Under the pieces are notes generated by a model, which searched no databases, was not told the origin of the DNA, and saw nothing but the letters and a program-made list of their open reading frames with translations. Below, one piece after another: positions 1 to 64,000 of a stretch of DNA of 64,000 bases. The stretch is from NCBI GenBank assembly GCA_000004985.1, contig GG738862.1; one strand, given 5' to 3'. This stretch comes from Naegleria gruberi (taxonomy: Eukaryota). The position numbers and the translations under genes were made by a program. How positions within the stretch are numbered: position 1 is the stretch's first letter; every line of letters begins with the position of its first letter.

Positions 1-868
1 GATACTCTTAATGAATTGAATTATCAAACGAAAGAATTGAAAGAGACAAAGGAGAATTATTTGGAGCCAATCAAGGCATATAACTCACTTGGAAGTCGAT
101 TACTGACTGGAATGTCTTGGGGAGGTTTTGCTAAAAACTTATGGAGTTATTCCAAGTGGAAAAAGATTGAAAAGGAAGCTCTCATATTTAGGGATGATAT
201 TCAAAGGGAGAGGAGTTTGGACTTTAATTCATTATCTTTTGAGGTACTGGTGAGAAATTCAGACGAGAAGCATTGTAAGTTTCAATATTGTTTTATCTAA
301 TAACCATTCCAAAGATGAATCATTTATTGCTGTGATTGGACCTAAGACTATCGATTTGATTCGAGACAAACAAACACGTGTGATATTGAGGCAATTTGAT
401 TACAAGAGCTTGAATGGAATGAAAATTTTTAATCCATTTTTATTCGAAATGAGCGTTATGCAATTGGATGTAGATATAGTTGTGCTATCAGTATTCTCAC
501 CTTTTATAGTGGAACAAATCAGAAATACCAATAGAGCACTAATCATAGAGGATGATAATCAATTGCTTTGCTCTAGCAGATACGATCCATTCAAATTCTA
601 CTCAAAAGATTCTACTCAACTTGTAAATATTTCAGCCAGGACCATCCAAAAGTACAACCCAAAGACTGTCGGAGATAAATTGGAAAGTGATAAGGAAGCA
701 AAGCTAGATTACTTGTACGATATTGTTACAGATATTAAGGATATTTCTGAAGTGACAGGTCAAGTCATTACAGATTCGAGTGAATTTTTGGAAGATTTCA
801 TATCAGAGGTTGATGATGCTGATCAACATGTGAGAGCAAACATTAGAGCAATCAATAGAAAGTTGTAA
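1..868 (+). CDS. 3' part of a protein-coding gene that runs off the left edge of the window (hypothetical protein). Exons are 1..274 and 315..868.
   Basis: Open frames 16..300 and 332..868 join in-frame when 275..314 (gtaagt...ccaaag, 40 nt) is removed. The stop codon is at 866..868. I recognise no domain. Confidence 0.4.
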
Positions 869-908
869 TTGTTTTATCGAGATTTTCAATTTTTTTAATT
901 TAAAAAAA

Positions 909-2324
909 ATGAAAAGACGAGAGCCAGAGGAAACCTCATCTTGCTCCGATATCAATCCAAGCAAGAAAACAAAGCAAACAACCAATTCTCAAGATTCTCA
1001 ATGTAAAAGTTTTGATGATGGTATTGTGGCGACAATTTTAAAATACTTAGATTCTATGAATGTTATCAAGAAATGTTTTTTACTCTCTAAACAGTGGTAT
1101 CGGTTGGCCATCACGGAATATAAATTTGCATTGGAATTTGATAAGGAAATGTGGGGCAAATTTGTGGAACTAATGTTTTCTGACCATGAAAACGTCGACC
1201 AACAAACATTTCTCTGTACATATCGAAAGAATATTATTGGATTGGATTTTGGAAACACCAGTCTTTCTTATCGTGATGCATGCCTTATTGCAAAATTTGA
1301 ATCATTAGAAGAATTAATTGGAGAAGTTGGGGATGAAATGGAAGCCCTTGTCGATTATTTGCCCAATTTAAAATCACTAGATGTTGGTTTGGTGCAGGAA
1401 ATTTGTTATGAAAATGTGGAATATATAAGTGAATTACAAAATTTGACCACTTTTTCTATTAGATACTCAAATATCGGAAGAAAACACCTTCAAATAATTG
1501 GTGAAATGAGTCAACTTACAGATCTTAATATATCTGGAAACCCAATTAATTCTTTACTACCAATAAGACCGCTCACTAGAATTACATCTCTATCAGCTGC
1601 AGACTGTAGTTTTTTAGGTGATGATGGAATATATCCTATTGTGAATTTTAAAGGGCTACAAAAACTCAATTTATCAAGCAATGGCATTACATGGGAAGGT
1701 TGCATGTTTATTAGTGAAAAATTTCCAAATTTAAGTCATCTATCCTTGAATGAAACCAGAATTTGTGACGGTGCTATTAAGAGATTGTCTAAGATGAAAC
1801 AGTTAACATATCTAGACGTTGGAAATAATGCAAAAATTACTATGGAAGGGATTAAATTAATTTCTAACAATTTAACCAACTTGACACATTTAAATATCAG
1901 CTCAAACAATGTGACTGATGAAGGTTTGATGATGGCTTGTGATCTCCCTAAATTACAAGAGCTCTTTGTAGGCCATAACCAAATTACTGATAGTGGAATT
2001 AACGAATTTTCTGAGAAAATTGGTAACAAATTGAAAATTCTTTCACTAAGTAGAAACAATATTACCTCACTTTGTACTCAATATTTATGTACCAAATTGA
2101 CAAACCTTAAGAAGCTATATTTGGCTGGTGTATCAATCACAGATGAAGATGTCAAGTTGATTTGTCAATGTATGAAATTATTGATATATTTAGATGTGTC
2201 TTGGAATAATGTTACAGATAAGTCATTGGAGTATGTTATTGCATCGGAGAGCCTTAGAGAAGTTGATGTAAATGGAAATGAACAAATCCATGATACAAAC
2301 TGGTCTAAAATTGGAAAACTTTGA
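909..2324 (+). CDS. F-box/LRR-repeat protein (RNI-like leucine-rich repeats), 471 aa
   Basis: Single ORF. The N-terminal F-box-like motif is GIVATILKYLDSMNVIKKCFLLSKQWYRLA. About 12 LxxLxLxxN-type repeats follow (LNLSSNGITWEG..., LTHLNISSNNVTDEGL...). Confidence 0.8.
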   Translation: MKRREPEETSSCSDINPSKKTKQTTNSQDSQCKSFDDGIVATILKYLDSMNVIKKCFLLSKQWYRLAITEYKFALEFDKEMWGKFVELMFSDHENVDQQTFLCTYRKNIIGLDFGNTSLSYRDACLIAKFESLEELIGEVGDEMEALVDYLPNLKSLDVGLVQEICYENVEYISELQNLTTFSIRYSNIGRKHLQIIGEMSQLTDLNISGNPINSLLPIRPLTRITSLSAADCSFLGDDGIYPIVNFKGLQKLNLSSNGITWEGCMFISEKFPNLSHLSLNETRICDGAIKRLSKMKQLTYLDVGNNAKITMEGIKLISNNLTNLTHLNISSNNVTDEGLMMACDLPKLQELFVGHNQITDSGINEFSEKIGNKLKILSLSRNNITSLCTQYLCTKLTNLKKLYLAGVSITDEDVKLICQCMKLLIYLDVSWNNVTDKSLEYVIASESLREVDVNGNEQIHDTNWSKIGKL

Positions 2325-2760
2325 TCAGTAATTTATGTTGAATTTAACAATTCCAATTAATCATATTTGAGATTTCCAGTTGAGTGGATCATTGCCTCAT
2401 TCTCATTCTTATTTCTATCATAATCCTGTTCAATCTCGAATTGCCAGGGAGCAATTCAAAAACGAGATGTGTCATCTTGAATATGTTCATAGTTCACAAA
2501 ATGAACTAGTGAAATTTTCATTAGTTCACAATTTAAGCTTTGAGAAAAACTTGCAGTCCTTAACTTATATTTGCCAAGTTCCCACTTCTTTGAACCTGTA
2601 AAATAGTTATTCAAATTTCCTCTCAAGTAAATCCCACTCACCATAACTGGAGGCTTTACAAAATTGACATGTCGTATCCCTATTCGTCAAGTTCAAACAC
2701 AATGAAAACTGAACGTTTAAAAAACCTACTCAACCATAGTGAACTGAGCTCTAAAACAAA

Positions 2761-4899
2761 ATGTCTCCACATACTATCAAACACACTCTTGTGTTAGTTT
2801 TCTTCCACTTGATCGTGCTTGCATGTGCTATCAATGCGCTTCCTTCATCTTATCGATACTATGCCTATGACGAAGTTAATGTAAACATGTCAGTTGCTTT
2901 CGTTAATAATTACATGTCAGCAATAATTTGGAAGGATGTTAGCAGGTCGAATAATATTACATCTATGGAGGATGTAGAGCATGTAATGAAGAAACAGAAT
3001 TCATTGAAAATAGTATTTATTTCATCCGAAACTAAACTAAACAAATTGTGGACCGGTGTGAGTAACAGCTTCTACAAGTCAAATATTGTGAAAATTTACA
3101 GTATTGAGAAGGGATCATGTTTTAGATATCATGTTCTCGAAGACTTTGATATTATTCTTGCTAATAGAAACTTATTCTTGGAAAGGTTTAGAATATTCAA
3201 GAAATCAACTGGTAACAGAAAGCCATCTAATCAAGCAATTCAAACAAGCGACTTTGAGTTTATTGACCTATATCCCTATACAGTTGCACAACTGAACGCA
3301 AGTAATTCTGATTTAAATTTGACACTTTCGAATGTGAAACCAACATGTGATGGTTTAATGCAGAGTTTTGAATATGAGCCAAGTTTATTTAATGCTTATT
3401 CAATAGTTCATTCAGATAGCCTTATTAGAAGCAGTGATCTTGCATTCCTAAGAAAGTGGAATAATTTCGAAATCAAACAACTCAACAAGTACAATCAACA
3501 AATTATCCTAAATGATATTTACCTTTCGTATTACTTTAATTCAACAACTAATCAAACCGATTTTGAGTCTCAACTTCTCCCTTCCACATGTTCAGTGTGC
3601 ATGAGTGATTTTTGTGGATATGATTTGGAATTTTCACAAGTTGACTATTGGAATATTCCACAAGCAATAATTGTGCTTTCCTATTTAATTCTCTTGATAT
3701 TTTCTGGGGTATATACTCAACCTTCTATCAAAAGAAGAATGGCGATTCCGTTTCTTCCAATTGTACTTCTCTATTTTCAATTTGCACTTTCAGATAGTTT
3801 GGAACTAATGTGTTCGAATGTTCTAGTTACCATTATTGGATTACTATTGACTTTTGTACTATTAAGCCAAATAGCAACCTATTCCAGACTCTATTATTTG
3901 AGAAATTTGTATAATCTATTTTCAAAATCAAAGCAAGTCAACGCTCGATTAAGTGGAACAATTCCAGGATTAATTTTGACCGTAGTAATTCCATTTTTCC
4001 TCTCATTCATCTTTGCTTTACCTTATAGCTCAGTTACTTTGGATGTTTCTCAACCTAAAAAGTTAATATTTAACATTGCACTTGCCTGTTACATTGGAAT
4101 TTGTTGTATTATTGGACTTGTTGTAATATCAATTGATGGAATAATCAACCGTAAAAGGTGGAGAGAAAAGGGAATTGCCTACATGCTCTTTTTCGATGAT
4201 CCATTCCTAGTTCGAATCGATATGATGTTACTTTCACTTTGTTTGATTTTAATCATCTTGATTGGAACTGTTGGATCACTGAACAGACATCTTTCGTATT
4301 TCCTTAGAACTATGATATTTTTATTTTGTTGTTTCATATCTGGAGGACAATGTATTGTGAAATATTCTATTGATAGATTGACCAGTTGGAAGAATGAAAG
4401 TAATGAATCAGTATTTGCTACCAAATTTGAGGAATATATGAAACATGACGATTTCAAAAAGATTATGAGAGAATATACTGTGAAAGAACTTTCATTGGAA
4501 AATTACAATTTCTTCCTCGTTTTGCAAGATTTGAAAACGAAATCGAATAGAGCACTCACATTGCAACAAATGATTGATGTGGAAAAGGAGTATTTATCAC
4601 CAGTTGGATCTTTCGAATTGAATGTTTCGTCAAACACCAAAAAATCATTTCACACTTTAAAGAAAACTGTTACGGAGAGTTCATCATCAACACTGGATAC
4701 AGCATCTACTTCGACAACTTCCATTGAATTAGATTCCACTAGTTCGAAAGCTACAATCAAAATTCAAGATTTGGTCACTGTATTCGAATATGAAGTTTTG
4801 GCAAATTTACATGACACATTTTCTAGATTGGAAAAGACAAATGAATTTACTACATGGTTGCAAGTTTACACTATTCAAAAACAAAATAACATTATTTAA
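2761..4899 (+). CDS. Membrane protein with signal peptide, ~290-aa N-glycosylation-rich ectodomain, 7 predicted TM helices and a C-terminal RGS (regulator of G-protein signalling) domain, 712 aa
   Basis: Single ORF. The N-terminus (MSPHTIKHTLVLVFFHLIVLACAINA) looks like a signal peptide. Seven hydrophobic segments lie between nt ~3640 and 4330. The C-terminal domain KELSLENYNFFLVLQDLK...SPVGSFELNVSSNTKKSF matches the RGS signature (SxENxxFW-like). It is paralogous to the gene at 28835..31141. Confidence 0.8.
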   Translation: MSPHTIKHTLVLVFFHLIVLACAINALPSSYRYYAYDEVNVNMSVAFVNNYMSAIIWKDVSRSNNITSMEDVEHVMKKQNSLKIVFISSETKLNKLWTGVSNSFYKSNIVKIYSIEKGSCFRYHVLEDFDIILANRNLFLERFRIFKKSTGNRKPSNQAIQTSDFEFIDLYPYTVAQLNASNSDLNLTLSNVKPTCDGLMQSFEYEPSLFNAYSIVHSDSLIRSSDLAFLRKWNNFEIKQLNKYNQQIILNDIYLSYYFNSTTNQTDFESQLLPSTCSVCMSDFCGYDLEFSQVDYWNIPQAIIVLSYLILLIFSGVYTQPSIKRRMAIPFLPIVLLYFQFALSDSLELMCSNVLVTIIGLLLTFVLLSQIATYSRLYYLRNLYNLFSKSKQVNARLSGTIPGLILTVVIPFFLSFIFALPYSSVTLDVSQPKKLIFNIALACYIGICCIIGLVVISIDGIINRKRWREKGIAYMLFFDDPFLVRIDMMLLSLCLILIILIGTVGSLNRHLSYFLRTMIFLFCCFISGGQCIVKYSIDRLTSWKNESNESVFATKFEEYMKHDDFKKIMREYTVKELSLENYNFFLVLQDLKTKSNRALTLQQMIDVEKEYLSPVGSFELNVSSNTKKSFHTLKKTVTESSSSTLDTASTSTTSIELDSTSSKATIKIQDLVTVFEYEVLANLHDTFSRLEKTNEFTTWLQVYTIQKQNNII

Positions 4900-5094
4900 T
4901 CAATCCAATTTAATAAATCAAGCACTTCTGACCGTGCAGCCCCACCATCGACGTCCAATATTTTGGATTCATATTTGTTGGATGTGTAGAGCATGATGCG
5001 GATGCAAGATCGAAGAGAGCAGGAATAAAGGTGGCTGTTTTTGAGTATTTGTGTGGTCATTGTCTAGATCAATAAAAATTGTATTGTTCAGTAA

Positions 5095-5243
5095 GCCAAG
5101 AAAAAATGTCAAGGATGTCTGATTATGAAATGCTGACTACATTCTTCAATCTGAAATTGTATCAGATCCAAACCTTAGAAAATTATACCAATTTGTATCA
5201 TGTATTAATGTATAAAATTGGAAAACTTTGATCAGTAATTTAT
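5095..5243 (+). repeat. Decayed partial duplicate of the 3' end of the F-box/LRR gene at 909..2324, including a 31-bp perfect copy
   Basis: The 31 bp at 5213..5243 (taaaattggaaaactttgatcagtaatttat) are identical to 2306..2336, which spans the stop codon of the F-box/LRR gene. The ~100 bp upstream align loosely with the gene's last ~100 bp (ccttagagaagttgat.. versus ccttagaaaattat..). No ORF remains. Confidence 0.5.
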
Positions 5244-5299
5244 TTTTACTGACCTACTCGTAAAATTATTTTTGACCTAAATATTAGTTTTTACTAGAT

Positions 5300-6436
5300 T
5301 TATCTTCTTTCATTTCTAGAGAGTCTTCTGGCAGATCTTCTTGGAGCTCTTCTGTATCTTCTATTTCTCTTATTTGGGAATCTTCTACCGAATCTTTGTC
5401 TTCTAGCTTGTCTTCTGGATGGTCTTCTACCGAATCTTCTTTGTCTTCTAGCTGGTCTTTGTCTTCTGGCTGGTCTTCTAGATTGTCTTCTTGGTCTTCT
5501 GGCTGGTCTTTGTCTTCTGACTGGAGCTCTTCTTCTTGGGGCAACTCTTCTTCTTGGAGCTCTTCTTGGGGCTCTTCTAACAGATCTTCTCTTTGGAGCA
5601 GCACACTTTCTCTTTACAACTCTCTTCTTTGGGGCAGCACACTTTCTGACCTTTCTCTTTGGGGCAGCACACTTTCTCTTTGGAGCTCTTCTCTTTGGAG
5701 CAGCACACTTTCTGACCTTTCTCTTGACAATTCTCTTCTTTGGAGCACATCTTCTTCTTCTGACGATCTTTCTCTTTGGAGCTCTTCTTCTCTTTGGAGC
5801 AGCACATCTTCTTCTTCTGACGATCTTTCTCTTTGGAGCAGCACACTTTCTCTTAACAACTCTCTTCTTTGGAGCAGCACACTTTCTCTTGTTGTTTCTT
5901 CTGATGGCCTTGGTGACCTTCTTTGATTTCTTTGATGAAGCAGACTTCTTAGCAGCAGCTTTAATCTTTCTGGCAAGAGCTCTGATATTCTTTCTGTAAA
6001 TCTTTCTCAAGATAGCTCTGATCAATCTGACACCAGTAGCAAAATTAGTAGATGTCTTTAAATCAGCAATGTAAGTCTTTAAATCTTCAGCCTTTCCGTC
6101 CTTCTTCAATTGAGCAAGATGCTTTGAAACAGCAACCATCTTATTCATAATAATAGTAGCTTCTTCCAAATTGAATTTATCTTGTTCAGAGTTTCTTTTA
6201 ATCAATCCAAGTTCCTTCAATTGCTTCAACATGCCTCTCAAAAATTGAACCTTTGACTTTTGGTTCTTTCCTTCAACAGCGTTGAGTGTAGCATTAACAA
6301 CTTGCACAATATTTTGAATAGTCTTTGGTTGAGTAGCCAAGGCTGGAGTTGTTGTTGGTGTTGCGGTTTGTGCAAAGACGCTAACAGCAATACTCAACAA
6401 GGCAATTAAAAAGGCGATCAAGAGTGTCTTGTTCAT
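5300..6436 (-). CDS. Secreted (signal-peptide) protein with a helical N-domain and a long protamine-like Arg/Lys-rich C-terminal half built from Cys-containing tandem repeats (KRKCAAPKKRVV...), 378 aa
   Basis: Single minus-strand ORF. The N-terminus MNKTLLIAFLIALLSIAVSVFAQTATPTT looks like a signal peptide. There are about 13 repeats of (K/R)3-5-C-AAPK(R/K), followed by an RRxxRR-rich tail. Codon usage is AAG/AGA/CCA/GCT/ATC/TTC/TAC/GTC, the optimal-codon style of highly expressed genes and unlike the neighbouring genes. The repeats show up at DNA level as ctttggagcagcacactttctc units. Confidence 0.7.
   Translation of the reverse strand: MNKTLLIAFLIALLSIAVSVFAQTATPTTTPALATQPKTIQNIVQVVNATLNAVEGKNQKSKVQFLRGMLKQLKELGLIKRNSEQDKFNLEEATIIMNKMVAVSKHLAQLKKDGKAEDLKTYIADLKTSTNFATGVRLIRAILRKIYRKNIRALARKIKAAAKKSASSKKSKKVTKAIRRNNKRKCAAPKKRVVKRKCAAPKRKIVRRRRCAAPKRRRAPKRKIVRRRRCAPKKRIVKRKVRKCAAPKRRAPKRKCAAPKRKVRKCAAPKKRVVKRKCAAPKRRSVRRAPRRAPRRRVAPRRRAPVRRQRPARRPRRQSRRPARRQRPARRQRRFGRRPSRRQARRQRFGRRFPNKRNRRYRRAPRRSARRLSRNERR
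5560..5900 (-). repeat. Imperfect tandem DNA repeat (~24-42 bp units) encoding the K/R-Cys repeats of the 5300..6436 gene
   Basis: The unit tctctttggagcagcacactttct recurs at least 10 times. This creates long spurious ORFs on the opposite strand and in the other frames (5396..5926+, 5577..5846-, 5614..5976-, 5724..5999+). Confidence 0.8.
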
Positions 6437-7140
6437 CGTTCTCGTGTTTTTTGTTTTTTTTTGGATGATTTTTTGAATTGCTGTGTGGAAGATGATGAGA
6501 AATAGATTTGGAGAGATTATAATTTTTCAGAGGAGGAATTATAATGGACTATTGACAGTTGAAGGGTGGTTATTGTATGAACAGAGGTTGGATTAGCATG
6601 ATTATTAAGATGATGATAATTAATGAAATATTTGGTTTTGGATTATGTAATCATGATTCGAATACTTTGTTAGAATCTAATAAAATCAATGTAAAGTACT
6701 GGTTAAATTAGATTACAATTTATCTAATGTAAAATGGAGAGTGGAACTTGTTAAAACTATTTTAAATTGTTACACTGAATAGATCTTGTTCTCAAATTCA
6801 GAAGAGCAGCTTCAATTCATTACAATAAAGATTAATCAACAATTTTTTCAAACTGTGACAAAAATCAATTAGTTCTCAAAAAGTGTTAGCTTTAAAGATG
6901 TCACAGTTCATAAGATGACACTGAATCCAATTAGAGAGATGTGCAACTTGTCATTAGCCGAATATATTGTTTTTTTTTGTAATGATAATACATTTTGTCA
7001 TTTGTGCTGGGTGAGTGCATTGATGATAGAACTGGAAAATCGTACAAGATTTCAATTTTATTCGAAATAAATCTCAATTTTCTTTTTTTATTTACAAATT
7101 AGGATAATTTAAAAGTGATTCAATATTTCGGTGTAATTTA

Positions 7141-7425
7141 CATCTTTTTCGATTTGGTAATCTTCTTATTTGATTGTTTAGCTCTCTTTTCAATTGAATT
7201 TTTAGAAGATCTTTTCACTGAAATTTGTTTACCATTTAAATTTGCATGATGATAATCAATATTATTACGATGTCTTGTTCCACTTATAATATTAGATGTG
7301 TCAATATCAAATAATGGTAATCTTTTAGATAAATCAATTGGTTTAGATCTTGTCCAGACTGTTTTTGTTGGAATTCTATCTTCGGAAGATGAAGAAGTAT
7401 TTGATGAAGTATTTGATGATAGGAA
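7141..7425 (-). other. Start-less exon-like open frame, a diverged inverted copy of 7459..7674 (terminal exon or pseudogene)
   Basis: The minus-strand frame reads ...SSNTSSSSEDRIPTKTVWTRSKPIDLSKRLPLFDIDTSNIISGTRHRNNIDYHHANLNGKQISVKRSSKNSIEKRAKQSNKKITKSKKM and ends in a stop. It has no in-frame ATG. DNA identity with 7540..7674 is ~65% in inverted orientation. Confidence 0.25.
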
Positions 7426-7458
7426 AATTAATGCAAATCAACAAAAGAAAATAACAAA

Positions 7459-7674
7459 ATGGTCTCAACAAGAAGAAATATGTATAATTCCTCCAATAAT
7501 ACTTCACAATTTAATTCCGAAATTTCTCTGGATAATATTGTTGGTGGTACAAGAAAAAGAAATTTAATTGATTTCCAAACATTGAATTCTATTGGAAATG
7601 AAACAAGCAAAACTTCCAAATCTCAATCAAATAATACTTTAGAAATGAGAAACAAACAATTCAAAAAGTGGTAG
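7459..7674 (+). CDS. Small basic Asn/Ser-rich ORF (71 aa), hypothetical
   Basis: ATG-initiated ORF. Its C-terminal ~45 aa (GGTRKRNLIDFQTLNSIGNETSKTSKSQSNN...NKQFKKW) resemble the peptide encoded by the start-less minus-strand frame at 7141..7425. Confidence 0.3.
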   Translation: MVSTRRNMYNSSNNTSQFNSEISLDNIVGGTRKRNLIDFQTLNSIGNETSKTSKSQSNNTLEMRNKQFKKW

Positions 7675-7744
7675 TCTCCCCAACTCGACATTTTGAACCC
7701 CTAGGCATTCATTGTAAATAAAACCAAAATAATAACAAAGAGTT

Positions 7745-8130
7745 GAAAATCAAATGTTCCAGTATTTGCAGAATCTGATGTGTTCACTATCAGCTTGTTT
7801 CATTTTGTGAAGAACATATGATGGTGCTTTGAATAGCTCCAATGCAACCTGTGAATCTTCACCTTCATAATAATTGACAAAAATTGCTAATCTTAAATGA
7901 TTACATTCATCACCTGAAAGACACAAAACAATATGTGCAAGGCAAAGTGTTTTTCCATAACTTCTCTTAGTAAAAAATACAATTGTTAAATGTTAAAAGC
8001 TGATTGAAAATCATAAAATTCAATTTGAAAATCAACAATAATATCAATAATTCTACAATAAGTGTCTACTCTTTTTTTGAATAATTGTATTTATATCATC
8101 TCCAGTATTTGATCGAATTCTTCATGATAA
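7745..8130 (-). CDS. Candidate small two-exon gene (about 66 aa, CxxC-containing), hypothetical
   Basis: In the minus-strand frame, ATGATTTTCAATCAGCTTTTAACATTTAACAATT (from ~8014) is followed by a 66-nt gtattttt..tttcag intron. A second exon at ~7745..7913 encodes C-DECNHLRLAIFVNYYEGEDSQVALELFKAPSYVLHKMKQADSEHIRFCKYWNI and ends in a stop. The model rests on weak evidence. Confidence 0.2.
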
Positions 8131-8192
8131 CAATCTGTACAAACCTTTGTAAATAAAATAAGTTTAATTAGAACTGACAAGCAAAATAAAAA

Positions 8193-9337
8193 ATGATCAA
8201 ACAACAACCAAACACAATACCCAATAGAAAGATCAGCGAATTGCCCGATGAAATGCTAATGGAGATTTTTGAATTTGCCTCTGTTGACACTGTAAATGTT
8301 TTCAATTATTCGAAAGTTTGTTCCAAGTGGAGATGTCTCTTGCATAGTTCAACTCCTATCAATGCACAAGCATTAATATTTAAAAGAATTAGATTGGCAT
8401 TTCCTCCCCGATTTAAAAACATTAATTCAAAACAAATCCAAGAAACCATCAAGGCAAAACCCAACATTCAGTCCTTGAACGATTATTTCATTCTATTGAA
8501 AAAGATTACTGAAAAACGATTGAACCAAACGACCATTGAAAATATCAAAAAGTGGAGTAGAATATTCGAAAGTAAGGCCTTTTATTTCAATTATCAAGTG
8601 TATGGACTTGTGTTTCGATTCTATTTGGCAATGGTTTCGTTTTATGTGGCAATGTTTCTTGACGAAAATCAAAGAACTTATAAGAGTGGATTATGGTGGT
8701 TTCCATTCCTATCGTGTTTCATATTCCTTCTTGATGAGATTGTGAAAATTCCATATCAAATCCTCTCCATTATTTCCAATTATTGGTTTGGTGAATTTTT
8801 GTTCAGAGGGTTTCATTTGATATCAAACCAATTTCTATGGCTCCAATCCTAATGAACATTCTCTACAGTATTGGAATTGATAATTATTTTACCTTTCTAT
8901 TTTCATTTAGAAGTGTCATAGTGTTAGTTTATTCAGTCCTCCTGTGGTTTCTGGCAACAATTACCACAAGGGAACACGAGGAAGATCCATGGAAGGCGGT
9001 CAATTCTGGATATTTTCTAATAGTTATTACGTTGATCCTTCTTGCAAGATTTAGACAAGATTCACATGTTTGGTCTCTTATATGGCTACTCGTGTGCTGT
9101 ACAATTGTTTATCTCATTTATGCTCTGTTAAATATTAGGAATGGGTGGGAGAGCTCAAGGGGTTGGATTGAGAATTTGTTTGGAAATTTGGAGGATAGAA
9201 GTGAATTGATGGATTGGTTGGCACTGACCTCTCTCTACTGTTTGGCCATGAATTGGTTTCACATGGTGTGGATCTATTTGTTCATTGAGACCACTCTAGC
9301 ATTCAGGGAATATTTCAGGATCAATAAACTCGAATAA
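8193..9337 (+). CDS. F-box domain protein with multiple C-terminal TM helices. Exons are 8193..8809 and 8869..9337.
   Basis: The F-box-like motif is ISELPDEMLMEIFEFASVDTVNVFNYSKVCSKWRCLL. ORFs 8193..8852 and 8837..9337 join in-frame across a 59-nt intron (gtttcat...ctctacag). The C-terminal half has several hydrophobic helices. Confidence 0.55.
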
Positions 9338-9375
9338 TCTTTTACAATCTTTGAAAATTCACAAATTCAACCAAG

Positions 9376-10953
9376 TTAGTGAAAATGACATTTCTTTGCG
9401 AATTGTTTGAATTCATTTCTCAATTTCTTGTTTTTGATTAAGCCCAAAGGACATCCATTTAATAAAGCCAATTTTATCAGTTCAATATCATCTTTTAAGG
9501 TTTCATCAATAAATTTAAATGCTTGTCCATTTTGTTCAATTGCTAATTTAAGTAAATTAACATCTGTTTTTAATTCATCACTGGCATATTGTAATGCTGT
9601 TCCTTTGTTTTTAATACATTCAATTACAATTTCTTTATCATTTTTAAATTCATCGGTTAATAAACTTAAATATAATCCATTTGTTTTAATTATTAACATT
9701 ATTAGATTTTTATCATTTTGTAATTTACTATTAATGGATTTGTAATTAAATGGTGATCTTTCTAATGCTTTTGTTACAATTTCAATATCACCTCGCAATT
9801 CAATATCTATATAGGGAAATATTTTTGCATTTATATCCAATAATTCCAAAATTAAGCTTCTGTTTGATTTTATTGAACTGTCAACAAAATAAAATGTTGA
9901 TTCGCAAATTGAAATTGCTATTTTAATAATTTCAACATTATTTAAAAAGTTAGAATTTTTAAAATTTAGTGGATTTTTTTTTAAAGCTTCCTTCACAATT
10001 TCCATATCCAGTAATAATTCATGAGGTAGATATGTGAATGTATCAGCGTTTAAATTAGATTTTACATATAAAAATGCATATTCTTTAATATTTTTAAAAT
10101 TATCATTTAAATATAAATAATTTAATCCATTTAATTTCATTGCGTATTTAATAAAATCTGAATTATCAATATATTTTAAACAAGATTTGTCATAATTGAA
10201 ACTATTATTTAAAATTTCCAAATCATTTTTAAGGATATTGTCGCATAATTTTAAAGTTAAATTTGAACATTTACTTGATGATATAATTACATCCCTATCA
10301 CTATACAATTTAGAATTAAAATATTTTAATGAAATATGATTCATGGTCAATAAACACATTTCTTTATCATTTCTAATTTCATCAGAAAATAAATTAAAAA
10401 TACAAATTTGATTATGATAATCCTGTGTGTATGAATAAAATCTAGTTTTATAATTATCTTTACGTTTGGAAAATAATAATTTAATAAATGTCTTACTTGC
10501 GAATAAATCATTATTGTTTTTTAAAATAATATTTACAATTTCCGATGACGAACTATTCAGTAATAATTTTAAGGATAAATTAAAATCATTATTAAAATAT
10601 GGTAGTAATGTTAAAATAATTTCATTGATATTAATACATTGAATTAATAATTGTTTATCTCGTTTTACATCCAATTCATTATTTTTCAATTTTGATTTGA
10701 TTAAGTCATATATTCTAGCTGTATTTATAGCCTGATCATTATATTGTCTTTTGAATATAGTTGTATTATTAATATTAGTAATTTCATTTAATAATTCTTT
10801 TTGAATATTTTTACAAAGACTTTTTAATTTGTATTCCAATTTAATAGATGAATAATTACAATCTAATTGGCATGTAACCGCTTGTTCTGAGCAATCATCA
10901 CGTAACAATTTATTATTTTGATCAATATCATTCCGTAAAATTGATTGCAGCAT
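9376..10953 (-). CDS. Repeat protein with C-terminal DUF4116-type ~30-aa repeats (xDxEIVLxAVKxNGxALxYASxELKxD), 525 aa
   Basis: Single ORF. The C-terminus reads ...DKEIVIECIKNKGTALQYASDELKTDVNLLKLAIEQNGQAFKFIDETLKDDIELIKLALLNG. It is paralogous to 24984..26840. Confidence 0.7.
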   Translation of the reverse strand: MLQSILRNDIDQNNKLLRDDCSEQAVTCQLDCNYSSIKLEYKLKSLCKNIQKELLNEITNINNTTIFKRQYNDQAINTARIYDLIKSKLKNNELDVKRDKQLLIQCININEIILTLLPYFNNDFNLSLKLLLNSSSSEIVNIILKNNNDLFASKTFIKLLFSKRKDNYKTRFYSYTQDYHNQICIFNLFSDEIRNDKEMCLLTMNHISLKYFNSKLYSDRDVIISSSKCSNLTLKLCDNILKNDLEILNNSFNYDKSCLKYIDNSDFIKYAMKLNGLNYLYLNDNFKNIKEYAFLYVKSNLNADTFTYLPHELLLDMEIVKEALKKNPLNFKNSNFLNNVEIIKIAISICESTFYFVDSSIKSNRSLILELLDINAKIFPYIDIELRGDIEIVTKALERSPFNYKSINSKLQNDKNLIMLIIKTNGLYLSLLTDEFKNDKEIVIECIKNKGTALQYASDELKTDVNLLKLAIEQNGQAFKFIDETLKDDIELIKLALLNGCPLGLIKNKKLRNEFKQFAKKCHFH

Positions 10954-11605
10954 TTTTATTTAAGGTTTAATGTTGGTAGTGTGTCGGAATAATTGTATTA
11001 GACTATATCAAACCAATAATTTATATTCCTAAAGAATTCATTGTAGAGAAAGCAGAAAAAGATCCTTGAAAATCCACCTTATGATGAATCCGTTAAAAGA
11101 GGAAGGGAAGGAGTAGGCCTGAATGGATATTGCTTTTTTACACTGGATAATGTACAACAACGCACCAATTCCACACCTCGGTAATCATTTCCCTCGAATT
11201 CCCATTATTTTCTGTTATACAACTACCACTGAGCTTCACTTAGGGTACTCAATCCAAATTATTAACTTTATGGTTTTCCAGACTATTGCCCCATTCAGTA
11301 AATGATGAACTATTTTCAATCTCCTCTTAATGTTCTCTCTGTCCTTCATGAACAAGTTATTAAGGTTAATCCATCCAGAAACACTATTAAAGAACATATT
11401 CACACAGACAAATCAGTTTCTATTAAAGAATAATAAGTCAAAGAAACAAGAGCAGAATTTACAAAGAACAGGATAATTTATAATCCAATTTGTTGAATAT
11501 TAAAAGGTTTAAGTAACGCTTGGAAATATTATTGATAGCTCTATAAACCAATAATGTTAAACTGTTGGAAATGGGAATTCTTGAACTTTACAATTTCATA
11601 TAAAT

Positions 11606-12646
11606 TTAACGAACTTTATTTTGGTGTTGCTTGCTAGCATGCCCAAGAGCAAGAAAAGTACCACCTATCAAACAACCAGCTAATAACAGTAGCGGCACAT
11701 TCCTTCGGTTTGAAACTTGTTTTGTAATTCCACAATTTTTTCGATTTGGAACATCTTTGATCGGTGTCTTCTTTCTTGATTGACTAGATGAATGTTGTTG
11801 AATAGTAGTACTATTGGATTGAGTTGGCCTTGAATTGTTTACATATTGTTGAATAGTAGTACTATCGGATTGACTATAATTCCTTAATTCCAATAACATT
11901 CCAATTTCTTCAATACTGAACCTTTTTAAGGGATCTTCCAAAATCATTCCTTGAATCAAATCGAGTAGCTTACGATTCTTAATTCCACAATTTTCAACCC
12001 TTCTCAATAAAGACGAGGCACTTTCATTTGTATATTTCAAGAATTCTTCACCCAAAACGAAATGAATAACTGTTCTTCCCAATGAATAAATATCAACTTT
12101 TTTTGCCTGCTCAAATCCAATTTTACGATCACGTTGTAATTCTGGCGCCATGAAAGCTCGTGTTCCTGCAGTGCTGACTTGACAAGTTGACAATTCACTC
12201 TTTGCTAAACCAAAATCACATAGAACTAATTGGAAACCTGGTCCATCTCTCACTAGAATATTATCCAATTTTACATCTCTGTGGATTAGGAACAGTGTTT
12301 TTAATTTATCCAAGGCACTGTGCATCTGTTTGATCAATTCCCAAACTGCTCTCTCATCAATTGTGTTGAATCTTTTTCTGTATTGGCGCAAATTTTCACC
12401 AACAAATTCACAACACAAATAGGAGTAATTACCAAGATGAAAATGACGAGCTGTAAAGTATTTTAATAGATTTGGATGATTAAATTCTCTCCAACCTTCC
12501 TTTTCATATTTATTGTCTACAACTTTAACAGCAAGCTTTTTATTTTGATGATCTTGAACTGAATAAACCTGTCCGAAAGCTCCTTGGCCAATTAAATTGA
12601 CTTTGGCACCTTTAAAGTGAGAAGAAATAATTTCTTGATGAGACAT
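11606..12646 (-). CDS. Ser/Thr protein kinase with a C-terminal TM anchor, 346 aa
   Basis: Kinase motifs are present: Gly-rich loop GQGAFGQVY, AVKVV, HRDVKLDNILV, DFGLAK and APE. The C-terminus has the hydrophobic segment LLLLAGCLIGGTFLALG. Confidence 0.85.
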   Translation of the reverse strand: MSHQEIISSHFKGAKVNLIGQGAFGQVYSVQDHQNKKLAVKVVDNKYEKEGWREFNHPNLLKYFTARHFHLGNYSYLCCEFVGENLRQYRKRFNTIDERAVWELIKQMHSALDKLKTLFLIHRDVKLDNILVRDGPGFQLVLCDFGLAKSELSTCQVSTAGTRAFMAPELQRDRKIGFEQAKKVDIYSLGRTVIHFVLGEEFLKYTNESASSLLRRVENCGIKNRKLLDLIQGMILEDPLKRFSIEEIGMLLELRNYSQSDSTTIQQYVNNSRPTQSNSTTIQQHSSSQSRKKTPIKDVPNRKNCGITKQVSNRRNVPLLLLAGCLIGGTFLALGHASKQHQNKVR

Positions 12647-12654
12647 TTGTTTTT

Positions 12655-12740
12655 TGAATTTGTTGAAAAATTCTGTGATTTTCTGTGATTATTTTTATTG
12701 CCTGGCAAATTTTCCACTAATTCTGTGATTCGGAAATATG
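12655..12740 (-). promoter_or_regulatory. Triplicated 10-bp motif (ttctgtgatt on + / aatcacagaa on -) immediately upstream of the kinase gene start
   Basis: Three copies lie within ~75 bp (12662, 12672 and 12721 on the + strand), starting 10-90 bp 5' of the ATG at 12646 on the minus strand. Confidence 0.3.
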
Positions 12741-13288
12741 AACTTGTTTCCAGTGATAACAAGAAGATGAATAATCCAACCCGTCCAAATTTTGTAAACC
12801 TATACAATCATTGTAAATAAAACGAATCTCTAATACTAAATATCCTTTTGAGGTTGAAGTAACAAATTTGCCTAGTCGATCTACACGTTTTCCGGGTTTA
12901 CAACATAAATACTATGAATATAAAAAAATAACACCAATGACTAACATTACTAACACTAATATCACATGTATAATGAATCCGAATCCAATTAAATCAATGA
13001 CTCAAATAATTTAGAAATTGAGTTTTTCTGATTTTTCTCAAAAGTCAGATTGAAGAATCACTATAATCCACACAGCCAGATTCTTTCGATTTGCTCTAAA
13101 AGTACAAACAAGATTGTTGAACACATGTTTATTTTAAGCAGTCTGTAATTTCAAGTCGACTAGGCAAATTGGACTGCTGCCCCTTTTGAAGATGTAATCA
13201 CCAATAGTTCTTCCATCTTCCAATTATTCTTAATCATGAATTAAACATTGCAAAATAAGCAAAAAACATGTTTGAATTCGTGCATACA

Positions 13289-15299
13289 TTACAAAGATTG
13301 TTTAGATTTATTGGCCAAAAGTTCTTCTCGCTTTTCGAGAAGTTTGGTAATTACATCTGCAAATACAACTTTAACTTTTTGGTATCTTCTTGACATGTAA
13401 TACATTACACTTAAATCTCTTTCAATTTTGGTTAAAATGTTTGGATCTGAATTGACCATGTTGAGGTCAACTATGCAAGCAAGAGAAAGTGCAGAAACAT
13501 AAGCTGGTGGCATGACACCTAACGATTCTGGTTCGAGCTGGCATAAATTCATAAAATCATCCAACTCTTTGTAAAGCTTTGGTAAAAGTTCTTTGACTTG
13601 TTCGTTATCACTGTTGAGTGTTGTAAGATTGATGGAAGAGGAGCAAGCATTTGGTGATACATGTTTGGACAAATAATCCAAATACTCTGTGATGATCAGG
13701 GAGTATGCTGTGTGCTTGTAACCCTTACCAACATGCTTAAGTATTGATCTTTGGTCGTCTTCTAGATTCATTGATTTACTAGTGAGAGAAGATACTTCCC
13801 ATGTGTAGTCAACCATTCGCAAATAAGTTTCGAATGTAGTACTATCAATTGGTTTTTGAAGTAAACCTTTAAAGTCTGGATGAATAACTTCTTTCATACC
13901 AGTACCGTATGAATAAAAGCAAGTAAGCAATTTACGAATTTCAGACATTCTTGTTTGACATCCAGCCTCGTTTATCACCTCAGCAGCATGGTAAAACTTT
14001 TCCAAAAAGTAGTCTCTATCCATGTCAGCAGAAGGTATTACGTATTTGATCAATGAATTGATCTCTGCTTCTTCAGTTGTAGAATCACTCTGTGTGTCTG
14101 TCTTTTTTGTATTATTTCTCTTGTGATATTTAAAGTAGTGATCTACAAGATCTAGATAGAATTTACCACTTTCATCATCTCCTTCACTTGATTGGTAGAG
14201 TGAAAGAATGCAATAAGTGAATGCAACATAGTAATTATCGTACTTGTCAAAAACTTGTTTGAGCAATGTTCTGGTTTTTTCATAGGCAGATCTAGCTTCT
14301 TTGGAGAGACCCTTCTTTTGACACATGTGAGTATACATACTGTACAATAAGCACAATTTTTCGATTGGTTGTTTGAAAACATCAACAGATTTTGGATTTG
14401 TTGATGATGTTGCAAAGTCATGCGACAATGAGGATTGGCACAAGCTGTTCACATGATCATGACACGCCAATCAGTTTTTAAGTAAAATCAAAATGAAACT
14501 TGAATACTTACGATGTTGAATGAGTGTAATCAACTACAACCTTATTCTTCATTAGAGATTTGCTTAATCTCTCATTCAATTCCAAATGGTTCTTTAACAA
14601 TAAGAAAAAGCTGTTGGAAGGGTCATAATGTTTGTCTTCAGTTTCATTAGGCAATGTTTCAACAAGCGTCAAATTAACATCAACTGATGAACGAGTCTTT
14701 GGTTTCTTTGATTGGGTAAATGTTGTCGTTGTAGTGGTTACTACATTTGAAAGAGTTGTTGACATGGTTGAGGGAGTCTTTCTCTTTCTAAAACTCTTAG
14801 ATCCATTGTCTTCTTCAATCTCTTCCTCAATAATAACTGCACATGATTGATTTCTGCTAGATGAATCATTAAAAGAGGTAGATGGTGTATCACATGGAAT
14901 AACAGGGAGAACAAAATTGTTATTCTGAGAGGTGGTATGGGTTTCAAAACTGGTGATTAATTGGTGGCGATTCGAGAATAAGTTATTTAACAGTAGGGAT
15001 GAATTATTCATGGTGGTGGAAGCAGCACTGTTTAATGTGCTACTGTTATTAGTAGAAGTAGTATTTGGAAAGAATGTGCTCGATTGATAATTATAGGAAG
15101 GAATGGTAGTTTGATAATTGGTGGTTGTAGTTGTAGAATTCGATTGAGGGTAGAGGAAGGAAAGACATTGTAAGAGGTTTTGATAAGTATCGGAGGAGGA
15201 ACCATTACTGTTGGTATTTGGTTGTTGTTGATTATTGTTATTCATCATAATGTGGGGAATGACAGAAGTTGGAAAGGAGGAGGCTGCAAGCGGAGTCAT
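13289..15299 (-). CDS. Hypothetical protein with an Asn/Thr/Ser-rich low-complexity N-terminus. Two exons: 14512..15299 and 13289..14444.
   Basis: ORF 14508..15299 ends at a TAA that overlaps a GTAAGT donor. Removing the 67-nt intron 14445..14511 (gtaagtattc...gtgaacag) joins it in-frame to ORF 13289..14470. There is a basic patch (SFRKRKTPS). I recognise no domain. Confidence 0.5.
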
Positions 15300-15649
15300 A
15301 GAAAAATGATGATGAACAAGAACTCTTAAGTGTCTGATTGGTCAATACACTCGTTATTCTAAGAGAGAGAGGAATGAAGGATTTGTATTGTTCTTTGTTG
15401 AAAATCCTTTCGATAGCGATGGTTAAATGTTGTGGTGTTCTTTTGGAGTTTTAAATACCAGACCTTGTCGTTGTTGGCTGAAAACTTTATGAAAATCGCA
15501 CCAAAGCAGATGTAGTTGCACTATCGAGTAAAAAAGTTTAAGAATAGCGAAGAGGAGCATCGCAACATGCTTTTCATGGCGCAGTCGAAATCCGTATTGA
15601 GAAAAATGCTCCGAACAAACTAAAAAACATTACGAGCTGTACTCATCAA

Positions 15650-16201
15650 ATGAAGCAAGAAAGTGTACCAGCTGCCTATTATTTTTTGTTTGGTATTTCA
15701 CAGAATGACCATGATGATCAAATAGGCTCAACAATGGTTTCAGATTATTGTATTCCGATATGTCACGTATTTAAATTTATTGATTTTAAAATTCTATTGA
15801 ATAGTATTGGCCTTGTTTGTAAGAGGTGGTATTTATTAGCTAATTTTCACAACGGGCTTTGGCTACAATATTGTCATGAATACTTTCCTCGTTCACTCAA
15901 TGTTAGCGCAGATTTTGACCAATTTAATGATTGCCTCTCACTTTATTACGAAGTTTGCAACCAAGTCCAAAAACAATCCAAACTACAGCCACATGTTGTA
16001 CAATTAGGGTATGAAAAAATCCAAAAGAAGATCTCCTTATTGGAGACATTGGGCTTTAATTCAAAACAATGTCTTGCCATGTTGTGCTATTATCGATTCT
16101 ATTTTGCAAAGCGTTTTGTATTGGAGAGGAGAAGAGCAAAACAAGAGGTATGTACCTTAATATTCATTGCATCTTACATCAAATTAGGTAAACTACAGTA
16201 A
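15650..16201 (+). CDS. F-box-like domain protein (183 aa), possibly the 5' exon of a longer gene
   Basis: The F-box-like motif is CHVFKFIDFKILLNSIGLVCKRWYLLANFHNGLW. A GTATGT donor lies at 16148, but I could not find an in-frame acceptor into the next ORF. Confidence 0.5.
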   Translation: MKQESVPAAYYFLFGISQNDHDDQIGSTMVSDYCIPICHVFKFIDFKILLNSIGLVCKRWYLLANFHNGLWLQYCHEYFPRSLNVSADFDQFNDCLSLYYEVCNQVQKQSKLQPHVVQLGYEKIQKKISLLETLGFNSKQCLAMLCYYRFYFAKRFVLERRRAKQEVCTLIFIASYIKLGKLQ

Positions 16202-16274
16202 TGTCAGCGAGGACCTTCCTTCCTTAACTTCTAAATGGTCTGGTATTGTTCAATCATGGTTAAATAACCCAACG

Positions 16275-17363
16275 ATGCCTTTTCAAATAAGGGAGGGTAT
16301 TTTGTCAGAAATATTGCCCTATCTCTATGAAACAATGTTTAAAGTAACTGTCAATGATGACAACTCTGACGAATTGAAAAACGAAACAATAGTTACCTAT
16401 CTCAATCACGAGCGATTGTCGTACGATGTCGTTTCAAATATCCTCATATTCCCTCCTCATAATTACGACATTATTAGTGTAACATTTGACTTTGAAAGGG
16501 AATTCAATCAATTACTGAATTATGAATCAAACAATGCAACATATTCATCAGCACAAGACACTGCAAATAATGCCAATAACAAACTTGGAGATGTTGAATC
16601 TCTAGAAACTAATGCAGAGATATTTTATCATGTCTTTAAAGAAGACGAGACAAAGGTGTTCAGCAATGAAAAAGTATTATTGCGAGTTCTCCAATCCAAC
16701 AATAATAAGGAAAGAGAGGAACTACTTTCAAATTATCGCCATTTGCTAAATTTTCACCAATTAAGGATGATTACTGAGGAAGAAAATGAAGAAATCATTC
16801 AAGTCATACACAAACCGATTGGTCAGTTGGAGGAGAGAGATATTATGGTTGAATTAACACCATATTCTTCAATATCTCAAAGAATGAACCCTTTGGACGC
16901 ACAAGTGAATGATAAATTCTATTCAGATGATGAATTCAGTGAGTTTTCAGAGGGTGGTTCGTACGATGTTGTTGATTTATTAAGTAGTACTGGTTCAGAA
17001 ACGGATTCAAGCGAAGAGGGTATTGTTTCGAACAACAAGAATGGAGAAATTGGGGAACATTGCTCGAGCGACTTTCCATTTTTCGACTCAGATCTATTTT
17101 CAAATTATTTAGAAACTCTTCAAACTGACAAACATGTCATTTTGAGATTCGATGAAAATTCAGGAACTGACTTTAAAACTCGTTCTTCATTACTTGGTTC
17201 CAGGGATGTTGAAATTAATAAGAATGAATTGAACAAGTTGGAGGATTTATTCTTTGCTTCAGAAAAACCAATTATTAAGAAATTGAGGGAAGATAAGGTA
17301 TTATACCACCTATTGTTAGTGGCTCTTTGTAGAGACATTGGTTTGAGTGCAATTGTAAACTAA
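16275..17363 (+). CDS. Acidic hypothetical protein, 362 aa
   Basis: Single ORF, Asp/Glu/Ser-rich. It may belong to the same transcript as 15650..16201, but no phase-compatible splice was found. Confidence 0.45.
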   Translation: MPFQIREGILSEILPYLYETMFKVTVNDDNSDELKNETIVTYLNHERLSYDVVSNILIFPPHNYDIISVTFDFEREFNQLLNYESNNATYSSAQDTANNANNKLGDVESLETNAEIFYHVFKEDETKVFSNEKVLLRVLQSNNNKEREELLSNYRHLLNFHQLRMITEEENEEIIQVIHKPIGQLEERDIMVELTPYSSISQRMNPLDAQVNDKFYSDDEFSEFSEGGSYDVVDLLSSTGSETDSSEEGIVSNNKNGEIGEHCSSDFPFFDSDLFSNYLETLQTDKHVILRFDENSGTDFKTRSSLLGSRDVEINKNELNKLEDLFFASEKPIIKKLREDKVLYHLLLVALCRDIGLSAIVN

Positions 17364-17771
17364 TAACTCTACTGTAGTCACGTCGCAGTGTCATCATTTT
17401 TGTAAAGTAAATACTAGTTGAGAAAAGTTTACACTTCAACAACATCTCAATAAGTACCACCATATTCCCTTCCACGGGACAATGCCTCAAATATCTTATT
17501 GCCGCACGGTATTTTATTTCTCCTTCATTGTGGCTCTCTTTATTCAACACACCCAACGTGTTAAAATTTTACAATCACAAACAAAATACATAACTCCAAC
17601 CATGTAAACAATAATACATTGAGAATTTAGAAACGCATTGAATTGAACGTGCATGCACATGTAGCTATTCAATGAGACAACTCATGACATTTTCAAATAA
17701 TAATTCGTGAACCTCATTCTTTCGAATTATTCCTCCAAAATAGGCATGTATCGTCACGAACATGAGCAACT

Positions 17772-18326
17772 CTACTCTTCATCACTAATACAATGAATGG
17801 AAACATCAGAGGTAAATCTGGTTTGGAATAGATGCTTTTGAACCACTTTTTCATATCTATTGTGCCATTCCTTCAACTTTAAAACAACATGCATCCATCT
17901 CCACAACAAACAATGAAGATTTGTTGTTTTGGCACCAATATCCTCCAAGCACAATTGCTTATTTTGATCCAACATTAATGTGATCATTTCATGTGTTTTC
18001 AAGGACATGCTCAACGGATCATAATTAATTACTTTTTGTCTAAATTCTTCATAGGGATTGAATGCACTCTTGATGAGCATCCAATTTTCTGCTTCAAGTG
18101 ATTTTCCCTCAATCAATGATCCAATAACCATTGTTGTTAGACATACTAATTTATTTGGACATGAAAAGGAATTGGTTATTTGAACATTTACTCGGAATAC
18201 GTTTCTGTCCTCAATCATTGTTCTTCTTAATTGCCCTAATTCCATCATCAATTCATCACGAGACATTTTTTTGCAATTACTTATCTCTTCATTATTCACT
18301 GTATTGTATTTTATTACAAAAAACAA
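17772..18326 (-). CDS. Hypothetical protein, 184 aa
   Basis: Single ORF with ordinary composition, convergent with the 16275..17363 gene. No recognised domain. Confidence 0.45.
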   Translation of the reverse strand: MFFVIKYNTVNNEEISNCKKMSRDELMMELGQLRRTMIEDRNVFRVNVQITNSFSCPNKLVCLTTMVIGSLIEGKSLEAENWMLIKSAFNPYEEFRQKVINYDPLSMSLKTHEMITLMLDQNKQLCLEDIGAKTTNLHCLLWRWMHVVLKLKEWHNRYEKVVQKHLFQTRFTSDVSIHCISDEE

Positions 18327-18952
18327 GTATTGGTTGAATATTGAAGGAGTTTATTTACAATGGATTGTTGAATTCAATGAGAATAATGAGGAAGGAAAAT
18401 TAGAAACGGACTAGAGAGATTCAATTCAAAAAGGAGGTATTGACAAGATGTTGTCATCCACTGAATCATTGAGGGACTGAAATCTTATTCGATGGTATCC
18501 CGAAACGAATATTTATTCTAACGCTTAATTTGTAATTGATCCTTCTATCTTTAAAAGAGGAATAAGATTATCCAATTTCATTATTTAGAAACTCTACAAA
18601 TCCACCAGATGAAGTTGAAGAGTATTTCACTTATAGCTTGAAAATGGTTTCAGTACTCAAATTGAAGTTGAACATAAAAGATAGAAAGTAATATCCATTG
18701 GAAATAAAAGTAATTATCTGTTATTTGTGAATCAGGAACCTGTTTTTGGTCGTTAATAGATTGGTTGGATTGCAGTGTAGTTCCTTGAATAATTTTATGA
18801 AATGTACCTTGCATCAATGGTAATTGGTTTTTAGGGACAGATAATGTTGTGGTTTTTAATAACTTGGGTTTTGTTGAAATGTAACTTTCAAGTATTGTAA
18901 AGTATTTGCAATAATTATTAAACCTCCAATAGTAAAAGATAAGAAGAAAAAA

Positions 18953-20224
18953 ATGTCTAAAGTGCCTCCTCCTCCAGCACACGGCATTTCTTCAGCACTG
19001 ATCAAGAAGAAACACAAAAAGAGATTTACAATTTCAACTGAAAATATATTGCAACAAAATTCTATTAATCGTTCCGAAGATGAAGAAATTAAAAGAAAGA
19101 ATAATTATCATCATGAGGGCCGTGTCCTGATCATTCCGCAACTACATTACGGATTGGAAAAGATTGGAACCAAAATTACATTAATGGATAGGGATAATTT
19201 ACTCACTCATTCTCCAACATTGATTAGTTTTGGAGGTTATTCAGTGTTTGGAGGGATTATAGATGTACAATTATTATATTTAGATTTGGAACCATCAGAG
19301 AGTGGTGAATTAAATGTTGAATTTGAGTGGAAATTGTTGGATGAAGGAAACAGTGAATTAATCAATTTGGTTACTGTTTCAAATTTAACATTCCATTATT
19401 GTAAACAGAGACAATCTCTATTACTATTCATACCAACAGATCATGTAAATATTTTTGAGTTTAGTTTAACGAGTAGGACTTGGGAAAAATCTAAATTTAT
19501 TTCACCGTTCTATGATTCGTATTTTCTAATCGATAGGGATGAGAAACATTTAATTGATATTATGAGCAGTGATTCAATGTATATTAATTGTTATGAGTTG
19601 AGTGGTGTATTTTCTAATATGGACAAGAAAGGAGTGGAGCTTCCAACACCAAAATCAAGGATGAATGCAATTTTAGAGGAGGAATTGGTCATCCATCGAG
19701 ATGCAACTTTACCAATTTTAGATGAACAAAAGATATTAATTTTGAGTACTATGAGTAGAGGACAAAATTATAATTATATTTCCAAATCACCAGATCTGTT
19801 GACCATTAATCTGAGTGGATCGAATCCATTCGAGCATTGTAAATTATTCGATGAAATTGGAAGTAAACCAACACTCGCTGAATTTCCAAAAATTGATAAG
19901 TTACAGAAATCAAAGGTATTGATATCTGTATTTAATAATACTAAAAAAAGAATGGTTTTATTTGTAAAGGATGTAAGCAAGCACGGTGTTGAGGAATTAA
20001 GATATAATCCACTACCAATAGAGTTGAAACGACATGTCTTATTTGAAACAGTTTCGTTTGGTTTTATTACAAAGAAAAATGAAAGGCGAATACTTCTAAT
20101 GCCCAGCAACGATTTAATATTCATCATCAAGATTGATTATTTTGCTATTTCCTTTGCATTTCCATTTATTTCTAATATGAGGATACTGCTTCCAATTAGT
20201 GATATAAGCATTATTTGTAAATAA
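18953..20224 (+). CDS. Hypothetical protein, 423 aa
   Basis: Single ATG ORF of non-repetitive sequence. No recognised domain. Confidence 0.55.
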   Translation: MSKVPPPPAHGISSALIKKKHKKRFTISTENILQQNSINRSEDEEIKRKNNYHHEGRVLIIPQLHYGLEKIGTKITLMDRDNLLTHSPTLISFGGYSVFGGIIDVQLLYLDLEPSESGELNVEFEWKLLDEGNSELINLVTVSNLTFHYCKQRQSLLLFIPTDHVNIFEFSLTSRTWEKSKFISPFYDSYFLIDRDEKHLIDIMSSDSMYINCYELSGVFSNMDKKGVELPTPKSRMNAILEEELVIHRDATLPILDEQKILILSTMSRGQNYNYISKSPDLLTINLSGSNPFEHCKLFDEIGSKPTLAEFPKIDKLQKSKVLISVFNNTKKRMVLFVKDVSKHGVEELRYNPLPIELKRHVLFETVSFGFITKKNERRILLMPSNDLIFIIKIDYFAISFAFPFISNMRILLPISDISIICK

Positions 20225-20337
20225 CAAATTAAATAATAGATGAGTGATTAACAATAATTTGAAGATATGTTGTTTAATTTCTTTTTCGTAATCCTAAAAA
20301 ATACAGTATGGAAGTAACATAAATACATTCAATGTAT

Positions 20338-20410
20338 TCCCCCTTAGCTCAGTCGGTAGAGCGTCAGACTGTTAATCTGCAGGTCGGTGGTTCGAGCCCA
20401 CCAGGGGGAG
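20338..20410 (+). tRNA. tRNA, probably tRNA-Asn (anticodon GTT), 73 nt
   Basis: A cloverleaf can be drawn by hand: acceptor tccccct/aggggga, D arm gctc-agtcggta-gagc, anticodon arm tcaga-CTGTTAA-tctgc (one U:C mismatch at 27:43), and T arm ggtgg-ttcgagc-ccacc with discriminator g. The D arm is identical to that of the two tRNA-Lys genes. Confidence 0.65.
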
Positions 20411-20518
20411 ACTTATCTTTTGTTACAGTTTTCTTGATTTTGAAGTTGGCAAGTTTATCTTTACCTTTGCACAAGTATCTTTTTTACCAATGACTCAGCA
20501 ATAGATCTTTTTAAAAAA

Positions 20519-22330
20519 ATGGCACAACACCTATCCCCTGAAGTGCTTTTTCACATTTTCACAAATTTTTCATCACCCGACCAATATTTAAATGGTTTAA
20601 TGCTCGTTTGTCGTGATTGGTACGAAGTCACCAATTATGAAATGTTCTGGTTGGCAACTCTTAAGAATTTAATGAAACAACAAATACACGATTGTAAAAA
20701 CAATGAAAATTTTGAAACCCTGATTGATACCTCTCGTACCAATATGGTTGTTAAACAATCGGATATTGTGAAGGAGAGAAAGAATTATTTATCAAGTATT
20801 GAAAAGAGAGAAAAAATTCTTGTCATTGATTTGAAACCATTCACAAAGAGGAGAGAAACCAATGATGATATTTATGGAAATTCGTATAAAACCAAGAGTG
20901 TTCAATTCATTAGGGAAAGGAGAAGGAGATTAGTGGTTTTGGAGTTGGCTCAAATTGCTTCCAAATTTGAAAATGATATTATTGACCCTCACATGTTCCA
21001 AAATGATTGGGAAAAGATTATCAATCAGATTGAGAATAGCAAGTATTATGATAAGAAGTTTATTGCAAATTTGGGAGTTTTCAATTCTTCAACAACAATT
21101 TTTCACATATTTCTCAAACAATTTCAGGTGCATTTCCATCGTGGAGGTGATTTTGATTTTTTAGATAGAGTTGTTTCATTCTTTTTATATGATTGTGAAC
21201 TTTCTGTTTCTTCATACATGGAACATATTGTAAAAACTAGTGGTTTCAATTCGTTCTTAAAAGTAAGAGAGAACAAACCAACAATATTTGAGAGATTCAA
21301 GAATGAATTTTATTTTACTGGAAAATCAGGCGTACCTGCACACTTTTTGAGTTGCGTTATTAGCAGCGCCGACCTGAAAGACGAAATGCATTTTGAATTT
21401 ATCAGAAAATGCATTGAACTTTTCAAAACTAAGAAATTGCTAAAATTCAAAGAGAATATGGTAGAGCCATACATTACTGAATATATGCAAGCAATAATTC
21501 CAAATTGGATGACAATGGAACTCTATTTGAATGATATGAACATGCTAGAGTGTAAAGGGGTCAATAGTTATCTATTTATTCATGAACTTTGCCAAAAGGC
21601 ATGGTATCTTTCACAGGAAAACAGCAATTCTATAGTTGCAGAAAACTTGAAGAGAGCCAACAAAGAATTAGGCCTCAAATTAGATATTCCTATTCCACGT
21701 TCGGTAACTAATAGATCGAACATTGAAATTCTAAAGGTTTTAGTTGAGAATGGTGCTGATATCAATTCTCCACCACCCACATTAAGTGATTCCACACAAA
21801 GTTACCACATTGGAGTCCCTCTTGCAAGAATTATTTATAATTGTTACACTTCATCGAGAACTGAAGAAATTTTATACATGATAGAGGAAGGAGCAACTCT
21901 ACCACCAATGGATACCCCAATGCCAACCCCTTTCTACGAATCATACACATATGCTGATATTTTTGATTATTATTTCGATACTGAGGAGAACAATTTTTTG
22001 CCAACTTTGAAATTACTTGTGGAAAAGTTTGGAGCTAGATTTACAGGAGCTGTTCCAGTTATTGAAAATGTGAGATACGCTAGTAACGCAATAACTTTTT
22101 CTGGATTATGTGAACTATTGCGTTATTTGAAACAAGTCACAACAATGAATAAGGAAATAATTTGCACACCTCTGACTTACATTTATTGTGATTGGGGACG
22201 ATCTATTGTAAAGGATGATTTGGATAAGAAGGAACTATTCAGAGAATTTTTGGAAAATGAAATGGATATTCACCTAGTTGAAGAAATAATTGAGGAACAC
22301 GTCGAGGTCGAGGTTACACAAGATGAATAA
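20519..22330 (+). CDS. F-box-like protein with an ankyrin-like segment, 603 aa
   Basis: The N-terminus LSPEVLFHIFTNFSSPDQYLNGLMLVCRDWYEVTNYEMFW is F-box-like. The ILKVLVENGADINSPP segment is ankyrin-like. Confidence 0.65.
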   Translation: MAQHLSPEVLFHIFTNFSSPDQYLNGLMLVCRDWYEVTNYEMFWLATLKNLMKQQIHDCKNNENFETLIDTSRTNMVVKQSDIVKERKNYLSSIEKREKILVIDLKPFTKRRETNDDIYGNSYKTKSVQFIRERRRRLVVLELAQIASKFENDIIDPHMFQNDWEKIINQIENSKYYDKKFIANLGVFNSSTTIFHIFLKQFQVHFHRGGDFDFLDRVVSFFLYDCELSVSSYMEHIVKTSGFNSFLKVRENKPTIFERFKNEFYFTGKSGVPAHFLSCVISSADLKDEMHFEFIRKCIELFKTKKLLKFKENMVEPYITEYMQAIIPNWMTMELYLNDMNMLECKGVNSYLFIHELCQKAWYLSQENSNSIVAENLKRANKELGLKLDIPIPRSVTNRSNIEILKVLVENGADINSPPPTLSDSTQSYHIGVPLARIIYNCYTSSRTEEILYMIEEGATLPPMDTPMPTPFYESYTYADIFDYYFDTEENNFLPTLKLLVEKFGARFTGAVPVIENVRYASNAITFSGLCELLRYLKQVTTMNKEIICTPLTYIYCDWGRSIVKDDLDKKELFREFLENEMDIHLVEEIIEEHVEVEVTQDE

Positions 22331-22852
22331 ACTATTCCTTAATTTCAAAAAGTAATGGTATATATTAAAAAATTAAACTAGACTAATTGCTAGTGACAAA
22401 CCATAAAAAGCGAAAACAAGGATAAATTAATAGTCCTGGTTCAAACGCTTAATTTGAGGGGTTACACTCGAAAAGTGTCGCCAATTATTCATAATATTTG
22501 GCAACTCATTCAAAATTCTATCAAAAAAAGCATCAGAAAGTAACAATTCTTGAATCTCCGAAAGATTAACAACAGAGAAAAACAACCAAGTCAAACCTCC
22601 ATTATATTGCCTCATTCCCAGAAATTGAAAGTTTGAAAAATGTAATACCAAATTGTAATTCAATTTATCATTGGAATTCCAACTGAAGAAGGCAGAAATT
22701 CTTACACCACTCCATCCAATCAATGACTCACCTTCTTATAACAAAGTTCACCATATGGTATTTGACTGGATTGAGGTTCTATTGATCACGATAGAGCATT
22801 AAACGATTAAGGCGGAAACAACCGTTTGATTATTTTTTAAGATATTAACGTA

Positions 22853-22925
22853 GCCCGTCTAGCTCAGTCGGTAGAGCGCAAGGCTCTTAACCTTGTGGTC
22901 GTGGGTTCGACCCCCACGGTGGGCG
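22853..22925 (+). tRNA. tRNA-Lys (anticodon CTT), 73 nt
   Basis: The sequence gcccgtc-ta-gctcagtcggtagagc-g-caagg-CTCTTAA-ccttg-tggtc-gtgggttcgacccccac-ggtgggc-g closely resembles canonical eukaryotic tRNA-Lys(CUU). An identical copy lies on the minus strand at 52967..53039. Confidence 0.9.
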
Positions 22926-23007
22926 TTTCATATTTTAAATATTTTAAATTCTCATTTATTTCTTTCTTGCTCCAATATTGTTTTTGTAATAAGAAATCTA
23001 AAGATTG

Positions 23008-23304
23008 GAACTTGTCAAAAAAATTTAAACGTTTATTAATCGTATGAACCCGACGGGTTCGTCTTGATGATATTACGAATATTAAATAATAAATTCTTTC
23101 TTGTTGGGATTGCTTTGTTCATTTCTTGTAACTCTGTGGACACAAATACTTGGCTTGAACACCCTATGCTGGAACCCCGGGTAGTATAGGGTACGGTGAC
23201 TTAACCCGACGTAAGTATTGCGGCAACACACTGTGGTCTCAGGGTCAACAGTGTAGTTACTGGGTGGTACGACATTTTTTTTGAGACGAACTTGTCAAAA
23301 AAAT
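23008..23304. mobile_element. 263-bp GC-rich island bounded by 17-bp perfect direct repeats (gaacttgtcaaaaaaat), 83 bp downstream of tRNA-Lys. It is a candidate truncated tRNA-gene-targeted retroelement (TRE3/RED-like) or a Pol III ncRNA gene.
   Basis: The direct repeats are at 23008..23024 and 23288..23304. The interior is far more GC-rich than the flanks (ggaaccccgggtagtatagggtacggtgacttaacccgacg...). It contains the hairpin gaacccgacgggttc, a UGAUGA box and an 8-T run at its right end (..ggtacgacattttttttg). Confidence 0.3.
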
Positions 23305-23872
23305 GCCTCCACCAACTCTCTGCACTCAATGCTCATCACCAAGCAATCGGCTCATCAAAAGAAAAGTTTGTTTCTCGTGTTCAAAAGGTGTCGAGGAAGC
23401 TATTTGTTGTAAATATTGCCAAGTAACAGAAAAATCCGGTTTTACTTGTACACATTGTAAGAGGCTGAAATGTTTTAGTTTACATTTTGGATTTTATTGT
23501 TTTTCTTGTAGAGGAAATTGTTGTTCTGATTGCCAGAGAAAATTTGATCCATATTGCAGAAGCTGTCATTCACCAGTTTGCTTGGATTATTTGGAAAAGG
23601 AAAAGAAATGTAGTCAACCCTATTTCAAAAGAGTTTATTGTTTAAAATTGAAACATTTCTTTACACAAAAATCTCCAAATTGGGTTGCCAGTAAGAAGGA
23701 AAAATCGAATTGGAATGTATATGAACTTGTGTATGGGCACGATGATCATGCAAACTGTATGGTCAATAAGGTGGAGCACAAATTGGAATGTGTTTCATGT
23801 TGGAAAATTAAGAATAACTTGTGGAATGTGTGTGGAAAGATAACTTGGTGTGATCTTGTCATTATTTTTTAA
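23303..23872 (+). CDS. Cys-rich (multiple CxxC pairs; B-box or zinc-ribbon-like) hypothetical protein, 189 aa
   Basis: ATG-initiated ORF. The ATG sits directly after the right-hand 17-bp repeat. The protein has at least seven CxxC/CxxxC pairs (CTQC, CFSC, CCKYC, CTHC, CFSC, CCSDC, CRSC). Confidence 0.5.
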   Translation: MPPPTLCTQCSSPSNRLIKRKVCFSCSKGVEEAICCKYCQVTEKSGFTCTHCKRLKCFSLHFGFYCFSCRGNCCSDCQRKFDPYCRSCHSPVCLDYLEKEKKCSQPYFKRVYCLKLKHFFTQKSPNWVASKKEKSNWNVYELVYGHDDHANCMVNKVEHKLECVSCWKIKNNLWNVCGKITWCDLVIIF

Positions 23873-24051
23873 ATCATTCGAATATAATTAATTGGAAATT
23901 TACAATGAAAATATTGTAATCATCAGCACTGTGTAGCTCTGTTTAGAAAATTATGCAATCAGGAAAAGACTTGTTTCCATTTTAGACGTTTCTTACTCTT
24001 TCGAATACATTGTAAACAACTTTTTTCACAAGCCTTTGAATTAGATTCATA

Positions 24052-24987
24052 ATGGAAGAGCCTCGATTTTTGAATATTGATTGCATGTTCGGATTGCTCT
24101 CTCCTCATCAACAATACTCACTGCTGAATAATTTGATGATTAATTTGCATCAGGATAAACTCTCTGTGCAATTTCCAACAGAGGTTGTGCAAGATCGTAT
24201 TCTTACATTCTCAGAGGATAGAGTTGACTTTTATGTTTGTATGATGGTAATGAGAGGCTTGTTAAAGGAACTGGTTCACAGGGAAATCCTTATTAACAAT
24301 CAAAAGAGAACAGTGAAACAAGATGAATCATGGATTTGCTTTGCTCAAAAGCTTTGTTGTTTGGAGTATGATGACGGTGTGAAGGAAGGAGAAGTTTCTT
24401 ATGAAACCAGAAAGCTTGTTGCTGAATTGTACAATACCTTCCTTTGGAGACAAGTTCCTATTGATAAGAGTAAGCTCTCAAAAACTCTTCATAAGAATTG
24501 TAACTTTTATCATTGGTCTGCAATGATTGACTATGTGATGAGTAATGTTTTATTTAAGCATGTCACTCCAGGATTAGTAATTTTAGAGCATTGCTCCTTT
24601 GATGATAAGGGGGAATATCATAAGCATCAAGGTAAGTGTTATATTACTACTCATTGTTTTATTTAAATTAAAATAGTTGAATGGATAAAGAACAGAAAAG
24701 TTCGAAAAGATCTATACACCAAAATTGTTGCCACAACTTATGAAATTAATTCCTTTATTAAATGAAGACACAGATGCAATAGATTGCATTGCAAAGAAGG
24801 TTAATCATCTCCCACATCCAATCAAGTTCAGATATCAAGAACCAAAATGTGTTGTGTGTGGTAAAAATCTCAATTCAAATGTTCTCAATGTGCTGTTGAA
24901 AAATACTGCTCTCGTAATTGCCAAAAATCACATTGGAATCAACACAAATCCATTTGTAAACAATCCAAAGAAATAATTATAAATTAG
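24052..24987 (+). CDS. MYND-type zinc-finger protein. Two exons (24052..24640, 24696..24987). The C-terminal MYND finger is disrupted by an apparent 1-nt deletion in an A-run near 24877.
   Basis: A GTAAGT donor at 24641 and an acag acceptor ending at 24695 (55-nt intron) keep the frame. In the last exon, frame A gives PKCVVCGKNLNS, and after a -1 shift frame B gives KCSQCAVEKYCSRNCQKSHWNQHKSIC. Restoring one A yields a canonical MYND finger CxxC-x7-CxxC-x5-YCSxxCQxxHWxxHKxxC. Confidence 0.55.
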
Positions 24988-26840
24988 CGTACACTCTTAA
25001 TGGCCAATTTCACGATACTCATACCATCATGATCTAGTTCATCTAATTTGAAATAATTCAGTGCTCTACCATTCCTCTTAACACATTGATCAACAAAGTT
25101 GAAATCATTTCTAAATAAGCTATTTCTGGCTAGAAAATCGCTCAAATGATAAATAATTCGATTGCAAGCCAATATCACAAATTCTGATTTCTTCTTGTAA
25201 ACATCATCAAGATACACAAAGCATTCTCCATTTACCTCGAGACATCTTCTGATGAAATCTTCATCTTGCTTTAGATTCTTATTCAATTTTTCAAAAACTC
25301 TACAATTTTGTTGGATGGCAACCAATAAAAACTCTTTATCCTGCCTCAACTCTTGTCCCATATAATCAAAACAGGTTGCAAATTTGAAAAGCATTGGTAA
25401 CACTATTTCCTTTTTAGATTTGATTTCGGCACTGGCCAAATAGAGAGCCCTAGCAGAATGCTCTCCTGCCAATTTAACAACATCTATATCCCTCCATAAA
25501 CTTGGGTGCACAAACTCTGTTGCTTGCCCGTTTTTCTTTAAAGCCAAGAGGACTATTTCCTTGTCCTTTTGGAACTCTGAAGCAGCATATCTAAGTGCAT
25601 AACCATTTTTTGAAACTGCTTTCAATACTATTTGCCTGTCTTTCCTCAATGCAACTGAGCCAAACCTCAAATGTATACCATCTGCCTCAATAGCCTTTTC
25701 AATAATTTGTCTATCATTTGAAAATATTTTTTGGAAATAATTAATTGAATATCCATTTTGAGAAACAGCAAAAAGAGCTATCTCTCTATCTTTCAGTAGT
25801 GTTGGGTCTGCATATTGGATGGACATTCCACTTTGTTTAACAGCTTCCAATACTAACTCTCTGTCTAACTTTAAATTATTATCTGCATGTTTCAATAATT
25901 TACCATCGTGTCGAACAACTTTCATCATTATATCTCTATTTGATCTGAATGAATCATTGAAAAACCCAATAGCACCAGGAAATTCAAGCAAAAGATCCGT
26001 TGTTTTTAAATCCTCTCTTATACTGTTAGTAGCATATATGTTTTGACTAAGGGCTGCTCTTATTGTATCTAGATCATTTGACAGAGATTCATCCACATAT
26101 CCCAGTAGCAATCCATTGATATTTAAAGCTTCCAATACTAACTCCTTGTTTGACCTCAAAGATTGGTGTGCAAGTTTGAAAATTGAGGGATGTATCCTAG
26201 TACATTCCATCATTATTTCAGAATCCTCATTAATACTCTGTTTGAGCATTTTGCTCTCATAGCCATTAATATAATTGTCTATTTCACTAGGACATTTTCT
26301 TATTTGTGTGTAGAGATTATTCTTGAAATCTTCTGTAAACTCTGTCCTATTTCTAATTAGCTTCATATCCCAGTCTTTGAACTCTTGAGTTGCTGTTAAT
26401 AATGAGTTCACAGTCCAACTAACATATTGCCTTGATGATGGATTCTGTACAAATGCTTTAAAAACCACATCAAAGTCAGCTGAGAAATGAGGGGCGCTTT
26501 GCAATAACATTCCATCCAAGCCAACAGCATCCAAGGTAGCCTCTTTATCTTTCTGCAAAATTTCATATTTTGCATAAATCTTTGGATTCACCCTCACTGC
26601 TCTTCTCATAAAATTCAAATCATCTCTCTTCTCTTTAGGAATGTATGGTTTCTCCATATTTCTAAATGATTCAAGTAATAATTCCTCTTCATCTCTCAAC
26701 AATAAACTCAATTGAGGAATTGTCGGAATGAAATGTAATGCCAAACTGTTGATTTGAATTCTAGAATACAAAGCAGACAATTTTTCAGATCGGAACGATT
26801 GATCGAGTACAATAATCACACAATCATCATTTCTATTCAT
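24984..26840 (-). CDS. DUF4116-type repeat protein, 618 aa, paralog of 9376..10953
   Basis: Single ORF with about 8 tandem ~30-aa repeats (NRDIMMKVVRHDGKLLKHADNNLKLD / RELVLEAVKQSGMSIQYADPTLLKD / REIALFAVSQNGYSINYF...). Its 3' end abuts or overlaps the stop of the MYND gene on the opposite strand. Confidence 0.7.
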   Translation of the reverse strand: MNRNDDCVIIVLDQSFRSEKLSALYSRIQINSLALHFIPTIPQLSLLLRDEEELLLESFRNMEKPYIPKEKRDDLNFMRRAVRVNPKIYAKYEILQKDKEATLDAVGLDGMLLQSAPHFSADFDVVFKAFVQNPSSRQYVSWTVNSLLTATQEFKDWDMKLIRNRTEFTEDFKNNLYTQIRKCPSEIDNYINGYESKMLKQSINEDSEIMMECTRIHPSIFKLAHQSLRSNKELVLEALNINGLLLGYVDESLSNDLDTIRAALSQNIYATNSIREDLKTTDLLLEFPGAIGFFNDSFRSNRDIMMKVVRHDGKLLKHADNNLKLDRELVLEAVKQSGMSIQYADPTLLKDREIALFAVSQNGYSINYFQKIFSNDRQIIEKAIEADGIHLRFGSVALRKDRQIVLKAVSKNGYALRYAASEFQKDKEIVLLALKKNGQATEFVHPSLWRDIDVVKLAGEHSARALYLASAEIKSKKEIVLPMLFKFATCFDYMGQELRQDKEFLLVAIQQNCRVFEKLNKNLKQDEDFIRRCLEVNGECFVYLDDVYKKKSEFVILACNRIIYHLSDFLARNSLFRNDFNFVDQCVKRNGRALNYFKLDELDHDGMSIVKLAIKSVR

Positions 26841-27448
26841 ATTGTATATAAATATTCAACATATGTTACAGAGTAAATCTAATTGATTGTTATATTTTTT
26901 TCGAAAATATGAAAAAAGGCTTAAATATGATTATTCAATGTCCCAACAAGAAATGTGAGTTCAAAGTTAGCGAGTATCACGCCAAGTAAGGAAGTAATAA
27001 ATATCTTCCTAGCTGGGTGTATAATCCTTAATGAGTGGTAGCATAACAAATAATTGTAAAGTGGACAAATGAAATAATAATAAACAGCTGGAACTAGGTT
27101 TACAACATGAATTCACGTCCCTACCTCCTCTTGACCCTCATTTTCATTTTTCCCAAAAGTGCACTCACCATGTATGTTATTCATCCATTCAAGGCTTGAA
27201 ATATCTTCACATATTATCTATCTTACAGTATCATATTGTTAGATAATAACGGTTTTATGCCTTCTCCAACCACATAATAACTTACTGTCCCAGCTGTCAG
27301 CAACAATGCCTGGTCCATACTCCGAATCTTGAACACAATCAGTACTCCTTCGCCTGAGGTCAGGAGTATCTTGAGTGCTCTTCTTAACATGTTGGACCTC
27401 TCACAATTTTTCTCAATTTTTTTTCATAACATAAAAAATCAAAGCATC

Positions 27449-28450
27449 ATGAAGTACATTATTGCCGCAGTTGTTTGCTGCTTGTTGTTCAGCAGTGCTG
27501 TATTGGGTGCCGATGTCAATGAAAAGTTGAGAGCCAGTATTAACAAGGCTTCTGGATCAAGCTCCTTCGATTACTTTGTAAGTTATTCATGATAGGTGGA
27601 TTCTCACCATTGTTTTTTGGTATTATTCGTAAAATTATCTTCATCATGATGATATCTTTATGAACAAATATGTTGATCATTTTGTTGATAAATTATTATT
27701 AACGAACGGTTGACAAATTTACAATTTAATTAGGTTTTTGCCATGACATGGCCAGGTAATGCTTGTCGTCAATTAACTCCTTGCCAAATTCCATCCAACA
27801 TCAAGGACTTTACGTAAGTTTGTTAATGAATCATCATTTAATGATAACAATAATTATTTATCATTATCAACATTTTGCTAATGGATGAAAATGCAAATAA
27901 TACAGTATTCACGGATTGTGGCCTAGCCGTAAGACTGGTCCAATGGGTCCATTCTTCTGTGGAGGAAACTTTGTTTACAGCCAAATTCAAGATTTATTGT
28001 CAGACATGAACCAATATTGGACTGGTATGTTTTTAATGCATTGCATTTAATGTTTACATAGAATGTTAATTAATAGACTACAAGAATGAAATTCCATCCT
28101 TCTGGAGCCACGAATATGAAAAGCACGGTACATGTGCTGCTTCCTTGCCATCTCTCAACTCTGAATACAAGTTCTTCAAGGCTACTCTTGATTTGAGAAA
28201 GAGCATGAATATTCTCCCATCATTTGCTGCTGCCGGTATTGTCCCAAGCGATGGTCAATCATACCATATTAATCAATTGAAGAGTGCTATGAATTCTGCT
28301 GGTTATGGTACTCCTGCATTCTCTTGTTTCCACGGTGAAGAACACATTACTGAATTGAGATTCTGTACTGACAAGAATTTGAAGTTCATTGATTGTCCAA
28401 TTAGAGACCAATGTCACGATTTGGTTATGTTGGATGCTATTCACTATTAA
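27449..28450 (+). CDS. Secreted ribonuclease of the T2 family. Four exons: 27449..27577, 27734..27813, 27906..28024, 28077..28450.
   Basis: The signal peptide is MKYIIAAVVCCLLFSSAVLG. CAS I is FTIHGLWP, split across exons 2 and 3. CAS II is FWSHEYEKHGTC in exon 4. All three introns are GTAAGT/GTATGT...AG and phase-consistent. Codon usage is moderately biased. Confidence 0.9.
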
Positions 28451-28834
28451 TCAATTTAATTGACTATTGTTTTGCTGCATTGCAACAACTAATTTATTTA
28501 TTAATCAAATTAAATTATTGAATAAACAATCTATTTATTTAGACTATTTTTGAAGTTTGCAGAAAATCAAAGTGCATCATCCAATTTCAAACATTGGCAC
28601 TTTTAACCTTGTTGCGCTCCAATGGCAGTTTTTGAAATAAACATCTTCCTCTCTCCGAATACTACTGTCATAAGAGGCGTCGTTACTGTAGTATGCTATT
28701 ATCAACAAACTACGTTGCTACTGAAACCAAACGTGCTTTAAAAGGAATTGATTAAGTTTGAGTTCACATTTTTGAAGTCTGGTTGCTTATTGCATTCGAA
28801 AATTCAACTCTCACCTTGAATTCGGGTATTTAGG

Positions 28835-31141
28835 ATGACTTGTTATCACTCAACAAAAAAAATGGGCAAACTCCGCCTCTCAACAAGATTGTTTCAATCA
28901 TCATTATTTCTCCTACTCGTTTTGTGTGTTTTATCCAACCAACAACAGCTGCAACAGGAAAATTGGTATGACTCTTTGAGTGACAGTTGGGTGGATGCTT
29001 ATGTTTCATCTTATCTCAACGCATACATGTGGAAAACCTCATCTCTCGCATCTACAACCATTCAGTCAAGAGATGGTTTGATTCAATATTTGAGAGGAAC
29101 AAACCATACGGCTGGTCAATCGCAGCAGAGTGTGAAAATTGGGGTTTTATATCACAAGGTTGATTTGGAACATGTGAAAAACATGTGGCAACAGGTGAAG
29201 GAGTTTTATGGATGGACATCAGACATGGACACGTTCAAGTATTCATTTCTTACAGTAGATGACATGGATTTTACATGTAGACAATTTCATGCATTTGATG
29301 ATTTTGATATTGTCGTTACGAGTGAGGAATACTTTTATAAGATTGTTAGAGTTTTTAGAACAGGAAATAGGAAGGATAATGGGATTTGGTACACATACGA
29401 AGATTTTCAAAGTTATTCGATTGTTCCAATTAAGATTTTACAAATAGCAAAAGAACCGAATATCTATTCGATTGTCAATTATTTAGAATCTAGAATAGAT
29501 TCAAATTGCACTAATAGTAGTGTTATTTATCAACATGATAGCACTGAAGAAATCATTTACAAAATAATATCAAACTCTTTAAATGGAACTATTTATGAAA
29601 ATTCGGATTTTCAAAGATTTGTAAAGAAATTTAGTCCAAATTCATTAATATTGAGTTCAAACTCTGTGGAAGATTTGAAGTCACTCCTCATATCAAGACT
29701 AAATTACGGGTCGTCTTCATCAAATTATTATCAAAATTTCAAAACTTTCCTTCGACCAAATTGCACACAATGTCTCAATGATTTTTGTGCATCTGTCAGT
29801 TTCATACAGACTGATTATTGGATTGTTCCGAGTACAGTTATGGTAATTCTCTATTTTGCAGCTCTGTTTCTCTCCAAAGCTTTTCTAACACCTTCTATTA
29901 AGAGAAGATTATTGATTCCCTATCTTCCATTTATAATTGTTTATATTGAATCTCAATATTTGAGTCCAATTCTCAATTATTGCTCAAGAGGAAGATTGTT
30001 AATTCTTGGATTTGTCATTAATTGGTATCTCATAACTTATGGATTGACCATTATTAGATTGTACTTGTTGAGAAATATGTACACTTTGATTTCGAAATCA
30101 AAATTTTCAAATATTAGAATTCAAAAGATACTCTCAGGAGATTTAATAGGAATAGTTCTAACAGGAGGTTTATCTTTCCTAATTACCTGTTTCATTTCTC
30201 TTCCTTTCTATTTCGTTTTCCTCCCTCAAGATCAATACCTTTTCAGTAGCATCTTTATTGGAATAAGTGTAGTTTTGGGAAGTCTTTTGTCATTACTTGG
30301 AGTTGTTATTGATATAATTACCAATAGAAAAAAGTTCTCAAAGAAAGGTATCAGTTATTACATTTTCTTTGATGATCCATTCATGATAAGAATTGAACTC
30401 TTGTCACTTGCCATGATTACCATTCTTGTTGTAATTCTTGGAACATTGAATTTATATGGAATACCAGTAAGTTTATATTCATGTGAGTGACTCTAACTGT
30501 TGTCTTCTTTTTAACACCTACAGGATCCTGCTGAAATTCATTTGGAAGAATTCTTTAGATTTCTCATATTCGTTCTGGTTATCATAAATTCAGGAGGAGT
30601 TTTCACAATCAAATTCATCTTTTCAAAGATTATGAGAATTAACAAGACACATCATGAAATTTCAGATATTGAACAATTTCTAAAAAACGACGAGTTTAGA
30701 AACTTGTTACAAGAATATTGCAGAAAGGAAATGTCTCTGGAAAATATGGTTTGTTTCGTTCATTTGGAAGAATTGGAAAAGAATGGAGAAAAACCATTGG
30801 ACTTGGCAACAATGAAAGATTTTGAGAAGAATTACATTGAGAATAATGCAATTTATGAGATTAATATTGCTTCCTCTCTGAAAAAGTCATTTTATGATTT
30901 GATGAGAAGGTGTGAAAATTCAAGTCAGGTCAATAAGAGTGGAACTGAGCTTAGTCAATTTGGAGAATCAAAGGAAAATTTGAATGTTGATTCGTCACTT
31001 CCTAAAGTTAAAGAACTTATTGACCTTTTGAAAACTTCAATTTTACAAAATCTTGGTGATACTCTTTCACGATTAGAAACAACGAGTCAATTCAAGCATT
31101 GGTATGAAGTTTATAACATTCAATCCAAGAATCAAGTTTAG
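28835..31141 (+). CDS. Second signal-peptide / ectodomain / 7TM / C-terminal RGS-domain protein. Two exons: 28835..30466 and 30524..31141.
   Basis: It is paralogous to 2761..4899. Shared blocks include C-x-CLNDFCASVSFIQTDYWIVPS / PSIKRRLLIPYLP, and the RGS core is EYCRKEMSLENMVCFVHLEEL...IASSLKKSFYDLM. The GTAAGT donor is at 30467 and the acceptor cctacag ends at 30523, in phase 0. Confidence 0.8.
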
Positions 31142-31408
31142 GTAAGCCTTCATTTTCCTTTCCATTGTTGTGAATGGCAGCAAATCAAGTTTCGAATAAA
31201 TTTTTCACTTTGAAAAGACAAGATTGATACGTAACCACAAAGACACAGTAAGAATGCGTTCCATCCAATTTTGTTTGACACACATCAAATCACAACGCAG
31301 CTTTCAGTTAGAAAAAAAACATAAAAATGGTTTTCACACTTGTCTTTGGGTTTGTATTCATAAAATAAATATTCGAATCATGACTGACCTTTAAGTCTTG
31401 GAGAAAAC

Positions 31409-32848
31409 ATGGCTCATCAATTATCCAACGATAATGATGAAAGACTTTCAACTCCTAAAGAAGTTCTTCGATTGAAAGATAAGAAAATTACAAGTGTTGG
31501 ATGTGGTGATAAATTTACAATACTTTGCACAGGTTAGTAGTGATGATCATTATGAAAGAAATAATAATATGGAGGATTATTGTTGTGATGTGATGCTGAT
31601 GATGAATAATATTGCCGATATGTTGATGATGATGATGATGATATTAATGTGTTGATAATGATGATGAAATTTGATTGAAATTTAATTTTGACTTTTTGAT
31701 GGAATAATAGATGACCATTTACTTTATACTTTAGGTGATAATGATTATGGACAATTGTCTTTGGGACATTTCCGTAACTGCACTTCATGGACAAGTATTA
31801 ATTTGAGTATTAAAATTGAAGCATTGGTTTGTGGAGATTATCATACGATGGTTTTATCTGATCATGGTGAAGTTTATTCATGTGGTCGTTCTGATAAATA
31901 TCAATTAGGATTAAATTCAACAGAATCACTTCCAGAATTGAGACGTGTTTCAATCAAGGAACGTGTCAAGACAATTTCATGTGGAGCTAACCATTCCATT
32001 TTCGTAACTGTTGATAATGATATTTATGCTTGTGGTGATAATACTTATTCACAAATTACAACAAAAAAGAAGGAACTTTTCAAAAAGCCAGAAAAGATTA
32101 AGATTGATGAATTGAAGGGAAAGAAAATTAAGGCAGTTTCATCTGGATGTAAGTTTTTTTTCTTTTTGAAATGGAATTATTGAACTATTAAGATCAACAC
32201 ACTGTCTACTTGACAGAGGAAGGTCACATATTCTGTTTTGGTAATAATACTTTTGGTCAATTGAATATCACAATGGTTGGTATTAACAAGTCAGGTCAAG
32301 GTCAATTAATTGACAGTATTTCTTGTGGAAGTTTCCACACTGTTGTCGCCACCGATAAGGGCGAAGTTTGGGCAGCTGGAAAGGTTTGTTTTTTTACTTT
32401 CTTAATCAATTATTAACCTTTTTAACAGAATAGAAATGGAGAATTGGGAATTGAAAATGATGGAAGTAATGTTAAAGATGCCACCAAGATTCCATTAGGT
32501 GATGCTTCTGCCAAGATTGATAATGTCAAGTGTGGGTAAGTATAAATGAAATTTATGTGATGATTAATTATTTCTCTATTTCAGTAATCACCACACTATT
32601 ATGCGCTCAACTGATCAGAGAATTTTCATTTGTGGTAAAAACACTGGAGGTCAATTAGGATTAGGACATTTAGATAAGACACTGAAAGTTAATGAACCAA
32701 AATTCGCATTCCCTATTCATAGAATGGCTGGTGGAGGATGTAAGTATTATCTTCAATATATATTCGAAACTAATATTTAAAAGATCACTCTATTTTCATT
32801 TCTGAGGTATCGGATGATCTAGTTGAATCTAATGAAACTAATCAATAA
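31409..32848 (+). CDS. RCC1-repeat (regulator of chromosome condensation-like) protein. Six exons: 31409..31532, 31735..32148, 32193..32383, 32429..32535, 32585..32739, 32784..32848.
   Basis: Each exon carries an RCC1 blade signature (GDNDYGQLSLG, CGANHSIFV, SGYQHTVYLTEEGHIFCFGNNTFGQL, CGSFHTVVATDKGEVWAAG, GNHHTIMRSTDQRIFICGKNTGGQLGLG, GGYHSIFI). The introns are 44-202 nt, GT..AG, and the blade consensus is restored only when they are spliced as given. Confidence 0.75.
31590..31680 (+). repeat. (GAT/TGA)n microsatellite inside intron 1 of the RCC1-like gene
   Basis: There is a tgatgatgatgatgatgat run plus flanking gat-rich sequence. It produces the spurious minus-strand ORF 31534..31794. Confidence 0.6.
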
Positions 32849-33101
32849 ATGTTTTTCTAAATAATTATTTCTTTATCTTCTTTCCCAATTATTTATTTAA
32901 TGTTATTTGGATAAACATTTCCAAATCATCAACCACATCTAACGGAATGTAGAGTACTCAATCTCTAAAAATCCATATTTGTATTTATTTATCATTATCA
33001 ACAACAGTAAAACATCATGCTCATCCAATCAGCCCTTGTCTTTACAGCCTTTCTGCAAATCTCTTAACGGTTTTTTTTAAGATAAATTAAGGCGCGAAAA
33101 A

Positions 33102-34838
33102 ATGAGACAACATCCCTCTCAGACTCAAGCGATTAACGAATATTACGAGAATGATATGCTCATGGATGAAGATCAAAATCTCTCTGAAGATGAGCTTGAA
33201 CAACAAGATGTAGAAATACACGGAGAAAATATAATGTTTGAGGATCAAGCAGAAGATGTGGATGAACAATATATTTTGGACCATTATAATCCTCCACAAT
33301 CACCAATGAAAAGCCTCAATATTAGTAATAATTCGGGAAATGATGAAGGTACTGGATCCACAACAACTGATGATTTCGGAATCCCACATGTTTCTATCAA
33401 TTTACAAACAGCCTCTCCTTCGTCTTATAAGAAAAAACCAACTTTTGGTACTTCGGAAGGTTCTGTTAGTTCTACTAAGAATCCTTATTATTCCTCACCA
33501 AAGAAAGCCACAACAGTTAAAATTGGTACACCCCAACAACAACAACAGGATGATAAAAAGAGATCTATCCTAAAGGAAAACAATGAAGAGGAGGGATACC
33601 GTAATCCTCAAGTGATTCCCCAACCTTCAAATGTTCCAACCAAGAAGGCATCACCAAGAGTTAAGTTTGACAGTACTCAAACCTCAGTTATGGGAGTTGC
33701 AACAGCATCTTCCCAAGATATGATGTCCCATGAAGAATTCCAGAAACGTTTCATTGAGAGAGCTTCATCACCTCCTCCATTTTCTGTTATCACAGAGGAA
33801 AAGCTTGCCAAGTTAGATGATCTGGAAAAGTTGGTTTCAAATGTTGTTGAAAAGATTATCAGTGAGAAGACTGAAGAGATTAAGAACTTTTCTGAATATC
33901 TCAATACTGGAGTTTTACAAGTTATGGAAACACAATTCAACACGATGGCTAATGTAAGAAATTCTCCATCCTATACATTTGAAGAATCTCCTCAATTTAA
34001 GGAGCTTTTGGAAAAATTGGAGTTTTTGAATGCAGAAAATGAACATTTAAAGTTGCTTTTGGAAGAAAAAGAGCTTGAAGTTGATAGTCTTAGAGAAGAA
34101 GCAGAAACAATGAGACAAAGATACATAATGGATATTGATAAGTTGACTTCTGAAGTTGCAGAATCTAGGCTTCCAAGAAGAAGCCCTGAACCTGCTGATC
34201 ATGTTAAAAACAGAATAGAAAGACCTGAGGAAGAAGACGAAGAAGAACCAAGAAACTATGACAGCCCTAAGAGAAATTCTCCACCACCAAGTAGAACTCC
34301 TCCACCTACAAATGTTTCATCTAGAACTCCTGAACCAGCAATGAGAAGAAGTATTGACTTTAATTCAGCTGTAAGATCAGCTCTTCAAAGTATGTCAAAG
34401 GATCAAACCAACCCACTCTCCAAATCATTTGATTCCAAACAATTCCAAGCAGAATCTCAAGAACCACAAGATGGTGAATCATCTCCTGAACCAATGAGCG
34501 TTGACAGAACACAAAAAAAGACAAACAAAACGCTTGATTCAATCACTGAAAGAATGTTGAGATCTCTCAAAGGACCAGTTAAGGCTGAAGACAATGCTAA
34601 ACAAATCGATAAGATGGTTGGAGAAATTAGAGAACAATTCAAAGAAAGAGGTGTTATGTTACCTCTGAAGAAAGTTAAAGATTGTGTGTTTTCACTTGGG
34701 GACGGTAAAACAGCTAGGAAGGTGCATCTAAATATTATTAATGGTGTGTTGAAAGTTAAAATCGGAGGTGGATATGATGATTTTATGAAATTCCTTTCTC
34801 AGTCAGTTCGTTTACTGCAAGTTAAAAAGAAATTGTAA
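33102..34838 (+). CDS. Ser/Pro-rich coiled-coil protein with a possible C-terminal GAR (Gas2-related) domain, 578 aa
   Basis: Single ORF. The middle has coiled-coil character (KELLEKLEFLNAENEHLKLLLEEKELEVDSLREEAETMRQ). The C-terminal KVHLNIINGVLKVKIGGGYDDFMKFLSQ resembles the GAR-domain core (VRVGGGW..L..FL). Confidence 0.55.
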   Translation: MRQHPSQTQAINEYYENDMLMDEDQNLSEDELEQQDVEIHGENIMFEDQAEDVDEQYILDHYNPPQSPMKSLNISNNSGNDEGTGSTTTDDFGIPHVSINLQTASPSSYKKKPTFGTSEGSVSSTKNPYYSSPKKATTVKIGTPQQQQQDDKKRSILKENNEEEGYRNPQVIPQPSNVPTKKASPRVKFDSTQTSVMGVATASSQDMMSHEEFQKRFIERASSPPPFSVITEEKLAKLDDLEKLVSNVVEKIISEKTEEIKNFSEYLNTGVLQVMETQFNTMANVRNSPSYTFEESPQFKELLEKLEFLNAENEHLKLLLEEKELEVDSLREEAETMRQRYIMDIDKLTSEVAESRLPRRSPEPADHVKNRIERPEEEDEEEPRNYDSPKRNSPPPSRTPPPTNVSSRTPEPAMRRSIDFNSAVRSALQSMSKDQTNPLSKSFDSKQFQAESQEPQDGESSPEPMSVDRTQKKTNKTLDSITERMLRSLKGPVKAEDNAKQIDKMVGEIREQFKERGVMLPLKKVKDCVFSLGDGKTARKVHLNIINGVLKVKIGGGYDDFMKFLSQSVRLLQVKKKL

Positions 34839-34879
34839 TTTTAATTGTAATAAAATACCAGCTAGGCAAATAATTATTT

Positions 34880-37195
34880 TTACATTTGATTCCAAAATCC
34901 AAACCAGTTAATTTTCATTAAGATTACAATAAATCCAATATCTAATAACAAGAAGAAGAGGTAAACAAGTGTAAATACCCATCCAGAAATAGTTCTAAAC
35001 TTGACTCTAATACACATAATGATTGGAATGAGAATAGCACAAAGGAAAGTCAGAATGATTGATACTAATGGAAGATATAACATTGCTGTCCATTGTTGCC
35101 AAATACCAAAGATTGTCAAAATATTAATTGCTTTGAGAGCTGTGAATAAGAACAATGCAAATATGTGGAAGATAAAGATTGACAGGATTATACTCCATTT
35201 CTTGGCTGCTGATTTCTTGACACCCATATCACTCTTCTTTTTCTTCTTCTTCTTGATGCTATTCTTTCTCTCCAATTGAACACGTGATGAGTATCTCTTC
35301 AGAGAAGATTCAATATTTTCATCAAGTTCTTCATCAGAGTCCTCATCACTGGATTGATAATTATTTCCACTCAACATTATGTGAGACAAATCTGCATTTG
35401 CCAAATTATTAAATCCATTCTTTGCACGATCTCTAACCTCAAAAACAAGGAAGAATAAATGAATGAATGGAGCAACGAATCCAAAAACAAATGGAGCACC
35501 AAATACGAGATAAATGATGAATGTACTGAGTCTATCATCAAATCTTTCATATCGTTGGGTATCATATGGACCAGTTAAATAAACAACATTCTCTCCTGAT
35601 TTGACACTGAAGGTCCAACTGTGATTTGATACATAATTGTCAAATGTTACCATTCCATTACTTAAATGTCCCATTCTAAATGAATCAAATCCAAACTCTT
35701 GAACAAAAATAAATTCATCTGAACCAATTGGAATAGTTCCAGTTGCAGAAGGTTGATTTGGATCAAAATTATACAATTTTGCTGTTAAATAATTACTGGA
35801 AGAGATTGGTGCATCAATACAAATCATTTCCTTCATGGTAAAGTATTTTCTGAAAGTTGAATGAGAAAATTCAGAATTAACATAACAACCAGCATAATTC
35901 TTCTTGAAACTATCAAAATATTCCTTCTTGTATAGTGGAACAATAGATGTCAAAGAGCTAGTCAATTGACATGTACCATTCGAAACAAGAACCAAATTGT
36001 CATAATCACTACATTTAGTGTTTGGCAAAATATTATATGAAAATTGTTGAATCATATCATCAGCTACTTCATAAGAACCGCCCAATCCACTAATACTCAA
36101 CACTAAATTCTCCTTTGGAAAGGTAATAATGGCAGTCAAATAATTACCAACTTTGGAAAATTGATAATAATAAACTTGATTATTATGGGTAGCGTAACTC
36201 AACAAGTTCATATCTTGAATTTCCTTCTCAGAGTACTTGCTCATAACATAGACACCTATCTTATTTAAATCAGCACATGTAGAAAACAAATTAGTGGTTA
36301 CTGGATAAATTGAATAATATTTAAAATTGGAATCTTCTGAGAGAATATCATTTTCCTTGGTTGCTTTTACAAAATTTGAGCTATCTCTAACATCTGAATT
36401 AAATAATGGATAACTTGATTGTAAATTGAATACTGTTTTAAATTGATTAGAGTAAATATAGTCCAATGATTGATTTTCACTCAACTTGTGAATTATATAA
36501 CCCATCAATGCCATTCCATCAACATCAATTCTATTTTTCAATTGATTGACTTGTCTAATACGTGGAGCCAAATGACTTTGAATATTTTGTTCAAATACTT
36601 GCATTAAACTAACACTTGACGAAGATTGTGGATTATTACTCAAGTACAAATCCAAATCATTTCTAAAATCAAATCCTGAATTTCCAATTAATAAATTTTG
36701 AAAAGTAACAAAGGCATTAGCAGGAATAATTGGCAACATTCTCGACCAACTCACATAATCACCAACAATATCTTGTGAAATTGAAATTTTAGATTGAACA
36801 GAATTTAAAATTTCATTAACTGTTAAAGTTTTCTTTTCATTTGGTACTAAATTTAATGCCACAAGTTTTGTAATAAGTTGACTAATGGTTGGACCTGACA
36901 TGTAAATTGACTGATCAACTGAAATTGGTGAATTTGGTTTATAACTATCATGGACATAGGATTTGGAAAATAGTACGCGATTATCTTGTAAATTTGAAGA
37001 ATTATAGGATGACAATTGTATGGCAATATTGGCCATTCCTAATTTTGATAATGATGAATAGTAATTATTAAAAAATGTTTCGACATTGTCACAGCTCACA
37101 CTTTGTAGAATTAATGACAAGATGATGAGTATGAATAGTTTAGAATAAATATGACCTTTCGGATAGAAAGATGAACCCATTCCTTGCTTGGTCAT
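34880..37195 (-). CDS. Large secreted or membrane protein. It has an N-terminal signal/anchor, a ~600-aa luminal domain with many N-glyc sites and several C-terminal TM helices. 771 aa.
   Basis: Single ORF. The N-terminus reads IYSKLFILIILSLILQSVSC. The C-terminal third is hydrophobic (IIYLVFGAPFVFGFVAPFIHLFFLVF..., IFIFHIFALFLFTALKAINILTIFGIW...). Confidence 0.6.
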   Translation of the reverse strand: MTKQGMGSSFYPKGHIYSKLFILIILSLILQSVSCDNVETFFNNYYSSLSKLGMANIAIQLSSYNSSNLQDNRVLFSKSYVHDSYKPNSPISVDQSIYMSGPTISQLITKLVALNLVPNEKKTLTVNEILNSVQSKISISQDIVGDYVSWSRMLPIIPANAFVTFQNLLIGNSGFDFRNDLDLYLSNNPQSSSSVSLMQVFEQNIQSHLAPRIRQVNQLKNRIDVDGMALMGYIIHKLSENQSLDYIYSNQFKTVFNLQSSYPLFNSDVRDSSNFVKATKENDILSEDSNFKYYSIYPVTTNLFSTCADLNKIGVYVMSKYSEKEIQDMNLLSYATHNNQVYYYQFSKVGNYLTAIITFPKENLVLSISGLGGSYEVADDMIQQFSYNILPNTKCSDYDNLVLVSNGTCQLTSSLTSIVPLYKKEYFDSFKKNYAGCYVNSEFSHSTFRKYFTMKEMICIDAPISSSNYLTAKLYNFDPNQPSATGTIPIGSDEFIFVQEFGFDSFRMGHLSNGMVTFDNYVSNHSWTFSVKSGENVVYLTGPYDTQRYERFDDRLSTFIIYLVFGAPFVFGFVAPFIHLFFLVFEVRDRAKNGFNNLANADLSHIMLSGNNYQSSDEDSDEELDENIESSLKRYSSRVQLERKNSIKKKKKKKSDMGVKKSAAKKWSIILSIFIFHIFALFLFTALKAINILTIFGIWQQWTAMLYLPLVSIILTFLCAILIPIIMCIRVKFRTISGWVFTLVYLFFLLLDIGFIVILMKINWFGFWNQM

Positions 37196-37352
37196 CTTTC
37201 GAATATTTTTTTTAATAATTAATTTAATTATTATTTACATGTTACTCACCAAGTTTCTATTTTTCAATTAGAAACCATACAAATTGACTTTTTCAGCAAT
37301 AGATGGTTACAACAATCAACTCAGATTACAACAAAATTTAATACTAAACTCT

Positions 37353-39068
37353 TTAATGTAAAATTGTGAAAATCAATGTGAATGCAACAATCATAATCTT
37401 TGAGCAGAAAATTGAGAAAATTGTGTTAGCCATTGAAATTGAATTGTGTTTCAATACAGAAACAACGCCACCACTATTTCTAATAGAAGATGAAGCTTTG
37501 AAACCATAGGAACTGTAAGAAGGTGGGGCAGAACTCATCATACTGAAATAGGCAAATGTTGGTTGACCTAATGTTGAATTACTGTTAATTGTTATGGATT
37601 GTGAATCAATTGTGTAAGAATCCTTTGCAACCTTGATGTTGTAAGTACCAGGTGGTAATAATCTGAAAAACATTCCATTATCAAAAGTAGTAATATTCTT
37701 TGCAATACCTTCAACTGTTACATTAGCATTTGAAACTGGATTTCCTTTTGAATCTGTAACAATACCCACAATAGAATATCTCAAATATTCCATATAAGTT
37801 AAAAGAGATTCCTTATTTTGATTCCAGTAAGAATCCAATGTTGATTCACTTGGATATTTAGTATCACTGAGTTCAATGGTAATTTCGAAACAATTCTTCT
37901 TCCAATAATTGAAATCTTGCATACCACCGAAGAGAACATACCATTCAGCTCCATTAGTATAACCTCCTGGGAATTCAAGACTATTCTTCATTGTGGTATG
38001 AGCATTTGCATAACCTTTGGCAATTAACTTGAAGAAGGAATCATCAGGACTGAAACTTTCTACACTTTGTCCAGAACTTGCACCCTTGGCAGAATCGTAT
38101 GGATAACTGGCAACAGTTGCTCCTCCATGGAAATTTGCAGAGAGAACAAAATTTTCAGATTGAATCCATTTCATCATGGCTTGAGTTTCAACTTGGTAAG
38201 TTTCTGATTGAGTAGATGTCAAAAATTGGTCTGGGAAATCTCTATTCAAATCAACTCCATTTGCATTTTCTCTTTGACCGCGTTCAAATCCATCTGGATT
38301 CATAGATGGCATCAAGTAAACATCCATATAATCAATAATATTTCTAATTCTTGAATTTCCATTCATATATTCAGTTAATAAATATTCTGCAAAATATAAG
38401 ATCATTTCTCTTCCTACAGTTTCATCTCCATGCATATTGGCAATATATTTGAACTTTGGTTTTTGATATTTTGAATAATTTGGTGCTCCAACAGTTGTAT
38501 TGGAATAGATTTTCAAGACCCAAAGTTCTCTACTTTCAACTGATTGACCAACAGAAAAGAGAGATGTCATATTTGGATATTGTGATTTGAGTGAATTGAG
38601 TTTAGCTGTAAGGGCTACATAATTATGATAGGACAGTAAGTTACTAGTTTTCCTTATACTTCTCTCATTATTTCTTGAAGATTGTTTGTACAATTTTGAA
38701 ATGAAATAATTACTATCTGGTTCAACCATTTTCATTGCTTTGATAATTCCTTCCAAGACATCTACTTGCTTTTCATTGTGTAGTGATACAATCCAAGCTG
38801 AATTATTAGCTTCCGATTCCTCTCTAATATCAAATGAAGAATACAAAGATCGAAGTGGTTTTACATGCTTCTCTAGTGCACTTTTCAATTTGTCCACTGA
38901 TGAAAAGCCTCCAACTTTAACTTCAAAGGTGGATGATGTTGGTGATAAGGTCAATGCATTACTGCTCTCAGCAACGACGACTTGCATCATCATGAAGAAG
39001 GAACATAAAATCAACACCAGTGGTAACAACACTCCAAAAAGAATAGTTATATGTTGTGTTGTTTTCAT
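37353..39068 (-). CDS. M14 zinc carboxypeptidase (carboxypeptidase D/N-like) with signal peptide, C-terminal transthyretin-like domain and TM anchor, 571 aa
   Basis: The zinc-binding region is HGDETVGRE, with SANFHGGATVASYPYD and a catalytic-Glu region. The C-terminal GIVTDSKGNPVSNANVTVEGI...PGTYNIKVAKDSY matches the carboxypeptidase regulatory-domain fold. A terminal hydrophobic anchor follows. Confidence 0.85.
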   Translation of the reverse strand: MKTTQHITILFGVLLPLVLILCSFFMMMQVVVAESSNALTLSPTSSTFEVKVGGFSSVDKLKSALEKHVKPLRSLYSSFDIREESEANNSAWIVSLHNEKQVDVLEGIIKAMKMVEPDSNYFISKLYKQSSRNNERSIRKTSNLLSYHNYVALTAKLNSLKSQYPNMTSLFSVGQSVESRELWVLKIYSNTTVGAPNYSKYQKPKFKYIANMHGDETVGREMILYFAEYLLTEYMNGNSRIRNIIDYMDVYLMPSMNPDGFERGQRENANGVDLNRDFPDQFLTSTQSETYQVETQAMMKWIQSENFVLSANFHGGATVASYPYDSAKGASSGQSVESFSPDDSFFKLIAKGYANAHTTMKNSLEFPGGYTNGAEWYVLFGGMQDFNYWKKNCFEITIELSDTKYPSESTLDSYWNQNKESLLTYMEYLRYSIVGIVTDSKGNPVSNANVTVEGIAKNITTFDNGMFFRLLPPGTYNIKVAKDSYTIDSQSITINSNSTLGQPTFAYFSMMSSAPPSYSSYGFKASSSIRNSGGVVSVLKHNSISMANTIFSIFCSKIMIVAFTLIFTILH

Positions 39069-39259
39069 GATGTTTTTTTTTGGATTGGTAATGTTCGAGT
39101 TACGTTTCCAATGTTCGTTTCAGCCAATTAATTAAAGCGAAAGGATAACTTTCATCATAATAACAAAATTGATAATAAAATAACAAAGACATATTTGATA
39201 ATGATATTATACATGAAAATTGTTTTTAATTGTACACTTGCTATGTTGGAATAAATAAA

Positions 39260-39996
<737 letters not shown>

Positions 39997-40436
39997 TTAT
40001 GTGGTAAATATTTTTTTGATGAGGAAATTGTAAAAAGGTTTATTAATAGCTGTCTCTTCTTTTGTTCTCTCTTGTGTAAAGGCTTCTCACGAGTTCAACA
40101 CTGTGATGGCAGCAATGAAGAACTCTCGCTGTGTTGTAGTCAATTTCAAAGTTCATCCATCATAATAATATCAACAAGAGAGAAGGTACAATTGTGAATT
40201 GAATGTTATGGATGATGGTAAACTGGTTTGGATTACATTATCTGGTTATTATTACAATGTTTTAAACGAAAGTCTACAAATTATTGATTGCTAGTGTCAT
40301 TGGAAGGAGTACTCATGTCAAATGATGATGGCTCTTCCAATTTGTAAAGATTATCAAAAACTTCAAGAGTTTTGTATTGTTCTATCAATTCACTAATAAA
40401 TTAATTTCCTAAATGTGCAAATTCCTTCTCGAGTAC

Positions 40437-40775
40437 TTACGACTTTTCTTTAATTTTAATTAAATTTTCAGCATAAATTTTGGCTTGTTGTTCTTGTGTT
40501 TTATCAGCTCCTCCTAATGAATTGAGAAAATCCTCTGCATTCTTTAAAGAATCATATAAATCCTTGACAAGAAGTGTTACACTTTCTCCATTTTCACTTT
40601 TAGGTAATTCTTGTACAACACTCATCATCTTTGGAAGAAAATTAAATAATGGTTCAATTTGTTCAAATGTTAAATCATTTAATTGCATCATTAATAAATC
40701 CTGATTTGTAGCATCGAAATCCATCATTGCTTGTTCCGAAGTTGGATTAAATGTTTGATCTTGTTGTTCCGACAT
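40437..40775 (-). CDS. Small acidic hypothetical protein, 112 aa
   Basis: ATG ORF (MSEQQDQTFNPTSEQAMMDFDATNQDLL...KIYAENLIKIKEKS). No confident family assignment. Confidence 0.45.
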   Translation of the reverse strand: MSEQQDQTFNPTSEQAMMDFDATNQDLLMMQLNDLTFEQIEPLFNFLPKMMSVVQELPKSENGESVTLLVKDLYDSLKNAEDFLNSLGGADKTQEQQAKIYAENLIKIKEKS

Positions 40776-40859
40776 TTTTTTGAAATATAATTAAAAATTA
40801 TTAAATAAATATTAGAAATATAAGAGTTTTAAAAAGAAAATTAAGAGAAATAAATTAAT

Positions 40860-43064
40860 TTATAAGCCATCATTGTTTGTTACAGTTTCAGAAAGAGGGG
40901 ATGATTCTTTTGTTGAGGCATCCTGTTTAGGTTCAATTTCTTGTTCTTCCATTTCATCATCAAAATCTTCAAAAGGATCTTCTTCAGATTCTTCTTTCAT
41001 GTATTCTGTAACTGATTGTTGGTGTGTATTGTTGGCAGATGATGAAGAAAGAGGTACTCCACCAATCAATGCTAGGTAGGAGTCATCTGATCCCATTTGT
41101 CTACTTTCAATTGCATTTCTTTCCGTTAAAGAAGTTTCAACAAAATCTTTCCATCCTGAAATATCCTTTGTAAGAGAAGAGACAGCTTCATCTGAATTAG
41201 CTGTTGAAACAATAGTGTTAGAAATAACAGTTAAATGTCCCATATATCCCTTTCTCATCTTATTTTCAGCAATGGCTTGTTCATTAAGCTTACTTGCTTG
41301 TAAAATACGTTCAATAATTTGACAATCAACAAAGAGATTCTTCTTCAAGGCATGACTTTCACTTGCCAAAATGAAACTAATAATATTCAATAATAAATTA
41401 TGTAACATATTGTTGAATTCATATTGGAAGAATAAATTAATGACAACACCTAATACGTTACTAGAAATGAGAGCTTTTTCAACAAGCTCACATCTAATAT
41501 GATAAAGGCTTGAAAGGAATTCAACAACCTTTAATCTAGTTTCACCTAAAGGTGGTGATAAAGTACCAAATGTCAAAGTAAGAGATGGTTGAGTTGGTGG
41601 ATTTTCAAGCAACTTTACAAGTTGTGGTAATTTGGTGAGAATAACCTTAATGGCACTTGGTAATTGTTCATCAAAATCAGCGTCCATTAAATCAACACTA
41701 GTATCAATGAGTGTATGTAACAAGGCAATACCTTCATTTAAAACATCATTCTAATTTCATAAAATTTAAATTAAAATTATTAAATTAATCTAAACACTTA
41801 CATTTTCTAAAAGAGTATCCATCAATTTACACAAAACCGAGTCGGACAAAATTGAGGTAGCCAAAGGATTTAACTTTTGAATGTCTAGGTTATATTGAAG
41901 TGAACGTCTGATAATTTCACTTAAAATTTTGGTAACGTTAATATGACAATCGGATGAATGTTCAGGAGATAATTTTTCAATAAGTTTAAATGGAACACCA
42001 CTATCAGTCCACCATTGAACAGATTGTTTGATAATATTGGTAGCATCTGAATTGTCCTTAGCATCCATTAAACGGAGCTTGAGTTGTTGTTTTGCAGATC
42101 GATTAGTTTCAGCAGATATTATTAAATCATACAATTCACATGAAATCAACTTAAGTAAAAGTTCATCCATTCCAGGAACACCTATATGTTTACAAAAGTT
42201 CAATACCAAAGGTTCACCTTGTGACATTATAAACTTGTGTACTTCAATTGGTTTTCTTTGAACGAGGTAGGTAACAACTCTAATCCAATAATTGGTAAGT
42301 TGAGGATTAAGTGTTTCTTTTTCATGAGAAATAAAATCAAAAAGTGAAGTAAGTAATAACTTGTCTGAGGATATGGAGGTATAAATGGAATCAATATCAC
42401 AACACAAAATTTCAGCAGCAATTCTTGGATACTTGTAAATTCTCTTTTGTAACTTTTCTTCATTAATATGTACTTCATCATTTTGATCCGATTCTTCTGC
42501 AACCTTTTCATCCTCTTGTACAATCTTTGATTGATTCTTTAAATTTTGAAGTTGATCAAGAGGAATTTCAATTGTAATAAAGTCGATCATCTTCGTCAAG
42601 TTTTCACTCTTTCCTAAGAATTCTATCAATTTTCCATAGTGAGCCTTTGCTTCAGCAATGACATCATCCTCATCAAGTATTTGTTCTAATGTGCAATCGT
42701 CATTTTCTAAAAGCAACTCCACTGGTGATTTGTTATGAAATCCTAATTTAAAAAGCATGTTTGATTCTACTATTGACCAAAGAGAGGAAAATATCTTAGT
42801 TTTATATGTTGATAAAGCAGCTACTGTTGAGTTATCTTCCTTTCTTAAACTTTGAAGAGATTTGTTTTGGGAAGTGTCAAGACCGGAGGATGATTGAAAG
42901 GAAGTTCCAGAAGAATATGAGGATGAATTATTCTTTTGGTTCTTTTGTTTACTTTTTGTGTTGGTAGGCTTTCTTTCAATTGAACTTGTTGTTAATTTGA
43001 GAGAAGAGTTATTGTTGTTGTTGGTGTTGTTGATTTCTTCAGAAGAAGGATTTTGTTCGGACAA
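40860..43064 (-). CDS. SAPS-domain protein (protein phosphatase 6 / Sit4-associated regulatory subunit-like). Two exons: 41802..43064 and 40860..41749.
   Basis: After an Asn/Ser-rich N-terminal tail comes LFKLGFHNKSPVELLLENDDCTLEQILDEDDVIAEAKAHYGKLIEFL, matching the conserved N-terminus of PP6R/SAPS proteins (...LLEKEDxTLEELLDEDDVLQECKxxNxKLLDFL). Exon 1 ends at AAT before gtaagt. The 52-nt intron 41750..41801 is in phase 0. Confidence 0.7.
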
Positions 43065-44058
43065 CTTTACTCTTTGTTTTGGTTCGTAAGCTGGTTTGTG
43101 TTGGAGAAGAAGAAGCAGCTAATGTGTTCAACTTCTCTCGGTAGATGTTTTTTTTAGATATTAAACAATCTTGTTTTCTATACTATATGTTATAATACCT
43201 AATTATAATTTAGGAATTAATATATATAACTATTAAACAAGTGTTAGTTTTCAAATTGGTTCAAAATAACAATATTTAATACAATATTCCAAAAATCAAT
43301 ATTCTTTAGTAATATCCAAACCAAATCACAGTATTAGTATTCTGTTGCAAGATAATTTACGATGATGATTACCCTGCTGTATGAATGATGATAATGAATG
43401 GATGAACCAAAAGAAAGAGAATGGGCGGGTGAGAATATTTTTTGTAAATGATATTACTCATCAGTTTGTGTTGGCTGGAAAAATTTTACCTGGATTGAAA
43501 GGTTAAATGAACACTTCCCGCTCTTTCTCATCAAATACCTTTAAAGTCATCAATGTTTCTGCACCAGGAGTTGTACAACGACGAAGATAATTACTCGAAA
43601 GTAGATGCATTGGAATTTAATTTCTAATTTTCTTCTAATGGTGGTAATATCTTGGTAAAACAATGTAGAAGCGCATTTATTAAATTTAATATTTATTAAA
43701 TATTGATGACATGAGTGGGACAAAATAATTTTGACATAATTCAAAATTTTCTTCCTATTAAAAACAATTCAATGTATACTAATAACAAAATATTTAATTT
43801 AAACTGCTATTTAATTACTCTATTAGTGTGGAGTGGTATAATATTTTCTGCCACGTTGTATTACAAGTCGAAAAATTCACAATTATGGAAAAATAAAAAA
43901 TCGAAAAATTATTATTAAAAAATATAAATATTCTCTATTAAAAAATTAGAGCAATTGCTCCATCATATTCTTTAACCACCACTTTAAAGTTTGATCCAAC
44001 CAAGATTATTTACTTTTACTAAAATAGAATTTTCCAAATAGGTATCGATACTTGAATA

Positions 44059-46587
44059 ATGTCGGCCGATGATACAAATAATAATAATAATTTATCTCAT
44101 AGTTTAGTAGAAAATCCGGAACACATAAATATGCAATCTAATGATATGATTCTTGATGAAAATATAATCAGTGATACTAATAATAATTCATCAAATAATA
44201 ATAATAATAGTAATAATAGTAATAATAATATTATTACTGATAATAACGATGGTCAACAAGTAGTTGAGGATAATAACGTTGATGATTCTTTATTTATTGA
44301 AGAATCTGGCAATGAAAACCAGGAATCTGAATTGGAAAATATTATAATGGAAAATGAAATTATTAATAATATTAAATATAATAACAATCCGATATCAGAA
44401 TTTAATAGTAACCTAATGGATAACATAAAATCTATTGTTGACTTATTTGGAAATCGACCAGATTCATTAATTACAGAATTAAATAGATTTGTTCAAAAAT
44501 TTTTACAACAAAATATTGAAGAAATTCAATTTCTTAAAGTTAAAAACCATGTATTACAAGAATTAATTATAGATTTAAAATCTAAAGCTTATGAAGCTTC
44601 TTCAACACAAAATCATAGGGAAGAGACAGTAATTTTAGAATTATCCAAGATGAGAAGAGAAAAATCCAACAATCAAATATCACCACCATCTCCAGAAACA
44701 AATGAATATATGCAATCAAGCTCTGCACATACTCTTCTCACTGGAGGAGCTTCTACAAATAACCCACAGAGGAGAACAAGAAGAATCAGAAAGAAACTGA
44801 ATGAACCAGTTCATAAAGTTTCATCACACGATGCCAATGAAAGTTCTGACGAAGATGAAGATGATCATAAGATGACAGATGAACATTATAGGCCAAATAA
44901 TGATGTATACGCACGATTAAATTCAATGAGATTAAGCGAAATAGAATATCCAAGTAGTGATGTAAATCAACCTGAATCTGACGAGGACGAAACAGAAAAC
45001 GAATTTTCCACTCCTGAAAAACCAAAGAAAAAGAAGAAAAAGAATACCTCAGACGAAGATAATGATTACATTCCAAATCTTAAACCACAACCTCGCACCA
45101 ATATTATCTCCAGTCATCCTCAACCACCTAAGACAACAACACTAGTATCTCCACCAAGCTCCTCGAGTATTGCCAGCTCTGTTTCTAAACCTGTTAATAG
45201 TAGTAGGTCAGCAAATATTAAGCCTCCAATCGCTATCACAAATCCTATTACCATTATTAACAATTCTGGTCCACCGACCCAACCAACAACCAACATTCCA
45301 AAACGTAGAGGAAGACCAAGAAGAGTTAGACCAGAAGATACTGCTGCTAACTTACAACCCTCGCTTTCTGGTCCTCTTGGAGCAGTAATGACTCAACCTT
45401 TCCAAGAAACAATCAAAAATCCCCTCTCTACTACAGCTATTCAAAGAACTGCTTCTACTGGTACGGAGGATACTACAGCTCCAAATAGTGGCCCCAATAC
45501 TACTACTACTACAGCGTCATCCAGTAATAGTGGTGCTTTCCCCTCAATAACTCCTTCTGATCAAAAGATGAACCAAAGCACCAATAACAATCCAGCAGCC
45601 GACTCCTCTCAGATGCCAACAACAGAAATGTTCTCTCGTATACCTCCAAACATGTTTGAATCACCAGCTTCCTTACAACCAACTATTCAAACCACTCCTT
45701 CAAATGGTGGCGAATCTAGCTCATCAAATAGCTTTTCGGCAAATGTATATAATCAAATGATGTCACAGAGTTTATTGGCGCAACAAAAGAAAAGAGGTCC
45801 TAAACCAGGTCCAAGACGTGGTGGATCTAAGGCCATGTTTACTATTTATGATTCTAATTCTTTCAAACTTACATATGAGAAGCCTGGTGTTACAAAGATT
45901 ACAAAAGCTTCGATTTCAAATGGTCCACAAACCATCTTTGTTGACTCTGATGTTTCACAATATGCAGAATTGTCAAATGCTCTTGGCTCTATAGGTGGTA
46001 ATGTCGTGTCCCAGTTTGGAAATGCTACCGATAGCCAAACTCGTCAAATAACAACAAATGAGAATGTAAGCAGTACTAGCAGTAACAGTAAGACCACACC
46101 AATCACCACCACAACAACAACAACACAACCAAACAATATTAGCAATAATAATGTTGCAAGCAACAGTATTTCAACTGTTGTTGCTTCATCAACAGATACA
46201 GGGATAACTTCACACAACAACAGCTCATCGAAAGCATCTCGCCGTTTCACCAGCCATGCCTCCAACATGATCAACAACAACCTTAATACTGGTTCACCAA
46301 TTATTGCCTCCAACTTTACAGGAGGCAATAATGGTGGAGGTATCCTTGTGATGAATCCAACCTCCAATAATACGGCTGCAAGTCATCCATTCTTGGTGCC
46401 AAGTGCTACTAATCCAAAGAGGAATATTGAGCCTAATAGCAGCAGAGATTACTTTGCCCAAATAACGACAGAGACCAAAGACGGAACACAAGATAACAGA
46501 TTGAGTGTTGAGATGAGCTCGTTAGCGGTTGTGAAACATGAAGAAGAGGAAAGACGAAACAGCATCAAGACAAACAATGCTCAATAA
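44059..46587 (+). CDS. Asn/Thr/Ser-rich low-complexity nuclear-type protein with AT-hook-like motifs, 842 aa
   Basis: Single ORF with long poly-N and poly-T runs and two AT-hook-like motifs, PKRRGRPRRVRP and KKRGPKPGPRRGG. The overlapping ORF 46538..46840 in another frame could be a C-terminal extension if there is a frameshift or sequencing error. Confidence 0.6.
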   Translation: MSADDTNNNNNLSHSLVENPEHINMQSNDMILDENIISDTNNNSSNNNNNSNNSNNNIITDNNDGQQVVEDNNVDDSLFIEESGNENQESELENIIMENEIINNIKYNNNPISEFNSNLMDNIKSIVDLFGNRPDSLITELNRFVQKFLQQNIEEIQFLKVKNHVLQELIIDLKSKAYEASSTQNHREETVILELSKMRREKSNNQISPPSPETNEYMQSSSAHTLLTGGASTNNPQRRTRRIRKKLNEPVHKVSSHDANESSDEDEDDHKMTDEHYRPNNDVYARLNSMRLSEIEYPSSDVNQPESDEDETENEFSTPEKPKKKKKKNTSDEDNDYIPNLKPQPRTNIISSHPQPPKTTTLVSPPSSSSIASSVSKPVNSSRSANIKPPIAITNPITIINNSGPPTQPTTNIPKRRGRPRRVRPEDTAANLQPSLSGPLGAVMTQPFQETIKNPLSTTAIQRTASTGTEDTTAPNSGPNTTTTTASSSNSGAFPSITPSDQKMNQSTNNNPAADSSQMPTTEMFSRIPPNMFESPASLQPTIQTTPSNGGESSSSNSFSANVYNQMMSQSLLAQQKKRGPKPGPRRGGSKAMFTIYDSNSFKLTYEKPGVTKITKASISNGPQTIFVDSDVSQYAELSNALGSIGGNVVSQFGNATDSQTRQITTNENVSSTSSNSKTTPITTTTTTTQPNNISNNNVASNSISTVVASSTDTGITSHNNSSSKASRRFTSHASNMINNNLNTGSPIIASNFTGGNNGGGILVMNPTSNNTAASHPFLVPSATNPKRNIEPNSSRDYFAQITTETKDGTQDNRLSVEMSSLAVVKHEEEERRNSIKTNNAQ

Positions 46588-47298
46588 CCCCACAATCGCA
46601 TCATTTAATAGTGGAGCACCTGCACAACACGACCCGCTAAACCATCCCCCACCAATTGTTCGTATAAGGTTGGCTCCTCAATTGCAAACACCAGAATCAA
46701 CCATTGCTACCTCTTCGAGTAGTAGTAGTGGAAGCAGTGGTAATTTCACAACAGGATCTTTTAACAACAATATTGGAAATAATGAAACTACAGTTGAGGA
46801 AAGAAAAAAGCTTTGTAGTAGACGTGTTAGAAAGGTGTAATATTAATACCAAACAATGTGAAGAATCAATAAAATAACTGTAATATTAGTTCTTATACAA
46901 AATTGGTTGAATTCTTCTTTTATTTCTCCTCCCAAACATAATTGCACGCTACCCGAATATTTACAACGAACCATTTATTCATCAGCATTAAAGAGCGCGC
47001 AATTGATTCTCTCTCCTCTCACAACACCACTTAATGCATTAAGGTGAGAAAGAGATTGTTTTTGTTAAGTAATTTTGGGCTTTATTTTAAAAACCGCGAA
47101 GGGACTCAATGTTGATCTTGCTTTTTTGCTCACATAAAGATGGTACAACCGCTTTTGTTATTTTGAAAAAAATAAGGTTCATTCCATACCCTTTCTTCTT
47201 CTCTCTTTTCCGTAGCCTTAAATAATATTTTACCAACAATATAGGCTTCTCTTTGTACATTCTAAACATCATCCAAACCAATTTCCACCCTCAATATT

Positions 47299-49101
47299 AT
47301 GAATCCGTTAACTCAACAGGAGTCTAAACCACTGTACAATATTACACCTGTACAACAAGAGACCATCCCATCAAAAGACGACTATCAAATGGTTCTTGTT
47401 CAAGATTCAAATACACAATATCAACACCAACAACAAATACTACCACTCTCCATGCAACAAAATTATCAATTCCACAATTTTGTCCCACTAGAAGTAAGAG
47501 CAGGTGCTTACGCTTTTGAACATAAACCTGTAATAAGAAGCTCTTCATTCTCAGGTTATGAAAACTATCCAACCCAATATACAAATGATAGAGGGTTCCA
47601 ATTTAGGACAGCCTCAAACAATAATTATATTCCACAAAATCCTCATCCATCTTTTTCAGGTTCCAGCGCTACTTCCACTAACAACAACAATACTACTACA
47701 TCGCCTGATGTATCTAATATTATGAATACAGTTACTTCTCAAAATCCAACAACTCTCCTTCATCAATCCTCCAATATTAACAGCCCTATGTCATATAGTA
47801 GTCCTCTTGAAAACACTGCAACAAGTAGAGACGGTTCAAACACTCCAACTTCTCCTAATCCCCAAATCAAACCATTTGAATCAAGTCTTATTGAACGTCT
47901 CTCACCTGCAAGAAAGAGGTCCAATTCAGAACCCACCAATTCTAGATCTGCTAAGTTGAAGAAGAAACGTTCATGTGCTAGATGGACGGAAGAAGAAAAC
48001 AAAAAGTTAATTGAAGCATATATTAAGTATGAAGGCAAGAATTGGAGTGCCATTGCAAAGACTGTTGGAAACAAAACCAGCGACCAGTGTAACCAACATT
48101 GGTGGAGAGTTTTGAATCCTGAAATTTGTAAGCAACCTTGGGGTAACGATGAGGATCAATTACTCTATGACCGTGTTCAAGAATTTGGTGAAAGCTCATG
48201 GAAGAAGGTTTCTCAAGGTTTAAGAGGAAGAACAGATCTTCAATGTAGACACAGATGGAACCAACTTAAGAAGCTTTCAAAGAAGCAACCTGGTTCTAGC
48301 TCTGGTACACCTCCTCTTGTTCTAGAGAATTCATCTGAGCTTCAAGATGTTGTTAACACCTCCTTGACTTCAACCAACTCTGGAGAATTGATTAGAGTTG
48401 CAGGCTATTACCAAATGTCACAAGGTGAAGAGCAATTAGGAAGCACAGCAGCAACCCAAGATGCTTCATCACCATCTAGGAAGTCACAAACTCAAGTTAC
48501 AACAGTCCAAGAACCTCAAGGAATTTATCAAGACTTTTACTTCCAACAACCAATGGTCTCTACACAAGTTCAATATCAACCGAACCATGTAGATTACAGA
48601 GAGACTGTTGTTGCTGAAGGTGATGTACCTTCCATGGTTGTTTATCAAACTCAACCTATTCAACACATTCAACAACTCCAACCAATGCAGCACATTCAAA
48701 CAATTCAAAGTATTCAACCTATGCAACATATTCAAAGTATTCAAGGAATGCAACCAATGCAAACAATACACTCCCTTCAACCAATTCAACACATTCAAAC
48801 AATTCAACCAGTAGGTCATCAACCTCATACAGGTATTTACCATTATTCTTTCCCTGTCTATCAACAACCAATGACAACTCAATCTTATTACCACACAACT
48901 GAGGTCCAAAGTTATCCTGAACATCCTCAAAATGGAGATGAATTTTTTGAACCTGTTCAAACTGGTGTGAATAATGGTGAGGAAAATACCCAAGTTGATA
49001 TTGACATTTTGGAAGCTGTACTTCAAAACCAGTCAAGAATGGAGAATAGAGATGAGATTTTTGAAACAACCCAAGAACAAAGAGAAGGCCATTACTACTA
49101 A
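47299..49101 (+). CDS. Myb/SANT-domain transcription factor-like protein with a Gln-rich tandem-repeat tail, 600 aa
   Basis: Two Myb repeats are present: RWTEEENKKLIEAYIKYEGKNWSAIAKTVGNKTSDQCNQHWWRVLNP and PWGNDEDQLLYDRVQEFGESSWKKVSQGLRGRTDLQCRHRWNQL. A (P)MQHIQ(T/S)IQ repeat block lies downstream. Confidence 0.8.
   Translation: MNPLTQQESKPLYNITPVQQETIPSKDDYQMVLVQDSNTQYQHQQQILPLSMQQNYQFHNFVPLEVRAGAYAFEHKPVIRSSSFSGYENYPTQYTNDRGFQFRTASNNNYIPQNPHPSFSGSSATSTNNNNTTTSPDVSNIMNTVTSQNPTTLLHQSSNINSPMSYSSPLENTATSRDGSNTPTSPNPQIKPFESSLIERLSPARKRSNSEPTNSRSAKLKKKRSCARWTEEENKKLIEAYIKYEGKNWSAIAKTVGNKTSDQCNQHWWRVLNPEICKQPWGNDEDQLLYDRVQEFGESSWKKVSQGLRGRTDLQCRHRWNQLKKLSKKQPGSSSGTPPLVLENSSELQDVVNTSLTSTNSGELIRVAGYYQMSQGEEQLGSTAATQDASSPSRKSQTQVTTVQEPQGIYQDFYFQQPMVSTQVQYQPNHVDYRETVVAEGDVPSMVVYQTQPIQHIQQLQPMQHIQTIQSIQPMQHIQSIQGMQPMQTIHSLQPIQHIQTIQPVGHQPHTGIYHYSFPVYQQPMTTQSYYHTTEVQSYPEHPQNGDEFFEPVQTGVNNGEENTQVDIDILEAVLQNQSRMENRDEIFETTQEQREGHYY
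48640..48830 (+). repeat. In-frame imperfect 21-24-bp tandem repeat (caacacattcaaacaattcaa...) encoding IQ/MQ repeats inside the Myb gene
   Basis: About eight units are visible. They generate the spurious antisense ORFs 48484..49026, 48608..48814 and 48719..49144. Confidence 0.6.
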
Positions 49102-49140
49102 GATTGTAAACTATTGTATTTATATTGATTTTATTAAGCA

Positions 49141-50148
49141 TCACCTTTTTTTCTTTGCTGACAGCGGGTCCAACGGGTTATAAATTGATTTAAGATCTTT
49201 TTTGTATTTCATTTTAAATAGTTCCGATAGATAGGGCTCCCCAGAGTGCTCTAAAACTGTTAAAATTTCTTGTTTTTCTTCTTCAGTAATAAAAGGTTCA
49301 ATGCTTAAATGATTACTTTCTTCATTCGTTTCAGGATTTTCTAAAGTGGGTGATGTTTCGTCTACCTCTGTCCTTGATTCTGTAACATCACTCACTGTAT
49401 CATCATAGTTCAGAGATGCCTGAGAATCTTTAAATCTTGAATAAAAATTGTAAAAGTTTTCCTTGTTATGTAAAATTAGCGTTACTCCAAGTTGAGATAA
49501 TTCGATTTTTCTCAGAAATTTTGAAGAGTCTCTTTCATAAGATTTAAATAAGTAAGCATCCTTAATACTTTGTCTTGCTGCATAAATATCATCGTCCATC
49601 AACAGACATTCTAATTGCTTTTCAAATATTCCACTTTGCTCATTTTTCGTTTTCTTTTGCATCTCTTCCTCCAAGAAATCGTCTACTAATTGCCTAGGTG
49701 TTGATTTGATTGTTTTTCTACTGGTGTATGATCCTGAAACTGTACTAGAGTCATCACCTTTTCTACTTTTACTTGGTGCAGATCCTTGTCTTGGTCGGAG
49801 AGTGGAAGGAAAGAATGATGGAATTGATTGTTTTTTCGGGTCATCATCCAATGCAAACGAAGCCTCACTCGCTGAAGAATTCTTCTTTTGTCCCAAATTT
49901 AATCCACCTTTCGTTCTTGCGTTAACTTTCTTAACAACCAACGTTGAGGGAGTTAATCGATGTTGCCCGTATTGATTCGGCAATACTTCCAATCTATTTA
50001 ATACTTGTTTTGATGAATTTAACGATCCCGTTACATTCGTAGAAGAGTGATAATGATGAGGTTGAAATTGATGAGTTGGACTCATAAACCCATTAAATTG
50101 TGGTTTCAGTGTAGAGATGCTCATATGTAATTGCTGTTTTCCCTCCAT
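49141..50148 (-). CDS. Hypothetical protein (~335 aa from MEGKQQL; ORF extends to 50229)
   Basis: Long minus-strand ORF. The N-terminal part is Ser/Pro/basic, and the C-terminal part is acidic and ends in KKKR. No recognised domain. Confidence 0.45.
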   Translation of the reverse strand: MEGKQQLHMSISTLKPQFNGFMSPTHQFQPHHYHSSTNVTGSLNSSKQVLNRLEVLPNQYGQHRLTPSTLVVKKVNARTKGGLNLGQKKNSSASEASFALDDDPKKQSIPSFFPSTLRPRQGSAPSKSRKGDDSSTVSGSYTSRKTIKSTPRQLVDDFLEEEMQKKTKNEQSGIFEKQLECLLMDDDIYAARQSIKDAYLFKSYERDSSKFLRKIELSQLGVTLILHNKENFYNFYSRFKDSQASLNYDDTVSDVTESRTEVDETSPTLENPETNEESNHLSIEPFITEEEKQEILTVLEHSGEPYLSELFKMKYKKDLKSIYNPLDPLSAKKKR

Positions 50149-50270
50149 TTTTTTTACATTTGTTTTGATGAGAAAAAACAACATCAGTAAATGTTTTATC
50201 TCATGAATTGCTGTAACAACAACTGACAATGATTTATTATTAAGGAAATATTGGATTGATATTTAAATTT

Positions 50271-51157
50271 TTAATTTTTAATTATGTCTGTATTGGAGCA
50301 GTGATGTTCCTTGAGTTGCTGTTTACGCATTCGTTGGAAAATAAGTTTCTCTAATTGTTCTAGCTCAGTTAGTGTGATAATCTTTTGATTTACAAAAATA
50401 CTCCTCAGAAAGGTAATGTATTCCATCCAAAAATCATTATTAGAAGGCTGATGAGTTTTAATAAACGTCTTGAATTCCTCAAATGTGTAAACTTTTCTAT
50501 CTGTAGTGTTGATATCAATAATGGTCTGAATTTGATTTTCTATTTCAGATAAAAACATTCAGATTAATAAATTCGAAACGTAAACATACTATTCACTTCC
50601 TCACCAATTTTCTGAACCCATGTTTTCATTTGATTCTTTTCCAAATCATTCATTTCATTAAATGAAAAATTGTAAAATAAATTAACCGATGCAAATGTTG
50701 AAATATTACTCGTTGGTAATTCCTTGAGTGTGATGGGATCAAAAAATTTGAGTCCACTCTTATTCAATTTTTTAGAAATAATCACATGAACATCACCTCT
50801 ACTACCTATCAAATCAATATTCAACACTGAAAAATCATTCACATGAAATAATTTCCAATGTTCCAATAACATGTTAAAATTATCCCACATTTTCTTACAA
50901 TGAAAACAATGAAAATCATATTGAAATTGAATTTCCTCTTTCCGTTCATTCCAAATTTTAATTGTTCTAGCTTTTGGTGTCTTGACAAAATATTCTCGGG
51001 TTAAAAGTGCACTCGGATATTTAATTCGATGTAGAATTACAATCACCTCATCAAGTGTTTTCTTTTTAATTTTACATTGTTTCTTGTATTTACAATTCCG
51101 ATGATAGAGAGAAATTTCTCTTCTTTGTGTGATATTCAAAGATTCTGGTTGAGTCAT
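50271..51157 (-). CDS. Hypothetical protein with a C2H2-like zinc-finger motif, as two adjacent ORFs (197 aa and 95 aa) separated by 5 nt. Possibly one gene.
   Basis: ORF 50564..51157 contains FHCFHCKKMWDNFNMLLEHWKLFH. ORF 50271..50558 follows after a TAA. No convincing intron joins them. Confidence 0.4.
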
Positions 51158-51437
51158 TTTTTTTGATTTGATTTTTTATTTCTCAATAATTTGTATCAAT
51201 ATTTTGTGTATTTACAAGGTATGAAGAATTTGTTGTGGATAACTACTACTCAAAGTGAATGAAATATTCCATAAACTTGAGTATTTTTTCTTTGAAAGAG
51301 AGATCTTTCCTATTGAGGTGTCCTTAAAATTTTGGAAGGACAATCTCAATTAATGAGCAATGATTCATCAGATAAGTACTATCTGCTATCTGAGAATGAT
51401 ATATTTTCTATTGCTCAATATCTTTCATAAAGATATG

Positions 51438-52319
51438 TTAGACCACTTGTTGTCTTCTCAAAAGTGCATTTTCCTCTTCCAATAATTTAATTCGTTGTTC
51501 GAGATTGGCAACTTTTTCTTCCAAGGTTTGAATGTAGAGTTTCTTACGTTCTCTAGAAGCTTGTGCAGATTGTCTATTTCTAATCAATCTTCTTTCCTTC
51601 TTTTCTTTTTGTCTATCATCAGGGTCCTTTCTTTGTCTCTTCTTTTCCATATTGGAGGATGGAACATTCTCTTCATCAGTTGTTACAATTTGATTTGAAA
51701 TATCTTGAAGAGTGCTAGTAGTGGTATTTGCTGATTTCTTTTGTCTCTTCTTAATTGGAACTGAATCAATATTTGACTTGTCCAAATCAAGTTGCGGAGT
51801 AACACAATTAGCACTATTAGGACTTGAAGAGCTGGTAGAATAACCACTTTGATTCATCAATATATCAACTTGTTGATTCATATTTGTGTTCAATAAAGTA
51901 TTGGAAGTTGATGAACTGTTTGGTGATGGAAATGGTGGAATAATAAATGCAGTACTATGTGCATTTCCATTACTATTTGGAGATGGAAATGGTGGAAAGA
52001 AATAGTTTGGCTGTTTATGAATTGGAAATACTCCGCCACTACTCATAACAATTTGTTTTGGCATTTGATGACTATTATTTAAACCATTAGTGTTCTGATG
52101 ATGATTACTATTTGATTCGACATGAATAGTTTTTGATTTAGAGCTATAAATTCTCTTAACTGGCTCTGTAATAGGAGTAGTATTATTATTACTATTACTA
52201 TTATGAATATTATGAATATTATTACTATTATTTGAATTATTTTGCAATTGATTCAAGTTGTTTTGATCTTGATGATAGTTAGGAGGGGAGGTTCCCGGTA
52301 AAATTTGTCCAATATCCAT
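51438..52319 (-). CDS. bZIP transcription factor, 293 aa
   Basis: The N-terminus is Asn/Gln-rich. The C-terminal basic region is KKERRLIRNRQSAQASRERKK, followed by the leucine zipper LYIQTLEEKVANLEQRIKLLEEENALL. Confidence 0.8.
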   Translation of the reverse strand: MDIGQILPGTSPPNYHQDQNNLNQLQNNSNNSNNIHNIHNSNSNNNTTPITEPVKRIYSSKSKTIHVESNSNHHQNTNGLNNSHQMPKQIVMSSGGVFPIHKQPNYFFPPFPSPNSNGNAHSTAFIIPPFPSPNSSSTSNTLLNTNMNQQVDILMNQSGYSTSSSSPNSANCVTPQLDLDKSNIDSVPIKKRQKKSANTTTSTLQDISNQIVTTDEENVPSSNMEKKRQRKDPDDRQKEKKERRLIRNRQSAQASRERKKLYIQTLEEKVANLEQRIKLLEEENALLRRQQVV

Positions 52320-52966
52320 TTTAATTGTGGCAGTTTTAAACTAATGTAACTGAAAGGGAGAATATTTGATAGGTAGATAACAATACTTTTATTCTTCTAT
52401 ATGTGATGATGAATAACAAGTGATCGTTATCTTTTTTGAAAGTGCGGAGTGTTTTTCAGACGCTGTTGTGTGATGATACCTGATGTTCAAGTATTTTTTA
52501 GTTCAGTAAAAATTGTGTTGTTTGATGATGAATTGGTGATGTGTTTGTTCCAATAGAATTGGGAGGTTTACAAAAAATTGCTATTTTTAAATATTGGCGC
52601 GATAATTCAACCAGAAATGGTGCAAAATCGAAAATACACAAAACAAACAAGCGATTTATCAAAATAATGATGATAAGAAGAAATGTTTTTGAAAAGGGAG
52701 AAAGCAAGATGTATTTTTCTCAGATTTATATGATTTGTAGTCATCATTATTTAATTTTCATTGTAATAATGTTCCTAATCAAAATGTTTTAACAGTTTTA
52801 ATGGATAACTTGTTGTTTGTTCATGGTGTACCATTACTCCGAGTGGTTTTGTTTTTGAAAAAACTTTCTGTGCATTAATTAGAAAAGAAAGTGCAAACTT
52901 TTCAGAATGAAAGAAAAAATCAACTAAACAAATGGACAAGAAAACATGATAATTTAAAATATGAAA

Positions 52967-53039
52967 CGCCCACCGTGGGGGTCGAACCCACGACCACAAG
53001 GTTAAGAGCCTTGCGCTCTACCGACTGAGCTAGACGGGC
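52967..53039 (-). tRNA. tRNA-Lys (anticodon CTT), 73 nt, identical to 22853..22925 but in inverted orientation
   Basis: It is the exact reverse complement of the plus-strand tRNA-Lys gene (73/73). Confidence 0.9.
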
Positions 53040-53633
53040 TACATTTGTTCTTATTAAAATATCTAAATACTTGATTCAACCTTACATAATAGGAGTAAAA
53101 ATATCCAACATTAATAAATGTGTTGAGTTTTGATTAATAGTTTCGAAACCAGTGACAAAGATACTGTAATATTGGAAGTTATTAATGCTTAACAGGACAG
53201 TAACAGCACTTAATGTTTTTTTTTGTTATAATGGAATAACTAATACGTTAATAATTATAGTGACATGGCTTCTTTAGAACTGCTATATCCACAAAACAGC
53301 AATAAGAATGTTTTACTGTAAAACTATACAATTCAATAAATTGTAACAATTTGTTAAAGTAACACAATAAGGGTATATCTTTATTATTTGACATTTAAAT
53401 AGAGGTTCTCATGAATAGTGCGACATTTACTAATCGAGAGTTGTGGAACAATTTGTTGCAAGTTTACCACAATGTGAAAGAGATGAAGCACAACAAGAAA
53501 TTGTCCACTATTCTGAAAAGATTAGTTCCTCTCCATATTTTCACAAGATTATTAACTTGGACTTGTCGAGCTCATTAGTTTCTAATCAATTGAATATTGT
53601 TAGCAAGATTTTAACCAATTTGATTAATTTACT

Positions 53634-54734
53634 ATGGAATGTTATGCATTGGATGAAGAAGCTTGTTTGAGACTTGTTACTGAAATTTGTAAATCAAAAA
53701 GTCTCAAATCAATATCTTTGCGTAATTGTAAAATGAATGTTGAATGTGGTCAAATTTTGGTCAACTCGCCATTGGTTAATCAATTAGAATCACTTTCATT
53801 AGCAAATTGCGGTTTGAAGAATGAGTGTATTCAACTCATTTGTGATTCAATGAAGAATTTGACAGAATTGGATGTTTCAGCAAGTTATTTAACATATGAA
53901 AGTGGCCTCAAGGTTATTGCTACTTCTCCAAATATGAAGAATTTGAAAACTCTTAATATTGGTTGCGTGTATGGTATTCCAAATGATGTTGCTCGTCTCT
54001 TTGAAACATTGACTCAATTGACTTCACTTGACATTAGTAAATACAAAATTGGATTGAGGGGATGTAAATCATTAAGTGAATCATTCAAGAGTTTAACAAG
54101 TTTACATGTTTGGGATTGTGAGATTGGAGTTGAGGGTGCTAAATGTTTGAGTGAAATCAAGACTTTGAAACAGTTGACTTGTCCATCAAATGATTTAGGT
54201 GTTGAAGGTTCTAAACATATTGGAACAATGACTCAATTGATCTTTCTAAATATTGGTTTAAATAATATTGGAGCTGAAGGTGCTGAACATATTTCCAAGT
54301 TGGTCAATTTGAAACAATTGTTTATAACTGCCAACTCAATTGGAGGAAAAGGTGCTAAACATATTGCAGAGATGACCAATTTAACAGAACTCCAAATTAC
54401 CTCCAATGATATCGGTGATGAAGGTGCCAAATCACTCAGCAAACTTCTTAAATTGAGAAAATTATGTTGTAATAACAATGGAGTTGGAAATGAAGGAGCC
54501 CTTGCCATTGCTAATAATTTAATTGAATTGGAAAAGATTGAATTGAATGATAATCCGAATGTTATTGATGAGGGAGCTAAGGCAATTATTGACCTGCCAT
54601 TTGTCAAATCTGTTGAACTTTCTCGTGATAATCTTAGTGAAGAAACTCAACAATATTGTTATAAGAAAATGCCACGTGGTTTACTCATGTTTGCTAAAAG
54701 AGATTGGGAATATGATGGTGAATTTGATGAGTAA
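53634..54734 (+). CDS. Leucine-rich-repeat (RNI-like) protein, 366 aa
   Basis: About 12 repeats of the form L(K/T)xLxIxxNxIGxEGAKxIS. An upstream ORF 53443..53670 in another frame may be a uORF or 5' exon. No F-box is seen. Confidence 0.7.
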   Translation: MECYALDEEACLRLVTEICKSKSLKSISLRNCKMNVECGQILVNSPLVNQLESLSLANCGLKNECIQLICDSMKNLTELDVSASYLTYESGLKVIATSPNMKNLKTLNIGCVYGIPNDVARLFETLTQLTSLDISKYKIGLRGCKSLSESFKSLTSLHVWDCEIGVEGAKCLSEIKTLKQLTCPSNDLGVEGSKHIGTMTQLIFLNIGLNNIGAEGAEHISKLVNLKQLFITANSIGGKGAKHIAEMTNLTELQITSNDIGDEGAKSLSKLLKLRKLCCNNNGVGNEGALAIANNLIELEKIELNDNPNVIDEGAKAIIDLPFVKSVELSRDNLSEETQQYCYKKMPRGLLMFAKRDWEYDGEFDE

Positions 54735-54838
54735 ACAATTTCATATTCACAATAAACAAGTTGCAATTTAATATAACAAAATAGGCAACCGATATAATGA
54801 ACTTTTTACAATGAGTTCACATTTCCACACAGAAAAAA

Positions 54839-55819
54839 ATGCCAACATATCAACTAGGTGAAACCCACACACTCTCTGTCATCATTGAATACATTTTAAA
54901 TGCTACAAGTTATGTAGAACAATGTTGGGAATCAACTCTATTTAAAACAATCTTTCCTCTATTGAATATTTCAATATATTTGGGGAGTTTTTTGTTTTTT
55001 GCGAGTGTTGTGATTGTTTCTTATTCTGTTTATTATTTAATGCAGAGAAAATACAGGAGGAAATGGAATGCCTTCTTGTTTAAAGTGACATCTGATGAAT
55101 ATGAATGTAGAGAGTTGGCATTTTCAACAGCAAATTATACACATGCTGTTTTGAGTAGTTTATATGCAATTTATGTTTTTGAGAATGATTATTTTGGAAA
55201 TTACCAATTTAAGAATGATATTTTGAATTCTAAGGAATTTAATTTCTTCTTCTCATATACTGATAATATTTCTAATTTAATGTCCTTTACATTGGGATAT
55301 TTATGTGTGGATTTGATTTGTTATTTATGTTTGGTTGTGTTACAATCAAAGAATACAATGAACGCAATTTTCCATGCAATCATTGTAATGGCATTTAGTT
55401 TATATTTTGTAAATGGAACAGGTGGAATACCAGCATTGTTTGGAGAAATTTCAGAGCTTGCCTCTGTTACTCTCAATCAAGAAGAATTTATGGAGAATTT
55501 TATGGAAAATTTCAAAGCCTCAATCATGTATCTCATTCACGACATTTTGAATACCATTAATTTTGTAATCACGAGAGGATTAATGAGTGTCTACTTGACT
55601 TATGAATTAATTGTGAATTATGGAGATTTATTGGATTCAATGTTATCTATTTATGATTCAAATTTTAGAGCATTTGCAATTCTATCCATTCAAATCATTC
55701 TACTACTAGTTGTCATTGTAATGAATTATGTTTTCACATTCGATTGTTTACAATTCGCAACAGTTGCCTATGAAGAATACAGAATAGCTCACATTCAAAT
55801 TATTAAGAAAGATCAATAA
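54839..55819 (+). CDS. Multi-pass membrane protein (6-7 TM), hypothetical, 326 aa
   Basis: Single ORF with regularly spaced hydrophobic helices. No family assigned. Confidence 0.55.
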   Translation: MPTYQLGETHTLSVIIEYILNATSYVEQCWESTLFKTIFPLLNISIYLGSFLFFASVVIVSYSVYYLMQRKYRRKWNAFLFKVTSDEYECRELAFSTANYTHAVLSSLYAIYVFENDYFGNYQFKNDILNSKEFNFFFSYTDNISNLMSFTLGYLCVDLICYLCLVVLQSKNTMNAIFHAIIVMAFSLYFVNGTGGIPALFGEISELASVTLNQEEFMENFMENFKASIMYLIHDILNTINFVITRGLMSVYLTYELIVNYGDLLDSMLSIYDSNFRAFAILSIQIILLLVVIVMNYVFTFDCLQFATVAYEEYRIAHIQIIKKDQ

Positions 55820-55865
55820 CTTTAATTTACAAATACAATAAGAATCTGATGTCTGCCAAACAATA

Positions 55866-57009
55866 TTAATCATCATTATCACCAAAGTACATTTTCCAAG
55901 TTGGATCTAACCAATAACAACCTGGACAATTGAGTGGAATTAATCCATAAAAAACTGGGAAGAAGATTGCAAAGTAAATAATTAATAAAACAGCAGCAAC
56001 AGCTCTAGAAGCAATAACGGTGAATTTAACCCATTTCTTTTCTAATTCTGGTTTTTGTTTTCTTGCACATAACATGATACCTGTCAAGAATCCACAAACA
56101 AAACCTCCAATATGTGCAAATTGGTCAACTGTAGGCAATAACCCAATTACAAAGAATATAAGCAATTGCATAATAACACTAAATAATGATTTGAAAGGAT
56201 TAAACACGACATCCCAATTTAAAATTAATTCTGACAGAGATGCTGAAATAATTCCAACAATACATGAAGTTGAACCAGTAGAAATTAAATCAAAACTGAA
56301 AACACTACTCAATAAACCACCTCCAATTCCAGAAATCATGTAAATGATGAACATTCTAGGTGCAGTCCAAACTCCTTCAATTTTACGAACTGTTGTTAAT
56401 AACCACATTAAATTGAAAAGTAAAATTAAAACACTCTGATGGATAAACATGAAAACTAAAAATCTCCAAAATTGAGTTCCATCACTTTTCATTAAATCAT
56501 TCTTCTTAGCTCCAAATTTAATGACAATTTCTTCCTTTGGACCAATCATTGGATTATTCTAAACTAGTTTCGAATACAAAAATTATTATAAATTATAAAC
56601 CTACCAATGGATCATCAATACCATTTCCAACAATACACATTGCAATAAATATAGTAATTTCAGCAATTGATGATAAACAAGTCCAATATGGAAATGTCAT
56701 TAATCGATGTGTCATTCCTTTTTCTTTCTTTTTCAATTGATCCTCCTCATTTGTAGCTTTTGTTTTTCCCTGACCTAAATCCATCGGATCCTCCAAATTA
56801 GGATCTTCTTTTGTATCATAATCCACAGCAACTGTTGCTCTTCTCTGTTGAACAATAGAATTTTGTGAAAATGTTTTCATTTCATAGGCATTTGTATGAT
56901 TGGTTGTTGTTGTTATGGCATCATCATCAATTTCATCAATATATCGTTCCGTAAAATTGTTTTTATCATATCCTGATCCTAATTGTTGTGGAGGTGGTGG
57001 TTGACTCAT
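55866..57009 (-). CDS. Rhomboid-family intramembrane protease-like protein. Two exons: 56605..57009 and 55866..56558.
   Basis: Exon 1 supplies TM1 (FPYWTCLSSIAEITIFIAMCIV). The 46-nt intron 56559..56604 (gtaggt...tttag) is in phase 0. Exon 2 has the L1 WR motif (GTQFWRF), the TM2 HxxxxN motif (FIHQSVLILLFN) and the TM6 AHIGGFVCG motif. The expected TM4 GxSG reads GSTS. Confidence 0.65.
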
Positions 57010-57557
57010 TTTTTTTTATGAATTTTGATGAAGGATGACATTTACAATGTGTCAACAAGAGTTGTTTATGGCGTACTTGGAATGTGGAAGGAATTATGTT
57101 CCAATTAGAGAACTCTTTAAATTATTAAAAAAATGTTTCAAAAGCTTTAATAACAATCACTACAAATCTAGGGTGAAAAATAGCTTTTTAGCTTGGTCAA
57201 TAGAATTTTCGCTGGAGGGGCGGATCCACTCGACAAATTGTCGACCGCTCTCTATGGTTTTGAGATTGTTCTAAGTTCGCTATTTTCAAAACTCTTGCAA
57301 AATTAATTTGTAGTGTTAATACTATTATCAACTAACTTTGTTTATTAAGGTCCATTCCAATTCAAAAAAACATCCTCAATTCCATATTACTTCCAAAACA
57401 GTAAACGGAAAATTGCAAAAAATCTCTTAATGATAATACCAAAAAACCACTGAACAACAACAACAGTAAAACGATTCTTACGTACATGGAACATTAAAAT
57501 CATTTCATCATTCACTACTACATCTCTCTTCATCTCTTCATCTATTTAAAAAATATA

Positions 57558-60420
57558 ATGACAACACTCATCACAGGACTATTTTCTGGTATGAATAATG
57601 CCACGGACTTGGCAAGTGGTGCAATTGATGTTGTTGTGGTGGAACAACCTGATGGTTCCTATAAATGTACTCCTTTTCATGTTAGGTTCGGAAGATTGAA
57701 AGTTTTGAGATCAAAGGAAAAAGTGATTAGAATTATGATTAATGATAAATTAACGGAATTGTGTATGAAAATTGGAGAGGCAGGAGAAGCCTATTTTGTT
57801 CATGAAGCAAATGTTAGTTATTGAAATATTTATAATATTTAATTTAATATTTAATTAATTATTTAGGGACCAGTTGATCGTGATTTAGTTTGTAGTCCAA
57901 TTGATGATGTAGGAATAGGATCATCGATATTTAGTCCATCAGATAAATCATTAACTAGTAATACAATGAATAATGAAATTAGCCTAGTAGGAGTTGATTC
58001 TTTCACCAGCCTTGATCAATCATCATCATTACCTTCATCTTCTAGTACTTCTTCGCTATTAACTCTATCACTTCAATCTCCTAATAATAATAATATCAAC
58101 AACAACAACAATACAACTACCACATCTAATACTAGTAGTATTAATAATAATGGAGTTGCAATGACCTCTACAACAACAATGGACCAAGCCTATTTCAAAC
58201 CAATTAGACAAACATCTCCAGTTGGATCTCCAAACTTGACTGTTTCTCCAATTATGAATTCGCCATATCTGCATCCAACTGTTGGAAATACTTTTGATAT
58301 TGATGAGGAAATTATTCATGAAAAGTTCATTCCTATTATTAATGATAGTTTAATTCATGAAATGAGTGAATTAGATTTAGAAAGGGAAAAGAAGAGAATG
58401 GATGGTATTACTACGAGTGGAATGTTAAATGGTACACCTTCTCCTCCACCAGGTATTCCTTCCTCTTCTCTGAATAATAGTACTATCATTGATAGTAATA
58501 ATACGAGTGCAACTACTACAACTACTAATATTCCTACTACTTTAAATAATTTAACCACCAACGGTACAATTACAACTGCAACTGCAACAACAACAGATTT
58601 ATCATCAACTGCAACAAATAATGGCACAATTCCACCAAAAAAGAGTGGATGGGGATGGGCGTAAGTATTTAAATATTGTGAGATGAGAATACTAATACAT
58701 TATTATTAACAGAGGAATTTCAAGTTGGTTCGGATTCAAAACAGAAAATGATGAATTTCAAGGAATTAAAACAAAAGGAAATAATGAATTTGTGGAACAA
58801 CAATTTTTGGAAGTAATGGCAAAACATTACAATTATGATGCTGTCTCTGGAAGATATATTAATAGTCCTGTGAATTCTCCTATTAAATCAAAACCAACAA
58901 CTTTCCCAACAAGTGAATCCAGCAATAATTTAAATATTCCTAGAAATGACTCTTGTAAAAATCTAATCAGTGACACTACAACATCTGATGATGAAATTTC
59001 CTATGATCCATTCACAAGTTCAGAACACTTGGAAAATGTAAATTCTAATGAAAATGTAAAATTAAATGATGATACAACAGATGAAGAGGATGAAGATGAA
59101 GAACAAATGATAAATTATCACTCTGATAATGAAACTAATTTATCCTCTCTCAAACCATCACTTCCTCCTCATATGACTCAACGATCTACTCCAAGGAAAC
59201 ATTTTGAATTATCAGTACCAACTACTAATTGTTCTAAAAGTGCTCCAGGTTCAAGTAATTTTGATGAATTATTCCAAGAACATCAATTAACCAAAATGAA
59301 GAGATTAATTTCTCCTCCTTCACCTAAACCCAACAAGATTGAAACAAGTAATAATTCAGAATCAATTGTAGTAACGACACCACTTGAAGAAAATACTACC
59401 CCTCTCATAACTACTCCTAATTTAATAGCAATAACTCCCAATACTCAATCAAGTACTCATTTGGCAGATCCAAACCTTCAAAAAAAGAATGAAAATACAT
59501 ACTGGAAATGGTTTTGGTCTCGTCCAGGATCAGGTTCCACTAATTCTGTGTCTGCTGTCAACCCAACAACAACACAAATCAATAATGAGGTGAATAGAGT
59601 TAATAATCAACCACAAGTTTTTGATCCAACAGGAGAATTCAGAGTTTTGAAAAAGAGTTTAAAACCAACATCAGATGAGTTAAAGTCTTTAGGATTAAAG
59701 GACGGAAAGAATGAAATTAAATTTTTAGTGACGAGTAGAATTTTGGGGACTCAAGAGGTTAATGCATACATTTACTTTTGGAAATATTCAGATAAGATTG
59801 TCATTTCAGATGTAGATGGAACTATTACCAAATCAGATGCTCTTGGACATATTTTACCAATGCTTGGCCAAGATTGGTCACATAGTGGTATTGGTAAACT
59901 TTATTCTAAAATAGCAGAAAATGGATATAGAATTTTATACCTCACCTCTAGGTCTATTATTCAATCTGGAAGTACAAAGAGATATATTTTCACATTACAA
60001 CAAGAAGATGCCATGTTACCAGAAGGACCTGTTGTAATGTCTCCCGATAGACTTTTTGCAGCTCTTCATAGAGAAGTTATTTTAAAGAAACCTGAAGAAT
60101 TCAAAAAGGCAGCTCTTTCAGATGTTTTGGAATTATTCCCACAAGATTCAAATCCATTCTTTGCTGGATTTGGTAACAGAGTGAATGATCAAATTTCATA
60201 TTCATTCGTTGGAGTACCAGACCACAAGATTTTCACAATCAACCCAACAGGTTTAATTCAAGTTTATGGAATTAGTCATGATTCCTATTGGAATATTTAC
60301 AAACTTGTTGATGAAATGTTTCCAGATCTTAAACAAAAGGTTGATGAACCTTCTACGAGCGAATTTAACAGTTTTTCATTTTGGAGAATGCCAATACAAT
60401 CAGCAGCAGATTTTAAATAA
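57558..60420 (+). CDS. Lipin / phosphatidate phosphatase (N-LIP and C-LIP/LNS2 domains). Three exons: 57558..57812, 57867..58660, 58713..60420.
   Basis: The N-LIP region is [44 protein letters not shown]...GEAGEAYFV. The middle is low-complexity Asn/Thr. The C-LIP region has the catalytic [10 protein letters not shown] (DxDxT), ...[10 protein letters not shown] and [11 protein letters not shown]. Both introns (54 and 52 nt) are GT..AG and phase-consistent. Confidence 0.9.
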
Positions 60421-60610
60421 ATAATTATCATACCATGTTACAATTTACAGAGAATGTTGCAACATGGATTGTAGAAAAATTACAATGTAACAACATTCGG
60501 ATAAATGCATTCCAGGTTGTGGATGTGACATCCTAAAAGTTTGGTTGCAAGTTAGTTAACGTTGAAACAAAGTTAAAAATCTAAACAAAAAAAATAGCAA
60601 AACATCATCA

Positions 60611-61327
60611 ATGTCTCTGCACGACGATTTCACCAAGGAATTACTAATTACTGTTGGCACTTTCTTACCACTCTCCGATTTGAATAATTTTGCCAGATGT
60701 GACACTAAATTGTTGGATTTATTCTTCAATTTAACAACTGAAAAGGTGAATGCAATTGCAAAGAGAAAGAAGGAATTGAGTAAGAAGAATATTGAAAGTA
60801 GAATTGTAGCTCTCAAGGGTGAATACAGCAAGTCTGAGGACTCTAACATTCAAAAATTAATTTGGAAACCACTTGTTCTCTTCTACTTTCCAAATTATTC
60901 AACAAGTGTGAATGTGAAAAATTGGATGCATGTCATGAGGAGGAGAATTATTCATTTGGATAACAAATTTCCCAATGAATTGCCACTTTTAAAGGAAAGA
61001 ACAACAATTGCTGGATTTAATTTATTTAGAGTTGATAAGGATCGTCAATTTATTGAAAATTGTGAATGGGAATATGAATGCCCACTGAAATCAAATGCAT
61101 TTAAAGTCGTTTCACCAAATGTTAAATATTGTAAAGTGTGTAAGGAAAATGTATATGAAGTGTTTACAATGGAAGAGTTTAAATCACACGTTGAACAAGA
61201 TCATTGTGTTTCATTCTCTGAATTTTCAAGAAAGCAACAAGCTGAATTAGGTAAAAGAAAAAGAGGAAAGATTAGAGTTGTTGAAACAAATGATGACAAC
61301 TCTACACCTTCTAAAAAATTGAAATAA
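60611..61327 (+). CDS. Hypothetical protein with a C-terminal C2H2/zinc-binding-like motif, 238 aa
   Basis: ATG ORF. The C-terminus reads CKVCKENVYEVFTMEEFKSHVEQDHC. Confidence 0.5.
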   Translation: MSLHDDFTKELLITVGTFLPLSDLNNFARCDTKLLDLFFNLTTEKVNAIAKRKKELSKKNIESRIVALKGEYSKSEDSNIQKLIWKPLVLFYFPNYSTSVNVKNWMHVMRRRIIHLDNKFPNELPLLKERTTIAGFNLFRVDKDRQFIENCEWEYECPLKSNAFKVVSPNVKYCKVCKENVYEVFTMEEFKSHVEQDHCVSFSEFSRKQQAELGKRKRGKIRVVETNDDNSTPSKKLK

Positions 61328-61410
61328 AGAGTTTGTTCAAACTAACTCTAAAAAAGGGGAGCTCTTCACATTGCAAAAGTGTCAAATGTCGGTTGTTGAT
61401 TTAATAAAAA

Positions 61411-62763
61411 ATGTCACAACAAGAACTTGAAACCATTTATCGGGATGAAGATGTAGCCACCAATAATTCAATTATTGATAATTCATCATCCATTATTCAA
61501 ACAATTTTAATAGACGAAACTAAACAAGTAAACGAAAAAGAATTTAAACGAAAACTCCCAACTAAACATCATTTAAGAGGTAAACTCTTTTCCATAACAA
61601 CTAGATGGGGTAAATTAGAAATAACCCTCGATAACATATTATCCTTTCTAATAATGATTCTAACAATTATTTCAATGTTATCATTGTCAATTGCTTGTTT
61701 TTATTCTTCAATTCTTGTTGCCTATAGAGGAAATGAAGTTTATTTCCACATTACTAAATCAAATATTGAATTGAATCAATTGACTAGTTTAATGAAAATT
61801 ATGGTTGAGTATAAATTTATTGTGAGTGAAAATTTTGTAAAAAAAACGAATTCTAGTTTAATTAATTTATTGACATCACTTCAAGACATTAGTCTGGATG
61901 TTCAGAGAATTAATCAATTAGGATATTTTCCAAGTGATTTATCATTAATTGATTATGCATATCATATTATTTATACTATAGATGGTCATGTTCAATTCTT
62001 TTTAAGGAGATATAATTATTGGGGAATTGGAGATGAGGAAACTTATTCGAATGTTATGAGTCTAACAAATGATACTTTGATTTTATATGAGATGGTTCTT
62101 CAACTCGGTGATAAATATATTGGAGCTAAGGATGATTATATCAATGGACTATCCATTGCTGGATTGGTGTTAACTTTGATTTTATTAATTTTCATGATTC
62201 CTTTGAGTTTTTCAATTACTTTTAAAACTTTGATGAATAATGAGAAATTAATTGAAAAGTTGAAAAGAGTTGATGCTAAGGGAGTTAAGGAAACTATTTT
62301 GGATTCACATTTTGGACCACAATTCAAAGAATATTGTAAACAAAATAGAGAATTACGATATTTTCTGTTTTTGGAAAGATCAATTCAATTTACAGAATAT
62401 TGTGAAAATATTTACAATCTTGATCATAATACAGAACTATTTCTAGAAGATCCAAATGATATTCCAAATATTGAGAATGAAATTGACAAGTGGCAGTCCA
62501 AAAAGTGTGAAATTATCTTTGAAATCAAAACAGAATTTCTAAGCTCAAAAGGTGAACATTTTCTTGGTGAAAAACAAATTGGTGGGAAGAAAGAAATTCA
62601 AAAAGTGAAATTGGAATTCAAATCCAATCCAATGAATTTATCTGACAATTTATTAGATGAAATTGAATCGAATATTTCCATACATTTATATTCGACTTTT
62701 AAATCATTTCAATCCAAGCAAAAACAGAAAAGATCATTTTACAATATTTCAATACAACAATAA
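61411..62763 (+). CDS. Hypothetical membrane protein (two TM segments), 450 aa. It has a tandem paralog at 63446.
   Basis: RGKLFSITTRWGKLEITLDNILSFLIMILTIISMLSLSIACFYSSILVAYRGNEVYFHI aligns with the N-terminus of the ORF at 63446.. Confidence 0.55.
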   Translation: MSQQELETIYRDEDVATNNSIIDNSSSIIQTILIDETKQVNEKEFKRKLPTKHHLRGKLFSITTRWGKLEITLDNILSFLIMILTIISMLSLSIACFYSSILVAYRGNEVYFHITKSNIELNQLTSLMKIMVEYKFIVSENFVKKTNSSLINLLTSLQDISLDVQRINQLGYFPSDLSLIDYAYHIIYTIDGHVQFFLRRYNYWGIGDEETYSNVMSLTNDTLILYEMVLQLGDKYIGAKDDYINGLSIAGLVLTLILLIFMIPLSFSITFKTLMNNEKLIEKLKRVDAKGVKETILDSHFGPQFKEYCKQNRELRYFLFLERSIQFTEYCENIYNLDHNTELFLEDPNDIPNIENEIDKWQSKKCEIIFEIKTEFLSSKGEHFLGEKQIGGKKEIQKVKLEFKSNPMNLSDNLLDEIESNISIHLYSTFKSFQSKQKQKRSFYNISIQQ

Positions 62764-62784
62764 TTATAACAATTGTATTCTCAC

Positions 62785-63273
62785 CTACTTGTTAATGATT
62801 TTATAGTATTGTGCATAAGAAACATCAATTTGAAGGCTTGTTGCCCTCCTAGATTTTTGTTCTGAAACAAAATAAGTGTGGATATCAAATTTCCTTGGTC
62901 GGTAATGAAACATGAGTACACTATTAATTTCTTGCAAAGTTTCGGTATCAATTGGTGTATAGTCTAATTTGAAGGAAAATGAGCGTCTTCCAATCCTTGT
63001 ATGTTCTGTAATTTCCTTGTTAATCCGTTCTACAATCTTTAGAATTAGTTCTGAGTGTTGTTCGAATAAACTTTGCATAGCCATTTGATTGCAAATATCA
63101 CCTCTACAAATTGGGTTAGGTAAACCAGATATTTCCAATGGTTGTTCCGGGTCATTTTGATACCTGTTGTTAGATAGATATCCTAGTTGATAAATGATGA
63201 TAGTCAAAGACACCACCAGAATTATTTCTGTTAATTTCATTTTTTTAAATATTGAGCGAACGTTCGCTCTCAA
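62785..63273 (-). CDS. Hypothetical small protein with an N-terminal signal/anchor, ~150-162 aa
   Basis: Minus-strand ORF. An internal Met (MKLTEIILVVSLTIIIYQ) is followed by a hydrophobic segment. It sits between two same-family plus-strand genes. Confidence 0.4.
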   Translation of the reverse strand: MRANVRSIFKKMKLTEIILVVSLTIIIYQLGYLSNNRYQNDPEQPLEISGLPNPICRGDICNQMAMQSLFEQHSELILKIVERINKEITEHTRIGRRSFSFKLDYTPIDTETLQEINSVLMFHYRPRKFDIHTYFVSEQKSRRATSLQIDVSYAQYYKIINK

Positions 63274-63445
63274 TTTTTTAAAAATAGGTTTTCACAGTTC
63301 AAAGCAAAAATATATTCATATGTTGGGATTACAATTTATTGAACTTCAAATGATTTAGGGTAGAGAGAGTTTTTTGGAGCACTATTTCTTTTTGTGTTTC
63401 GTCCAGTTCTTTAAACGAAACTCTAATCAACACATCCAATAAAAA

Positions 63446-64000
63446 ATGTCAGCAGAACATCCACAAGTCCAAACATCAACAAATTCATTGATAGAGCTTG
63501 AAGAGAAAGCACTCTTTCATTCACCATCCACTCCATCTACTACATTTCATCAACAATTTACCACCGGAAAAGTTTCGAATAGAAAGAAACGAAATTTTAT
63601 CATCAATACGAAATATGGAAGCATAGAACTGAGTATTGAAAGAATATTATCTTTCATTGTCATGTTTATTGCTGTAATTTCACTTTTCATTCTTACAATC
63701 ATTACATTTTATGCATTCGTCTTGAGAGCATATGGTGAAACATATGTTTATTCCTATGGAACCGAATCATTAGTATATTCTAATAGATTTTCTACCTACT
63801 TAACAATAATTCTCAATTCTAATAATGTTACTATAGATAATGGATGGTTATTTAAAATCAATTATACATTCTCACATTATGAGGAATCGATAGGATTTAC
63901 AGCTCGTTACAATGCTGATTCCAGTAAATTTGGGAAAGAGAATTTACCTGTAATGGTTCTGTATTTACAGAATAGTGGAAGGGATTATCAATATTTGTAT
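63446..64000 (+). CDS. 5' part of a paralog of 61411..62763, truncated by the right window edge
   Basis: ATG at 63446. KKRNFIINTKYGSIELSIERILSFIVMFIAVISLFILTIITFYAFVLRAYGETYVY matches the paralog's N-terminal architecture. The ORF is still open at nt 64000. Confidence 0.5.
   Translation, partial: MSAEHPQVQTSTNSLIELEEKALFHSPSTPSTTFHQQFTTGKVSNRKKRNFIINTKYGSIELSIERILSFIVMFIAVISLFILTIITFYAFVLRAYGETYVYSYGTESLVYSNRFSTYLTIILNSNNVTIDNGWLFKINYTFSHYEESIGFTARYNADSSKFGKENLPVMVLYLQNSGRDYQYLY

Follow-up and report, generated by a model that had tools for sequence, protein, structure and literature searches.

A perfect 17-bp direct repeat around a 263-bp segment downstream of a Naegleria gruberi tRNA-Lys gene: a candidate target-site-duplicating insertion at the start of an unannotated CxxC-rich gene

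How did a 263-bp segment of unusual composition come to lie between two identical 17-nt sequences, a short way downstream of a tRNA gene and directly upstream of a start codon? This question is raised by a locus within a 64-kb stretch of the Naegleria gruberi genome (hereafter the window), of which the region 22500-23900 was read directly. In the original prediction, the segment was interpreted either as the remnant of a dictyostelid retroelement of the TRE3 type, historically known as RED repeats, or as a small RNA gene transcribed by RNA polymerase III (Pol III). A tRNA-Lys(CTT) gene is located on the + strand at 22853-22925 (identified by ARAGORN; Rfam tRNA score of 66.4 bits). On its downstream side, about 82-83 nt past the gene, the left copy of the 17-mer GAACTTGTCAAAAAAAT, representing a putative target-site duplication, begins and extends over 23008-23024. 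The right copy occupies 23288-23304, and both copies are exact matches in direct orientation enclosing the 263 bp of the putative insert (23025-23287). An exact search thus recovered the predicted repeat pair at these positions, and likewise the predicted distance of 83 bp from the tRNA gene was reproduced, the ARAGORN gene end being 22925 and the first base of the left copy 23008. The right copy runs into the start codon of an open reading frame (ORF) of 189 codons encoding a CxxC-rich protein (23303-23872, + strand), as had also been noted: the last two bases of the repeat are at the same time the first two of the ATG at 23303, and its A-run provides the start context usual for N. gruberi genes.

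Allowing up to two mismatches, a third copy of GAACTTGTCAAAAAAAT was not found in the 64-kb window, and no similarity extends past the 17 nt of either copy. For the whole window, a census was compiled of direct repeats that match exactly over 17 nt or more and are spaced by 30-600 nt. The pair described here is the sole non-coding close direct repeat of this length, all other repeats in the census being located within repetitive coding sequence. Moreover, when the window was simulated 60 times with a first-order Markov model, such repeats never occurred. Since the other repeats of the census are coding and the simulations did not yield any, the 17-bp pair is not a chance occurrence.

The enclosed segment had been described as a 263-bp GC-rich island. 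This description applies to its right part, the core at 23150-23274, which has a GC content of 52% and is a real outlier, but not to the left half (23025-23149), whose 32% GC equals the window average, nor to the insert as a whole (41%). The flank on the tRNA side is lower still, with 18% GC. Among all 120-nt windows of the 64 kb, the interval 23152-23271 ranks second in GC content (99.97th percentile), and the GC-rich core outranks all three tRNA genes of the window in this respect. Furthermore, the ratio of observed to expected CpG dinucleotides is 1.10 for the insert (1.88 for its left half), compared with 0.47 for the window and 0.93 for the tRNA, and with 12 CpGs the insert ranks among the uppermost 0.55% of 263-nt windows. 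A high CpG content does not by itself mark foreign DNA here, since a divergent promoter region at 15300-15650 is CpG-rich as well. Within the left half, the stem-forming palindrome GAACCCGACGGGTTC (hairpin GAACCC-GAC-GGGTTC, 23046-23060) and the hexamer TGATGA (23065-23070) were observed, both as predicted. Three upstream ATGs on the + strand, all out of frame with the CxxC-rich ORF, start at 23044, 23067 and, just past the left half, 23166. The core contains two hairpins, ACCCTATGCT/AGTATAGGGT and ACACTGT/ACAGTGT, and on the + strand the motif GTAAGTAT (23211-23218), a perfect match to the local 5' splice-site consensus. To its right, the T8 run noted in the prediction (23275-23282) is followed by GAG up to 23285; this element could be read as a 3' splice site, a promoter T-tract or a Pol III terminator.

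Elements of the TRE3 and RED type are specific to dictyostelids, and the identity of the host therefore had to be considered. The F-box ORF located just upstream of the locus (20519-22330, 603 aa) is 100% identical to NAEGRDRAFT_48307 of N. gruberi, and its next relatives are proteins of N. gruberi and N. lovaniensis; the N. lovaniensis locus examined represents a non-syntenic paralog. In addition, the GC content of the window (32%), its A-rich start contexts and its short introns beginning with GTAAGT fit the N. gruberi genome. The premise of a dictyostelid host is contradicted by the identity of the F-box ORF. Because the organism is N. gruberi, assignment to TRE3 or RED loses its taxonomic basis; moreover, an A-rich tail is absent and no protein or Pfam match was obtained in any frame. 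A modified version of this idea, in which the segment represents a 5'-truncated remnant of a tRNA-targeting non-LTR retrotransposon acting in Naegleria as a functional analogue of TRE3, is regarded as quite improbable. Both the distance of 83 nt from the upstream tRNA gene and the 17-bp duplication would be accounted for by such a remnant. The N. gruberi genome comprises roughly 41 Mb. Since about 924 tRNA genes are distributed over it (PMC2888827), a chance landing within 100 nt of one of them would be infrequent, although for an intergenic feature such a distance is nothing exceptional. Besides the non-dictyostelid host, the absence from the insert of both an oligo(A) tail and a coding remnant argues against such an element, as do the other two tRNA genes of the window, which lack a comparable element downstream, and the finding that the insert has no second copy in the 64 kb. 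A tRNA-targeted element in Naegleria was not described in the literature searched.

In order to trace a donor, the insert was compared with several sequence collections. Further copies were found neither in the 64-kb window nor in four related loci (26.8 kb) by means of sensitive blastn searches. Plasmid and phage collections did not provide a match, and the same applies to two scans of bacterial and archaeal genomes and three scans of viral contigs. A metagenome scan with 21-mers returned two contigs, both representing one and the same GC-rich bacterial coding region with an identity of 23 nt only, and this match is due to chance. Peptides deduced from all six frames of the insert yielded neither a Pfam match (E≤1) nor a match among 5.8 billion protein clusters (E≤10). 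Since all six frames lack Pfam and protein matches, the insert is judged from its sequence to be non-coding. A fragment of a protein gene was dismissed on the same grounds, its codon scores likewise not being coding-like. The 3' end of a gene on the − strand, suggested by an open frame of 70 codons followed by a stop and AATAAA, was also discarded, as Pfam and protein matches were missing and codon scores were not coding-like.

An insertion accompanied by a 17-bp target-site duplication, as put forward originally, represents the most economical account of the locus: the repeat is non-random, and removal of one unit restores an ordinary spacer. Deletion of one unit leaves 97 nt between the tRNA gene and the ATG with the usual aaaaaaATG context (reconstructed empty site GATTGGAACTTGTCAAAAAAATGCCTCC; longer reconstruction GATTGGAACTTGTCAAAAAAATGCCTCCACC). 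This restored spacer resembles the 106-nt spacer between the tRNA-Asn gene and the F-box gene 2.5 kb upstream, the filled spacer between tRNA-Lys and the ATG measuring 377 nt. Furthermore, the perfect 17-mer brackets exactly the compositional outlier, and in composition neither half of the insert resembles the sequence around it. Based on these observations, we infer that a non-coding fragment was inserted once, with target-site duplication, where the tRNA gene and its neighbor had been separated by an ordinary spacer of 97 nt, and that the fragment now constitutes a leader or proximal promoter. This proposal is a tentative one, held with a confidence slightly short of even.

According to the proposed course of events, either target-primed synthesis or a cut staggered by about 17 nt would have opened the short stretch that separated tRNA-Lys from the ATG of the CxxC-rich gene, and a 263-bp non-coding fragment would have entered there. 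GAACTTGTCAAAAAAAT would then have been copied onto both sides of the fragment by fill-in. Non-LTR retroposition generates duplications of 7-20 bp, a range that includes 17 bp, and a duplication of this length is far beyond those made by cut-and-paste DNA transposons. An A-rich tail was not detected beside either repeat copy in either orientation, and terminal inverted repeats or LTR-type ends were not observed on the insert (left end TTAAACGTTT..., right end ...ACATTTTTTTTGAGAC). Since A-rich tail, inverted termini and LTR-type ends are all missing, no classical element class is positively indicated. As to the donor, the best guess is a short retroposon, non-autonomous or 5'-truncated, or else a captured piece of cDNA or DNA, in either case devoid of a poly(A) tail. 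As the ATG and the A-rich sequence preceding it would be regenerated by the duplication, the CxxC-rich gene would have been left intact, and the insert may now act as its proximal promoter or leader. Transcripts initiated within or upstream of the insert could shed part of it by splicing from GTAAGTAT at 23211. One feature at the right end speaks against an insertion there: the T-run followed by an A-run ahead of the ATG resembles native gene starts of N. gruberi, and the right end of the segment could thus be native promoter instead of foreign DNA. A second, identical tRNA-Lys gene with similar flanks is present in the window (52967-53039, − strand). Its locus was considered as a paralogous empty site and rejected, since similarity is lost about 40 nt past the tRNA.

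The gene downstream of the segment also required evaluation. In a word-indexed search of the 5.8 billion protein clusters, the 189-codon ORF did not match any entry, not even itself, and this missing self-match suggests that the annotated proteome of N. gruberi does not include it. At -0.02 per codon, its codon score is weak compared with the 0.12-0.35 of long ORFs. By means of an exhaustive HMMER scan, one homolog was identified in a JGI metagenome (P0007; library-wide E=1.2e-10). In the pairwise comparison, this protein and the ORF align over about 200 residues with E=2e-22, and nearly all cysteines are kept. Since the cysteine pattern is conserved in an independent homolog, the comparison identifies the CxxC-rich ORF as a real, unannotated gene. 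The contig carrying the homolog has an F-box gene upstream of it and neither a tRNA gene nor a comparable island. A search of structural profiles derived from the PDB gave nothing below E=0.2 for the Cys-rich protein, and a single-sequence AlphaFold model reached a pLDDT of 42 and was set aside as unusable.

It had further been suggested that the insertion reshaped the 5' end of this gene. This is conceivable for the leader only: neither the ORF nor its ATG with the A-rich context is disrupted, and the homolog aligns exclusively within the ORF and not to the insert. Two ways in which the insert could contribute coding sequence were considered and rejected. A decayed N-terminus of the CxxC-rich gene is not apparent, as a tblastn search with the homolog matched nothing in the insert. 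An upstream coding exon could be drawn from the ATG at 23067, with the signal-peptide-like beginning MILRILNNKFFLVGIALFISC..., connected in frame via GTAGTA at 23182 to the AG at 23285; it was rejected because the homolog, which lacks a signal peptide, shows no alignment outside the ORF, and because the codon score of the exon is poor. Given the three out-of-frame upstream ATGs in the insert, productive transcription probably begins close to the right end of the insert, or else splicing removes part of the insert from the transcript.

The splice signals just mentioned form the basis of a different explanation, according to which the segment is the native upstream region of the CxxC-rich gene, containing a 5'-UTR intron, and was never inserted. 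The intron would extend from GTAAGTAT at 23211 to an AG at 23251, 23256 or 23285, and the 17-mer pair would have arisen by local slippage or conversion, or would represent a repeated regulatory or leader motif. Here too, the three out-of-frame ATGs would have to be avoided, either by a transcription start further downstream or by splicing. The donor motif speaks in favor of this explanation: GTAAGTAT equals the local 5' splice-site consensus, and three or all of its four other sites in the window are located at evident exon ends. Among the 25 GTAAGT sites of the window, about half end a long open frame with the next long frame following 40-70 nt on. The candidate acceptors would define introns of 41 nt (CAG), 46 nt (TAG) and 75 nt (T8-GAG), to be compared with a range of 40-67 nt for real introns; the last of these acceptors lies two bases short of the right end of the insert. 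Moreover, a T-run and an A-run ahead of the ATG are common among genes of this region, with T-runs 10-40 nt upstream, and the CpG richness of the segment has its counterpart in a promoter region elsewhere in the window. However, a native origin does not account for a perfect 17-bp repeat that exactly brackets a compositional outlier. The body of the putative leader intron has a GC content of 45%, whereas eight real introns of the window range from 12 to 33%, and GAG, the acceptor nearest to the ATG, is used by none of these eight, all of which end in CAG, AAG or TAG. A leader intron is thus possible but would be atypical in its GC content and, for the nearest acceptor, in an ending absent from the real examples. 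In addition, the 377-nt spacer is far longer than the tRNA-to-gene spacers of 97-106 nt otherwise seen, and a recurrent leader motif is not clearly supported by GAACTTGTCA, for which 15 matches were counted compared with 7.6 expected, a number reached by 3 of 100 shuffles. On balance, a native leader is considered unlikely, although it ranks first among the rival explanations. A related interpretation as a spliced-leader-like RNA on the + strand, with the donor placed in a hairpin, followed by a stem-loop and A-U8-G, was abandoned: we know of no report of trans-splicing in Naegleria, the sequence occurs in one copy and its 3' stem is weak.

Alternatively, the segment might harbor a novel small non-coding RNA gene of about 125-165 nt, transcribed by Pol III from the + strand and ending at T8, with the AT-rich left half, including its hairpin and a TATA-like stretch, as upstream promoter. 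GC-rich islands in AT-rich genomes often represent RNA genes, and the core, ranking second in the window and above the tRNAs, is such an island. CpG is undepleted in the insert, as it is in tRNA, the T8 at the 3' edge of the segment exceeds the four Ts required for a terminator, and TATTAAATAATAAA is positioned about 60 nt upstream of the core. Nevertheless, Rfam 15 returned no family at E≤10, neither for 2.5 kb of the locus nor for 281 nt alone; the covariance-model check for SRP, MRP, RNase P and snoRNA families, which had been recommended for this purpose, was thus negative, and at the Rfam gathering score the whole window contains three tRNAs only. Relative to dinucleotide shuffles, folding z-scores amount to +0.60 and +0.57 for the two strands of the core and -0.28 and -0.58 for the whole insert, compared with -1.95 and -2.29 for the tRNA controls, and the hairpin of the left half (23046-23060) is unremarkable (z=-1.3). 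Convincing A or B boxes were not recognized on reading the insert, ARAGORN at a threshold of 80% did not report a tRNA-like fold in it, and its alignments to tRNA-Lys and tRNA-Asn remained at the level of shuffled sequences. UGAUGA lacks a CUGA partner at snoRNA distance, and the metagenome scan contributed only the chance match in a bacterial gene. Genes of this window commonly have a T-run 10-40 nt ahead of their ATG, so that T8 does not have to act as a terminator; moreover, a small RNA gene would leave the 17-bp repeat unexplained. The originally suggested Pol III gene, founded on T8 and GC richness and facing the lack of an Rfam family, promoter boxes, tRNA likeness and a folding signal, is accordingly judged improbable; if it did exist, it would be a member of no described family. 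A tRNA-derived SINE or tRNA pseudogene was rejected based on the low-threshold ARAGORN run and the shuffled alignments to both tRNAs. An HDV-like ribozyme or 5' hallmark of the Pr77 type on the − strand was likewise discarded, since the pairings GUCUCA/UGAGAC and ACACUGU/ACAGUGU, as judged by eye, leave no room for P3 or P4. On the same strand, a divergent, minimal U1 snRNA gene beginning with 5'-AUACUUAC at 23218-23211 can be imagined. This 8-mer is the complement of GTAAGTAT and pairs over exactly 8 nt with the 5' splice-site consensus GUAAGUAU, and an Sm-like AUUUGUG follows about 60 nt downstream. Kinetoplastid relatives possess minimal U1 snRNAs (PMC11613528), and a screen published in 2008 included a U1 search in N. 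gruberi, the outcome for this species not being stated (PMC2396436); unfiltered whole-genome Infernal searches served there as the step for RNAs missed by BLAST or FASTA (PMC2396436). However, the Rfam U1 model gave no match at E≤10, the first hairpin lacks a loop of the U1-70K type (AUCACGAAG or CAUCAAGAAA; motifs as given in PMC11613528), and folding of the candidate is not exceptional (z=+0.4 (+0.44)). AUACUUAC is located in the middle of the GC-rich block and not at its 5' edge. Diplonemid U1 adopts a conventional cloverleaf structure (PMC11613528), which suggests that the ancestral discoban U1 was conventional, too. As the same 8-mer is explained equally well as a splice site on the + strand, a U1 gene at this position is hardly credible.

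The main practical value of the analysis consists in flagging an unannotated CxxC-rich gene and in correcting the taxonomic premise under which the locus had been interpreted. Provided that the insert proves to be mobile in origin, it would join the few insertions documented for N. gruberi, whose genome is poor in repeats. The locus would further offer a clue to the way in which a very compact genome tolerates inserts at gene starts, since the duplication regenerates the start context and the insert carries a splice donor. A more far-reaching speculation would make the locus the first recognized member of a family not yet described from Naegleria, consisting of short retroposons without a tail or of 'introner-like' inserts, which settle beside tRNA genes and gene starts, create duplications of about 17 bp and bring along their own consensus 5' splice site, so that they are tolerated in leaders; targeting of tRNA genes would then have arisen independently outside Dictyostelia and fungi. 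We consider this a long shot.

With respect to known systems, the locus shares features with several without coinciding with any of them. Small Pol III-transcribed RNA genes such as U6, 7SL, RNase P/MRP, vault and Y RNA genes are comparable in that a GC-rich block ends in T8, but the insert differs from them by lacking a covariance-model match, visible internal promoter boxes and a thermodynamic structure signal. C/D snoRNAs share the upstream UGAUGA hexamer, but a D box is not present at the proper distance. Concerning the dictyostelid TRE3 elements, the site downstream of a tRNA gene, within a zone of roughly 100 bp (criterion of about 40-150 bp), and a flanking target-site duplication of LINE-like length are alike. 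Unlike TRE3, the insert resides in a heterolobosean host and is devoid of oligo(A), an ORF and a recognizable element module; further copies of it were not seen, and the other two tRNA genes of the window are free of the element.

In Daphnia, insertions at staggered breaks create new introns flanked by short direct repeats. Such intron gains, as well as 'introner' elements, resemble the locus described here in that a direct repeat surrounds a non-coding insert equipped with splice signals (GTAAGTAT as well as the T-run and AG). They differ in that the insert is located in a leader and not in coding sequence, and its 5' splice site is found in the middle of the insert instead of at the edge, where the acceptor is the disfavoured GAG. 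Furthermore, a copy family is not known and splicing at this locus is only predicted. Short non-autonomous retroposons, such as the SINE-like elements of trypanosomatids (NARTc/RIME), and tailless retropseudogenes derived from small RNAs offer another comparison. The insert deviates from NARTc/RIME-type retroposons in having no poly(A), no tRNA-derived or other recognisable head and no match to an HDV-like ribozyme in Rfam. It corresponds to them in its length of about 260 bp, its non-coding nature, the 17-bp duplication and the arrangement of one GC-richer and one AT-rich end. Viewed alongside these systems, the locus looks like a single, probably neutral insertion and would represent a new case of a known kind of event.

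Over the window as a whole, CpG dinucleotides were found to be strongly depleted, with an observed/expected ratio of 0.47. Exceptions to this depletion were the tRNA genes, the 263-bp insert located between the two 17-bp direct repeats (23025-23287) and, among the divergent intergenic (promoter) regions, at least the one at 15300-15650. Regarding base composition, the highest GC content of the window (55%) was observed at 39270-39990 within the coding sequence of a minus-strand gene, which is split by an intron of approximately 217 nt (GTAAGTGT ... ATATAG). At this position, high GC content accompanies a gene that is likely to be highly expressed, and not an RNA gene.

Within the metagenome scan, the GC-rich core of the insert (23150-23274) shared an exact 23-nt identity with a GC-rich bacterial coding region represented in two sister metagenomes (contigs L003, 2513-2535, and L004, 1986-2008). 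Since the flanking sequences are unrelated, this match was judged to be due to chance.

The CxxC-rich ORF downstream of the insert (23303-23872, plus strand; 189 codons) yielded no match in the protein-database search, and one clear homolog was detected on an environmental contig (L002, 1782-2597). The ORF and its homolog constitute a small gene family that is apparently unannotated. An F-box gene is also present on this contig, upstream of the homolog. The single-sequence AlphaFold model of the CxxC-rich protein reached a pLDDT of only 42 and gives no usable fold.

Two identical tRNA-Lys(CTT) genes are located 30 kb apart in opposite orientation, and similarity between the copies extends approximately 45 nt upstream and 40 nt downstream (22808-22940 and 52952-53084 on opposite strands; 86% over 133 nt). 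These common flanks suggest that tRNA genes in this tRNA-rich genome undergo duplication as units of approximately 130 nt. Furthermore, a 37-nt sequence, GT(C/A)TAAAATTGGAAAACTTTGATCAGTAATTTAT(G/T)TT, occurs twice in the window with 95% identity (2303-2339 and 5210-5246), each copy being located just beyond the 3' end of a different ORF (909-2324, plus strand, and 5300-6436, minus strand, respectively). It could be a 3' signal common to both ORFs or a small repeat.

Among the neighbouring genes, the one at 24052-24976 is represented by a 204-codon ORF terminating at a consensus GTAAGTGT site (24632). Because the frame reopens 59 nt further on, this gene almost certainly harbours a short intron and encodes a product longer than the listed ORF. 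At 24984-26840 (minus strand), DUF4116 repeats make up almost the full length of a 618-aa protein, with 12 matched stretches (E=5.5e-94). This protein and the adjacent large F-box family mark the region as a neighbourhood of lineage-expanded repeat proteins.
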